Positions 1 to 46,920 of a stretch of DNA of 46,920 nucleotides are shown here, one piece after another. The stretch covers positions 1 through 46,920 of the forward strand of contig RFFQ01000090.1 of NCBI GenBank assembly GCA_003697105.1. The letters run 5' to 3'. Position 1 is the stretch's first letter. Every line of letters begins with the position of its first letter. The notes under the pieces were generated by a model that saw nothing but the letters and a program-made list of their open reading frames with translations, ran no database searches and was not told where the DNA came from. Source of the stretch: Gemmatimonadota bacterium. Its GTDB lineage: Bacteria > 4572-55 > J002. The position numbers and the translations under genes are program-made.

Positions 1-93
1 AGTAAATCCAATCTCTTCCTGAGCATTACTATTTGACCATGCGGTTAATGCACAACATATAATTACCAGTAATAAAGTATCTTTTTTTATCAT
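1..93 (-). CDS. 5' end of a secreted protein (runs off the window edge)
   Basis: ATG at 93; translates MIKKDTLLLVIICCALTAWSNSNAQEEIGFT with no stop up to position 1; basic N-terminus, hydrophobic core and SNA-Q cleavage-like site. Confidence 0.6.
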   Translation of the reverse strand, partial: MIKKDTLLLVIICCALTAWSNSNAQEEIGFT

Positions 94-242
94 ACAACTC
101 TTTCTCATAAAAGTGAACGATTGGATAACAGATTATTAGACTACAACTTAACCCCGTATTATGCTAGTTTTTGACGCACATAGGCATCACCTCGCTTTGA
201 ATGCAACCATGAACTGGCGCTGAAAAAATATAACGGCATGAG

Positions 243-1262
243 TTACTCCGGTTGTATCGGGTTGGATTTACGGCGGTCTCCGATCAGCAGTTCTGCCATG
301 AGAATCAGTAATGCCACTCCCAGTACGTATTGAAATCGTTCTTCATAATCGATAAAAAAGCGGCTTTCGTATTCACTTTTTTCGATCTGGGAGATGTCTT
401 CAAAGATAGCGTCCAGTTCACTACCGCCAATGGTTGCCCGGTAATATTTACCACCGGTGATTGTGGCGATTTCCCGTAAGGTGGCTTCATCCAGCCGGGA
501 GAGTACCACATTTCCTTGCCGATCTTTTTTGAAGCCCACCCGCCGTCCATTGACAAAATTGGGAATCGGTTCGCCGCTAATACTCCCAATACCGATAGTA
601 TAGATGCGGATTCCTTCCTTTTTAGCGGCTTTCGCGGCTTCAATGGGTTTGCTATTGTCATCTTCACCGTCCGTGAGAAGAATCAGCACGCGATTTTTAC
701 TGCTACGCGCCACAAAGCTTTTGGTGGCTAGTCGAATCGCTTCACCAATGGCGGTGCCGGGTTGGGGAATCGCATCGGGTGTAATTTGGGTATCCAGAAA
801 CATCCGTGCCGCGCTGTAATCAGAGGTCAGCGGACATTGGACAAAACCCGTACCGGCAAACGCCACTAATCCCACCCGGTCTCCTGATAGCCGGTTAATG
901 AGGTCGGAAACAGCCAGTTTGGCGGCAATCAAGCGATTGGGTTTGAAATCTTCTGCTAACATGCTGGTTGAGGTATCAATGGCGATCAAAATATCAATGC
1001 CTTCTTGTTTCGCCAGTTCTAAGCTTGTTCCGATTTGCGGACGGGCAACGGCGATAATCAGCAAAAACAGAGCGAAAATCAGCAAAAAGGCTTTCCATTT
1101 TTGCTTACCAACATCGACGGTGCGGGTCAGTTTGCGTAACAGTTCAATGTTCCCGAAGCGGGAGAGAATTTTATGTTTGTTCCGAAATTCAACCCAGTAA
1201 AAGAGGGTGATTACCGGAATTAGAAACAACAAATAGAGATACGTGGGTGCACCAAATTGCAT
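243..1262 (-). CDS. batB: VWA-domain membrane protein, BatB type (aerotolerance Bat family)
   Basis: N-terminal BatA-like TM segment ending ARPQ; MIDAS motif DTSTSM; LLTDGED; BatB-like 'GNVVLSRLDEATLREIA'; C-terminal 'YEERFQY' plus TM. Confidence 0.8.
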   Translation of the reverse strand: MQFGAPTYLYLLFLIPVITLFYWVEFRNKHKILSRFGNIELLRKLTRTVDVGKQKWKAFLLIFALFLLIIAVARPQIGTSLELAKQEGIDILIAIDTSTSMLAEDFKPNRLIAAKLAVSDLINRLSGDRVGLVAFAGTGFVQCPLTSDYSAARMFLDTQITPDAIPQPGTAIGEAIRLATKSFVARSSKNRVLILLTDGEDDNSKPIEAAKAAKKEGIRIYTIGIGSISGEPIPNFVNGRRVGFKKDRQGNVVLSRLDEATLREIATITGGKYYRATIGGSELDAIFEDISQIEKSEYESRFFIDYEERFQYVLGVALLILMAELLIGDRRKSNPIQPE

Positions 1263-1277
1263 AGAAGAATGTCCTTT

Positions 1278-2606
1278 TTACCGGAGTAAAACCATTGAAA
1301 TTGACGTTGATAGATACCGAATTTTGAGTTCACAGAGGTAAACCCCACTGGCTACAGGCTGGTGATGCTGATCCGTGCCATCCCACACTAACGTATAGCT
1401 ACCAGCAGGTTGCAAGGCGTATTCCCACTGCCGGATGCGTTGACCCTGCACATTATAAATGCAGATCGTCACGGGCACATCCCCCCGCAGGTCATAGGAA
1501 ATGGTGGTCTGAGCATTAAATGGGTTGGGATAGTTGGGATGTAGAGTGAAATTATGGGGAGTAGCAAGATCGTAATTGGGTTTGGGTACGAGATTTTCTG
1601 GCATTAGAACATATACATAATCGTCACCTCGGTTTCGCTCCACGATAATCACATAAGGGTCGTGAACATAAACGCAAGACGTAAATCCCGGAAATGGTAT
1701 ATTTTTTTCAGGGTCGGATGGATCGGTGCGATAACTTAAATTCGGGGGATCATAACTACCCGCTAGATGAGGTTGCTTCGGATCCGAGATATTGACAATT
1801 TGTAAACCATTGTAACCATCTGCCACGTAAGCTAGAGTATCGCTGACATATACATGATTGGCTGTTCCCGGAGTATCATAATGACCGCGCTCTTGCGGGC
1901 TTTCTGGATTCGTAATGTTAAAGATTCGTAAACCCAGAGTATCATTCGCTACGTAAGCATAGTCACCCTGAATTTCCACATCCCGAACACGTGCTTCTAA
2001 ATCCAGTAAAGCTGCCTGATACGGGTTATGCACATCAGCTACATTCCAAATATCCACGCCTCGATAATAATTTGCAAAGTAGATATAATTGGTTGAGGTA
2101 AAACTGAATTGCTCCGCAGAATTCTGATAATCCTCGAAAATGAGACGTGGTTGTTGCATATCATGGATGTCAAAAATATCGAAACCACCGGGGCTGCCTC
2201 CCACCGAATATAAGTAACCATCTTTCACAAATAATTCTCTTCCGCCACCTTCATTTCCTGACGCAATTTGTTCTGGATGATTAAAATCCCGAAGATCGAT
2301 AATCGAAAAACCTATATGCCAATTTGTAATATAAACATAAGGGTACTGAATGCTGATGCCATCAACACCAGCGCCTTCACGCATGTTAATATGTCCAATC
2401 TCTGTTAAAAAGTGGTCGGAATTGCCTAGGTTGAATATTCTAACGCCTCGGTAGCCCGCGACAAATAGATAGTCAGCATAGACGCACACATCCTCAATCC
2501 AACGAAGCCCCAATCGCCCTACCTTTTTCAATGTTACATCGGCATGAAGTTGAGAAGATGCAACAACCAATATCAAAAAGAAAATCATCATTCGGTTTTT
2601 CATCAT
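1278..2606 (-). CDS. Secreted LVIVD-repeat (beta-propeller) protein with C-terminal FlgD-Ig/T9SS-type-A-like domain
   Basis: Signal peptide; repeats YAYVANDTLGLRIFNITNPESP and LAYVADGYNGLQIVNISDPKQP; C-terminal NYPNPFN...WDGTD...SGVY. Confidence 0.8.
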   Translation of the reverse strand: MMKNRMMIFFLILVVASSQLHADVTLKKVGRLGLRWIEDVCVYADYLFVAGYRGVRIFNLGNSDHFLTEIGHINMREGAGVDGISIQYPYVYITNWHIGFSIIDLRDFNHPEQIASGNEGGGRELFVKDGYLYSVGGSPGGFDIFDIHDMQQPRLIFEDYQNSAEQFSFTSTNYIYFANYYRGVDIWNVADVHNPYQAALLDLEARVRDVEIQGDYAYVANDTLGLRIFNITNPESPQERGHYDTPGTANHVYVSDTLAYVADGYNGLQIVNISDPKQPHLAGSYDPPNLSYRTDPSDPEKNIPFPGFTSCVYVHDPYVIIVERNRGDDYVYVLMPENLVPKPNYDLATPHNFTLHPNYPNPFNAQTTISYDLRGDVPVTICIYNVQGQRIRQWEYALQPAGSYTLVWDGTDQHHQPVASGVYLCELKIRYLSTSISMVLLR

Positions 2607-2613
2607 TTGTCAC

Positions 2614-3198
2614 CTATCGGGCTAAAAATTCATGCATCAAATGCATCAGGCGCACCAAGGGTAGACCGACCACGTTGAAATAATCGCCTTCAATCCGCTC
2701 TACCAAAAGTGCCCCGTATTCTTGGATGCCGTACGCCCCGGCTTTATCCATGGGTTCTCCCGTATCAACGTATGCCTCAATTTCCGCTGGGGTCAATTCC
2801 CTAAATTTGACGGCGGTTTTTTCGTAACCGGTGGTTTGTCTTCCTGTTTTCGCATCCACGAGTGCCACGCCGGTATAAACGTGGTGATAGTTACCGCTCA
2901 ACCGGCGTAATAGTTCCATGGCATGGTTGCGGTCTTCCGGCTTATTCAGGATGTCACCCTCATGATAGACGATGGTATCCGCGCCGATGACCACGCCCTC
3001 AGCGTGCCGCTTGGCTACATGGAGCGCCTTGCGCCGGGCAAGTTCCATCACGTTTTGATCGGGTTGTTCGGGTACATTGTGGGTCTCGTCCACCTCACTG
3101 GGGTCAACGGTAAACTCCCACTTGATCTGTTTGAGCAAAAACTGCCGGCGCGGCGATGCGGACGCCAGAATAATTTGAGGATGGGGTTGGTGGATCAT
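2614..3198 (-). CDS. maf: Maf family nucleoside triphosphate pyrophosphatase (YhdE type)
   Basis: [34 protein letters not shown] motifs. Confidence 0.95.
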
Positions 3199-3638
3199 GA
3201 TTCCCGCTCCAACATAAATGTGACGGGACCATCATTGATGAGTTCCACCGCCATTTTTGCTTGAAACTGTCCAGTTTGGACGTGTAAATCACTCTGTCGT
3301 AGTTTTTCCACAAAGTATTCAAACAATGAATTTGCCTGTTCTGGGGGGGCGGCTTTGGTGAAACTGGGACGCCTGCCTTTTTTGCAATCGCCGTAAAGGG
3401 TGAATTGGGAGACAGCTAAAATGCCACCGCCAATCTCTTTTACGGAAAGGTTCATCTTGCCAGCGTCATCCTCAAAAATACGAAGATTGAGGCACTTTTC
3501 GGCAAGAAAATCGGCTTCTGGGGTGTTATCTCCATGTCCGACGCCCACCAATAGGAGCAACCCTTGCCCGATCTCACCAACAATGGTATCTTCGACTCGC
3601 ACCCGAGCTTCCCGGACGCGCTGTAATAAAATTCGCAT
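3195..3638 (-). CDS. dtd: D-aminoacyl-tRNA deacylase
   Basis: Start set at MRILLQRV (ATG 3638); SQFTL, GRRPSF and NDGPVT motifs; stop overlaps the maf start (ATGA). Confidence 0.95.
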
Positions 3639-3665
3639 CGCATTTCTCCCATTTAAGTTGCCCCG

Positions 3666-3694
3666 ATCATAGTGGAAAAGCAAGGCAGTGTCAA
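3666..3694 (-). promoter_or_regulatory. Sigma70-type promoter for the dtd-maf operon
   Basis: TTGACA (3694-3689), 17 bp spacer, TATGAT (3671-3666). Confidence 0.7.
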
Positions 3695-3729
3695 GGTTTT
3701 TGATGATCGAACTTGGGCGGTTTCTTCTG

Positions 3730-3758
3730 TTGACAAATTCTATCCGGCAGATTAAACT
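3730..3758 (+). promoter_or_regulatory. Sigma70-type promoter for the 5'-nucleotidase (divergent from dtd)
   Basis: TTGACA (3730-3735), 17 bp spacer, TAAACT (3753-3758). Confidence 0.65.
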
Positions 3759-3792
3759 TTAGCTGTACCCCCCATCCAGAAAGGATTTGGTA

Positions 3793-4701
3793 ATGGCTGT
3801 TGATCTGAGTAATTCCCTTGTAATCGGCATTTCCTCACGCGCGCTTTTTGCACTGGAAAATGAAAATAAGATTTTTGAAGAGCAGGGTCTGGAAGCCTAC
3901 CGCCAGTACCAACGGGAACATGAAGACCAGATTTTGGAACCGGGCACGGCATTTCCGCTGATCAAAGCCTTATTGGAACTGAACAAGCTAGACCCCAACC
4001 GGCGAGTGGTGGATGTCATTGTCACGTCCCGTAACAGCCCAGATTTAGGATTGCGTATCTTTAATTCCATCGAACATTATCAGCTCGATATTATTCGCGC
4101 CGCCTTTACCGGTGGAGCATCACTGGCGCCATATTTAGCGGCATTTAATCTCGATCTGTATCTTTCCAAATCGGAAAAAGATGTGCAGGCGGCAATCAAT
4201 GCCGGATATGCGGCGGCATTATTGTATGATCCGCCTACCGGATACGATGCGTATCCGGATCAAATTCGGATTGCCTTTGATGCCGATGCGGTCTTGTTTT
4301 CAGAAGAATCAGAACGGGTGTATCAGGAACAAGGGTTAGAGGCATTTGTCGCTCATGAACGCGAAAGAGCCAAGCAACCCCTGCCGGCGGGTCCGTTTGC
4401 GAAATTGCTAAAAGTCCTTTCCCTGTTACAATTTGATTTAGATGCCGATCATCCCCCTGTGCGCATTGCGATTGTCACCGCACGGGGAAGTCCGGCTCAT
4501 GAACGGGTTATTCGTACCTTGCGGGAGTGGGATGTGCGAGTGGATGAAGCCTTTTTTTTAGGCGGTCTGGCAAAAGATAGCATCTTAAAAGCGTTCCGGG
4601 CGCATATCTTTTTTGATGATCAAGATGCCCACCTCTCCCGCACTGCCAAAGTAGTGCCCTCTGCGCGAGTTCCGTATAAACAACAGCTACCTTCCGCATA
4701 A
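3793..4701 (+). CDS. 5'-nucleotidase (cN-I-like family)
   Basis: LVIGISSRALF, RIAFDADAVLFSEESE, VTARGSPAHERV, HIFFDDQ motifs; AAGGA RBS at 3781-3785. Confidence 0.88.
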   Translation: MAVDLSNSLVIGISSRALFALENENKIFEEQGLEAYRQYQREHEDQILEPGTAFPLIKALLELNKLDPNRRVVDVIVTSRNSPDLGLRIFNSIEHYQLDIIRAAFTGGASLAPYLAAFNLDLYLSKSEKDVQAAINAGYAAALLYDPPTGYDAYPDQIRIAFDADAVLFSEESERVYQEQGLEAFVAHERERAKQPLPAGPFAKLLKVLSLLQFDLDADHPPVRIAIVTARGSPAHERVIRTLREWDVRVDEAFFLGGLAKDSILKAFRAHIFFDDQDAHLSRTAKVVPSARVPYKQQLPSA

Positions 4702-4734
4702 CGAACGAACCCTATCCGCGGGCATCTTCAACCT

Positions 4735-4764
4735 GCCGCCTTACCGCTGGTATGGCGGCTTTTT
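4735..4764 (+). terminator. Rho-independent terminator of the nucleotidase gene
   Basis: GCCGCC-TTACCGCTGGTAT-GGCGGC followed by TTTTT. Confidence 0.7.
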
Positions 4765-4771
4765 CCGGATC

Positions 4772-4811
4772 AAAAAAAGCGTGCGACCCGGTATTACGAG
4801 CCGCACGCTTT
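4772..4811 (-). terminator. Rho-independent terminator of the pnt operon
   Basis: GCGTGCG...CGCACGC stem; A7 on the + strand is a U-tract on the minus strand. Confidence 0.7.
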
Positions 4812-4832
4812 ACGGTTTATGGCAACATCGAA

Positions 4833-6290
4833 TTAATCTTTAAATTCTGCCACCAATGCCGAGATACTTTCCTTAGCATCCCCAAACAACATGCGGGTGT
4901 TGGGTTTGAAAAACAGTGGATTCTGGACACCCGCAAAACCGGTGCGCATGGAGCGTTTCAGTACGATGGTTGTCCGTGCCTTGTCCACATCGATAATCGG
5001 CATTCCCCACAGCGGGCTGGTTTCGTCTTCACGCGCTGCCGGATTCACCACATCGTTCGCCCCGATCACCATACAGACGTCGATATTTTCTATTTTCGGA
5101 TTGATGTCATCCATTTCCACCAATTGTTCGTAAGGCACGTTTGCTTCTGCGAGGAGCACGTTCATGTGGCCGGGCATACGACCGGCAACCGGATGGATCG
5201 CATAATAGACTTCTGCTCCATTTTTTTCTAACAGATCGCCTAACTCCCGTACGACGTGCTGGGCTTGTGCCACTGCCAAGCCATAACCGGGCACAAAGGC
5301 GACGGAACTGGCGGCTTCCAACAACAGATAGGTATCTTCCGGGCTAATCGGTTTGACTTCACCCTCTACTTGCTTACCAGCACCTGCCGTTGTGGCACCA
5401 AAACCACTGAATAACACATTTGCCAGAGAGCGATTCATCGCTTTACACATGATGTTGGTCAGAATCAACCCGCTGGCGCCGACCAACGCTCCGGCAACGA
5501 TCAACACATTATTTAAAATCACGAAACCGGCGGCGCACGCCGCTAAACCGGAATAACTGTTCAGCAAAGAGATCACCACGGGCATATCCCCACCGCCGAT
5601 AGAAATCACGGCTAAAATTCCTAAAATCAGGGAGATAATCACAATGGCGATAAAGATGCCGTAGGCGCCGGCAACGGGGTTCATGGCAAACATGACGCCA
5701 CCGACCACCGCCGCAATCAATAGAATCGCATTGACGATATTTTGGCCGGGGAAAACGATGGCTTGCGACGGCATGGTTTCGCTAAGCTTGCCCCACGCGA
5801 TCACACTCCCGGAAAACGTCACCCCACCGATCAACACGGCAATAGCAATCACGCTGGCTTCAAATCCGCCAAGGGGTGCAGCCTGAAAAACTTCCGTATT
5901 GTAAAGGGATCGCTGAAATTCCGCCCAAGCTAATAACAAACTGGCTAAACCACCGGAACCGTTAAACAGACCGACCATTTCCGGCATGGCGGTCATCTTC
6001 ACCGTTTTGGCGGCAATCAGCCCGATCAAGCCACCGATAATCGCCCCTAACGCAATCCATTTATAACCACTAAAAATCAACTCCCCGGTGTGCGCGTTGA
6101 TCAGAATATCTTTATCAAATAAGGTTACGACCACTGCCAGAGCCATCCCCAACGCGGAAATCATATTCCCTTTGCGGGCAGTTGTGGCGGAACTTAACAT
6201 TTTTAGACCAAATACAAATAATAACGCCGCAACAATATAAACTAGGTTGATCGGTAGCTCCAAATTTTGGATAAATTGCACAGAATTCAT
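4833..6290 (-). CDS. pntB: NAD(P) transhydrogenase subunit beta
   Basis: MTAMPEMV, GGGDMPVVISLLNSYSG, AIHPVAGRMPGHMNVLLAEA, GANDVVNP motifs. Confidence 0.96.
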   Translation of the reverse strand: MNSVQFIQNLELPINLVYIVAALLFVFGLKMLSSATTARKGNMISALGMALAVVVTLFDKDILINAHTGELIFSGYKWIALGAIIGGLIGLIAAKTVKMTAMPEMVGLFNGSGGLASLLLAWAEFQRSLYNTEVFQAAPLGGFEASVIAIAVLIGGVTFSGSVIAWGKLSETMPSQAIVFPGQNIVNAILLIAAVVGGVMFAMNPVAGAYGIFIAIVIISLILGILAVISIGGGDMPVVISLLNSYSGLAACAAGFVILNNVLIVAGALVGASGLILTNIMCKAMNRSLANVLFSGFGATTAGAGKQVEGEVKPISPEDTYLLLEAASSVAFVPGYGLAVAQAQHVVRELGDLLEKNGAEVYYAIHPVAGRMPGHMNVLLAEANVPYEQLVEMDDINPKIENIDVCMVIGANDVVNPAAREDETSPLWGMPIIDVDKARTTIVLKRSMRTGFAGVQNPLFFKPNTRMLFGDAKESISALVAEFKD

Positions 6291-6303
6291 CAGTTACCCT
6301 CCT

Positions 6304-6759
6304 CTACGATTCAAGCTGTGGTGGCGTGGATGGTTTTTGTTTCGCTTTGAACATTTCCAGCATCCGGTCTGTGACGAGGTAACCCCCCACCACGTTGATC
6401 ATGGCAAATGCCACGGCAGCGATACCCAGCACCGTAATCATCGGGTCATCACTCACGTGCCCGGCAACAATAACAGCCCCGACAAGGGTAATCCCAGAAA
6501 TTGCGTTTGACCCCGACATAAGGGGGGTGTGCAGTTGTGACGGCACTTTGGAGATCAGCTCAAAGCCAAGAAATATAGATAGCGTGAGTACAAATGCCAG
6601 ATAGATGGGGGTTAGGTTACTACCGGCGGCGTCGCTGGGGTGAACGGCGGCAGAGGTTTCCACAGGTGGAGCTGGGGCTGTGGCGAAGGCTTGAATCGCA
6701 ATGCCCCCGATGAGAGGCACGATAAAAATAAACAGAATAAATGGGATCAGTTTTCTCAT
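6304..6759 (-). CDS. pntAB: NAD(P) transhydrogenase subunit alpha, membrane part (alpha-2)
   Basis: SKVPSQLHTPLMSGSNAISG and INVVGGYLVTDRMLEMFK; extra N-terminal extension. Confidence 0.93.
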   Translation of the reverse strand: MRKLIPFILFIFIVPLIGGIAIQAFATAPAPPVETSAAVHPSDAAGSNLTPIYLAFVLTLSIFLGFELISKVPSQLHTPLMSGSNAISGITLVGAVIVAGHVSDDPMITVLGIAAVAFAMINVVGGYLVTDRMLEMFKAKQKPSTPPQLES

Positions 6760-7910
6760 CAGGATTGACCTCCTTTTGCGTAATGATTTTTTAGCATTTC
6801 ATTTTTGATTTCGCCTTCGTGAGTAATCACACATCCGTCGATGATTTCATCACCAAACTTCAGCTCGAACGCTTTTTGTTCATCGTTCCAAAAGTGTTCG
6901 ATCATGTTGACGAGGTTACTGGAATACATCTGGCTGGCATGGACGGGCACTCGACCCGGTAAATTTGGCAAGCCGATAATCCGCACGCCGTTAGGGGTGA
7001 TAATTTCTTCACCGAGCTTGGTTCCAGCAACGTTACCCCCGGTCTCTGCTGCCATATCGACGATCACACTGCCTGGTTTCATGCCATCGATCATCTCCTG
7101 GGTGATGATGAGCGGCGCTTTGCGCCCAAACACTTGGGCGGTCGTGATCACCACATCCGCACTGGCGCATATTTTTGCCATACCTTCACGTTGCTTCTGA
7201 AGTTGTTCTGGAGTGAGTGCTTTAGCGTAACCGTCCTTCGTCTGACCGGTTTCACCAAGATCGATTTCCACAAATTTTGCCCCCAAGGATTGCACTTCGG
7301 TTTTGACCACCGGACGGGTATCAAAGGCTTCTACTCGGGCACCCAGACGTTTAGCGGTGGCAATGGCTTGCAAACCGGCAACACCGGCACCGACAATAAA
7401 CACTTTGGATGGCGCAATCGTGCCGGCGGGAGTCATCATCATCGGGAAAATCTTTGCCAATCGTTCGGCGGCTAAAAGTACAGCCACATATCCGCCCAAG
7501 CTCGCTTGCGAACTGAGCGCATCCATCTTTTGGGCAATGGTTGTGCGGGGGATCATCTCCATACTAATACAACTGATGTGATGTTTTGCCATCGTTTCAA
7601 CCAAGTCTTGCTCAAAAAACGGATCCATGTAACTGATATGAATACAGCCCTTTTTCATCAAGCTGATTTCGTCTTTCGGGGGCTTCCGTAACCGGAGCAC
7701 CATATCCGCTTCGGCTAACATCTTTTTGCGATCCTCAACAATTTTGACCCCAACTTGGGTATATTGGTCATCCGAGAAATGAATCCCAGCACCCAGCCCG
7801 CGTTCAATGTAAACTTCTGCCCCCTTTTTGACCAACTTACCGGCATTTTGCGGGATCATCGGGATGCGTGATTCCTCCGGATGGGTTTCCTTCGGGATAA
7901 AAATCTTCAC
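6759..7910 (-). CDS. pntAA: NAD(P) transhydrogenase subunit alpha, NAD-binding part (alpha-1)
   Basis: GTG start with AGGAGGT RBS; AQKMDALSSQASLGGY, GAGVAGLQAIATA, DMAAETGGN. Confidence 0.95.
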   Translation of the reverse strand: MKIFIPKETHPEESRIPMIPQNAGKLVKKGAEVYIERGLGAGIHFSDDQYTQVGVKIVEDRKKMLAEADMVLRLRKPPKDEISLMKKGCIHISYMDPFFEQDLVETMAKHHISCISMEMIPRTTIAQKMDALSSQASLGGYVAVLLAAERLAKIFPMMMTPAGTIAPSKVFIVGAGVAGLQAIATAKRLGARVEAFDTRPVVKTEVQSLGAKFVEIDLGETGQTKDGYAKALTPEQLQKQREGMAKICASADVVITTAQVFGRKAPLIITQEMIDGMKPGSVIVDMAAETGGNVAGTKLGEEIITPNGVRIIGLPNLPGRVPVHASQMYSSNLVNMIEHFWNDEQKAFELKFGDEIIDGCVITHEGEIKNEMLKNHYAKGGQS

Positions 7911-8058
7911 AGCCGCTACCTCCTTGCTAAAAGTGAATAAAAATAATGGCTTAAATTTAGGTTGGACTTGTGAAAAGAAAAACCGGCTTAAAACGCCTCA
8001 AACGATGAGATAAATTAAAAAAGGCAGACCTCCCTAAACAGGTGTCCACCTCCGTATA

Positions 8059-8133
8059 TTATTTTTCATTTAAAATAGAAAAAATGATAGCAATGATGAC
8101 CCCAATGATGATAATCCCCAAGATGCCAATCAT
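8059..8133 (-). CDS. Putative 24-aa single-pass membrane micro-protein
   Basis: MIGILGIIIIGVIIAIIFSILNEK*; ATG overlaps the upstream gene's TGA (ATGA at 8133-8130); not in the ORF track. Confidence 0.45.
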   Translation of the reverse strand: MIGILGIIIIGVIIAIIFSILNEK

Positions 8134-8483
8134 TTGTTATCCTCGGCTATCATTTCATCCCAAGCTTGCCACGCGCGTCGCACGTGCGGAATGGTGATCG
8201 AACCCCCCACCACTACGCCAACGGTGAGTGCTTCTTCCAATTCTTCACTGCTGATACCACATTCATAGCATTGAATCAGATGGTATAAAATGCAATCATC
8301 ACAGCGGAGAACCAGCGATGCTACCAACCCGAGCAATTCTTTAGTTTTTTTGGGTAGAACGCCATCTTCATAAGTGTGATGATCGATGTTGTAAAAGCGT
8401 TTGATGTTTTTGCCGGCATATTTCATCACGATGTCATTGAGATGTGCCCGGCTCGCGGTAAATTCGTCCACTCGTTTGGACAT
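8130..8483 (-). CDS. Carboxymuconolactone decarboxylase / AhpD-like protein
   Basis: GVLPKKTKELLGLVASLVLRCDDCILYH (CxxC...H). Confidence 0.85.
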   Translation of the reverse strand: MSKRVDEFTASRAHLNDIVMKYAGKNIKRFYNIDHHTYEDGVLPKKTKELLGLVASLVLRCDDCILYHLIQCYECGISSEELEEALTVGVVVGGSITIPHVRRAWQAWDEMIAEDNK

Positions 8484-8576
8484 GATACATTCCCGATTGA
8501 ATCAGATAAATCGACGTTAAACTCCTTTGTATTTAATGAATTAGCGATTTTTCGTCAAGACCTATTTTCACCTTTT

Positions 8577-8608
8577 AAAAATAAAAACGGGGCACACGAA
8601 TGCGCCCC
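8577..8608 (-). terminator. Terminator after the tpx-tpx-rhodanese operon
   Basis: Minus strand GGGGCGCA-TTCG-TGTGCCCC followed by GTTTTTATTTT. Confidence 0.7.
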
Positions 8609-8638
8609 ATTAATTTCATCCGTTGGATGTTGTCGATC

Positions 8639-9490
8639 TTACAATTGAGCCAATTCACCACCGACAGTTGTCCAACCGGCAATGCCTTCTTTATAAATAA
8701 CAACGTTGGTGTATCCCATTTTGTTGAGATGTGCCGCCAACTTTTCGCTGGCGGGACAAGCGGCACTGCCACAGTAGGTTACTACCAGTTGGTCTTTGTC
8801 TGGTAGTACCTTTTGGATTTCTGCCATTGTGGATTTGTCGGTGAGTTCCTTAGCCCCCGGAATATGACCGGCTTTTTTGCAATCCTCTGCGGTATCACAA
8901 CCGCGGGCATCCAAAATTGCCATCGTCGTGTTGGCATTGTGCATTGCCATAAATGCCGTGGTGTTGATAACCGGTAATTCGTTGGAGTGGTCTTCATCGA
9001 ACCAACCGGCAATCCCTTCTTCGTACACTACCACGTTTTTATAGCCCAGTTTGTTTAGATGTGCCATTAACTTCTTGCTTGCCGGGCACTTAACGCTAGA
9101 GCAATAGGCAACGACCAACTCATCCTTGGAGGAAATAACGTTTGCCACCTCTTCGGCAGAGGCGCCCGCTGTTAGGGTTTGGGCATTGCCAATCCGGCGA
9201 CCATCATCATATTTTGCTGAGCGGGCATCGATGAGGGTCATGTCCACATTTGTTGCCATCATCAGTTTCAATGCGGCGGTATTGATCTGTGGAATACCAA
9301 TCTTGACATTTTCAACCTTTGCAGACGAACTGCTACATGCAGACTTTGTCGCACTACACGCACTTGCCGTTTTTTTGGCGCCACTGCACGCCGATGCTTT
9401 GGTACCACAACTGGGTCCGGCTAAAACCAACGCGGGAACCGCGGTTAAAGTGAAAATCGCCAGACCGGCAATTAAGTTTTTAAAACGCAC
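8639..9490 (-). CDS. Exported double-domain rhodanese-like protein with Cys-rich N-terminal linker
   Basis: GTG at 9490 behind GGAGGT; signal peptide ending VLA; two rhodanese folds with YCSSVKCPAS and YCGSAACPAS loops and YxEGIAGW tails. Confidence 0.82.
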   Translation of the reverse strand: MRFKNLIAGLAIFTLTAVPALVLAGPSCGTKASACSGAKKTASACSATKSACSSSSAKVENVKIGIPQINTAALKLMMATNVDMTLIDARSAKYDDGRRIGNAQTLTAGASAEEVANVISSKDELVVAYCSSVKCPASKKLMAHLNKLGYKNVVVYEEGIAGWFDEDHSNELPVINTTAFMAMHNANTTMAILDARGCDTAEDCKKAGHIPGAKELTDKSTMAEIQKVLPDKDQLVVTYCGSAACPASEKLAAHLNKMGYTNVVIYKEGIAGWTTVGGELAQL

Positions 9491-9539
9491 GGAAATACCT
9501 CCATTGAGAGTGGGTGAGAAAAACAAAAAGTTCTTTGAG

Positions 9540-10109
9540 CTACAACAACGCTTTGATGGCTTCCAGAACTTCATCATAATTGGGTTCTTGGGAAACTTCT
9601 TTCACCAGTTGAATATATCGAATGGTGCCATCTGGATCGATAACGAACACGGTCCGGGCTAACAAGCGCATCTCTTTAATCAATACCCCGTATGCTTCGC
9701 CAAATGCGGCATCCCGATGATCGGAGAGAGTCGTTAGCCGATCCACTCCTTCCGCACCGCACCAGCGTTTTTGGGCAAACGGCAAATCCATACTGATGGT
9801 TAAAATCTCAACCTCATCAAATTCGGTTGCCATTTCATTAAACCGGTGCGTTTCGCGGCTACAAACCGGTGTATCCAGCGAAGGTACCGCGGAAATAACA
9901 ACGATTTTACCTTTAAAATCCGACAAATGAACCGGTTGCAAGTGGATATCGATTGCCGTAAAATCCGGGGCTTTATCGCCGACATTTACCGGTGTTCCCG
10001 TCAAGGTCACTGGATTTCCTTTCATCGTGACCAAGCCGGGGCGATCTTCTGCCTGACTCATACCACTGACCATCAGTAAAGTGATCAGAACGGGTATAAA
10101 CCGCTTCAT
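9540..10109 (-). CDS. tpx: Thiol peroxidase (Tpx), copy with signal peptide
   Basis: ATG 10109 behind GGAGGT; MKRFIPVLITLLMVSGMSQA leader; VPSLDTPVC, ISMDLPFAQKRWCG. Confidence 0.9.
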   Translation of the reverse strand: MKRFIPVLITLLMVSGMSQAEDRPGLVTMKGNPVTLTGTPVNVGDKAPDFTAIDIHLQPVHLSDFKGKIVVISAVPSLDTPVCSRETHRFNEMATEFDEVEILTISMDLPFAQKRWCGAEGVDRLTTLSDHRDAAFGEAYGVLIKEMRLLARTVFVIDPDGTIRYIQLVKEVSQEPNYDEVLEAIKALL

Positions 10110-10129
10110 CCTGGAACCTCCATTTCCCA

Positions 10130-10645
10130 TTAGAGTACGCTTTTAACAGCGGCAATAACGTCATCGTAATTGGGTTCTTCAGCAACTTCTTTGACCAGTT
10201 GGATGTACCGAACAATACCCTCTTTGTCCACAACGAAAACACAACGGGCAAGCAGGCGTAATTCTTTGATTAGCACCCCAAAGGCTTCCCCAAAAGCGGC
10301 ATCTTTATAGTCGGACAAGGTTTGGACGTTCTCGATACCGGCGGCGCCACACCAGCGCTTTTGCGCGAAAGGTAAATCCATGCTGATGGTGAGCACCACC
10401 ACGTCATCGCCGAGAGATGTGGCATATTCATTAAATTTACGGGTTTCGGCATCGCAGACCGGGGTATCCAGTGACGGCACCGCGGAGATAATTATTGTTT
10501 TGCCTTTAAAACTCGATAAGTCAACGGGTTGTAGCCCATTATCCAGGACGGTCACCGCCGGAATCGTATCCCCTACTTTGATTTCATTACCGGTTAGCGT
10601 CAGCGGGTTGCCTTTCATAGTTACTGCTGCAGGACGATTACTCAT
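10130..10645 (-). CDS. tpx: Thiol peroxidase (Tpx), cytoplasmic copy
   Basis: VPSLDTPVC, ISMDLPFAQKRWCG, EPNYD; GGAGG RBS; no leader peptide. Confidence 0.93.
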   Translation of the reverse strand: MSNRPAAVTMKGNPLTLTGNEIKVGDTIPAVTVLDNGLQPVDLSSFKGKTIIISAVPSLDTPVCDAETRKFNEYATSLGDDVVVLTISMDLPFAQKRWCGAAGIENVQTLSDYKDAAFGEAFGVLIKELRLLARCVFVVDKEGIVRYIQLVKEVAEEPNYDDVIAAVKSVL

Positions 10646-10889
10646 TGGATTAGCCCTCCAATTGGAAATAGTATTTAAAAAAACGTTAATAGATGAATTA
10701 GTTAGTGCGTGGTTTATAAATAGGCAAACGGTACACCTAAGTCAAGATTTAAACCATCACGAAACCATAACATTTGCGATAATATCGGCCATTACTCACT
10801 TGGTAAAAAAATTGCGACAGTCTGGGCGAGGAGAAACCTACAAAAATGGATATTAATTTCTTTGCCGTTTATTGATGAGGGTTTGGTAT

Positions 10890-11900
10890 ATGAACAGACG
10901 GATTTTTCTTTTGGTGATTATCGTGTTGGGTGGTGGTATGATGGGTATTTTTGCCTACATTGCGGGGGGAATTGCGCAGACAGTATCCTATAGTGCTCAC
11001 GCTGGACCATATCCGGTAGAAGTACTGTTGCAAGAGTGGTATGATGCCAAACGGGATCGCATGATACCCGTAAAGATTTATTATCCGGATGGTGATCAAT
11101 CCTTTCCGGTTATTATTTTTTCGCATGGTTTAGGAGGATCACGCCGGGGCTACCAGTACTTAGGCGAACATTGGGCAAGTCATGGCTTTGTGAGTGTCCA
11201 TATCCAGCATCCGGGGAGCGATGAAGCTTTACTGGAAAATCCAGTAATGGCACGCACGAAGGCACGTAAGGCGGCAAAAGACCCTCAAAATTTAATCAAT
11301 CGACCTAAAGATGTCCATTTTGCAATTGATGAACTCCTGCAACGAAACCGCAATGAAGAGTCCTATTTGTACGGGCATATCGACCCAGACCGGATCGGCG
11401 TTGCGGGGCACTCATTCGGGGCATATACCGCGCTGGTGACTGCCGGACGCACCTTTACGGACAAACAAGGGCATACCATTGACCTAAGTGACCCCCGCGT
11501 TAAAGCGTGCTTGGCGATGAGTCCACCTGCCCGAACATTGAAAGAAGACCGCCCCACCTATGCCACGTTTAACCGTCCCTGCTTCCACATGACGGGTACT
11601 CGTGATGATAGCCCTATCGGGAAGACAACAGCGGCACAACGCCGCATCCCATTCGATGCGATTTCTGCCCCCGACCAGTATTTAGTCACGTTTACGGATG
11701 GTGACCATCAGATTTTTTCCGGACGGGTAACGATTCGGAATCCGGCAGATCGGAAAGACCCGATTTTTCAATCGTATATCAAAATGGCATCCACGGCGTT
11801 TTGGGATGCCTATCTGAATCAAAATGAGCATGCCAAGCAGTGGTTACAAGGCTCATTTCAAAAAATTTTGGGCGCTGATGGCGTTTTTGAGCAAAAATAG
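10890..11900 (+). CDS. Membrane-anchored or secreted alpha/beta hydrolase (dienelactone hydrolase / PAF-acetylhydrolase-like)
   Basis: FSHGLGGS, GHSFG nucleophile elbow, TGTRDD, GDH; N-terminal hydrophobic segment. Confidence 0.82.
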   Translation: MNRRIFLLVIIVLGGGMMGIFAYIAGGIAQTVSYSAHAGPYPVEVLLQEWYDAKRDRMIPVKIYYPDGDQSFPVIIFSHGLGGSRRGYQYLGEHWASHGFVSVHIQHPGSDEALLENPVMARTKARKAAKDPQNLINRPKDVHFAIDELLQRNRNEESYLYGHIDPDRIGVAGHSFGAYTALVTAGRTFTDKQGHTIDLSDPRVKACLAMSPPARTLKEDRPTYATFNRPCFHMTGTRDDSPIGKTTAAQRRIPFDAISAPDQYLVTFTDGDHQIFSGRVTIRNPADRKDPIFQSYIKMASTAFWDAYLNQNEHAKQWLQGSFQKILGADGVFEQK

Positions 11901-12010
11901 GTGTTTTTTACTTGTCAAAATGCTTCGTTTCTTCTATTATTACATGGTGTGGTGGTATTAGCTAATAACATTAGTTTTTTCAGCATCTTAAATAAATTAA
12001 GGAGGGAACG

Positions 12011-12670
12011 ATGCGTTATTATATTTTAACTGCTAGTTTTATATTGGGGCTGGTTATCAGCTTGGTCGCTTGTTCACCCCAGCAGAACACGAACCAAGCG
12101 GAACACTCTGAGGCGACTCAGACCGCCGCGGAAACAGCGAATGAAACCACCGCCGCCGTGGAAGAGACCCCAGAAGAAGCGATGGCACATAGTTATGCCA
12201 TTAATGTGGATGAGGAAGGACGAGCATTGCATGGCTATGACCCCGTTGCATACTTTACCAATGGTGAACCCCAAGCCGGTGACCTGCAATTCACTGCCAC
12301 TTGGAATGGCGCAACGTGGTATTTTGTTAATGCCGAAAATCGAGATGCCTTCCTTGAAAACCCAGAAAAATATGCGCCGGCGAATGGAGGTTATTGCACC
12401 TTTGGGGTAGTCCTCGGAAAAAAATTTGATGGAGACCCCAATGTGTGGTCAATTTACAATGAAGACCTATTTGTATTTTTGAACGAAGAGGTAAAAGAGA
12501 AGTTTTTGCAGGACGTTGAAGGCAATATGGCGAAGGTTCAAGACAATTGGACATCTATTATGGATAAATCCCCGGAGGAATTAGCCGAAGAACCCGCCGA
12601 AGAAGGGGATGCCGCAAATGCGGTCGACCAAAATGAAGCCGAAGAAGAGACACCTGCAGAGACAGAATAA
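12011..12670 (+). CDS. YHS-domain lipoprotein (Cys form of the YHS (seleno)protein family)
   Basis: Lipobox LVAC; GYDPVAYF, ATWYFVNAENRDAFLENPEKYAPANGGYC; acidic low-complexity flanks; GGAGG RBS. Confidence 0.82.
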   Translation: MRYYILTASFILGLVISLVACSPQQNTNQAEHSEATQTAAETANETTAAVEETPEEAMAHSYAINVDEEGRALHGYDPVAYFTNGEPQAGDLQFTATWNGATWYFVNAENRDAFLENPEKYAPANGGYCTFGVVLGKKFDGDPNVWSIYNEDLFVFLNEEVKEKFLQDVEGNMAKVQDNWTSIMDKSPEELAEEPAEEGDAANAVDQNEAEEETPAETE

Positions 12671-12702
12671 ATGGATATAACATCATAAATGGATATAACA
12701 TC
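12667..12702 (+). repeat. Perfect 18-bp tandem duplication ATAAATGGATATAACATC x2
   Basis: Copies at 12667-12684 and 12685-12702, starting at the end of the YHS gene and including its TAA. Confidence 0.9.
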
Positions 12703-12763
12703 CTGACCCCCCAATAGTGCTGTACCAGCATACCTGATACAGCGCTATTTTTTATAGCCTCCA

Positions 12764-15409
12764 ATGTATGGTTTTATGAAACGTCCACACCTGAAATTAA
12801 CCTACCAGTTTTCGCTATTAGCCGGAATTACACTGTTCATTATGCTGGGGCTTGCCGTGCTCAATGTCCAAGATCGGATCAAAATAAACGCAATTCTACA
12901 CGAGCAAGACCAACTCTTCCGCATTAAAAAACAGTTAGCTGATATTGAACGGGAAACCCTCCGGGCACGGATTGATGAAACCCAATTGGTCAATACGGCG
13001 AACCCGCGCTATTTCCAAAGTTTTCAGAATCGATTAAATTATGTTCAAAAAACTTCAACCCAGTTGGCGGATACCATCCATGATGATGACCTTCATTCTG
13101 ATATTGAGCGGACGTTAAAAGTTCTTGCCACATATCAAAAATCGGTATCCATTACGTATGATGTACAGCGCCGGATCGGATTGATCGATACGGTTGGGAT
13201 TATTCCCAAACTCCAACATCTTGACCGGGAAATTACGCAGAAACTGGATCAAGCGAATCTCCCAGAGTTACGCACGGCATATACCCGGATACAACTGTCT
13301 GAAAAGGATTTTATCAATACCCTAAACATGAAATTGGCAGATGAGGTTTTAGAGCAGTTAACCGTATTGAAACAGCGCGTCCGCACAAGCTCTCTACCCG
13401 TGGCGCTTCGCCAATCCCTATGGGATGAACTCCACCAATACGAAACCACCGTACAGAAAATGGTGCATGGCGTAGTGGAACTCGAATTGGCAACCGCCGA
13501 GAATAGTTTGCAATTTGATCGGATTTCCCCCATAATTGCCAAAAGCCAGATGAAGATTGATCGCTTAATCAATCAAACAGCAGACCGGCTCATTCAACAA
13601 CGGCACCGCTCTGTTTATCAAACGATAACGATTTTTGCCGTGACATTCGCGGTGCTGTCTCTGTTTCTTATTTTTCAAATTCGGAGTGCCCAGCAATTGG
13701 TTAAACGACTGAAACATTTAGCCAGAGGAATGCAGGAAGTGGGCGCCGGAAATTATGAGCAGATTCAGGAACTTCCCCAAGGAAATGATGAAATTGGACT
13801 TTTAACCCAAACGTTTCGTCAAATGTCGGAACAAATTCAGGCACAGATCGACACGATCGAGCAGGAACGGCAGAATGCTGAAATCGCGAACCGTGCCAAA
13901 TCTGCCTTTTTGGCAAATATGAGCCATGAAATTCGGACGCCCATGAACGGTGTGATTGGCATGACCAGCCTTCTGCTAGAGACGGAATTAACAGCAGAGC
14001 AATATGATTATGTAAATACAATTCGGATCAGTGGGGAAAGCCTTTTGACGATCATCAATGATATTTTAGATTTTTCCAAAATTGAATCCGGGCATATGGC
14101 GTTGGAAGAGTACCCGTTTGAATTGCGAAATTGCGTGGAAGAAGCATTAGAACTGCTTTCGTTTAAAGCGGCAGAAAAGCAGATCGATTTGCTCTATCTA
14201 ATTGAAAACAACGTTCCCCCATTTATCAAAGCGGATATTACCCGTCTTCGCCAAATCCTCGTTAATCTGTTGGGAAATGCAGTCAAATTTACGGAAAAAG
14301 GCGAGGTACTGGTCACGGTGACATTGGTGGAATACCGGCAAAACCTTGCCGAAATCCAGTTTTCGGTGAAAGACACCGGGATTGGTATTCCAGAAGAAGG
14401 AAAAGCAAAATTATTCCGCGATTTTTCACAGGTGGATGCATCGACCACACGAAAATATGGCGGTACCGGACTGGGGCTTGCCATTAGCAAGCGGCTTGTC
14501 GAACTCATGGGAGGTCGAATTTGGGTCGAAAGTGAGGTGGGTGTGGGTTCAACCTTTTCGTTTACCATCCAAGTCCCCGTCGCCAAAGGACAACCCCGCA
14601 AGTACCTGAATCAATATGTACCAGAACTGAAAAATTTCCGCCTTTTGATTGTGGATGATAATGAAACGAATCGCCGGATTCTACGAGATCAATGCCTCCA
14701 TTGGGGTCTGATCCCCGAGCTGGCGGCTTCTGGCGCCGAAGCGCTCCACCGGTTGAAAACCGACCCACCGTATGACCTCGCGATTTTAGATATGCAGATG
14801 CCCGAAATGGACGGAATCCAGCTCGCTCAGGCGATTAAAGCCATGAAACTGGAAAAATCACTGCCGTTGATTATGCTCAGTTCGGTCGGTAAACCCGACC
14901 ACGCAGCAGATTTATTTGAACATTGCTTATCGAAACCGGTTCGCCAATCAACCTTGTTTGATATTCTGATAACCGTTTGTAGCAAACATCAAGTTCCCCA
15001 ACGGCAAGTATATGCGAAACAGCAAACGGACATTTCACCTGCAAACACACAGATTAAAATTTTGGTGGCAGAAGACAACACGGTCAACCAAAAAATTGCT
15101 CTGAAAACGCTGGCGAAACTTGGGTATTCTGCCGATATTGCTGCCAATGGATTAGAGGTGATCGATGCCTTAAAAAGACAGCCGTATCACCTTGTTTTTA
15201 TGGATGTTCAGATGCCGGAAATGGATGGATTAGCCGCCACCCGCCATATTATTGCCGAATGGGCTGAAAATCGGCCCAAAATTATCGCCATGACCGCCAA
15301 TGCCATGAAAGAAGATCAAGAAGAATGCTTGAAAGCCGGTATGGATGACTATATCAGTAAGCCCTTTTCCATCCAAGCCTTAAAAGATATTATTCAAAAA
15401 TGGAGTTGA
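12764..15409 (+). CDS. Hybrid sensor histidine kinase (2 TM, helical sensor, HAMP, HisKA, HATPase, two receiver domains)
   Basis: [16 protein letters not shown]-box; N/G/F boxes; receivers LIVDDN...LDMQMP and LVAEDN...MDVQMP. Confidence 0.93.
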
Positions 15410-15506
15410 TCAAATATGGATTATGTGCTAAACTCCGGCTACTCCATTTTTAGTTTAAGCATAAACGTTGAGCCAAATTCTTAACTTTTTTGGAAGGGAG
15501 GCTTTT

Positions 15507-16415
15507 ATGTACATGCGAGTGTGCCTTATCAGTTTCATGGTCTTAGTCGTGACGCATTTAGCGGGAGCAAATCCGGTTGCGGACCTCGAAAAAGGGGCAA
15601 CCGAAGGTAATTTGGCGTTAGTCAAACAAGCGTTCTCGGATAGTACTGTTACAGTGCCAGTTGACACCACGTTCAAATATGGACGTACCGCGCTAATGAT
15701 TGCGGCAAATCGGGGACATGCGGATGTGGTTGCCTATCTACTGGATCAGGGTGCCAACATAGAACATACAGACCGGAATGGTGATACCGCCTTGTTGCTG
15801 GCAACGTACCACCCGAAAGTGGTTCAACTACTGATTGAACGAGGAGCCAATATCAATCATCAAAATAATGCGGGGATCACCACCCTGATGAATGCCGCTT
15901 CGTTTGGCAAAGTCCCTACGGTCAAACTCCTGCTCAAAGCGGGTGCGGATACCGAATTAAAAGGAAAAGCGGGTGAAACTGCCTTGATGTTTGCGGAATT
16001 GCAGCAACGGGGCGAAATTATACGTATGCTGAAAGCCGAACAAAAAAAGAAAACCTCCCTGACGACCCCTTCCGTAGATATGTGGCAAGCAGTAAAAGCA
16101 AACAACATTAAACTGGTAAAGAGCGTCTTAGAGAAAGGGTACGATACCAATAAACCCAACGCTCAAGGCGAAACATTGTTGATGGTCGCCGCACAAACCG
16201 GAAATACCGGAATGATTAAACTTTTATTGGAAAACGGCGCCGATCCGTCATTAAAAAATAAAGAAGGGCATACGGCTTATGATTTGGCGCAAACCGCCGG
16301 TCATGAGGATGTTTTGCCGCTCTTAGAAATCAACCAAGATGCCCCAGCAGAGGAAGCAAGCCCTCCGGCTGAAGAGACCTCGGCTGAAGAAACACAAGCT
16401 CCCGCTGGCAAATGA
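15507..16415 (+). CDS. Exported ankyrin-repeat protein
   Basis: ATG 15507 behind GGGAGG; signal peptide; repeated GRTALMIAA / GDTALLLA / GETALMFA / GETLLMVAA motifs; acidic Pro/Ala tail. Confidence 0.88.
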   Translation: MYMRVCLISFMVLVVTHLAGANPVADLEKGATEGNLALVKQAFSDSTVTVPVDTTFKYGRTALMIAANRGHADVVAYLLDQGANIEHTDRNGDTALLLATYHPKVVQLLIERGANINHQNNAGITTLMNAASFGKVPTVKLLLKAGADTELKGKAGETALMFAELQQRGEIIRMLKAEQKKKTSLTTPSVDMWQAVKANNIKLVKSVLEKGYDTNKPNAQGETLLMVAAQTGNTGMIKLLLENGADPSLKNKEGHTAYDLAQTAGHEDVLPLLEINQDAPAEEASPPAEETSAEETQAPAGK

Positions 16416-16993
16416 TAGTTGACGTGATCTTATACGGCAGTATTATTTTGGCGGCGTTTGTTATCGGTTTGGTGGTGTTGGATAAGGTGCGCTCCAAAGG
16501 CATTGACCGCCCCGATTATGGTATCCCGTTAACGGCGAATTCCGCCGAACAGGAGCAAATGCACCGCCTCGTGTTTGAACGGGCAGAGCACAAATGTGAA
16601 TTTTGCGCCGCTCCCTCCAACCGGATTTACCGGATCAACCCACCCAAACACCCGGAGATGTACCACCTAGACGACCTATTAGCGATTTGCGAAGGATGTT
16701 ACCGCAAACTGACCGGGCGAAATGAAAAAAATATCCCGCCGCACTCGTCAATTTTATATGTGCGGCGGGTTTTCGCGCGAAACCGAACCTATTTTTTAGA
16801 TGTGAAGGAAACCCGTCACGGTATGCAATATCTGGTCATTCGTGAAACCAAAAAAGTCAAAGAGAAGTACGAAGAACAAAAAGTGATCGTCTTTGAAGAG
16901 GATTTTGACGCCTTTTTTGAAAATTTGTTCAAAATCATTCCGAAATTGAAGACCAAATTTACCAACGAGGCGCAACAATGGATCGATGGGTAA
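16412..16993 (+). CDS. Membrane-anchored protein: TM, degenerate HNH-like Zn ribbon, and DUF3276/PUR-type nucleic-acid-binding domain
   Basis: TM at aa 3-23; VFERAEHKCEFC...LLAICEGC; RTYFLDVKETRHGMQYLVIRETKK...KVIVFEEDFDAF; ATGA overlap with the ankyrin gene. Confidence 0.7.
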   Translation: MIVDVILYGSIILAAFVIGLVVLDKVRSKGIDRPDYGIPLTANSAEQEQMHRLVFERAEHKCEFCAAPSNRIYRINPPKHPEMYHLDDLLAICEGCYRKLTGRNEKNIPPHSSILYVRRVFARNRTYFLDVKETRHGMQYLVIRETKKVKEKYEEQKVIVFEEDFDAFFENLFKIIPKLKTKFTNEAQQWIDG

Positions 16994-17013
16994 ACACGAT
17001 CCCGCTGGAAACC

Positions 17014-17577
17014 TTAACCTTTCAAATCCAACACAAATTTATTACTTTCCGGGATGCGACCTCGCATCTTTGCTTGTAGTACTTCCAGATAGGTATCAAA
17101 CGCATCGTTGCCGAAGCAGACAAAAATGACCCGTTTGATTTCAGGGTGTGCTTTCAGGAATTCAAACACGATCTGCATGGCAATCCATGTTGCCCGTTCC
17201 AGCGGAAACCCGTAAGCACCCGTACTGATGGCCGGAAAGGCAATACTTTCCACACCGTGCTCCAGCGCCACTTCCAAACTGCGACGATAGGCATTTGCCA
17301 ACAGTTCATCTTCGTTATGATTACCACCTTTCCAGACGGGACCTACGGTATGAATCACGTACCGGGCTTTCAGATTATACCCTTTCGTAATTTTAGCATC
17401 ACCGGTTTTACAACCCCCGAGGGTTTTGCACTCTTCGAGCAATTGGGAACCCGCAGCACGATGAATTGCCCCATCGACACCACCACCCCCAAGCAGACTT
17501 TCATTGGCGGCATTGACGATGGCATCCACATTTTGCAACGTGATGTCCCCTTGTGTAATTGAGATTCGATCCAACAT
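17014..17577 (-). CDS. ymdB: Macro-domain O-acetyl-ADP-ribose deacetylase (YmdB/MacroD type)
   Basis: GDIT, NAANESLLGGGGVDGAIHRAAG, VIHTVGP, FPAISTGAYGFP; ATG 17577 behind GGAGGA. Confidence 0.9.
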   Translation of the reverse strand: MLDRISITQGDITLQNVDAIVNAANESLLGGGGVDGAIHRAAGSQLLEECKTLGGCKTGDAKITKGYNLKARYVIHTVGPVWKGGNHNEDELLANAYRRSLEVALEHGVESIAFPAISTGAYGFPLERATWIAMQIVFEFLKAHPEIKRVIFVCFGNDAFDTYLEVLQAKMRGRIPESNKFVLDLKG

Positions 17578-17633
17578 AATGTCCTCCACGTTAATAGATA
17601 AATGGGTGAGAAGCCTTTACATCGTAACAGCTT

Positions 17634-17662
17634 ACTGTAGCAGAATTGGAAGGCACTGTCAA
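17634..17662 (-). promoter_or_regulatory. Sigma70-type promoter for the macro-domain gene
   Basis: TTGACA (17662-17657), 17 bp spacer, TACAGT (17639-17634) with TG extension. Confidence 0.6.
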
Positions 17663-17745
17663 TCTCAAAAACCCCAAAATTGGGAGGCAGGTCTCGCAGC
17701 TTGAAACCGGTACGGTGCACGTTCCAACCGGATTTTTATTTACGC

Positions 17746-17774
17746 TTGACAATCCACCTGGCACATATTAGACT
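17746..17774 (+). promoter_or_regulatory. Sigma70-type promoter for the large BNR-repeat gene
   Basis: TTGACA (17746-17751), 17 bp spacer, TAGACT (17769-17774). Confidence 0.65.
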
Positions 17775-17899
17775 GCAAAATCCCCTCCCACGTGAATTTA
17801 ATCCCCGATCCCCGTTCAGTACCTTCACCAGAAAAAGGATTTTATACCGCAAATTTGGCGTACCTATTACCTTTCACTATTGGTTTAAAGGAGTCTCCC

Positions 17900-20800
17900 A
17901 TGCCTGCAAAATTGAACATCTTTATTGTGTTTCTAATCACCGCGTTTCTCATTGAACTGTTCCCACCAAATCTGATCGCTCAACAGCGCGTGGATTGGGA
18001 AGCGTTCCCCGATTACATCAAAGAGCGGAATTCATTCCAACGGATTAAGCACTTTTACCAGCAACGGGAATTTCTGGACGGTACGCTTCCGTTGAATACC
18101 TACTGGGAAGCCCGAGACGCCGAAGTCCGGCGCTGGGGTGACGGCGGCAACCTGCGTACGCTGGATTGGGAAGCGGTCGGTCCAGCCGGAATCATCTCCA
18201 CCTGGCCCCCCCAGTGGGGGGTAAATAGTGGGCGTTGCCGGGGATTAGCCGTGCACCCATTTGACCCCAACATCGCCTATATTGGCGCCGCTGCCGGGGG
18301 TATCTGGCGCACCACCGATGGCGGTGAAAGCTGGGAAGACATCGGTTATAGCCTTGAATCCCTGACGTTTGGCGCGATTGCCATCGATCCGGTCGAACCA
18401 AATATTATCTATGCCGGTACGGGTGAAGTCGCCGCGTTTAGCAACAGCACCTTATTTGACGGGCGCGGGATGTTTAAGTCCACCGATGGCGGTGATAGTT
18501 GGGAACATATTGACGCCTTTGGCACCCAAACCCATTTTGGGGATATAGCCGTTTCACCACATGATAATTCCGTTGTCTTGGCAGTGTTGGGCAGTGGTTA
18601 CGCCCGGCTGGGTGACCTACCCAATGAGGGACTGTGGCGAAGTGAAGATGGCGGTGAAACGTGGGATCAGGTGATTGCCGAGGGCAATGGGTTCGATCTA
18701 CTCTGGCATCCGGCGTATGAAGGCGTCGTATATGCCACGGTGGGAAGTCGATTCTATTATTCAGATGATTTTGGCCAAAGCTGGACCCGCCGGACAACGG
18801 GCATGGCAAGCGGTAGCCGCATTCAAATTGACCTCCATTATACCGAAGACGTGACCACGATTTATGCGGTATTGTACAACGGTAGTACGCTCGCCTTCAA
18901 ATCAACAGATGAAGGTGAGAACTGGACTCAGATTTCCGAAGGCGTCCCCTTGGGTGGAAATTATGGTGGTGGATGGTTTGATCAAGGGTGGTACGACCTC
19001 TCCATTGGGGTTGACCCTTCAAATCCCGATCATGTTTTGATCGGCAATGTGGAGATTCACCGTACCATCGATGGCGAAAACTTCAGCCCCGTCCGTACCG
19101 GCGGTCAGAGTAGCGCGTGGGACAGCCCCATGCACGTGGATTATCACAAAATTGTCTTTTCACCCTCGAATCCCAATGTGATCTATGTGGGTTCGGATGG
19201 CGGCGTTTTTCGGAGTACGGATGGGGGCACGACGTGGCACCATCGCAACAACGGCATCAATACCGTTCAATATTACCGGATGGCATCTCATCCTACCGAT
19301 CCCTTGTTTATGATCGGGGGGGCACAAGATAACGGTAATTACCGCACCTTGGATGGTGGCGCTACGCCTTGGGGACTGGTAACTACCGGCGATGGGATGG
19401 AGTGCTTTATCGATCATACCGAGCCAAATTGGGTTTATATGGCAACGCAAAACGGCAATTTAATGCGGAGTTCCCAAGGCGGCGCATTTTCCTCGTTTCA
19501 AAATATCAGTATTGGCAATGGCGCTTGGACGGCACCTTACTTTATGCACCCGACGGTCAATACGACTATCTACTCCGCGACAAACCGCCCCTATGTCTCG
19601 TATGATCGGGGCGATACATGGCAACCCATGGGCGACCTGACCCTCGGCACAGTGACCGCCTTTGCCCAATCTCGCGCGAACCCCAATCATCTGATGGTTG
19701 GAAATGCCACCAGCGTTTTTCTGACCACCGATCATGGCGAAACGTGGTCGAATAATCTGGTTAACCGACCGGGACTCCCCGATAACAGCCAAGTTTCCCG
19801 GCTATTTTTACATCCGGTGGAAGAAAACACCCTGTTCATTGTCTATTCCAGCTTTGCCGAGGGGGAAAAGCTCTTCCGCAGTACCGATCTCGGGGTCACA
19901 TGGGAAAATGTCAGCGGGGATTTGCCCAATGTGCCGGCAAATGACGTGTTTATCCCGTACAATAATCCGTTGGTCTGGTTTGTTGCCAATGATTTAGGGG
20001 TGTACACCTCCGAAGATTCCGGACAAACATGGGTCCGGGAGACCGGTCTTCCATACGTTCCTGCCATTGATTTTGACTATTTTTCACATGAAACCACCCA
20101 CCTGATCCGCATTGGCACGCACGGCCGGGGCGCATTTCAGGCGGAATTACCGATCCCCAGCGGTATTGTCCGCGGTACGGTTGTGGACGAAAGCGGTGAA
20201 CCCATCTCCGGCGTACGGATTCAATCGGCTGGAACATTTGATTATTTCCAAACCACAACGGATGATCAAGGGTTTTACGAACTGCCGCAAGTGCTGGAAG
20301 GCACATATACCCTGACCGCCAGCAAATTTGCCTACGCCGATGCTGTCAGTGAGGAATTTACGATCACAGTGGATGAGGAAGTGATCATCGATTTTGAAAT
20401 GTCCCTGCTACCCACCGGCACACTCAACGGCTCGGTCATAGAAGCATACACCGCTACCCCCCAACCTCTCAGCGGTGTAGAAGTCGCAGTGGTAGGCACG
20501 CCGCTGATTCCGGTATTGACCGGCGATGATGGGCAGTACCAGATCACCAATATCCCCATTGGAGAGTACACCGTCCAAGCCATCAACTATGATTATCTCT
20601 CCGAACAATATCATTTTACCATGACCGCCGGCGCTGAGGTCACCCGGGACTTTGAACTGATCCCGATCTATAGTTTTGAAGAAGGTCCCGGTGAATATCA
20701 GGTTGATGGGCTGTGGGAATGGGGGCAACCCCAATCCAGCGGTGGGCCCGACTACGCCTATCATGGGGATAACCTTTTCGGTACGGATTTGGACGGGATG

Positions 20801-21508
20801 TTTACGGGACCAGACAGCATGAATCTGTTTACCAGTAGTTACACGCTGGAAGCCGACGACCCCCCTTACGAACTCAGCTTTTATCACTGGTTAGAATGCC
20901 TGCGGAACTGGTCGGGGGGTCAGGTGCAAATTTCCACCGATCAAGGGGACACATGGGAGTTGATCTATCCTGAAGAAGGGTATGATTTTGAGCGCGTGGT
21001 CGGTTTGGGACAGACCCCCGGTTACACCTCCGCCGAAGGGGAGTGGCGTTTCGCCCAGTTTGACTTGAGTGATTACGCCGGAGAAGAGGTTATGTTTCGC
21101 TTCTGGTTCGGCGCATACGCCCGCCCACAGGAGATGCGTGGCTGGTTTATCGATCATCTGGTGGTAAAAGGTCAACGAAATCTGGGAATCGTCAGCGTCC
21201 AGCCGGAAATTTACCACACTGCCACACCACAACAGTATGACTTAGCACAAAATTACCCCAACCCCTTTAATCCCAAGACGACGATCCGCTTTGCCTTACC
21301 TCAATCTGAGCGGGTACAGGTGCAGATTTATGATATTCAGGGACGGTTGATCCGCACCTTGCTGGATGAAGTGCGCGAAAGCGGCTATCACGCCATCGAG
21401 TGGGACGGCACGGATGCACAGGGTAGTGTGACACCTTCCGGGGTTTATCTGTACCGCCTCCAGACCAGCACGTGGCGCCAGACAAAATCGATGGTGCTGT
21501 TGCGTTAA
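17900..21508 (+). CDS. Large secreted BNR/Asp-box (VPS10/sortilin-like) beta-propeller protein with two carboxypeptidase-regulatory-like domains, a jelly-roll domain and a C-terminal FlgD-Ig/T9SS-like domain
   Basis: ATG 17900 behind AAGGAG; many S/TxDxGxT/SW repeats; GIVRGTVVD and GTLNGSVIE beta-sandwiches; NYPNPFNP...WDGTD...SGVY. Confidence 0.85.
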   Translation: MPAKLNIFIVFLITAFLIELFPPNLIAQQRVDWEAFPDYIKERNSFQRIKHFYQQREFLDGTLPLNTYWEARDAEVRRWGDGGNLRTLDWEAVGPAGIISTWPPQWGVNSGRCRGLAVHPFDPNIAYIGAAAGGIWRTTDGGESWEDIGYSLESLTFGAIAIDPVEPNIIYAGTGEVAAFSNSTLFDGRGMFKSTDGGDSWEHIDAFGTQTHFGDIAVSPHDNSVVLAVLGSGYARLGDLPNEGLWRSEDGGETWDQVIAEGNGFDLLWHPAYEGVVYATVGSRFYYSDDFGQSWTRRTTGMASGSRIQIDLHYTEDVTTIYAVLYNGSTLAFKSTDEGENWTQISEGVPLGGNYGGGWFDQGWYDLSIGVDPSNPDHVLIGNVEIHRTIDGENFSPVRTGGQSSAWDSPMHVDYHKIVFSPSNPNVIYVGSDGGVFRSTDGGTTWHHRNNGINTVQYYRMASHPTDPLFMIGGAQDNGNYRTLDGGATPWGLVTTGDGMECFIDHTEPNWVYMATQNGNLMRSSQGGAFSSFQNISIGNGAWTAPYFMHPTVNTTIYSATNRPYVSYDRGDTWQPMGDLTLGTVTAFAQSRANPNHLMVGNATSVFLTTDHGETWSNNLVNRPGLPDNSQVSRLFLHPVEENTLFIVYSSFAEGEKLFRSTDLGVTWENVSGDLPNVPANDVFIPYNNPLVWFVANDLGVYTSEDSGQTWVRETGLPYVPAIDFDYFSHETTHLIRIGTHGRGAFQAELPIPSGIVRGTVVDESGEPISGVRIQSAGTFDYFQTTTDDQGFYELPQVLEGTYTLTASKFAYADAVSEEFTITVDEEVIIDFEMSLLPTGTLNGSVIEAYTATPQPLSGVEVAVVGTPLIPVLTGDDGQYQITNIPIGEYTVQAINYDYLSEQYHFTMTAGAEVTRDFELIPIYSFEEGPGEYQVDGLWEWGQPQSSGGPDYAYHGDNLFGTDLDGMFTGPDSMNLFTSSYTLEADDPPYELSFYHWLECLRNWSGGQVQISTDQGDTWELIYPEEGYDFERVVGLGQTPGYTSAEGEWRFAQFDLSDYAGEEVMFRFWFGAYARPQEMRGWFIDHLVVKGQRNLGIVSVQPEIYHTATPQQYDLAQNYPNPFNPKTTIRFALPQSERVQVQIYDIQGRLIRTLLDEVRESGYHAIEWDGTDAQGSVTPSGVYLYRLQTSTWRQTKSMVLLR

Positions 21509-21530
21509 GCCCTGACCAAATAATGAATTG

Positions 21531-21564
21531 AAAAAGCCCCGTGAACTCACACGGGGCTTTTTTT
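21531..21564. terminator. Bidirectional terminator between convergent genes
   Basis: AAAAA-GCCCCGTG-AACTCA-CACGGGGC-TTTTTT. Confidence 0.85.
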
Positions 21565-21591
21565 GGTATGGATAGGGTCACACTTGGGGTG

Positions 21592-22386
21592 CTATTCGTT
21601 GATTTTGGCTTCAATGGCGGCGATCAACTCCGCAAAACCGGATTCCGTATGGGTCTCAGGAGTTAGCGCGTTCATATCCGCTAAAATATCAACCAAACGG
21701 GACATAGTTGCCCGAATTTCGGTGTATAAATCCATTGATTCCCGGATACCCTGCAAATTTGCCGCATTGACATCTTTCATCGCTTCATCCAATGCGGTGA
21801 TCTCGTGTTCCCAATATTTGATATAGTTCAGTCGCGCCACCGGTTTGTAGATTTGGGCATCTTCCAGAACAATCGGGAAAATCCGGTCATAAAAATCGCC
21901 ATTTTTGGCTATTTCGATTAGTTCAAACATGCAATTTTCGGATTTCAGATATTTATCGCTGATGATAACGATCACGGCTTTACCGCGTCCAATTTCGCGC
22001 ATGAAATCCCGAATGCGTCCTTTAAATCCCAAATTTCGTTTATCCCGAATCAAGGGAATCTCCCGTGCAACGAGGGCTTGCTCAATGCGGTCTGCCATTA
22101 CCTCACTTTCGCCACCCCACGCATAGGAGATGAAAATTTCCCTCTGATGCGACGCTTGCGGAGCTGGGGCAGACTCCACCGCCACCGTCCCAGAATCTCC
22201 GGCAAGCGTCTTTTCGTATGCCGCCATTTTCTTGGCGTTACCGGCGTCGAGTTTAATCCCAAACCGGTCAATATCCTTTTTGGCTTCTTGGATTTGATAG
22301 TTCAATTTGAATTTGATGGCAGTATCCGTTTCCACCAAATAAGCCTCCAGTAATCGCCGTAGTTTCTCATTCATCAATTTATCCAT
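21592..22386 (-). CDS. TIR-domain protein with short N-terminal helical (EAD-like) domain
   Basis: EIFISYAWGG, IRDKRNLGFKG, VIISDKYLKSENCMFEL (catalytic-Glu position); N-terminal EKLRRLLEAYLVETDTAIKFKLNYQIQE. Confidence 0.82.
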   Translation of the reverse strand: MDKLMNEKLRRLLEAYLVETDTAIKFKLNYQIQEAKKDIDRFGIKLDAGNAKKMAAYEKTLAGDSGTVAVESAPAPQASHQREIFISYAWGGESEVMADRIEQALVAREIPLIRDKRNLGFKGRIRDFMREIGRGKAVIVIISDKYLKSENCMFELIEIAKNGDFYDRIFPIVLEDAQIYKPVARLNYIKYWEHEITALDEAMKDVNAANLQGIRESMDLYTEIRATMSRLVDILADMNALTPETHTESGFAELIAAIEAKINE

Positions 22387-22476
22387 CGGTTGCTCCTTCT
22401 CAGGGGGAATGGGGATTTATGTTTTCTTGACTTTATGCGGAATAACCAGCGATGGGCACATCGTTTAGGGGAAGGT

Positions 22477-23352
22477 TCACCGGTCTAAAATCTCACTTTC
22501 GGGGTTGTGGGTTTTCAACTGGGTTTTGGCGATCTGTGGATTTCGCACGGCATAACAATACACGCAACCTTGCGGGCAGGTATCGTAAGCGCCAATATCT
22601 TTGGCGGCAAAACAGCCGCAAGCATCCCGGTGCGGCTTAGCCGGCGCATAAAGTTCCCGTCCGGCAATGTCACTCAGACGATGCAGGTCAATGCAACGGG
22701 CATCCCGAATCTGGCCAGCTACAAATTGTCGTTGGGCACAGATGGAAAATTTCATGCCGCAGGAATCGGCGATCCGGGCAAGTTCATCCGCCAATTCTCT
22801 TTTGATGCCGTCTGGCGGGTCGTGCCAGGTAAAGCCGTGTTGGGTGGCGGCATAGTTCAAGTTTCGTTTTGATTTTCGATAAATCTGGGCGAAGGAAATC
22901 ACAACTTCATCCACCTGACCTGCCAATGTGCGGGCGAAGTGGGTAAAGGTATGCCGGTGCTTCTCAACGGTCGTCAAGGAGGAAAAGAGGATGGGGTCAT
23001 AGCGCCAGACCACCGCTCGTGTGCCATACGTCCGGCAGAGCATTTGGATCTGCTCGATGGCGTGTTTGGGGGCAATCACCGCGGGTTCTAACGGGCGAGG
23101 ATAGCCAGTTAGGGTAAATTGCAAATAAAACGGATAGCCACGCCGGGCGACTTCGTGCAGATGATCCGTAAATGGCGCCACATTCCGCGTCCAAAAGACA
23201 AAACCGGTGACATCCTCCTGCTTGAGACTCACCGTGTAAATTTGCCCGCCATACGGATTGACCATCTTACAATATCCGGCGTCCAACCGTCGCCGGAACC
23301 AATTGCCATAGAATGCCGGAATGTCCGTTTTGTAGGAAACCGATATAATCAA
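22477..23352 (-). CDS. DUF1848 family protein (radical-SAM-like, C-terminal CxxxCxxC)
   Basis: TTG start behind GGGGAGGG; MIISVSYKTDIPAFY, VFWTRN, WRYDPI, DIGAYDTCPQGCVYCYA. Confidence 0.88.
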   Translation of the reverse strand: MIISVSYKTDIPAFYGNWFRRRLDAGYCKMVNPYGGQIYTVSLKQEDVTGFVFWTRNVAPFTDHLHEVARRGYPFYLQFTLTGYPRPLEPAVIAPKHAIEQIQMLCRTYGTRAVVWRYDPILFSSLTTVEKHRHTFTHFARTLAGQVDEVVISFAQIYRKSKRNLNYAATQHGFTWHDPPDGIKRELADELARIADSCGMKFSICAQRQFVAGQIRDARCIDLHRLSDIAGRELYAPAKPHRDACGCFAAKDIGAYDTCPQGCVYCYAVRNPQIAKTQLKTHNPESEILDR

Positions 23353-23572
23353 AGTAACCCCTCCCCCGAAAATAAATTTAAGACCGCCTACAACGACCCA
23401 ATATAATCGGAAACCCGAAAAAAAACATGGATTTTTTCATGTGCGGCAACCGTGTACACCGGTGCGAATGCACTTGAGCATTACTACCGGGATTTGGGCT
23501 TGACAACGCTCTTAAATTCAAGTTATTATCCCTATTGCGTTAGGCAAACATCCCTTTTTGAAAGGCTTGGTT

Positions 23573-24601
23573 ATGTTCCAGTGGTTGATCGTACTCGTAA
23601 CTCTCCTTCCCACATTACCCGCGCTTGCCGTACCGGCAACAGTAACCCCTGAAAGCCGCGCCGATACCACCCACGCACGCCATATCGCCCTGAATATTCC
23701 CGTAAAAGGGTACGGTTTGAGTATCGGCAATTCCGAACGGTGTACCGGTATTCGGATCAATGCCGTGGACCATCAGGTCACAGCGGTTAATGGAGTCAAT
23801 TTGACTTTATGGAAACCGGAACAGAACCCGGACGCTGAAATTCAGGGCATTGCCTTGGCGTTGGTGGGGCAGGAAGTCGCCCGGGTAAGCGGGATTTCGG
23901 TTGGCGGATTGGGAAGCGTTGCGAACACCATGCAGGGCATTGCCGTCAGTGGATTGGGTACTGTCAGTAACGAGCAATGGGGCATTGGGCTTGCCGGATT
24001 GGGTTTTGTCTCGGATAACTTCACCGGAATCGGCATTGGAGGATTCGGTGCGGTTACCGGTAAGATGACCGGGATTCTCATCGGGGGATTCGGGGCGGTA
24101 ACAGATGATGGGCGCGGTGTGCTAGTTGCCGCTGGCGGTTCCGGGATAGACCATTTCAGCGGGATAGCCGTTAGCGGGCTGGGTATGGGTGCCAGCCGTC
24201 TTCACGGATTAATCCTTGCCGGGATCGGGTTAGGGAGTGAACATCTCCGCGGGTTGACTCTGGCGGGTATTGGTGTGGGTGCAGAGACCATTACCGGGCT
24301 TACCTTGACCGGCGCCGGCGTGGGAGCACGAGAGGTACGCGGGCTAACATTCGGTACGGTGGGGGTGGGCGCAGAGACGATTCGGGGAGTGACGCTTGCC
24401 GGTGGTAAAATCAAGGCATATGATGTCTCCGGAATGGCGATCAGTGTCTTCAATCATGTGAAACACCGGCAAACGGGCTTGACCATTGGTATTTTGAACA
24501 TTGCTCACCAGCTAAACGGCGTACAACTGGGGCTATTCAATTACGCCGGCAATAACCCCGGTTGGGCACGATTTTTACCGCTCATCAATGCACATTTATA
24601 G
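23573..24601 (+). CDS. Secreted Gly-rich surface-repeat (beta-helix-like) protein
   Basis: Signal peptide; ~14-aa repeats xxGIxxxGLGxV; C-terminal GVQLGLFNYA...FLPLINAHL; TTGACA at 23500 upstream. Confidence 0.75.
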   Translation: MFQWLIVLVTLLPTLPALAVPATVTPESRADTTHARHIALNIPVKGYGLSIGNSERCTGIRINAVDHQVTAVNGVNLTLWKPEQNPDAEIQGIALALVGQEVARVSGISVGGLGSVANTMQGIAVSGLGTVSNEQWGIGLAGLGFVSDNFTGIGIGGFGAVTGKMTGILIGGFGAVTDDGRGVLVAAGGSGIDHFSGIAVSGLGMGASRLHGLILAGIGLGSEHLRGLTLAGIGVGAETITGLTLTGAGVGAREVRGLTFGTVGVGAETIRGVTLAGGKIKAYDVSGMAISVFNHVKHRQTGLTIGILNIAHQLNGVQLGLFNYAGNNPGWARFLPLINAHL

Positions 24602-24618
24602 ATGAAATTGGATGCAAA

Positions 24619-24647
24619 ACCCTAAAAGTCTTGAAGAACTTTAGGGT
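24619..24647. repeat. REP-like 29-bp palindrome, copy 1
   Basis: ACCCTAAAAG-TCTTGAAGAA-CTTTAGGGT, just after the stop codon at 24601; near-identical arms recur at 42418-42446. Confidence 0.6.
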
Positions 24648-24664
24648 CTTAAAAGGAGACTTTA

Positions 24665-24894
24665 CGAAACATCGTTTTATTGGCTCTGATCGCAACCCGT
24701 TCATGACCGGCACCCGTGCGTGGTCACAAGTTGATTTTTCCCAACAACTCGCCGGTTGGATGCCGGATCAACTCCAGCGGGACAACTGGCGTGCAGAACA
24801 ATTTTTTGAGGGTACTCAGGGCGTCATTGTTTGGGGTGCCGCTACTGAAGAAACGGACGAAGATGAATACGATTTCAACGAAAATATGGCGGGT
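24665..24894 (+). pseudogene. Possible decayed 5' fragment of a secreted-protein gene
   Basis: AAGGAGA RBS followed by ACG rather than ATG; RNIVLLALIAT in one frame, AWSQVDFSQQLAGWMPDQ...YDFNENM in another; ends abruptly at the GGAGTT repeat tract. Confidence 0.3.
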
Positions 24895-24974
24895 GGAGTT
24901 GGGGAGTTTAGGAGTTTGGGAGTTGGGGAGTTGGGGAGTTTGACGAGTTTGGCGAGTTTAGGAGTTGGGGAATT
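24895..24974 (+). repeat. Degenerate tandem repeat, about 10 copies of 8-9 bp (G/C)GAGTT(G/T)(G/A)
   Basis: ggagttgg ggagttta ggagtttg ggagttgg ggagttgg ggagtttga cgagtttgg cgagttta ggagttgg ggaatt; followed by CCCTAAATCCT x2 at about 24983-25006. Confidence 0.85.
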
Positions 24975-25056
24975 ACATGAACCCCTAAATCCTAATCCCT
25001 AAATCCTGATTCGGGAGTTTTGGGAGTATCGTATCACCTTACTACAAGGAGCTTAA

Positions 25057-25536
25057 ATGCAACTGGAACGCATTCAACAATTAATTCAGGAAATCTGGGA
25101 TACGGTTAACACCAGCGATGATCTGAATCAGTTTATCGAAACATACGGTGCGGAACTGGACCCGGATTTTTTGGTCGGAATCGAGATGATTATCGCCGAT
25201 ATGCTAAAAGAAGGTGAAGATGAAATGGCGGCTTACTTTGAAGAGATTTATGATCGTTTAGAAGCCATCATTTCTACCAAACACCCTACACCGGAAACCT
25301 CCACCAGCGTAAAAAAAGCGATTGAACTGGTGCGCATTGTACTGGAAGAAGTCAATGATATGGATGAACTGGATCAGTTTGTGGAACAATACTACGACGA
25401 CTTCAATGAGGCATTTTTTGCTGTGTTGGATTATCTCATCCAAGAAGAAAACGAAAGGGATAATGTCGAACAGTCCGTTTTTTATCAGGCAGTTAAGGAA
25501 GAAATTTCGTTACGTCTTGGGTTAAATATCGCGTAA
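25057..25536 (+). CDS. Acidic helical hypothetical protein with an internal two-fold repeat
   Basis: AAGGAG RBS; VNTSDDLNQFIETYGAELDPDFL aligns with VNDMDELDQFVEQYYDDFNEAFF. Confidence 0.75.
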   Translation: MQLERIQQLIQEIWDTVNTSDDLNQFIETYGAELDPDFLVGIEMIIADMLKEGEDEMAAYFEEIYDRLEAIISTKHPTPETSTSVKKAIELVRIVLEEVNDMDELDQFVEQYYDDFNEAFFAVLDYLIQEENERDNVEQSVFYQAVKEEISLRLGLNIA

Positions 25537-25538
25537 AA

Positions 25539-25566
25539 CTAACAAAGCCCTAATTAAATACTAATA
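25539..25566 (+). promoter_or_regulatory. Pho-box-like direct repeats upstream of pstS
   Basis: CTAAC (25539), CTAAT (25550), CTAAT (25561): exact 11-bp period, ending about 105 bp before the pstS ATG. Confidence 0.55.
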
Positions 25567-25670
25567 TTGTCGGGTAAATAGGGTAACTAAATCCGGTATG
25601 AACCGGAGCGTTAATCCAATTCGGCGGATTTACATCCGTAAGTTTGTGTCTTTTTTTAAGGAGTTTCCCT

Positions 25671-26636
25671 ATGTACAAGTGGTTTAATCTCATTACCTTA
25701 GCGGTGTTTTCAATAAGTTTGATTTCCGCAGATGGGGTCATCAAAGTGGACCCCCCAATTGGTAAATATGAGAAGGTCAGCGGTATTTCCGGCAACTTGA
25801 GTAGCATTGGTTCCGATACGCTGAACAACTTAATGACGTTTTGGGCAGAAAGTTTCCGCAAGTTGTACCCGAACGTGAATATTCAGGTGGAAGGTAAAGG
25901 ATCGAGTACCGCCCCGCCGGCATTGATTGAAGGTACGGCGCAATTGGGACCTATGTCCCGTCACATGAAAGCGCAGGAGATCGAAGCATTTGAAGCCAAG
26001 CACGGCTATAAACCGACTGCCATTGTGGTGGCTTTGGATGCGTTAGCGGTATATGTTCACAAAGATAATCCGTTGGAAGGACTTTCTTTGCCACAAGTGG
26101 ACGCAATTTTCTCCAAAACCCGCAAAAGCGGGCATGACGATATCCAAACGTGGGGTCAAGTAGGTTTAACCGGTGAGTGGGCAAATCGCCCGATGAGTTT
26201 GTACGGGCGAAATTCCGCTTCCGGCACCTACGGCTACTTTAAAAAAGTGGCGTTATTCAAAGGGGATTTCAAAAGCACCGTCAAAGAGCAACCCGGGTCT
26301 GCCTCCGTGGTGTTGGGTGTTACCGAAGACCTCGCCGGAATTGGGTATTCCGGGATTGGTTACAAAACCTCTGGAGTCAAGGCATTGGCACTTTCTAAAA
26401 CAGATGGAGCGAAAGCCTATGAACCGTCCTATGAAAATGTTCTTAGTGGGGATTATCCGTTGGGTCGCCCGTTGTTGATCTACATTGATAAAGCGCCGAA
26501 CAAGCCGTTGGATCCTCTGGTTAAAGAATTTATCACCTTTGTGCTTTCTCAAGAGGGACAAGAAATCGTGGTGAAAGATGGGTATCTCCCGCTACCGGCG
26601 CCCATCATTCAACAACAACTGGAACTGCTTCAGTAA
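25671..26636 (+). CDS. pstS: Phosphate ABC transporter substrate-binding protein
   Basis: [31 protein letters not shown] 25671 behind AAGGAG. Confidence 0.95.
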
Positions 26637-26722
26637 ATCGACGAATCTAACCGTATCATAGCGGGTACATCACAGGGGTGTACCCGCGATTTCTTTCGTG
26701 CTCAAATTGGATATTACTCGTT

Positions 26723-28954
26723 ATGCCAGATTCAAACATTCGCCGCGCACTGGTTGCCGATAGTATTGCCCGGTGGGTGATTATCGCCGGTGGGGTGTTC
26801 ATCATCATAAGCGTGATTGCGATCTTATTTTTGATCCTCCACGTGACGTGGCCGCTGTTTCAATCCACGAAGGCGCAACCGGTGCAGGAGTTCAAGGCGT
26901 CCGGCTCACAACCGGCGGTGTTGGCGTTGGGGGTCGATGAATATCTGGAAACCGCTTTTATTCTGGATAATACCGGCTCTATTCGTATCATTGATCTGGA
27001 AACAGAGCAGATGATCGACCAGCATCGCCTCTATTCAGCGCGCCAAGATTCCCACGCGACAATTACCGGTATCGATTCATACGATAATTACATTTACAAT
27101 GTGCAATGGAGCGATAGCACGTTCACGATGGAAGCGGTCAAAACGGTGGTCTCTTTTGAGGGGAGTGTCCGCCAGATTAATTATGAGTTTCAGCAATTAG
27201 CGGCATTTCCCGCCGATACATTACTCGGTATTCCCCGCCAAACGGTCGCCCGGCAATCCCCAGAAGGGGGCATCACCAAAGTGAGTTTGCTGGCAGATAA
27301 CCGGTTTCATGTGACACAAGAACTCGCCGAGACAAATCTGTTTGGAATAACCACCACAACCACCTCAACCTATTTTATTGAAGATGAACTCCCTGGTGAC
27401 ATCGCCACATTTACTCTGGATCACTCCGGGCAAACATTATACGCGGGAACAACCAACGGTTATCTGCTACGCTGGGATTTGCGCGAACCAGACGTACCGG
27501 TGTTGCTAGATGAGATTCAAGCTTTTAATGACGGGCGCACAACCACGGCGTTGGCCCTGATGTTAGGGGATATATCGCTGGTAGTCGGCGACGAGACCGG
27601 TGAAGTCTCTATTTGGTTTCCGGTGCGCTCCCCCGCCCACAATAATCAGCGCAAGTTACACCGCATCCATACCTTGACCGCCCATGACAGCCCGGTCATC
27701 CAATTGTTACCTTCTCAACGCCACAAATCGGTTCTCAGTTTGAGCCAACAGGGAGACATCCATTTTGATCACATGACCAGTGGACGCCATATTCTAACCC
27801 TTGAGAACGACCCACCGGTTCAATTGGCGACCCTCTCGCTTCGCAGCAATGGATTACTCACCTACACCGCAAAGGGGCAAGCGGTGCTTTGGAAGTTGGA
27901 AAACCCCCACCCGGAGGCAAGTCTGAAAGCCTTTTTCGGCAAAGTATGGTACGAAAGTTATGATCAGCCGGAATATATCTGGCAATCGTCTTCTGGCAGC
28001 ACGGACTTTGAGCCCAAATTTAGTCTGGTGCCGCTGATGTTTGGAACGATAAAAGGCACCTTTTATGCCATGCTATTTGCCGTACCTTTAGCCTTGTTGG
28101 GCGCTATTTATACCAGCCAATTTATGTACCCCAGTTGGCGCAAACTGGTCAAGCCTTCTGTGGAAATTATGGCAGCCATTCCCTCAGTAGTAATCGGTTT
28201 TTTGGCAGCGCTTTGGTTCGCCCCGATTGTGGAAGGTGCGGTGATTCCCATCTTTCTGTCCTTTATTATCATCCCCCTAATGGCACTGGTTGCCGTCCTA
28301 TTATGGCAGTCCATTGCCTCCCAACCATCGTTCAAACAAATTGAAAAAGGCTATGAATTCATCTTGATTGTACCATTCATCTTGGTGGGGGTTTATCTGT
28401 GTTCGTGGTTGGGTCCGCTGTTAGAAGAGATGTTTTTCGCCGGTGATTTTAAGCAATGGCTGTTTGAAGAACTCAATACCCGTTACGACCAACGGAATAA
28501 TATTATTATTGCTTTTGGTTTAGGATTTGCGGTTATCCCGATCATCTTTACCATTGCCGATGATGCGCTGAGTAATGTACCGCGTAGCCTCAGTGCCGCA
28601 TCCTTGGCATTGGGTGCCAGCCGCTGGCAAACCGTTTGGAAAGTGGTGTTACCTTCTGCCAGTCCGGGCATCTTTGCCGGGGTGATGATCGGTTTTGGGC
28701 GAGCTATTGGCGAAACAATGATCGTGCTGATGGCAACCGGTAATACCCCGATCATCGATTGGAGTATTTTTAACGGTATGCGCACCCTTTCGGCGAATAT
28801 CGCCGTTGAAATCCCGGAGGCCCCCTTTAACGGGACACTTTACCGGGTACTCTTTTTATCTGCCGTGATTCTGTTTGTCTCCACGTTTATTATCAACACG
28901 GCTGCAGAACTCGTGCGGCAGCGGTTGCGCAAAAAATACGGACGATTTCAGTAA
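26723..28954 (+). CDS. pstC: Phosphate ABC transporter permease, long form with periplasmic beta-propeller-like region
   Basis: WQSSSGSTDFEPKFSLVPL, ASLALGASRWQT (EAA loop), GRAIGETMIVLMATGN; position in the operon. Confidence 0.9.
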   Translation: MPDSNIRRALVADSIARWVIIAGGVFIIISVIAILFLILHVTWPLFQSTKAQPVQEFKASGSQPAVLALGVDEYLETAFILDNTGSIRIIDLETEQMIDQHRLYSARQDSHATITGIDSYDNYIYNVQWSDSTFTMEAVKTVVSFEGSVRQINYEFQQLAAFPADTLLGIPRQTVARQSPEGGITKVSLLADNRFHVTQELAETNLFGITTTTTSTYFIEDELPGDIATFTLDHSGQTLYAGTTNGYLLRWDLREPDVPVLLDEIQAFNDGRTTTALALMLGDISLVVGDETGEVSIWFPVRSPAHNNQRKLHRIHTLTAHDSPVIQLLPSQRHKSVLSLSQQGDIHFDHMTSGRHILTLENDPPVQLATLSLRSNGLLTYTAKGQAVLWKLENPHPEASLKAFFGKVWYESYDQPEYIWQSSSGSTDFEPKFSLVPLMFGTIKGTFYAMLFAVPLALLGAIYTSQFMYPSWRKLVKPSVEIMAAIPSVVIGFLAALWFAPIVEGAVIPIFLSFIIIPLMALVAVLLWQSIASQPSFKQIEKGYEFILIVPFILVGVYLCSWLGPLLEEMFFAGDFKQWLFEELNTRYDQRNNIIIAFGLGFAVIPIIFTIADDALSNVPRSLSAASLALGASRWQTVWKVVLPSASPGIFAGVMIGFGRAIGETMIVLMATGNTPIIDWSIFNGMRTLSANIAVEIPEAPFNGTLYRVLFLSAVILFVSTFIINTAAELVRQRLRKKYGRFQ

Positions 28955-29000
28955 ACATCATAAAACCATTCGACCTTTCCCCGTTGAGTGAGTGAAATAA

Positions 29001-30590
29001 ATGAATACCTTTTGGCGACAAGGTGAACCTTTTGTTTGGTTGACAGCAACGGCAATGACCGTCACCTTGCTCATTACCTTGACCTTGATCGGGGTTGTGA
29101 TGATCAACGGGTTGGGCTATTTTTGGCCCTCTCGTCTCATTGAGTTGACCCTGACAGATGGTACGCACGTGATGGGTCGGGTCACCCAAGAAGACACGAT
29201 GCCCAATGGAAGCGGGAAACGCCTGCAACTGAAAGTGGGCAATCGAGATTTATACGGCATGGACTTCCGGTGGATCAATGGGAGTGATATTCATGACCAG
29301 ACCTACCCGGTGGATGCTGTCGCAGTGGAACGTATGGAATACGGCGATTTCTACGGCTATTTGCAAACCGTTACCATTCCGGGCTTGCTGAAACCCCCTG
29401 CCGACCCGTGGGATGCACTGAGCGACACCCGCCGGAAATTGCGCCGTAAAGAAAAAGAGCTAGAAGCTATCAATGCCAAGATGTCCAAACTGAATTACCG
29501 GCAACGCCAAATCCGGCTCAAGCGCCAAAAATTGGAGTACCAGAAAAAACCCCACGTGGAAATCAAAAAATTAACGGATATGGAAGTGCAACTGGGGCAA
29601 GCTTTTGAAGAAATGCTAGTGACCCACAATCAAAAAATCGAAGAACTCCGCCGGTACACGGCTACGTTTGCCGATGCCAACGGTCAGACAAAAGAAATCC
29701 CGATGGTAGATATTGTCCGGGTGTACCGCCCCAACCAGATGGGTGTGGGTGCCAAAATTGGTTTTTATGCGGGCAAGATTAAAGAGTTGCTCCTCAGCGA
29801 ACCGCGGGAATCCAACACGGAAGGGGGGCTGTTCCCGGCAATTTTTGGTACGGTGATGATGGTCTTTTTGATGAGCCTCTTTTCCATGCCGATGGGGGTG
29901 ATTGCTTCCATTTATTTGCGGGAGTATGCCAAAGAAGGGCTGTTTGTCCAGTTGGTGCGGATCGCCGTGAATAATCTAGCGGGGGTGCCCTCAATTGTTT
30001 ACGGTGTTTTTGGGTTGGGATTTTTCGTTTATGGCGTCGGGGGTAGCATCGATCACCTCTTTTTCCCAGAGCGATTACCCACGCCGACGTTTGGCACCGG
30101 TGGCATTTTATGGGCAAGTTTAACGATGGCGTTGTTGACCGTACCGGTTGTTATTGTGGCAACAGAGGAAGGCTTAGCCGCCGTTCCACAGGGTATCCGG
30201 GAAGGATCGCTGGCGCTGGGAGCAACTAAATTTCAAACACTGATTAAGGTGGTGCTACCGATGGCATCCCCGGGGATTCTGACCGGTTTTATTCTGGCGA
30301 TGGCACGGGCGGCGGGGGAAGTTGCCCCCTTGATGATCGTCGGAGTGGTCAAATTAGCACCGGCGTTGCCGCTGGATGCTAACTTTCCCTTTTTCCATTT
30401 TGATCGCAAATTTATGCATTTAGGCTTTCATATTTATGACATCGGATTTCAATCGCCCAACGTGGAAGCCGCCAAACCGATGGTGTATGTAACCACCTTA
30501 CTGCTGGTCTCCGTGGTGCTTTTAATGAGTATGACAGCAATTTATCTGAGAAATAGTATCCGCAAAAAATACCAAACGGGAGCATTCTAA
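29001..30590 (+). CDS. pstA: Phosphate ABC transporter permease (long form)
   Basis: [51 protein letters not shown]. Confidence 0.92.
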
Positions 30591-30592
30591 TT

Positions 30593-31396
30593 ATGTCGGC
30601 ACCGGCACAAGCCCTACAAAAACCCCATGTGATAGATATAAAAAATCCGATTTTAACCATCGAAAACCTGAATCTATGGTATGGAAATACCCATGCCCTT
30701 AAAAATATCTCGTTATCGATCCCGCCCCAAAAAGTGACGGCATTTATCGGACCCTCCGGTTGTGGAAAATCCACCTTGTTACGCTGTTTAAACCGCATGA
30801 ATGATCTGGTGGATGATGTCCGGATTGAAGGGAATTTACGGTTCGATTCTCTGGACATCAACTCTCCCACGGTGGATGTGATCGGCTTGCGCCGCCGCAT
30901 CGGGATGGTCTTCCAAAAATCAAACCCGTTTCCCAAGTCGATCTACGAAAATGTGGTGTACGGGTTGCGGATTGCCGGTATTAACGACCGCAACGAGCTG
31001 GATGCAACGGCGGAACGGAGTTTGCGCGGAGCCGCCTTGTGGGATGAAGTCAAAGACCGGTTGTATGAATCCGCCTTGACACTCTCCGGCGGGCAGACCC
31101 AACGGCTCTGTATTGCGCGCGCTATCGCCGTGAATCCGGAGATTATCCTGATGGATGAACCTTGTTCCGCCCTGGATCCCATCGCAACAGCTCGCGTGGA
31201 AGACCTCATTACGGAACTCAAAGAGCGATACACCGTTGTCATTGTGACCCACAACATGCAACAAGCGGCGCGCATCTCGGATTATACCGCCTTTTTGTAT
31301 TTAGGGGAATTGATTGAATACGATGAGACCGAAAAAATCTTTACGCGGCCTTCCCGCCAACAAACACAGGACTATATCACGGGACGTTTTGGTTAG
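30593..31396 (+). CDS. pstB: Phosphate ABC transporter ATP-binding protein
   Basis: [41 protein letters not shown]. Confidence 0.97.
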
Positions 31397-31463
31397 TATC
31401 TTGCTGAATAACCGCAGGTCACCGTGATTTGATTTTCATTTTAATGTGTAAGGAAGTCATCCC

Positions 31464-32117
31464 ATGGCAAAACATTTTTTTACTGAAATTGATCAAATCA
31501 AAAAAGAGATCTTAGCCCTGAGCGCCCTCGTCGAGGAGAACGTCCAACTCGCCATTAAAGCCCTACATGAACGGAATGACAAGCTGGCAAAAGAAGTGAT
31601 CAAACAGGACGATATTATCGATCAAAAAGAGGTTGAAATTGAGGAAGAGTGCTTAAAAGTGATGGCGTTGCACCAACCGGTAGCGGTCGATCTGCGGTTT
31701 TTGGTCTCTGTATTGAAAATCAATAATGATTTAGAGCGCGTGGGCGATTTGGCCGTTAATATTGCCAATAAAGCGTCTTATTTTTCGCGTCACCCGGAGA
31801 TCACCATCCCCATTGATTTTGGTGAGATTGCTAACAAAACAAAGTTGATGCTCAAACTGAGCCTCGATGCATTTGTCAATTTAGATGCGGAATTGGCGCG
31901 GCAGGTCTGCGTGATGGATGAGGAAGTAGACCGGATGAAACGAGAAGCCAAGTCCTATATTCGCAAAAATATCAATAATGATTTTGACTTAGGAGACCGG
32001 CTGTATTCGGTCTGCCGGAATTTGGAGCGCATCTCAGATATGGCAACCAACATCGCTGAAGACGTGGTGTACATGGTCGAAGGGCGGATCATCCGCCACC
32101 GAGCGCAAGATGATTAG
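31464..32117 (+). CDS. phoU: Phosphate signalling complex protein PhoU
   Basis: QPVAVDLR, DLERVGDLAVNIA, LERISDMATNIAEDVVYMVEG. Confidence 0.95.
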   Translation: MAKHFFTEIDQIKKEILALSALVEENVQLAIKALHERNDKLAKEVIKQDDIIDQKEVEIEEECLKVMALHQPVAVDLRFLVSVLKINNDLERVGDLAVNIANKASYFSRHPEITIPIDFGEIANKTKLMLKLSLDAFVNLDAELARQVCVMDEEVDRMKREAKSYIRKNINNDFDLGDRLYSVCRNLERISDMATNIAEDVVYMVEGRIIRHRAQDD

Positions 32118-32138
32118 ATTGAATGATCTGTTTTGATG

Positions 32139-32177
32139 AAAAATCCCGCGGAGAAGGTATCTCTAGCGGGATTTTTT
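32139..32177. terminator. Bidirectional terminator after phoU
   Basis: AAAAATCCCGC...GCGGGATTTTTT. Confidence 0.75.
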
Positions 32178-32300
32178 ATGGGTCGTACACGTTGCCGGCT
32201 GAGGCTTCTTCCCGCAGACTCTCAAATTCTCCAATTTCTACCGTAATAAGTGACTTTCAGGATATCTTATGGTGAGCTATCCATTAACGTTGTGTAATGG

Positions 32301-33326
32301 CTAGAAGATGATGGGGATACCGTTGACCGCGACCAGTTGTTTGAGGCGATCAATCGTATCTTCTTGACCGAGCACAATGAGAGTATCCAGCGGTTTAAGG
32401 GGGCGCATTACCGGCGGCGAAATCTGGACTCGTTCCCCATGGGGGCGGATACCGATAATCATGGCGCCGGTTTGCTCCCGGATGCGACATTCGATGATCG
32501 ATTTACCGATCATTGTCGAATCCGCCGGAATGGTGACTTGTTCGATGCGCAGGGCAATATCTTCGCCGTGCATGATCACATCCAAAAAATCGACGACATC
32601 TGGGCGGAGGAGAACGGACGCCATGCGCCGCCCTCCAATGGAGGCAGGAAGAATCACTTTATCGGCACCAGCCCGGATCAATTTGGGTTCGGAGGACTCT
32701 TCAGCCGCACGTGAGACAATCTTTAAGTCTGGATTCAGTCCCCGTGCCGTCAAGGTGACAAACACATTGTCGGCATCGTTATGCAGGGTTGTGATAAGCC
32801 CTTTTGCTCGTTCAATGCCGGCATGCACCAAGACTTTATCTTCGGTGGCATTCCCGATGATCCGCGGTATGGATTCGGGGAGATGTTCCATTTTTTCTGC
32901 ATCCTGTTCAATCACCACAAAGTCAACCCGGACGCGGAGAAGTTCTTCAACGGCTTCACCGCCGGTACGTCCGTAGCCGCAGACAATTATATGGTGGTTG
33001 AGTTTGGCAATCAATCGATCCATCTGTTGTCCTCTCAAGACCATTTTAAGTTCGCCTTCCACGATAAACGAGGCGAAGGTACCCGCAAAATAACCGGCAA
33101 CACCAAAGCCGATCGTGATCAAAAAAACGGTAAAAAGCCGTCCGGTGGGCGACAAATGATGAATTTCACCAAAACCGACGGTACTCAGAGTGATCACGGT
33201 CATATAAAGGGCTTCCAGTACAGACCAGCCCTCAATCCAAATATACCCGAGTGTGCCAAAACCAGTGACAACAATAATTGCGATAAACGCAATTGCCACT
33301 CGATCAAAAATCCGTTTGGTATGCAT
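32301..33326 (-). CDS. 2-TM potassium channel with RCK (TrkA-N/TrkA-C) domains
   Basis: Selectivity filter TLSTVGFG; Rossmann motif IVCGYGRTG; start set at MHTKRIF (33326). Confidence 0.9.
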   Translation of the reverse strand: MHTKRIFDRVAIAFIAIIVVTGFGTLGYIWIEGWSVLEALYMTVITLSTVGFGEIHHLSPTGRLFTVFLITIGFGVAGYFAGTFASFIVEGELKMVLRGQQMDRLIAKLNHHIIVCGYGRTGGEAVEELLRVRVDFVVIEQDAEKMEHLPESIPRIIGNATEDKVLVHAGIERAKGLITTLHNDADNVFVTLTARGLNPDLKIVSRAAEESSEPKLIRAGADKVILPASIGGRRMASVLLRPDVVDFLDVIMHGEDIALRIEQVTIPADSTMIGKSIIECRIREQTGAMIIGIRPHGERVQISPPVMRPLKPLDTLIVLGQEDTIDRLKQLVAVNGIPIIF

Positions 33327-33360
33327 GGGAATTCCATTAGAAATGCAAGATGAGGCTTGC

Positions 33361-33389
33361 AATCTACCATCGTACCCGGAAATTGTCAA
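33361..33389 (-). promoter_or_regulatory. Sigma70-type promoter for the K+ channel gene
   Basis: TTGACA (33389-33384), 17 bp spacer, TAGATT (33366-33361). Confidence 0.6.
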
Positions 33390-33518
33390 AAAATATTTCT
33401 ATTTTTTCCTTGAAATTATGGTAAAAATCGGGTATTTTCATCCAACTTGTTCTTTATCAAATGGTTGGAAATCCAATCGTAAAATCGTAATTGACGTTCT
33501 CAGGTAAGGAGAGATTTC

Positions 33519-34688
33519 ATGCACAGTACGATTCCCATGAGTTTTGTAACCAAAGCGGCTCAAACCCCAGATGTTCTCTTTGCCATCATGAAAGCGATGG
33601 CAAAAAAGAAGATGTTTTACCACTTTACGGATTATATGGCGTCCCAACATAAGCCGCTCCGGCTGGGTCAAATTAGCCTCAAGATTACCAATGTGTGCAA
33701 CTTGCGCTGTAAAATGTGCGGACAGTGGGGCGAAAGTGGTTACAACCATGATAAATCTATGGCAGAACTGAAAGATGTGGTCCCATTGGAAACGTATAAG
33801 CGCATGGTGGATGAAGTCAAAGACGATAAGCCGTTCATTTACATTTGGGGAGGCGAACCGTTTCTTTACCCGGATTTGGTGCCTTTGCTCCGGTACATGA
33901 AGGAAGCCGGTTTAATGGGTTCTGTGGTGACCAATGCGGTCAAACTGGAAAAATACGCCGCCGAACTGGTTGACATTGGTTGGGATGCCTTCATGGTTTC
34001 GCTGGATGGTCCAAAAGACATCCATAATGAAATTCGGGGACATAAAGATAGCTATGACAAAGTCATTAACGGTATTACCCGACTAAATGAAGAAAAGCGG
34101 AAACAAGGAAAGAAAAAACCGTATACCATGATTTTGACCACCGTCATGCGGGACAATCCCCATGCGTTGTTCGATGTCTTCAAAATTGCGGAAGAGATTG
34201 AAGCCAGTTGTGTGGTGGTCTATTATTGCTGGTTCACCACAGAAGAGCGGGTCAAAGACCATACCCGCCAGATGCAAACCCGCTTTAACATTACGCCGTG
34301 GTCGGTGCATGGCTATGTTGCCGATTGGCATAACGTGAATGACCGGGAGCTTCAGGAGAGTGTGAAACGCATTAAATCCCACAAATGGAAAATGCCTTAC
34401 GTCTTCTATCCCGAATTGGAGATTGAGGACATCCCCCGATACTACAATGAACCGGGGAATTTCTTCGGACATGACAAATGTATCTCGATCTACACCACCG
34501 CAGAAGTCATGCCCAATGGGGATGTGGCAACCTGTCGCGATTACCCAGATTACATCACAGGCAATATCCGTGAAAATTCCATCAAAGAGATTTTCAACAA
34601 TGACAAATACTGGAAATTCCGCAACTCCATCAAAAATGAGGGGATGTTACCAATCTGTGCCCGCTGTTGCGGATTAATGGGGTTTTAA
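33519..34688 (+). CDS. Radical SAM protein with SPASM/Twitch-like C-terminal domain
   Basis: CNLRCKMC, WGGEPF, VSLDG; C-terminal C...PNGDVATC...GNI...CARCC; AAGGAG RBS. Confidence 0.88.
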   Translation: MHSTIPMSFVTKAAQTPDVLFAIMKAMAKKKMFYHFTDYMASQHKPLRLGQISLKITNVCNLRCKMCGQWGESGYNHDKSMAELKDVVPLETYKRMVDEVKDDKPFIYIWGGEPFLYPDLVPLLRYMKEAGLMGSVVTNAVKLEKYAAELVDIGWDAFMVSLDGPKDIHNEIRGHKDSYDKVINGITRLNEEKRKQGKKKPYTMILTTVMRDNPHALFDVFKIAEEIEASCVVVYYCWFTTEERVKDHTRQMQTRFNITPWSVHGYVADWHNVNDRELQESVKRIKSHKWKMPYVFYPELEIEDIPRYYNEPGNFFGHDKCISIYTTAEVMPNGDVATCRDYPDYITGNIRENSIKEIFNNDKYWKFRNSIKNEGMLPICARCCGLMGF

Positions 34689-34715
34689 GCCACGCCGACG
34701 GCTTCCGGTACAAAT

Positions 34716-34752
34716 AAAAAAACGCCTCGATCTGAATGGATCGAGGCGTTTT
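34716..34752. terminator. Bidirectional terminator between the radical SAM gene and the redox operon
   Basis: AAAAAAA-CGCCTCGATC-TGAATG-GATCGAGGCG-TTTT. Confidence 0.85.
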
Positions 34753-34765
34753 GCTATGTTGTGAT

Positions 34766-34957
34766 TTATGCAGATGGTGAAGATGAGGTTTCCTCTATCT
34801 CCAGGGGATCAACTGCAACGGTGTTGTCGTGCCGTGGAACCTCCACGTTACAGGCTTCGCCCATTCAGGTGGGCACCCCCATCGCCGGAAAGACCCAGCG
34901 CATCAGGATAAACCAACCCGCAAAAATTAACAACACGGAAAAATCTTCAAATTGCAT
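34766..34957 (-). CDS. Putative 63-aa single-pass membrane selenoprotein (Sec31), absent from the ORF track
   Basis: TAAGGAG RBS then ATG 34957; MQFEDFSVLLIFAGWFILMRWVFPAMGVPT-[TGA 34867-34865]-MGEACNVEVPRHDNTVAVDPLEIEETSSSPSA-TAA; SECIS-like hairpin after the UGA; TAA lies 14 bp before the terminator. Confidence 0.65.
34830..34852 (-). promoter_or_regulatory. Candidate bacterial SECIS element of the small selenoprotein
   Basis: mRNA UGU-AA-CGUGGA-GGU-UCCACG-GCA; stem begins 12 nt after the UGA; apical loop starts with G. Confidence 0.55.
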
Positions 34958-34966
34958 GGGTGCTCC

Positions 34967-35404
34967 TTAGGGTTGAACGACAATTTCAGGTTCTAGGTGG
35001 ACGGCGGTTTTCATGGAATTGGAGATCAAACAAACCTTTTCCGCTTTCGTAATGATGCGTATCGCCCGGTCGCGTTTATCTTCGTGGGGAATGACAATGC
35101 GCGGTCGCAACGTGATTTCGGTAATCATAAACCCGTTTTCGGTCTTTTCCAGCACTCCTTCGGCACTGGAGGAGTAGCTGGTAAATTCCAGTTTAGAGTT
35201 TTCGGCAATCGCCAAAAAGGTGGTCATCAAACAGATTTCCGCCGATGCCACAAATAGATGTTCTGGTGACCAGATGCCGGGATGTCCTTTCGGGAACTCC
35301 GGAGGTGTTGCGACTTCTATATCAGGCAGACCCTCACTGGAGAGGATACCTTTCCGTTGTTCATCCCACCGGAGACTCGTCGTATAAATATGTTTATCTG
35401 CCAT
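34967..35404 (-). CDS. OsmC/Ohr family protein
   Basis: ATPPEFPKG, WSPEHLFVASAEICLMTTF, AEKVCLISNS (two conserved Cys). Confidence 0.88.
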   Translation of the reverse strand: MADKHIYTTSLRWDEQRKGILSSEGLPDIEVATPPEFPKGHPGIWSPEHLFVASAEICLMTTFLAIAENSKLEFTSYSSSAEGVLEKTENGFMITEITLRPRIVIPHEDKRDRAIRIITKAEKVCLISNSMKTAVHLEPEIVVQP

Positions 35405-35406
35405 TA

Positions 35407-36141
35407 TTATTCCTCTGATTCCACCGAATTTAACACATTCTGAATACCGGCAATCAATTGCTGCTCGCTGGGCTTACCGAGAATTTCATTTCCCCCATTG
35501 ATCAAGGTTTGCGGGACGCCTCGCGTTTGATATTTTTGCACCAGATGGGGAAACTCACCGGCCATAACCATCTCTGCCCGAATGTTAGAGTTATGCAATG
35601 CCATTTTTTGAGCAAGCTTCACGGCTTGCGGGCAGTGCGGTCAGGTAGGAGTTACCATGACCTCCAAAACGACCGGCGCCTCAACCTGTTGCAGTGATGC
35701 TTTCGTCTGAGAAGAAAGTGCCGGTAACTCGCCACCAATCATCTGAAGTGACTCCAGAAATGCCGGAAATTCGTATCCCCCGGGCACACCGTAAATCCGC
35801 ACATTGGTATCTTTCCTTTCCCGCAGGATGACCGTTGCCGGGATTTTATCAACCCCGTATTTTTGGGCAATGGCGGCATCTTTTTGCAGGTCATAGACTT
35901 CCAGTCGGATATTGGGGACTAAATGGGCAATTTCGGTCATCAGAGTACGGGCGGTTTCGCACGATTCACACTCGAATTCTTGGGTAAATTGCACCAAGGT
36001 GATTTTGGTATTTAATTCCTGAAGCTCATTTTTCACCCGTTCTTGTTGTTGTTCATTCAACAATTTGAATTCAAAGGGCTTTGAGCAGGCAACTAACAGC
36101 ACAAACACGGGTATAAGCATGAGATACGTTATTGATTTCAT
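35407..36141 (-). CDS. Selenocysteine-containing protein disulfide oxidoreductase (PDO / AhpF-N-terminal-like, two thioredoxin folds), lipoprotein; 244 aa, Sec167
   Basis: ORF-track pieces 35641..36141 and 35407..35622 are in frame; the junction reads VMVTPT-[TGA 35643-35641]-PHCPQAVKLAQKMA, i.e. UxxC at the family's TPTCPxC site; first site CESC; lipobox LVAC; GVP cis-Pro motif in the C-terminal piece. Confidence 0.88.
35612..35629 (-). promoter_or_regulatory. Candidate bacterial SECIS element of the PDO gene
   Basis: mRNA GCAAGC-CGUGAA-GCUUGC; stem begins 11 nt after the UGA; G at loop position 2. Confidence 0.65.
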
Positions 36142-36347
36142 GGATTTTCCTCAAGCAAACGGTTCATCTCTTCCAAAATTTCATCTAAATTTTTGATACC
36201 CTTTTGGGCGGCGGCTTCACCTAATGTACCCCAGATGGCATCCCCACAAGCCAAACATCGGATGTTATAGGTGCGCAGGGGTTGGATCAACTGCGGATAA
36301 TTTTCCACAATCTCTTCGATGTAGGTATCAGCAGTGATTTTCGCCAT
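36138..36347 (-). CDS. DUF1858-like small CxxC protein
   Basis: KITADTYIEEIVENYP...IRCLACG...TLGEAAAQKG; AGGAGGT RBS; ATGA overlap with the PDO gene. Confidence 0.75.
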   Translation of the reverse strand: MAKITADTYIEEIVENYPQLIQPLRTYNIRCLACGDAIWGTLGEAAAQKGIKNLDEILEEMNRLLEENP

Positions 36348-36361
36348 GTTGCACCTCCTGA

Positions 36362-36829
36362 TTAGGATTGTGCCCGAAGTTCTTGTTCGATACGCTCATC
36401 CATCTCACTGGAGATCGATTCGACAACCGGCATGGCGGACGTTGCCGCCGTGGTTTGTCTTCGCCAGTAGAGCAGAATTAAAATCACCATGATCACCCCC
36501 AAAACCAGCATAATCACGGGCATGATCCACGCCACCATATTAAAGCCTTCCCGGGTGGGGATCGATAAAATCTGGCTGCCATATTCGGCGATATAAAAGT
36601 CCACGATTTCATCTTTGGATTTACCTTCTTCCGCCATTTGATTGACTTCGCGGCGCATGGTCATTGCAATGTCGGATTCATGATCCGCAATGGGAGACCG
36701 CCAACAACACGGCGCCAGCAATTCTTGCTGTGCTTCGGCAGCAACTTTTTTCTGTTCTGGGGTCAGTTCCGCATAACTCGTCGTTGCGAAGACTAGCAAC
36801 GTAATTAATAGCCATCTGACACACTTCAT
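36362..36829 (-). CDS. CcmH/NrfF-like exported redox protein with vicinal Cys-Cys and C-terminal TM anchor
   Basis: Signal peptide; LLAPCCWRSPIADHES...MRREV...GKSKDEIVDFYIAEYGSQILSIP...AWIMP. Confidence 0.8.
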   Translation of the reverse strand: MKCVRWLLITLLVFATTSYAELTPEQKKVAAEAQQELLAPCCWRSPIADHESDIAMTMRREVNQMAEEGKSKDEIVDFYIAEYGSQILSIPTREGFNMVAWIMPVIMLVLGVIMVILILLYWRRQTTAATSAMPVVESISSEMDERIEQELRAQS

Positions 36830-37035
36830 GTGTTCACCTCCGGGTGGGGTTGTGATGATTCACGGCGCTTTTTCGGAGAATCCCAGCCGAGTATCAAGCC
36901 AAATAAGGCTCCGTAAAGCGTGCTGAACCACGGATTTGCGGTAATAGGGCATGTGCCGCTGAGGCAACCCACGTATTGGTAATATAAAAATCCGGCTGTC
37001 GCACCGAGAACAGTAAAAATAAGTCCCTTTTTCAT
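36826..37035 (-). CDS. DUF6132-like two-TM protein with CxxxxC loop
   Basis: [41 protein letters not shown] overlaps at both ends. Confidence 0.75.
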
Positions 37036-37400
37036 GCGAATTGGTCTAACACCTCATCAAATTTATTTTTTAGAGCCGGTTTCGGTAATGCCCCGACCAC
37101 TCGATCAATTTCTTCACCATTTTTGAAAAAAATCAGGGTTGGAATGCCCCGGATGCCAAATTTTTGCGGCGTCTGCGGGTTGTCATCCGTATTGAGCTTA
37201 CAAACTTTGATCTTATGTTGGTATTCCGCGGCAAGCTCTTCCACAATGGGTCCCACCATCCGGCACGGACCGCACCACGGTGCCCAAAAATCTACCAACA
37301 CTGGTATGTCAGATTTTAATACATCGGTTTCAAAGGAGTCATCGGTTACGGTGACGGCAACATGGGTTTCATCTCTTTGTCCCTTGGAAAATAATCCCAT
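37032..37400 (-). CDS. trxA: Thioredoxin
   Basis: [22 protein letters not shown]. Confidence 0.96.
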
Positions 37401-37659
37401 ACGTTTTAGTTTACAAAATCAGACCATCACTGATTTTGAGGGATGCCTTTCTTCACCCCAAATAAATTAAAATGATAACAGTCCTGAACCGAAGCCAACC
37501 TTTTACCGCTGGCTTCAAATCTGCTTGATCGAAGTCAAAATATAGTAAAATTGACCCCAAAAGACAACGGGTTATTTCAACCCGGTTATTTAGATTACCG
37601 GAATAAGGTCACTTTTGCGTCACAAATTCATCTATTTTTCACCGAATTGGGAGGTTATC

Positions 37660-40600
37660 ATGTCACATCGCATCGTCATAAATGTCCTTCTTTATATTTC
37701 TCTGATATTCTCACCCGTCCTTTTTGCCGAAACCGCACAACAGGTGCTGGATCAAGCGCCTACCGGCTCGTATCTCATCCCCGGTACGCTTATTTTACAG
37801 TTGAATGAAATTCCAGCGACCGTGGAATCCCACGAAGGAATCATCCGCACCGGCATCGCACCAATTGACGCATTGAACGCCCAGTTTGGTGTGTATCATA
37901 TGGCACCGCTTTTCCCCTTAGACCCCACCGCACCAACCATTGGGCAGGAGCGTTTAGCTGGCTTTTACCGGATTCAGTTTCCGGCGGAGGTTGCCCTCGA
38001 TCCGGTGAAAACCGCTTACGAGCATCTGGCCGAAATCGATCAGGTGCAATTTGATGTTGCTTGCCCGGTCTATGAAACGCCCAATGATGGGTTTTTCGGT
38101 TCGCAGTGGGGCATGGTTCGTATCGATGCCCCAGCCGCCTGGGATGTGACGCATGGTAGCACTGCGGTGTCACTGGGGTCATGTGATACGGGGGTGGATT
38201 GGAATCACCCGGATTTGGGAGCCGACATCTGGCAAAACTTGGCGGAAGATGCCGATAATGATGGCCAAACCTTGATCTTTGAAGATGGCGAGTGGCAATA
38301 CGACCCGGACGACCTAAACAACACGGATGATGATGGCAACGGCTACATAGATGACTTAATCGGTTGGGATTGGGTCACCGGTGTGGATGGCGCACCCGGT
38401 GAAGATGATCAAAATCCCGATAATAATCCGATGGATTTTGACGGTCACGGAACCCATGTGGGCGGTATTCTGGGCGCCAGTACCAACAATGAAATTGGTG
38501 TTGCCGGAGTCGGCTACAATTGCCGCGTCATGTCACTGCGGATTGGCTGGCAAGACCCCAACGGTGGCGGATATGTGGGCATGTCCTTTGCCGCCCAAGC
38601 GATCCGCTACGCGACAAACCGAGGTGTTACCGCCATCAATTGCAGTTGGGGGTCATCTAACTCCGGCGGCTTGGGTGCCGCGGTGGATTATGCCGTGGCG
38701 AATGGTGTGTTGCTCGTAACGGCGGCGGGTAATGAAGGCTCGAACAATCCGTCGTATCTCAGCAGTCGGTCTGATGTGATGTCAGTTGCCGCCACCAATC
38801 AAGCCGATCAAAAAGCCGGTTTTTCCAACTATGGCTCGTGGGTGGATGTTTCGGCGCCGGGGGTCAATATCCGTAGTACCATGTTTAATAACCGGTATGA
38901 ATATCTTAGTGGCACCTCAATGGCGGCGCCCCATGTGGCAGGTCTGGCAGGTCTGGTTAAATCCCTCGCTCCTGATTGGGACGGGGCAGCGATTTTTGCA
39001 CAAATTGAGTCCACAACGGATAACATTGATGCGATCAATCCCGATTATGCCGGAATGCTGGGCAGTGGGCGTATCAACGCCTTTCGGGCGGTGGAAACAC
39101 TGGGCGTCTTTCCAGCGTTGGAGTTTGAACCTGAACAATTCACCGTTGAACTCCGGCAAGGGGATGCCCCGTCCGAGCAGATATTGACCTTGTGGAATGT
39201 GGGAGAAGCACCGTTGGAGTACGCCCTTTCCGATAATCGATTTTGGATTAATCTACCGGATGAGCCGGATGGCATCATTGAACCCGGTGAAAGTGAAGAG
39301 ATCGTCATCCGCATTGGCTACCAGCAATTAGAACCCGGCGATTATACAGGGCGCATCTTACTGGAAACCAATGACCCAGCACATGCTCAGGTGGAAATTC
39401 CGGTAACCTTAACCGTCACCGAACCGTCCATTGACCCCATTGCCGTGCATGTGCCCACGGGCTTGGTTGCCGCGCCGGGTACAACGGTGAATGTACCGGT
39501 CATTACGGCGCCGGTCTCGCCAGATTTAGAAGTGCTAGGGGTCCAAATCGAACTCACCTACGATCCGTCAGTCCTGCAAGCAACTGGTTTTAGTACAGAT
39601 GGGACATTGCTGGATGGGTGGATTATGAATTTCAACCCCAATGAGGCAGGTTTGGTAGTACTGAACGGCTTCAATCTCAATTCCTTGGCAGGTGAAGGTG
39701 TATTAGCCTTTCTCCAATTTGAGGTTATCGGAGAAATGGGTGCACAAAGTGTGCTCCATTTTCAGTCGTTTATGTACAACGAAGGTGAGCCGCCAGTTAT
39801 CACCCAGGATGGTGATCTTACCGTCGGGGCATTGCTGACGGTCTCTCTCCCCCCGCACGCTAGCGGGCAACCGGGTGAGTTCGTTAGACTACCGGTACAA
39901 ATCCATGAAGATGTCTCCGGAATGGGAATTTTTGCCTTCCAGATGGAGGTCAGCTATGATCCGGCAGTACTAGAATTGGTCAATTATCAGTCGGAAGGCA
40001 CCCTGACCGAAGGCTGGTTTATGAACCTGAATGCAGGCGAAGGCAATTTTATCCTAAACGGCTTTAGTGCAGAGGAGATGAGCGGCAGCGGTACCCTGAT
40101 TGAGCTGGAATTTGAGGTGGTGGGTAACGTGAATGATGAAACCAGCCTGCATTTTGAAGCGTTCCAGTTCAATGAAGGTGATCCGGCGGCACATACCCGG
40201 GATGGGCATTTTCGCATTCCGTTGAATGTCTTTTTACCCCCGGATGCGGCGGCGGGACCGGGTCAGACCATCCCTCTACCAGTGATGCTGGGCACCGATG
40301 TCACCGGTTTGGAAATCTTTGCCTTTGAATTGCGCATCCGCTTTGATGAAACGATTTTAAACCCAATAGGCGCCATCACCGCCGGTACCTTAACCGACGG
40401 TTGGACAATCGCCCAAAATCTTGAAAACCCGGGTGAATTCTATGTCAACGGATTTAATATCAGTGAGTTAGCCGGTCAAGGAGTGATGATCCTGCTCAAC
40501 ATGGAAGTTATCGGGGAGATCGATCAGGAGACCCCCCTCGAGTTCATTGAATTTATATTTAACGAAGGTGTTCCGGCAGCAGATACACACAACGGGCATT

Positions 40601-41724
40601 TTACGGTGCGCCAAGTGACCTTTTCGATTCGCGGCTCTGCCCATTACCGCGATGCGCCAGATCAACCGGTGGGGAATATCCATTTAACCTTGAGCGGCGA
40701 AACGGAATTTTCCACCGTAACAACTCCTGAAGGGGAATTTATCTTCACCGATATTCCCGGCGCGGATTATCTGCTAACCCCCGAAAAAACCGACGAGATC
40801 AACGGTATCAGCCCATTTGATGCCGCGCGAGTCGCACAATACGTGGCAGAATTATACGAATTTACCCCCTACCAACAACTGGCGGCAGATGTGACCGGTA
40901 ACGGGGAAATTTCCACTTACGATGCGGCACAGATTGCACTCTATAGCGCGGAACTGCCACACGCTTCTGTCACCGGTACGTGGACATTTGACCCGCTAAC
41001 CTACGCTTACCAACCTCTGGATGCGGATCAAATCGATCAGAATTTTACGACCATTTTGATGGGTGAAGTTTCTGGAAATTGGGCATCTTCAAGGGATAAA
41101 AGCGGATGGTTCAAAGGTGAAACGGCAAGTATCGAACGCCCGCAGGTGAACATCAAAATGGCACAAAATCGAGTACAACTGGTTGAAAATATGGACAATG
41201 TGATTGCATTTGAATTCATCATAGCGTCGGAGATCGATCCGGAAGTGCAACTGGCAGAAACGGTTCCGGCAGATTGGGTGTTACTGGCAAACCGCTTGGA
41301 TGTATCGCGCTGGTATGTAGGCGCATATGGAACGACGCCATTAACATCCCCCGATCTGCTACGCATAGGGAACGGAACACATCTGACCATTCTTTCCGGG
41401 CAAATCAATGAACAACCGGTTCGCTGGGTTGTCGGTCAGGAAACCCTGACGCCCCAAGCCTACGTCCTGCACCCAAACTATCCCAATCCCTTCAATCCCC
41501 AAACAACGATCCGGTTTGATCTGCCTTCCGCGGATCAGATCAGTCTGAATATTTATAATTTGAGTGGAAAATTAGTACAGCAAGTTATCCAAAATCAATA
41601 TTACTCCGCCGGATCGCACACAGTCGAATGGGACGCCAGCAATTTATCCTCCGGGGTGTATCTCTATCAACTGGAAACCCTCCACCACCAATCCCAAATC
41701 CGGCGCGCCGTGGTACTGAAGTAA
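37660..41724 (+). CDS. Secreted S8 (subtilisin-like) serine peptidase with BACON-like Ig domain, three cohesin-like domains, a dockerin-like domain and a C-terminal sorting domain
   Basis: ATG 37660 behind GGAGG; catalytic DTGVD / HGTHV / GTSMA; three ~128-aa repeats (Y/FDxxVL...GTLxxGW...NGF...G.GxL...EVxG...NEG); GISPFDAARVAQY...AADVTGNGEISTYDA; NYPNPFNP. Confidence 0.9.
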   Translation: MSHRIVINVLLYISLIFSPVLFAETAQQVLDQAPTGSYLIPGTLILQLNEIPATVESHEGIIRTGIAPIDALNAQFGVYHMAPLFPLDPTAPTIGQERLAGFYRIQFPAEVALDPVKTAYEHLAEIDQVQFDVACPVYETPNDGFFGSQWGMVRIDAPAAWDVTHGSTAVSLGSCDTGVDWNHPDLGADIWQNLAEDADNDGQTLIFEDGEWQYDPDDLNNTDDDGNGYIDDLIGWDWVTGVDGAPGEDDQNPDNNPMDFDGHGTHVGGILGASTNNEIGVAGVGYNCRVMSLRIGWQDPNGGGYVGMSFAAQAIRYATNRGVTAINCSWGSSNSGGLGAAVDYAVANGVLLVTAAGNEGSNNPSYLSSRSDVMSVAATNQADQKAGFSNYGSWVDVSAPGVNIRSTMFNNRYEYLSGTSMAAPHVAGLAGLVKSLAPDWDGAAIFAQIESTTDNIDAINPDYAGMLGSGRINAFRAVETLGVFPALEFEPEQFTVELRQGDAPSEQILTLWNVGEAPLEYALSDNRFWINLPDEPDGIIEPGESEEIVIRIGYQQLEPGDYTGRILLETNDPAHAQVEIPVTLTVTEPSIDPIAVHVPTGLVAAPGTTVNVPVITAPVSPDLEVLGVQIELTYDPSVLQATGFSTDGTLLDGWIMNFNPNEAGLVVLNGFNLNSLAGEGVLAFLQFEVIGEMGAQSVLHFQSFMYNEGEPPVITQDGDLTVGALLTVSLPPHASGQPGEFVRLPVQIHEDVSGMGIFAFQMEVSYDPAVLELVNYQSEGTLTEGWFMNLNAGEGNFILNGFSAEEMSGSGTLIELEFEVVGNVNDETSLHFEAFQFNEGDPAAHTRDGHFRIPLNVFLPPDAAAGPGQTIPLPVMLGTDVTGLEIFAFELRIRFDETILNPIGAITAGTLTDGWTIAQNLENPGEFYVNGFNISELAGQGVMILLNMEVIGEIDQETPLEFIEFIFNEGVPAADTHNGHFTVRQVTFSIRGSAHYRDAPDQPVGNIHLTLSGETEFSTVTTPEGEFIFTDIPGADYLLTPEKTDEINGISPFDAARVAQYVAELYEFTPYQQLAADVTGNGEISTYDAAQIALYSAELPHASVTGTWTFDPLTYAYQPLDADQIDQNFTTILMGEVSGNWASSRDKSGWFKGETASIERPQVNIKMAQNRVQLVENMDNVIAFEFIIASEIDPEVQLAETVPADWVLLANRLDVSRWYVGAYGTTPLTSPDLLRIGNGTHLTILSGQINEQPVRWVVGQETLTPQAYVLHPNYPNPFNPQTTIRFDLPSADQISLNIYNLSGKLVQQVIQNQYYSAGSHTVEWDASNLSSGVYLYQLETLHHQSQIRRAVVLK

Positions 41725-41728
41725 CATG

Positions 41729-41766
41729 AAAAAATCCCCCACGATGTTTTTACCTTGTGGGGGATT
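41729..41766. terminator. Hairpin after the S8 gene
   Basis: AATCCCCCAC...GTGGGGGATT; weak U-tract on the + strand. Confidence 0.55.
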
Positions 41767-41835
41767 GCATGATCTTTATAGGGTTGTGAAACGTAAGACG
41801 CCTTACTAAAATTATCCGTTTATAAAAAATTATCA

Positions 41836-41864
41836 TTGACATATTTTGATCTGTCTGGTAAGCT
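41836..41864 (+). promoter_or_regulatory. Sigma70-type promoter for the Calx-beta lipoprotein
   Basis: TTGACA (41836-41841), 17 bp spacer, TAAGCT (41859-41864) with TG extension. Confidence 0.55.
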
Positions 41865-41949
41865 GTTTATATCCTACGTTGACGCTACTCCACCCATTGA
41901 GGCTCACCGTTTTACCTTTTTCCACCCACTTTTGTTAGGAGGTTCACCC

Positions 41950-42384
41950 ATGCTACGCTCTATAACCGGTTTGGGGGTTTTACTGTTGGGACTGTTGGTG
42001 ATTTTCAGTTGTGACAGTGATGATGGCGGCGGTAGTACATCACCGGCATCAATTGAAGCAAATTTTAGTGTCGCTAGTGCCCGCGGTAGTGAATCTGTCG
42101 GGACAATTGCCGCTACCATCGAGTTCACGGAGACATTACCTGCAGAAACCACGCTTTTATTTTCGTACGCGGGGTCGGCGTTGAATACACAAGACTACCG
42201 ATTCCTTACCCCTAGCCCGATAACGGTCGTCTCTGGGCTATCTTCTTTTGATTTGCAGATTGAAATTTTGGAGGATACGGAGCAGGAAGCCGATGAAACA
42301 ATCGAACTCATGCTGGAAGGCGCGTCAGTCATCTCATTGGGGTCGCAGCGGACATTTACTTATACCATTGAGGACAACGATTGA
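41950..42384 (+). CDS. Lipoprotein with a single Calx-beta-like domain
   Basis: ATG 41950 behind AGGAGGT; lipobox IFSC; GSALNTQDY...ILEDTEQEADETIELML...TYTIEDND. Confidence 0.78.
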   Translation: MLRSITGLGVLLLGLLVIFSCDSDDGGGSTSPASIEANFSVASARGSESVGTIAATIEFTETLPAETTLLFSYAGSALNTQDYRFLTPSPITVVSGLSSFDLQIEILEDTEQEADETIELMLEGASVISLGSQRTFTYTIEDND

Positions 42385-42416
42385 TCTCCCTGTTTGCGGG
42401 CATCTATCCTCTCCCA

Positions 42417-42447
42417 GACCCTAAAGGTTTAGGTTGCCTTTAGGGTC
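42417..42447. repeat. REP-like palindrome, copy 2
   Basis: GACCCTAAAGG-TTTAGGTTG-CCTTTAGGGTC, 11-bp perfect arms. Confidence 0.65.
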
Positions 42448-42563
42448 GTTTCATTTATCCGCTTTATCCCTCTCAGGTGCAATGCCCTTTCAAAGTGCGA
42501 CGTACCTTGGCTCATAGACTCCTTTTTGGTGCGTTTCCCCGTTTATAAATAGGATAGTTTCAT

Positions 42564-43292
42564 TTATCCGGCATACGCTTTATCCTCTGCCGGCACAGTC
42601 TCCGAGAGGGGTTTAGATTTGCGGATATTGAACCGGTAGCCGGTGTAAATCAAGGTTAAGCCAATAAACTCTGTGACATACAGCACCTCCACGTAGCCCA
42701 TGCGGGTGAACGAGCCACCAATACCCGGTAGCAGTGCCCCGACGGCGATAAACACATTCCCAATAAAGCGATGGTAGGTCTCCGTATGCTTGCGGTAGTG
42801 AATTGCAGATGCCACTGCGCCACCCACCAGAAAAATAAAAGCGTAGGTGTTGATAAACGGGCTAAATAACCGCACCCATTGCCACGCCATGACCTTACCG
42901 CTCAACCGGTAGGACTCCACGAGGGTGGTGTTAATGGGTGTCAGCAACACAAACGTGGCGGCAACCGCAACAGCGAGCATCAATGCCCATGCCATGCGGG
43001 TCGCTGTGTGGCGGGGGAAAATCAGGTAAACCGTGCCTTGTGCTAACGGAGCCCCACCCAACAGCGCACCGGTAATATACCAACTGCGAAAGATCGCCTC
43101 ATTCCAACCAAAAAGGGTCACCCAGGATTCGGCAAACGTGCCGGCGCCGTACAGCAAGACGCCTGCACCCCACCAGAGCAGATGGGGTCCAGACCGCCGC
43201 TCATGGTAGCGTTTAAACAGAGCATAGGCAAATCCCAAGGCAAAAATCGTCGTGGCGATTGGGATATAATGCACAAAATGGGGTTGGGGCAT
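42564..43292 (-). CDS. Hypothetical integral membrane protein (about 7 TM)
   Basis: Seven hydrophobic segments; AAAGGA RBS; downstream of and co-oriented with hmuY. Confidence 0.75.
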   Translation of the reverse strand: MPQPHFVHYIPIATTIFALGFAYALFKRYHERRSGPHLLWWGAGVLLYGAGTFAESWVTLFGWNEAIFRSWYITGALLGGAPLAQGTVYLIFPRHTATRMAWALMLAVAVAATFVLLTPINTTLVESYRLSGKVMAWQWVRLFSPFINTYAFIFLVGGAVASAIHYRKHTETYHRFIGNVFIAVGALLPGIGGSFTRMGYVEVLYVTEFIGLTLIYTGYRFNIRKSKPLSETVPAEDKAYAG

Positions 43293-43309
43293 ATCATTCC
43301 TTTCATTAA

Positions 43310-43352
43310 AAACCTCGCGAAAACAACCTTACCGGTCATTCTCGCGAGGTTT
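43310..43352 (-). terminator. Hairpin between hmuY and the membrane protein gene
   Basis: AAACCTCGCGA...TCGCGAGGTTT 11-bp arms; short U-run on the minus strand. Confidence 0.55.
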
Positions 43353-43370
43353 ACGTGTGCTAAACCTTGT

Positions 43371-44324
43371 TTACGAGGCTAAAACATACTCAATTTTCAT
43401 ATAACCGGACTCATTGGTTTCTTCGTTGTAATAAGTCAGTACCCGAAATTTGGCACGGCTTCCATCTGCCAATTTAACGGCATAGGTATAGCCCCGGCTG
43501 GTGACAATGTGGGTTTCTCCGTCGTATTCAAACCATGTATCCCCGATGACGTATTCCGTTGCGGTATCCGTTTGGAAGGCACTTTCCGGCAACGTGGTGG
43601 GGTCCACCTCTTCAAACGTCTGATCGGTGATGGTAACCACACCGACGCCATCATTGAGCATGATACCGGGTAGATTCATATAACCGGCAAAACCGCCGTC
43701 TTCCACCCACAGCAAGATGATTCCCATTTTGATGTCCCATTGGCTGGGGACATCCACAAAAGCAAAATGCCCTTCATCGTTCACCAGACCCACTTCTGCT
43801 TGGTGCGTAGCACCAAACGTTGTGCCATCATACAAGGCATAACGGATCATAAACACCCCGTTGTCATAATCGTCAATTCGCATTTTGGCATGCGTGTCAC
43901 GGGTGGTTTTGATCACATAAACAATCCCTTTGGTACTTAGGGTATGGGTCATAAAATCATAATTGTACCAATTCCCGCCGGTGATTGAGGTATCCGGGTC
44001 ATCGGTGTACATGCCGGTATCGACACTGGTAACCGCATCAAAATCCGTCCCGGCTTCGTAAATTTGAACGTTGTCATTTAGGAAAAATTCAGGACTGCGG
44101 CTGATCTCCTTAAATTTCAGATCGAAGACATCATCATCGACCTGCACATAAGACGCATCCCGAAAATTAAAGTAAACCGAACCGTCTTTGATATTATTTG
44201 ACGTAAATGTTGGATTGGTTGTATCGCCCGGACCCACAATATCACCACCATCATCATCGTCACAAGCGATGAATCCAAAGGTAAGGGTGAGAGTGAATAA
44301 CAGCAAAAGTAAACGTTTTAACAT
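43371..44324 (-). CDS. hmuY: HmuY-family lipoprotein with two tandem HmuY-like domains
   Basis: Lipobox FIAC; two copies of F/WDL/IK...WY/FxYD..TH.....xYxxK....AKxRx..Y; AGGAGGT RBS; adjacent TonB-dependent receptor. Confidence 0.72.
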   Translation of the reverse strand: MLKRLLLLLFTLTLTFGFIACDDDDGGDIVGPGDTTNPTFTSNNIKDGSVYFNFRDASYVQVDDDVFDLKFKEISRSPEFFLNDNVQIYEAGTDFDAVTSVDTGMYTDDPDTSITGGNWYNYDFMTHTLSTKGIVYVIKTTRDTHAKMRIDDYDNGVFMIRYALYDGTTFGATHQAEVGLVNDEGHFAFVDVPSQWDIKMGIILLWVEDGGFAGYMNLPGIMLNDGVGVVTITDQTFEEVDPTTLPESAFQTDTATEYVIGDTWFEYDGETHIVTSRGYTYAVKLADGSRAKFRVLTYYNEETNESGYMKIEYVLAS

Positions 44325-44342
44325 GGTAAAACCTCCTGAAAA

Positions 44343-46592
44343 TTATTGAAAAATGAGATGAATTCCGGCGTATATATCGCGCCCTTTAATTTGACCAAAC
44401 GGAAAATGTTTTTCATCGGTAATGTTGTTGATGCCGCCATACAGCTCTACGGCAAGCGTGCCCCACGTGGATGGAATGCTCAACAGGTCTTTCTCCATTT
44501 TAGCATCCAGAATCACGTGAGCCGGTACACTGTTGTACTGAACCGCTTCATCCTCGGCGTAAATATCGACGTTTGTTTGCTCATCATAAACACGCTTTTC
44601 ATCATACCAACGTCCGCGAAAGTTGCCCCGCAACCCCCATTCAACGGACTGTAACACCGCTTTCCAATTCAGGGAATGCGGCACCCGGAACGCCAATTCA
44701 TTTCCGTTGCCATCTTCTGCCTTGGTATAAGCATATCCCAGATTGAGATCGAGCGTTTCAAACGGAAAATTCGTAAAAAACAACTTATAATTGGCATCCA
44801 GATTAATTCCACTGATGGTTGCGTTATCAATGTTATAATAGGACAATACCGCCCGTTCACCTTCGGACGATTTGGTGTAATATTCGATCAAATCTTCCAG
44901 ATCATTGTAGAAAAAGTTCGTGCGGAACCAAAGCCGGCTGTCAGCAAAATATTCAATCCCTAAATTGTAGCCATTTGATTTTTCAGGTTTTAGTCCCGGT
45001 GCCCCTTCCACTTTATAACCCACATTGGAGTTATCATAATCAATATAAAGCTCCTTAATACTGGGCTGGCGGAAACCACGCCCGTAAGATGCCCGTAAGC
45101 GTAAATTTTCCCGCAAGCGGTACATTAAACTCACTTTGGGGGCGAAAAAAGTACCGTAATCGGAGTTATCGGAGTAGCGCCCTCCCACCGCAAAGGTGTG
45201 ATTGGCATAACTCCACTCCTGCTCGGCGTAGATAACCCGGGTGCTGTAGTCCCGTTCGACCAAATCACCGGTTTCGGAAGGTTCACCGTTCTCATCCACC
45301 AGTCGATCCGACGCGACGGCTTCGATGATTTGTTCCACACCGACCGTCAGTAACGTCACCCGGTAGGGGGCAAAGGTGAGTTGTGCTTTGTAATTTTGGA
45401 ATGTCTCCTCGTTGACATTATCCTTCACTTGATACCCGCTGGGCGTAAATTCCTCAAAACCGTGCTCATTAAAGGAGTAATTGCCGCTCAACTTCAGAAC
45501 GGTCGTCGGCGTGAACCGGTGGGTGTAGGAGCCCAACAAACTGATTTTATCATTCGTGGCAATATCCCGCCAGACAACATCCGAACCACCTTCCAGCCAC
45601 ATGGACTCATCCTGATAAACATCTGCTTTCAACGAAACATTGACCCGCCGCCCGTGATCATAATCCAGTTTGAGGTTAAAATTGCGGCGATCCTGCTCCG
45701 GCAGTTCATGGAAGTTATCCTGCGTGTCATAGTCTATTTCATACTGCTTGTTGTAGCCACCGCTGGCGTAAAGTTTCAAGCTACGGTTGGAATCTCCTAA
45801 ATGGCGTATCGTCTTTGCTGCCGAAAAAATGTAATCTTGCCGCCCATAACTGCCAAACGTAATTTGCGAGGTAAACAGTGGGGCACGCTCCGCATCTTTG
45901 GTGATGATGTTGATCACACCCCCCATCGCTTCCGAGCCATAAATGGAGGAAATGGGACCCTTGACCACCTCGATCCGCTCAATTTGATGCACCGGAATTT
46001 GTCCCAGATCGACGGCGCCGTCCACCCGCCCGGTAATGCGTTCGCCATCCACAAGCACCAACACATGATTGTCATTAAGCCCGTTCAGTTGGGCACTTTG
46101 AGTCCGCCCGATACCGTAACTGATCTCCAAACCGGTCTGCTCGCGCATAATGTCCACCAGATTGGAACTCCCCACATCTTTAATCGATTGATTTGAAATG
46201 ACTTCCGTAATAACCGGTGTATCTTTCAGCAGATGCGTGATCAGTGATCCAGTGACCACCACTTCATCCATATCAAACACCAGTTCCGGCAAGTGGAGTT
46301 CATGAAAAGAAGTATTGCCCGCATGAACCGTGATATTTTCCAGATATTGCGTTTGATAACCGGTATATGATGCTTGCAGGGTGTACGTCCCCGGTGGAAT
46401 ATCGATAAGGGTAAATTCTCCCTGACGATTGGTGGTTGTTTGGTAGGTCGTCTCTTTTAACCAGACCGTCGCTCCCGGCAACGTCAGGTTCTCCGTGCCC
46501 AAGGTGATTTTACCGGTAATTTTCCCGCCATTCGCCCATGCCAAAACCGGAAAAAAGAGCGGGAAGATCAAAACTAACAGCCGATATTTCAT
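44343..46592 (-). CDS. TonB-dependent outer-membrane receptor (CirA/HmuR-like) with N-terminal carboxypeptidase-regulatory-like domain
   Basis: DEVVVTG TonB-box region; plug IERIEVVKGPISSIYGSEAMGGVINIITK; LRASYGRGFRQP; LKPEKS; GINNITD. Confidence 0.92.
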   Translation of the reverse strand: MKYRLLVLIFPLFFPVLAWANGGKITGKITLGTENLTLPGATVWLKETTYQTTTNRQGEFTLIDIPPGTYTLQASYTGYQTQYLENITVHAGNTSFHELHLPELVFDMDEVVVTGSLITHLLKDTPVITEVISNQSIKDVGSSNLVDIMREQTGLEISYGIGRTQSAQLNGLNDNHVLVLVDGERITGRVDGAVDLGQIPVHQIERIEVVKGPISSIYGSEAMGGVINIITKDAERAPLFTSQITFGSYGRQDYIFSAAKTIRHLGDSNRSLKLYASGGYNKQYEIDYDTQDNFHELPEQDRRNFNLKLDYDHGRRVNVSLKADVYQDESMWLEGGSDVVWRDIATNDKISLLGSYTHRFTPTTVLKLSGNYSFNEHGFEEFTPSGYQVKDNVNEETFQNYKAQLTFAPYRVTLLTVGVEQIIEAVASDRLVDENGEPSETGDLVERDYSTRVIYAEQEWSYANHTFAVGGRYSDNSDYGTFFAPKVSLMYRLRENLRLRASYGRGFRQPSIKELYIDYDNSNVGYKVEGAPGLKPEKSNGYNLGIEYFADSRLWFRTNFFYNDLEDLIEYYTKSSEGERAVLSYYNIDNATISGINLDANYKLFFTNFPFETLDLNLGYAYTKAEDGNGNELAFRVPHSLNWKAVLQSVEWGLRGNFRGRWYDEKRVYDEQTNVDIYAEDEAVQYNSVPAHVILDAKMEKDLLSIPSTWGTLAVELYGGINNITDEKHFPFGQIKGRDIYAGIHLIFQ

Positions 46593-46920
46593 GCATAAAC
46601 CTCATCATAATGATTGGAAAAGAGTTCGCTTTGCCGCTCTCCCTCACAAAGGTTGTGCCATTTTGGCTACATCCGGCAAAACAGAGGTGAAACTCCTATA
46701 TTATATTGATGGTATTAGAGTTAAGTGAATATTCCCCTCCGAGAGGGGTTTAAAAAACGACCAAAACATCCATTTATGACGCCCCCCGGTTTCAGAATGA
46801 AAAAGCCACTTTTCAGATTGAACTGAAAACTCTGGAAAACTCATGTTTTAAAATTGATAAAGGCGTTCATTTTCTCAAAGGCATGGTCGTCGATGTTATT
46901 TTGGATGCGGAATCGTTGCA

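Follow-up and report, generated by a model that had tools for sequence, protein, structure and literature searches.

SELENOK and SELENOS are small eukaryotic proteins in which a single transmembrane (TM) helix is joined to a disordered cytosolic tail, with selenocysteine (Sec) in this tail near the C-terminus; they are thought to act at the membrane face, and their SECIS elements lie in the 3′UTR. Two families of membrane proteins, each with two TM helices, also come into consideration here: DUF6132 (Pfam PF19628), which carries a motif with the invariant core Y..VGC.SGTCP between its helices, and YgaP-like_TM (Pfam PF11127, DUF2892), a small membrane domain with a Cys-Pro ... K-L-G-V motif at its end. 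Among catalogued selenoproteins, the PDO family (TIGR02187), a homolog of the AhpF N-terminal domain, is a close described system (PMC13188914, Table 1). The published model of the bacterial SECIS element (bSECIS) has an apical loop of 3 to 9 nt, a stem of 4 to 16 bp and a spacing of 16 to 37 nt from the UGA, with a G in the first two loop positions and a minimum free energy (MFE) of ≤ −7.5 as further terms (PMC13188914, section 5).

Here, we analysed a 46,920-nucleotide stretch of DNA from a Gemmatimonadota bacterium (contig RFFQ01000090.1, assembly GCA_003697105.1), referred to below as the window. With a probability of roughly 0.85, positions 34957..34766 on its minus strand are a gene for a 63-residue single-pass membrane selenoprotein in which UGA is read as Sec. 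An initial annotation, made from the sequence, had proposed such a protein with a UxxxxC motif, and the proposal is supported by homologues that have Cys or TGA at the Sec position, by the sel genes of the genome and by a hairpin specific to the TGA forms.

Organization of the gene and its operon

The small gene is the seventh and last gene of an operon, since six packed genes lie upstream of it (34967..37400, minus strand) and the gene beyond the thioredoxin gene (past 37400) is divergent. On the basis of Pfam and NCBIfam matches, the six upstream genes encode a thioredoxin, a DUF6132 protein, a CcmH-like protein, a DUF1858 protein, a PDO selenoprotein and OsmC. When the sequence was read directly, the osmC stop codon TAA (34969-34967) was found to be fused to a Shine-Dalgarno GGAG (34966-34963; together 34963..34969, minus strand), which is followed after a 5-nt spacer by the ATG of the small gene at 34957 (minus strand). 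The osmC stop thus does double as a ribosome-binding site (RBS), as initially annotated. The resulting RBS-led open reading frame has 63 codons and an in-frame TGA. From translation and the family alignment, its first 30 codons (34868..34957, minus strand) specify a short acidic N-tail, one TM helix and a conserved W-x-x-P-x-x-G-V-P-T, with the hydrophobic helix of the window protein ending W-V-F-P-A-M-G-V-P-T. The TGA (34865..34867, minus strand), aligned by column with Cys and TGA homologues, would be read as selenocysteine U31. It is followed by M-G-E-A-C, in which the codon of the partner cysteine C36 (34850..34852, minus strand) completes U-x4-C; this residue is nearly invariant in the family alignment, and its codon is also part of the lower SECIS stem. 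Translation then gives an acidic, probably disordered tail of 27 residues (34766..34849, minus strand; 1 K/R, 7 D/E) that ends at the stop codon TAA (34768-34766). An intrinsic, bidirectional operon terminator of 14 pairs, 7 of them G-C, followed by a U-run, lies at 34719..34752 (minus strand). The TM helix, GVPT-UGA-MGEAC, the acidic tail and the TAA before the terminator are therefore all at the places first claimed for them. The acidity of the tail is a feature of the window protein and is atypical, the tails of most relatives being basic.

A radical SAM/SPASM gene (33519..34688, plus strand) converges on the small gene and shares the bidirectional terminator. We considered it as a peptide maturase and rejected this role, since no such neighbour recurred in 82 loci; for the same reason, we take the adjacency to be coincidental.

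Two genes upstream of the small gene lies the two-domain PDO gene (36141..35407, minus strand), which is split by a TGA at 35643-35641 within VTPT-U-PHC. Its readthrough product scored 236 bits on TIGR02187 (PDO_seleno_TRX; cut-off 185), and a hairpin, GCAAGC-CGUGAA-GCUUGC, begins 11 nt past the PDO UGA. The PDO N-terminus resembles a lipoprotein signal ending L-V-A-C, and gene callers would report two ORFs at this locus. Sec forms have been listed for four of the six upstream families, namely thioredoxin, DUF1858, AhpF-N-like PDO and OsmC-like (PMC13188914, Table 1). Among the six upstream genes of this operon, only PDO has Sec, which together with the small gene makes two selenoproteins in one operon.

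The genome that the window comes from has the machinery for Sec incorporation. We detected selB (383.8 bits, cut-off 242), selA (585 bits) and selD (355.9 bits), the latter two above their curated cut-offs, together with a tRNA-SeC gene with the anticodon tca. The absence of sel genes had been named at the outset as an observation that would speak against the proposal; selA, selB, selD and tRNA-Sec were all found. The selD gene (genome G000, contig C12:941-1864, minus strand, locus L024) itself has an in-frame TGA and appears to encode a Sec form of selenophosphate synthetase.

Homologues with Cys or TGA at the proposed Sec position

A HMMER search (E ≤ 0.001) returned 51 proteins, comprising the two halves of the window gene, one 2217-residue protein and 48 small proteins of 44 to 100 residues. 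At the TGA column, Cys is present in 46 of the 48 small homologues, and the remaining two carry Gly and Trp, respectively. A public protein collection stores the gene halves as separate predicted proteins (P0001 and P0002, 32 and 30 residues), and these split entries show how the family gets mis-annotated. A profile search gave 726 proteins, of which all among the 120 listed are unnamed or “hypothetical” and have no Pfam domain, while a word-index protein search with the window protein yielded no candidate. In the family alignment, L18, L23, P24, G27, T30, C31 and C36 are nearly invariant, and the consensus reads W-F-x-L-x-R-W-V-L-P-x-L-G-V-P-T-C-M-S-G-x-C. The family is widespread and unnamed, with a median length of 55 residues and a predicted core in which L-P-x-L-G-V-P-T-[U/C]-M-S-G-x-C comes after a TM helix.

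Sec forms are much more numerous than Cys forms in the genomes sampled. Among 41 genomes (the window's own and 40 others), matches were found in G002, G018 and G001 (E 8e-7 to 0.02), all with TGA, and the TGA form was present in 3/3 genomes of the window's own phylum. The DNA pattern [LF]-P-x-x-G-[VI]-P-T-TGA-x4-Cys, run over 185,579 species genomes, gave at least 119 stretches. Among the matches listed, 79/80 were clear members (the exception is L033); that GVPT and the second Cys are conserved in these 79 loci was imposed by the pattern. The taxa among the matches listed include Acidobacteriota, Geobacter, Thermodesulfobacteriota, Syntrophobacteraceae, KSB1, Armatimonadota, Planctomycetota, Spirochaetes, Fibrobacteraceae, Akkermansiaceae and others. 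We also ran profile searches that were free of the motif. In Planctomycetota, 25 of 251 genomes matched and TGA occupied the column in 25/25; although the second Cys was not imposed here, it was found at U+5 in 21/25 and within U+5 to U+7 in 23/25. In Acidobacteriota, 89 of 301 genomes gave 90 matches, with TGA in 89/90; the match lacking TGA is weak and partial, and the TGA form is therefore present in 88/301 genomes. Over the two phylum samples, TGA was found in 114/115 matches, in a search that scored the top 20 to 24 first-look candidates per genome, so that some Cys forms could be missed.

These results follow the course expected from the initial annotation: homologues keep TGA or Cys at position 31, the Cys five residues further on is retained, and neither TAA nor TAG was seen at the UGA column in any homologue. 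They also bear on whether the UGA is a true stop, in which case the product would be a 30-residue membrane peptide ending in GVPT, with the hairpin and the downstream frame either incidental or part of a regulatory RNA. The stop-free run past the TGA, measured in three frames, does not discriminate between these readings, being no longer in frame 0 than in the others (median of 25 codons in frame 0 vs 39 in frame +1), and the tail beyond about U+12 is not conserved in the family, which means that the second half may consist mostly of filler. A true stop would agree with both observations, as it would with the database entries for the separate halves and with a window hairpin that is no better than those of shuffled sequences. 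However, the Cys-form homologues run straight through the UGA column, and the Cys at U+5 recurs in Planctomycetota where nothing in the search imposed it. Together with the absence of TAA and TAG from the column, the company of selB, and a TGA-specific hairpin that keeps a fixed spacing, has loops beginning with G and shows compensatory changes (see below), this makes a true stop very unlikely.

Since an ATG directly follows the TGA in the window (UGAAUG), we also considered that translation stops at the UGA and re-initiates at the adjacent AUG, producing a membrane peptide of 30 residues and an acidic one of 32. The M-S-G motif is common to TGA and Cys forms, and the ATG is thus better read as the conserved Met of C/U-M-S-G-x-C than as a restart codon; moreover, Met is at U+1 in only 55/94 TGA forms and no RBS precedes the ATG. 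We regard re-initiation as scarcely credible. Extremely improbable, too, is readthrough of the UGA by near-cognate insertion of Trp or Cys, which would yield the full-length protein without selenium. The Trp and Gly homologues (P0048, P0028) would be compatible with such readthrough, but we take it that they may be TGA codons translated under other genetic codes. Readthrough of this kind would leave unaccounted for the full Sec machinery, the presence of another, bona fide Sec gene in this operon, and a SECIS-type hairpin that is conserved only in TGA forms.

A bSECIS-type hairpin specific to TGA forms

The hairpin first claimed for this site is real and its lower stem begins 12 nt past the UGA (34828..34852, minus strand). 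It consists of CGUGGA-GGU-UCCACG, in which a 6-bp upper stem closes the loop GGU, a 2×2 internal loop and a lower stem UGU/ACG, and the loop begins about 23 nt past the UGA. With the lower stem, its energy is −9.5 to −10.1 kcal/mol, while the upper stem alone has −6.5 kcal/mol and needs the contribution of the lower stem to reach the −7.5 criterion. The window hairpin satisfies four published bSECIS constraints, and the suggested check against the bSECIS model thus came out in favour of the claim. We based the assignment of this feature on its energy, the published constraints, its modal position in the family and covariation.

Taken by itself, the window hairpin does not exceed chance. When the 71-nt region was folded alone, z was +0.89, with 166/200 shuffles folding at least as well, and an equally good hairpin occurred in 6/100 shuffles of the window sequence. 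An Rfam scan of 34600-36300 (E ≤ 10) returned only sub-threshold noise and no SECIS family. The significance of the hairpin therefore comes only from comparison with relatives. In the best hairpin of each of 82 TGA forms, the loop starts 17 to 24 nt past the UGA in 80/82, and the modal position, +24, is shared by 33/82, the window among them. The loop has 3 nt in 60 of the 82 forms, begins with G in 67 and has G within its first two positions in 78. As a control, we used Cys forms from 35 metagenome loci, which represent 28 distinct downstream sequences. The published constraints, applied to contiguous stems only, were satisfied by 62/97 TGA forms vs 1/28 Cys forms. With a looser, post-hoc hairpin definition, the counts were 83/97 and 2/28, respectively, although the Cys forms are richer in G+C.

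To follow covariation, we made a gap-free alignment of 32 TGA forms chosen for a loop at +24. Changes on both sides were found in 9/9 pairs, and 86.1% of cells were paired, compared with 65.3% in shuffles (0/500 reached the observed value) and 25 to 46% when the partner was slid. Because the 32 sequences were selected on structure, the percentage paired is inflated; the compensatory changes are not. RNAalifold found no consensus on a codon-anchored MAFFT alignment of 83 TGA forms, because the hairpin registers lie about 3 nt apart between subgroups, and these register differences are the reason why per-sequence hairpin scans and a gap-free subset were used. In TGA forms L032 to L111, residues U+6 to U+12 are unusually uniform (for example, S-V-E-S-R-R and D-V-G-S-R-R), and the Cys forms vary freely there. 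We attribute this uniformity to the SECIS stem, which is built from these codons, so that RNA structure constrains the protein sequence.

In the mechanism that we propose, the small gene would be translationally coupled to osmC, and SelB and Sec-tRNA(Sec) would read the UGA at 34867-34865 as selenocysteine, directed by the hairpin 12 to 37 nt downstream. We infer the insertion of selenium at the UGA, as we do the membrane topology and the chemistry discussed below.

Co-occurrence with selB

selB scored above its cut-off in 5/5 diverse carrier genomes. In Planctomycetota, it was present in 24/25 carriers vs 161/226 non-carriers (Fisher p = 0.007, kinship ignored), and in Acidobacteriota in 87/89 carriers vs 143/212 non-carriers (Fisher p = 2.6e-10, kinship ignored); these Fisher values overstate the association, since genomes within a phylum are kin. 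The Acidobacteriota non-carriers include three unpublished genomes (G447, G344 and G319), without which the count is 140/209. As selB is frequent in either phylum (about 70%), the test has limited power, and the co-occurrence of carriers with selB is a supportive rather than decisive argument for Sec decoding. It had been proposed at the outset to check whether the TGA form occurs only with sel genes: 87/89 and 24/25 carriers have selB, and the three exceptions are G175, G546 and G578, two of them with genomes of about 2 Mb.

Comparison with described families

The 63-residue window product had no Pfam or NCBIfam match. When 52 aligned members of the family were compared with Pfam and NCBIfam, nothing beyond noise was obtained, and no Pfam match was found at E ≤ 1. 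None of the 119 prokaryotic selenoprotein families in the May 2026 inventory is a single-TM U-x4-C protein (PMC13188914, Table 1); inventory rows with a Pfam, NCBIfam or TIGR identifier were in effect covered by the model scans, and families with only a cd or PTHR identifier were compared by description. The main texts on BSepDB (111 families) and deep-Sep do not contain the word “membrane”, and their supplements could list further families. A literature search for “UxxxxC” together with “selenocysteine” gave no match, and a natural Cys form found only an unnamed 56-residue cluster in the Protein Atlas (score 0.85). The initial annotation could not assign the protein to a named family, and neither Pfam, NCBIfam nor the 119-family inventory supplied one. 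We conclude that this is very probably a genuine selenoprotein family that is absent from selenoprotein catalogues and of a known mechanistic kind.

That kind is represented in the same operon and the same genome by the PDO, whose UGA is likewise decoded via a hairpin just downstream, whose Sec is paired with a nearby Cys and which has Cys-form homologues. The small protein differs from it in having no thioredoxin fold and in its spacing, U-x4-C rather than the U-x2-C of PDO. It is also much more compact, with about 55 to 63 residues, one TM helix and a disordered tail, and it has no Pfam or NCBIfam model.

The DUF6132 protein of the window operon (37035..36829, minus strand; Pfam match) shares with the small protein a C-x-S-G-x-C motif beside a TM helix, and the U-x4-C motif had been described as mirroring its CxxxxC loop. 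The resemblance is real, but it is confined to a 12-residue motif, and the small protein has a single helix. Homology beyond the motif was rejected, as hhalign aligned 12 columns with a probability of 4.8%, and hmmscan gave no PF19628 match in any of the 52 members. Of about 140 other loci, only 2 had a DUF6132 gene close to the small gene. In a KSB1 locus (L034), the DUF6132 gene is directly upstream: it occupies 3834-4055 (plus strand) and ends exactly at the start of the small gene (4055-4219, plus strand), an overlap that suggests translational coupling. Downstream in L034, at 4240-4458, is an ORF for an FmdB-type zinc ribbon, the frame of which meets a TGA near its C-terminus.

Several loci from Acidobacteriota and Geobacter have YgaP-like_TM genes immediately upstream of the small gene. 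Since they encode two TM helices and none of the 52 members matched PF11127, we regard YgaP-like_TM as a neighbour and not a relative. The likeness to SELENOK and SELENOS is one of analogy only, there being no sequence similarity to the family (no Pfam match at E ≤ 1 among the 52 members).

Topology, neighbourhoods and possible function

An AF2 model of a Cys-form relative has one helix at residues 2 to 25 (pLDDT 91 to 96); the motif follows as a turn, and the tail is disordered (pLDDT 56 to 60). In 90/94 TGA forms, the 25 residues past the helix hold more K+R than the N-flank (mean of 3.98 vs 0.37; the median N-flank is 2 residues). By the positive-inside rule, this K+R-rich C-terminal side places the juxtamembrane U-x4-C pair probably at the cytoplasmic face. 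For the window protein, the topology rests on homology, because its own tail is acidic.

The neighbourhoods of the small gene are heterogeneous. Across 82 loci, we found an ArsR-type regulator in 14 (among 71 nearest-upstream ORFs, it accounts for 8), a TlpA/Trx-like protein in 11, an RND transporter in 10, an ECF sigma factor with zf-HC2 in 9, OsmC in 5, in addition to the window, and DUF302 in 4. In locus L110, a thioredoxin gene is directly upstream of the small gene, and nothing recurs downstream of it (at most 2/69). Function is accordingly only weakly constrained by these neighbourhoods, with no partner in more than 14/82 loci. In a genome of the same class as the window's (G001, L013:1498-1704 and following, plus strand), a peroxiredoxin-like gene lies downstream of the small TGA-form gene. 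In G001 and G002, the same divergent conserved gene precedes the small gene.

The protein would present a selenol/thiol site tethered to the membrane. As the most likely role, although we hold it tentatively and at slightly below an even chance, we propose a redox couple. In this mechanism, the Sec-x4-Cys pair would form a redox site, anchored at the cytoplasmic face, that alternates between the selenol/thiol and selenylsulfide states. Thioredoxin-type partners would keep this site reduced, and its targets would be oxidants, or reactive species of sulfur or selenium, at the membrane.

The main functional rival retains Sec decoding but has the U-x4-C pair bind a soft metal or metalloid (Hg, Cu, As, Se or Te) as a chaperone, sensor or hand-off site. 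Selenol-thiol pairs are good soft-metal ligands, as known from textbook chemistry, and the ArsR/SmtB metalloregulators and RND transporters counted above, together with the recurrence of YgaP-like_TM and DUF302 genes nearby, would suit such a site. Yet the ArsR neighbours reach only the generic family cut-off and no specific metal-sensor equivalog, the RND context is confined to one acidobacterial subgroup, and the window operon is one of thiol redox (Trx, PDO, OsmC and CcmH-like), with neither a metal transporter nor a metal regulator. We consider metal binding a doubtful explanation, if one to be kept in mind, and continue to favour the redox couple.

A bolder version, which we advance as improbable, is that the protein might be a minimal membrane-anchored selenol enzyme. 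At the inner membrane face, a single juxtamembrane Sec with a resolving Cys would then reduce hydroperoxides, either lipid or organic, or else reactive species of sulfur or selenium, and be recycled by thioredoxin, and the family would be among the most widespread bacterial selenoprotein families, existing almost only in the Sec form.

Implications

If our reading is correct, gene finders, which stop at TGA, have concealed a whole selenoprotein family by cutting its genes in half, and counts of bacterial selenoproteomes would change. Among the genomes sampled, about one in three Acidobacteriota species and one in ten Planctomycetota have the gene. The claim is directly testable, since cultured carriers exist, judging by their database titles: Geomobilimonas luticola JCM 17780, Thermodesulfatator autotrophicus S606 and Tautonia sp. 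JC769. A catalogue dominated by soluble thioredoxin-fold enzymes would gain a micro-protein of about 55 residues and, with it, a membrane location, and the family would serve as a very small natural model for a Sec-x4-Cys site and its SECIS. Were the minimal selenol enzyme the true function, these proteins would be a bacterial functional counterpart of the eukaryotic membrane selenoproteins.

Follow-up and report, generated by a model that had tools for sequence, protein, structure and literature searches.

On the minus strand of the window (the whole stretch of 46,920 nt that was analysed), a unit running from position 37,400 to 34,766 contains seven co-directional open reading frames (ORFs), in the order trxA, a DUF6132 gene, a CcmH-like gene, a DUF1858 gene, a gene for a selenoprotein of the protein disulfide oxidoreductase (PDO) type with a lipoprotein-type leader, an OsmC-like gene and an ORF of 63 codons that contains an in-frame TGA (g1 to g7; all features given below lie on this strand). 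ATGA overlaps connect g1/g2, g2/g3 and g4/g5, and the remaining gaps measure 14, 2 and 9 nt. A single strong intrinsic terminator (34719..34752; 14-bp stem followed by a T run) closes the unit directly 3' of the g7 TAA. As the neighbours on the two sides are divergent and convergent, the unit is self-contained, and the seven genes probably form one transcription unit. An earlier sequence-only reading of this DNA had described the ORFs, their Cys/Sec motifs, the tight junctions and the single terminator, and re-reading the sequence confirmed all of these, with 7/7 ORFs at the same coordinates. It was also right that dsbD, ccdA, ccmA-G and trxB are missing from the seven-gene unit. Neither a regulator gene nor genes for rhodanese, MBL, TauE, ArsR or DUF2892 proteins were found in the operon. 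The host of the operon is a hot-spring bacterium.

The first gene, trxA (g1, 37032..37400), encodes a 122-aa thioredoxin with a WCGPC motif (PF00085, E 6.7e-34; TIGR01068, 133.1 bits vs a cut-off of 96.8). It is overlapped by g2 (36826..37035), a 69-aa DUF6132 protein (PF19628, 32.6 bits vs 23.2) whose CLSGTC motif sits between two short Gly-rich hydrophobic segments. The g3 product (36362..36829; 155 aa, APCCW) is the sole PF03918 match in the genome (91.4 bits vs 25). It fits CcmH by its profile, by an exported three-helix domain behind a hydrophobic N-terminal leader, and by a single C-terminal transmembrane (TM) anchor at residues 102-120, but it lacks the CPxC (LRCxxC) active-site motif: residue alignment to 2kw0 and 2hl7 places A-P-C-C opposite C-P-K-C, so that Ala stands in for the first Cys and the two remaining Cys form a vicinal pair. 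The PCC(W/Y) variant was seen in 10 of the 30 closest CcmH matches. A small redox-disulfide-type protein of the DUF1858 family is encoded by g4 (36138..36347; 69 aa, CLAC); it passes the PF08984 threshold (33.9 bits vs 32.2), whereas its score against the hybrid-cluster-protein-associated redox disulfide domain (TIGR03980, 40.9 bits) is below the cut-off of 44.95.

The g5 gene (35407..36141) encodes a 244-aa PDO selenoprotein with CESC in domain 1 and UPHC (residues 167-170) in domain 2. It scores above the cut-off of the PDO_seleno_TRX family (TIGR02187, 236.3 bits vs 185), covering profile positions 2-208 of 209, and shares with this family two Trx-fold halves and UPHC in the second half; Thioredoxin_3 matches two stretches of the protein. 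The in-frame Sec codon at residue 167 (TGA, 35641..35643) is the one TGA inside the profile match, and a SECIS-like hairpin (35612..35629; 6-bp stem GCAAGC/GCUUGC, loop CGUGAA) starts 14 nt after the U of the UGA. In contrast to the family, g5 has a lipoprotein-type leader ending in LVAC, suggesting that the protein is probably extracytoplasmic; the leader is missing in 21/21 other sampled homologues, all of which are cytoplasmic. Finally, g6 (34967..35404) encodes a 145-aa OsmC/Ohr-type protein with no leader (PF02566, 63.7 bits vs 27.5), which reaches the cut-off of none of the OsmC, Ohr and selenoprotein subfamily models; its two Cys were read from its own sequence.

The presence of a CcmH and an exported PDO raises the question of cytochrome c maturation. 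It is doubtful that the operon is centred on this process, with the exported PDO taking the place of CcmG to reduce the variant CcmH, supported by the products of the other genes. CcmB, CcmC, CcmE and CcmF are encoded at other loci, leaving g3 as the only CcmH of the genome, the PDO is exported in this genome only, and no DsbE/CcmG match reaches the cut-off in the genome (best 46.6 bits vs 123). However, the contig ends within ccmF, which means that an adjacent ccmG could be unassembled, and two TlpA/ResA-like proteins, also encoded at other loci, could act as CcmG. Homologues of the CcmH had no operon partner nearby in 29/29 other loci examined, and the same holds for the PCC(W/Y) subtype in 9/9 other loci, with a flank of +/-1.5 kb each. 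Moreover, we know of no role for OsmC, DUF1858 or g7 in cytochrome maturation.

The last gene of the unit, g7 (34766..34957), encodes a small membrane selenoprotein of 63 aa with an N-terminal hydrophobic helix, the motif FPAMGVPT-U-MGEA-C and an acidic tail. Its Sec codon (TGA, residue 31) lies at 34865..34867, and a SECIS-like hairpin (CGUGGA-GGU-UCCACG, 34833..34847) starts 20 nt after the U of the UGA. No Pfam or NCBIfam family model matches the protein. The criteria in use for bacterial selenoprotein genes include a SECIS element after the TGA and the existence of Sec/Cys homologues (PMC12013277). The genome has all of selA, selB, selD and tRNA-Sec.

A two-sequence profile of g7, searched against 401 sampled genomes that were chosen by relatedness to the host genome, matched 44 of them, of which 43 are true matches across 32 families; these counts overstate independence, since many matches stem from genomes that are related or from repeated sampling. 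The remaining match, in G250, proved to be a false positive on inspection. Members share an N-terminal TM helix followed by LPxxG(V/I)(P/S)T-U-x4-C. Exactly one TGA is present in 39 of the 44 best matches, and four true matches scored without a TGA stop just before one. When 41 loci were fetched and translated, the TGA stood at the same codon after G(V/I)xT in 40, that is, in 40/40 homologous loci, the 41st being the false positive. All 43 genomes with a true match encode selA, vs 135/357 genomes without a match. In 46 of 48 retrieved representative proteins a Cys occupies the Sec position, and the other two carry W or G there, as expected if TGA is read under another genetic code. The family is not among the 119 selenoprotein families of a 2026 inventory.

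Support for a SECIS element was also found across the family. A perfect hairpin of at least 6 bp starting 14-21 nt after the UGA is present in 16 of 22 members, and in 15 of these the loop contains GG, vs 2.8 +/- 1.6 in shuffled sequences (maximum 9 in 300); it is missing in the other six. In the named 8-bp helix, 70.2% of cells pair vs 44.7 +/- 3.0 in shuffles (0/500 reach this value) and 33-43% for slid partners. All 8 pairs vary on both sides, with a covariation score of 0.602 vs 0.206 (0/500 shuffles reach it), while RNAalifold predicted no pairs on the ungapped family alignment.

One might argue that g7 is not a selenoprotein at all, but that the TGA ends a 30-codon ORF and the conservation downstream belongs to a second tiny ORF or to non-coding sequence. 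Public gene callers indeed break the ORF into pieces of 30 and 32 aa (P0006 and P0005), and the residue after the TGA is often Met, making a TGA-ATG restart conceivable. We regard this as highly improbable, as many members have I, L, A, S or G after the TGA, the homologues with Cys in its place are each one ORF, the hairpin covaries, selA accompanies the gene in every genome and the terminator directly follows the TAA of the full-length ORF. We conclude that g7 represents a genuine selenoprotein family, in which Sec is probably inserted at the conserved TGA. The view of the sequence-only reading that the small ORF encodes a Sec protein is thereby upheld by the same-codon TGA, the hairpin, the Cys homologues and selA.

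The surroundings of g7 homologues link the family to thioredoxin. In 11/40 genome loci and 12/74 metagenome loci, a gene of the TrxA type is found no more than about 1 kb away, and triads of Trx, DUF6132 and g7 occur in 4/74 metagenome loci; no Trx is found beside the homologue in 29/40 and 62/74 loci, respectively, within the DNA examined, which for metagenome loci is often short (median 3.7 kb). In two cases (G193 and P0069), the TM/Sec-or-Cys module is fused in frame to a WCGPC thioredoxin, although the Sec-form fusion is without a resolving Cys. Thus, the suggestion that Trx, DUF6132 and the small ORF belong together is borne out by their linkage in other genomes, the two fusions included. 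The charge distribution does not settle the topology of g7, as K/R are equal on the two flanks of the helix (0.61 vs 0.57 per protein); the acidic N-termini and the thioredoxin fusions are the only features that would favour a cytoplasmic Sec.

Other neighbours of g7 and DUF6132 homologues would fit a role in sulfur chemistry. Operons of the ArsR type (BigR or YgaV-YgaP-like) with a DUF2892 (YgaP-like TM) domain have a reactive-sulfur function, and their components (DUF2892, rhodanese-MBL, TauE and ArsR) flank many g7 and DUF6132 homologues. ArsR-type regulators adjoin g7 homologues in 5/29 Pfam-annotated and 7/74 metagenome loci, and MBL-rhodanese fusions, rhodanese, TauE/SafE and DsrE adjoin g7 homologues at L168 and L190 and DUF6132 at L074, L079 and L086. 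The Cys forms are most often neighboured by a DUF2892/YgaP-like membrane protein (46/74 metagenome loci) and a zf-HC2 protein (29/74), neither of which is encoded in the operon. It is therefore possible, though not likely, that a module of Trx, DUF6132 and g7, elsewhere with DUF2892, acts at the membrane on soft metal(loid)s or on reactive species of sulfur or selenium, with the small Cys/Sec proteins as carriers or transport accessories and not as peroxide or disulfide reductases. In contrast to those loci, the operon contains none of these genes, neither g2 nor g7 matches the DUF2892 model, and the other contexts consist of classical oxygen-stress genes (rubrerythrin, desulfoferrodoxin, Prx and OsmC); in six long metagenome loci, the Cys form is paired with a CydA-like oxidase.

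For DUF6132, both Cys are invariant in 16/16 aligned members (C-x4-C between two hydrophobic segments), and the second is replaced by Sec in two genomes, which fits a catalytic redox pair. TrxA lies at most 100 nt from DUF6132 in 4/20 loci and somewhere in the locus in 7/20, and in other genomes DUF6132 is neighboured by genes for TrxR-like proteins, rubrerythrin, desulfoferrodoxin, Prx, OsmC, PDO and MBL-rhodanese. The sequence-only reading had drawn attention to the Cys/Sec motifs of both DUF6132 and the small ORF, and these are conserved in relatives. A comparison of the two families by hhalign gave no significant match (probability 7.8%), with only 13 aligned columns over a shared C-x-S-G-x-C motif.

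These features had led to the suggestion of a relay across the envelope, in which TrxA passes electrons via the small membrane proteins (DUF6132, as a minimal CcdA, and g7) to the exported CcmH and PDO without DsbD/CcdA. DUF6132 lies between trxA and ccmH, a place often taken by ccdA, and its adjacency to TrxA, its invariant Cys pair with the Sec forms and the export signal of the PDO, seen in this genome and in 0/21 other homologues, are all in line with such a route. Nevertheless, we consider the relay unlikely. DsbD and CcdA need six or more hydrophobic segments, with the Cys residues inside the membrane, whereas g2 has only two short hydrophobic segments and g7 one, and neither matches PF02683 (DsbD_TM). 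The genuine PF02683 proteins of the genome are on other contigs: a full DsbD (716 aa; DsbD_N, DsbD_TM and Thioredoxin_7) and a CcdA-like protein (233 aa) with its own Trx-like partners. In other genomes, DUF6132 and g7 occur without the exported partners, and the fusions to canonical WCGPC thioredoxin place the g7 redox motif on the thioredoxin side.

The seven-gene order is also absent from both same-class genomes, in which the homologues of CcmH and of the small ORF are not accompanied by other members of the operon and neither PDO nor DUF6132 was detected. Only sub-modules recur elsewhere, such as Trx-DUF6132, Trx-DUF6132-small ORF and Trx/OsmC/PDO-small ORF. Two of the three observations that the sequence-only reading itself had named as speaking against its DsbD/CcdA-independent relay, DsbD and CcdA elsewhere in the genome and a gene order that is not conserved, were made here, and this claim was not sustained. 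In a more general form, DUF6132 and the GVPT-U-x4-C protein may be minimal, thioredoxin-fed thiol/selenol conduits ('mini-CcdA') in the membrane that bring reducing power to its outer face or into the bilayer. Though this would explain why they are co-transcribed with a CcmH that is exported and with a PDO whose export is peculiar to this genome, and would constitute a new trans-membrane electron-transfer route using selenocysteine, we give it little credence.

The operon is real, but it resembles a set of genes for defence against redox stress more than a new relay of electrons across the membrane. With moderate confidence, we explain it as a thioredoxin-fed thiol/selenol stress-defence operon that was assembled in this lineage and includes a new membrane-anchored selenoprotein reduced by thioredoxin. 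The assembly would have drawn on a widespread Trx-linked neighbourhood for defence against oxidative, disulfide and sulfur stress (Trx, PDO, OsmC, DUF1858, DUF6132 and the small membrane selenoprotein), to which the only CcmH of the genome was added. Electrons would flow from NAD(P)H via a thioredoxin reductase encoded elsewhere to TrxA, which would pass them to cytoplasmic-side clients, namely the hydroperoxidase of the OsmC type, the disulfide protein of the DUF1858 family and the Sec-x4-Cys centre that g7 holds at the membrane. This centre may cycle between selenol/thiol and selenenylsulfide on the inner side of the membrane, and its substrate would be an oxidant close to the membrane, for instance a peroxide, a disulfide or sulfane sulfur. 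For the exported PCCW-subtype CcmH and the PDO, retargeted as a lipoprotein only in this genome, the most likely role is in the thiol chemistry of the periplasm, cytochrome c maturation included, with electrons that would come via the DsbD/CcdA encoded elsewhere. A purely cytoplasmic stress-defence reading does not explain the lipoprotein leader of the PDO and the presence of CcmH in the same operon. The direction of electron flow, the topology, the substrates and the co-transcription proposed here are predictions from sequence.

Several known systems resemble the operon in part. Like the reducing pathway of cytochrome c maturation that leads from Trx via DsbD/CcdA and CcmG to CcmH (System I), the operon combines a Trx of the cytoplasm, a Cys-pair membrane protein, an exported protein of the Trx fold and CcmH, and the genome has CcmB, C, E and F. 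In contrast to System I, the operon has a 69-aa DUF6132 protein instead of a DsbD_TM protein, the genuine DsbD/CcdA being elsewhere, APCC instead of CPxC in g3, and an exported two-domain PDO selenoprotein instead of CcmG. Further systems for comparison are the oxidative and thiol-stress islands of anaerobes and the control of trx genes by zinc anti-sigma factors of the SigR-RsrA type. The genes around DUF6132 (Trx, TrxR-like, PDO, rubrerythrin, desulfoferrodoxin, Prx and OsmC) resemble such islands. Similar to SigR-RsrA-type control, the order ECF sigma, zf-HC2-like, TrxA, OsmC, g7, FmdB, CoA-binding is found in G065, and zf-HC2 adjoins the Cys form as given above, although the operon itself is without a regulator. 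To our knowledge, small membrane Cys/Sec proteins have not been described in either type of system. Among eukaryotic proteins, SELENOK and SELENOS are small single-pass membrane selenoproteins with a charged, probably disordered cytosolic tail and one Sec, and the selenenylsulfide of SELENOS is reduced by the thioredoxin system. The g7 protein is like them in its small size, one TM helix, charged and probably disordered tail, predicted to be cytosolic, and one Sec, a likeness that comes with no demonstrated sequence relationship. It differs in that its Sec directly borders the membrane instead of lying near the C-terminus and is followed by a Cys five positions later, and in that its SECIS is located within the coding region, which is the bacterial arrangement.

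Computation is still the main route to new selenoprotein families, and very short ORFs escape notice in a systematic way. The g7 family occurs in 43 of the 178 selA-positive sampled genomes (about one in four, 32 families), a fraction that may not generalise because the sample was chosen by relatedness to the host genome. If it does hold more widely, the family would be one of the more widely distributed selenoprotein families of bacteria, and the first to consist essentially of a membrane anchor and a Sec-x4-Cys centre. A g7-family profile would recover many missed selenoprotein genes in annotation. The analysis also flags an unusual CcmH subtype with vicinal Cys-Cys, and DUF6132 gains a redox-catalytic reading via its Sec forms. 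Together, the neighbours and the two thioredoxin fusions lead to the testable hypothesis of a thioredoxin-reduced selenol at the membrane surface, for which the Cys-form genes could be used in genetics.

The sequence-only reading had described a seven-gene unit on the minus strand (37400-34766), and its ORFs, motifs, ATGA overlaps, short gaps and terminator are all present. From g1 to g7, the ORFs encode TrxA (WCGPC), a DUF6132 protein (CLSGTC), a CcmH-like protein (36362-36829, APCCW), a DUF1858 protein (CLAC), a protein disulfide oxidoreductase (PDO) of family TIGR02187 with the motifs CESC and UPHC, the latter read across an in-frame TGA, an OsmC-like protein with two Cys, and a product of 63 codons with an in-frame TGA and the motif UMGEAC, where U is selenocysteine (Sec). 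Six of the seven products exceed the threshold of one or more curated models from Pfam or NCBIfam, and g7 has no match in either collection at E-values up to 0.1. Three of the junctions are ATGA overlaps and the others are gaps of 14, 2 and 9 nt, while a terminator with a 14-bp stem, the strongest in the region, lies directly 3' of the g7 TAA. The flanking genes, both on the plus strand, encode a divergent S8 subtilase of 1369 aa that combines domains resembling cohesin and dockerin with a sorting domain for type IX secretion, Por_Secre_tail (37615-41724), and a radical SAM/SPASM protein (33519-34688) whose gene converges on the operon terminator. The ORFs, family matches, tight junctions, terminator and orientation of the neighbors confirm the seven-gene observation, and we infer from the sequence that the genes are co-transcribed. 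Rfam at gathering thresholds and ARAGORN gave no match within the window.

The source assembly (4.18 Mb in 199 contigs, 96.85% complete) encodes selA, selB, selD and tRNA-Sec, and one in-frame TGA within selD (G000:C12:941-1864, minus strand) makes selD itself a selenoprotein. For the PDO gene, a hairpin of 6 bp starts 14 nt after the UGA. A word-index protein search with g7 gave no match; the source lineage is isolated, with just two genomes of the same class among those searched. The first homolog of g7, with a TGA at the same codon, was found beside the DUF6132 gene of another genome, and a profile built from these two sequences was used for a six-frame search of 401 genomes. Matches were obtained in 44 genomes of this sample, which was chosen by relatedness to the source lineage and has a high share of Sec users (selA in 178 of 401), and the best match contains exactly one TGA in 39 cases. 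All but one of the 41 loci fetched and inspected (the match in genome G250 proved to be a false positive) encode an N-terminus that is short and acidic, a single hydrophobic helix and the motif (V/I)LP(K/R)(L/M)G(V/I)(P/S)T, followed by the TGA and usually by a Cys five residues further on. The 43 genomes that carry the family span 32 families, and selA is present in all 43 versus 135 of the 357 others. A rival explanation, that g7 is an artefactual ORF, is countered by the residue after the TGA, which may be M, I, L, A, S or G and so cannot be explained by a restart at TGA-ATG.

Hairpins resembling a SECIS element are frequent in the family: in 16 of 22 members, a perfect hairpin of at least 6 bp starts 14-21 nt after the U of UGA (2.8 ± 1.6 in shuffled sequences), in 15 cases with GG in the loop. 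For an 8-bp helix in the majority register, 70.2% of cells pair versus 44.7 ± 3.0 in shuffled sequences (0/500 reach the observed value), and all eight pairs of the helix change on both sides in the family alignment. Sliding the partner strand lowers pairing to 33-43%, a control that somewhat favors the helix, as it was named by the analyst from these same sequences. RNAalifold predicted 0 pairs on the ungapped 48-nt alignment because the hairpins occur in two registers, one codon apart. By the usual computational criteria g7 is a bacterial selenoprotein, with Sec insertion predicted at the TGA.

A full HMMER scan of 1.84 billion representatives with the g7 family yielded 51 matches, two of which are the halves of the operon's own g7 ORF as split by other gene calls and one a 2217-aa protein; 48 homologs were retrieved. 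Cys occupies the Sec position in 46 of these 48 (the Cys form), and W or G in the other two; the source databases label them 'hypothetical'. Pfam matched none of the 42 Cys forms and two Sec forms in the alignment (44 members), and none of 12 Cys forms tested had a meaningful match in NCBIfam. The sequence past the Sec differs among sub-groups of the family (loci L133, L150 and L151; L135, L137, L138, L141, L142, L146, L149 and L152). Some have a longer Sec-to-Cys spacing (U-x7 to U-x12-C), and in a few a Cys close to the Sec is missing altogether (U-AVP...), so the resolving partner may differ among sub-groups.

Table 1 of a 2026 inventory lists 119 selenoprotein families and subfamilies, among them DUF1858 (CxxU), OsmC-like (UxxT), FmdB (UxxU) and TIGR02187, and includes neither PF19628 (DUF6132) nor any small membrane family carrying U-x4-C (PMC13188914). 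Full-text searches on DUF6132 gave one unrelated paper, and the matches listed for membrane or transmembrane selenoproteins and for UxxxxC/CxxxxU motifs were eukaryotic or unrelated only. These searches did not turn up the g7 family in print, including in parts of the deep-Sep and BSepDB (PMC13326102) literature; an earlier description may exist all the same.

The N-terminal flank of the g7 helix is acidic, with 0.86 D/E per flank versus 0.05 on the C-terminal side; the positive-inside (K/R) count is uninformative alone. Two in-frame fusions join the module of membrane helix and Sec or Cys to a canonical thioredoxin (WCGPC), one a Sec form that lacks a nearby resolving Cys (genome G193, L156:4632-5177, minus strand) and the other a Cys form of 208 aa (P0069). 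The acidic N-termini and the fusions point to a redox motif at the cytoplasmic face. A lipobox reading of GVPT-C was dropped, as the residues before the Cys depart from the lipobox consensus and the N-termini are acidic. The radical SAM/SPASM neighbor had raised the possibility of a RiPP precursor, which was likewise dropped, given the converging orientation of the pair and the lack of a recurrent radical SAM gene next to g7 homologs.

Within 5 kb on either side of g7 homologs at 40 genome loci, a TrxA-type gene lies at most about 1 kb away in 11, a PDO gene is present in three and DUF6132 in one. Pfam annotation of 1.5 kb on either side at 29 loci identified ArsR regulators (5/29), FmdB zinc ribbons (3/29) and CoA_binding_2 (2/29), in addition to an OsmC fragment and AhpC/TlpA-like, CMD and YgaP-like membrane genes. 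In genome G065 the genes run ECF sigma, zf-HC2-like, TrxA, OsmC, g7, FmdB and CoA-binding, the FmdB-type gene (L122:4414-4671, minus strand) having two in-frame TGA codons (UxxU) that correspond to the FmdB selenoprotein form of the 2026 review (PMC13188914). At 74 metagenome loci, which are short and, like the other flanks, were annotated by simple longest-ORF calls, the Cys form adjoins a DUF2892/YgaP-like membrane protein in 46 and a zf-HC2 protein in 29, with Trx in 12, ArsR in seven and a compact Trx-DUF6132-g7 triad in four; such counts are not independent events, since many matches stem from related genomes or from the same organism sampled repeatedly. Six long Cys-form loci extend to a CydA-like oxidase with a fused cytochrome c domain; MBL-rhodanese, TauE or DsrE genes occur at two further loci. 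The six (L166, L170, L175, L192, L205 and L207) share a conserved cluster in the order small zf-HC2 protein, Cys form of g7, DUF2892 (YgaP-like), oxidase fusion and a protein of ~375 aa without a family, some being flanked by DUF1559/N-terminal-methylation genes. The ArsR, rhodanese and DUF2892 context suggests, as an alternative, handling of reactive sulfur, selenium or metal at the membrane.

DUF6132 was matched in 22 of the 401 genomes. TrxA lies within 100 nt of it in four of 20 fetched loci and anywhere in the locus in seven, and DUF1858 is beside it once; the remaining neighbors are pyridine-nucleotide disulfide reductases, some of them TrxR-like, together with rubrerythrin, desulfoferrodoxin, Prx, OsmC and rhodanese-MBL. 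In this family two short hydrophobic segments rich in Gly flank an invariant C-x4-C, and two genomes with selA have a TGA, followed by a hairpin, in place of the second Cys: in L080 (G324:C196, about 5976-6191, plus strand) the hairpin comes 16 nt later with a GGUC loop, and L082 (G258:C5, around 6049-6192, minus strand) runs on into a Trx-like domain without CxxC. The invariant pair and its Sec replacement argue for a catalytic redox pair. Alignment of the g7 family with DUF6132 by hhalign did not support homology.

PDO homologs of other phyla often lie beside Trx without the rest of the operon, and a scan of genome contigs with the PDO as query gave four distant loci, none with the operon. 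The operon PDO starts with a lipoprotein-type leader of 26 residues (MKSITYLMLIPVFVLLVAC; 36064-36141, minus strand) that is absent from all 21 other homologs sampled, so the protein is probably exported in this genome alone, which would amount to a shift to the envelope, specific to this lineage, of a protein that is normally cytoplasmic. A TTG start that would make it cytoplasmic is disfavored by a GAGGA 7 nt before the ATG, by the overlap of this ATG with the stop codon of g4, and by the additional 26 codons, which read as a complete lipoprotein leader.

The CcmH-like protein is the sole CcmH of the source genome, and a word-index search with it returned the query alone. Operon partners were found near none of its homologs at 29 other loci. 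A subtype (A/P/S)PCC(W/Y), with vicinal Cys-Cys in place of CPxC (g3; L035, L238-L244 and L247), makes up 10 of the best 30 CcmH matches in 301 genomes; another reads MSPACPG...DCPSGE. The source genome also encodes two TlpA-like proteins, CcmB-CcmC, and CcmE-CcmF, where a contig end interrupts the sequence. A rival reading centers the operon on cytochrome c maturation, with the PDO as a substitute for CcmG.

One of the two same-class genomes has a CcmH, also APCCW, standing alone; both have a g7 homolog with none of Trx, PDO and OsmC at a distance of up to 5 kb, and neither gave a match for PDO or DUF6132. Across these genomes and the neighborhood surveys, the seven-gene order is specific to the source genome. 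Every operon gene except ccmH has pairwise links to other members of the set elsewhere. The sequence-only reading had proposed a relay from TrxA through the small membrane proteins to the exported redox proteins without DsbD or CcdA, to be judged by gene order, by motif conservation and by DsbD or CcdA elsewhere in the genome. The invariant DUF6132 pair with its Sec forms, and a PDO probably exported here alone next to an exported CcmH, speak for such a relay. However, a 716-aa DsbD (DsbD_N, DsbD_TM, Thioredoxin_7) is encoded outside the operon and a 233-aa CcdA-like protein adjoins two Trx-fold proteins elsewhere in the genome; together with the lack of conserved order, this disfavors the relay, which retains a small probability.

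Most likely, the operon is a thioredoxin-fed thiol/selenol defense unit. TrxA would supply electrons to three clients, namely the peroxidase of OsmC type, the disulfide protein of the DUF1858 family and membrane-anchored g7, whose selenenylsulfide it would reduce, and the exported CcmH and PDO would be served by DsbD or CcdA.
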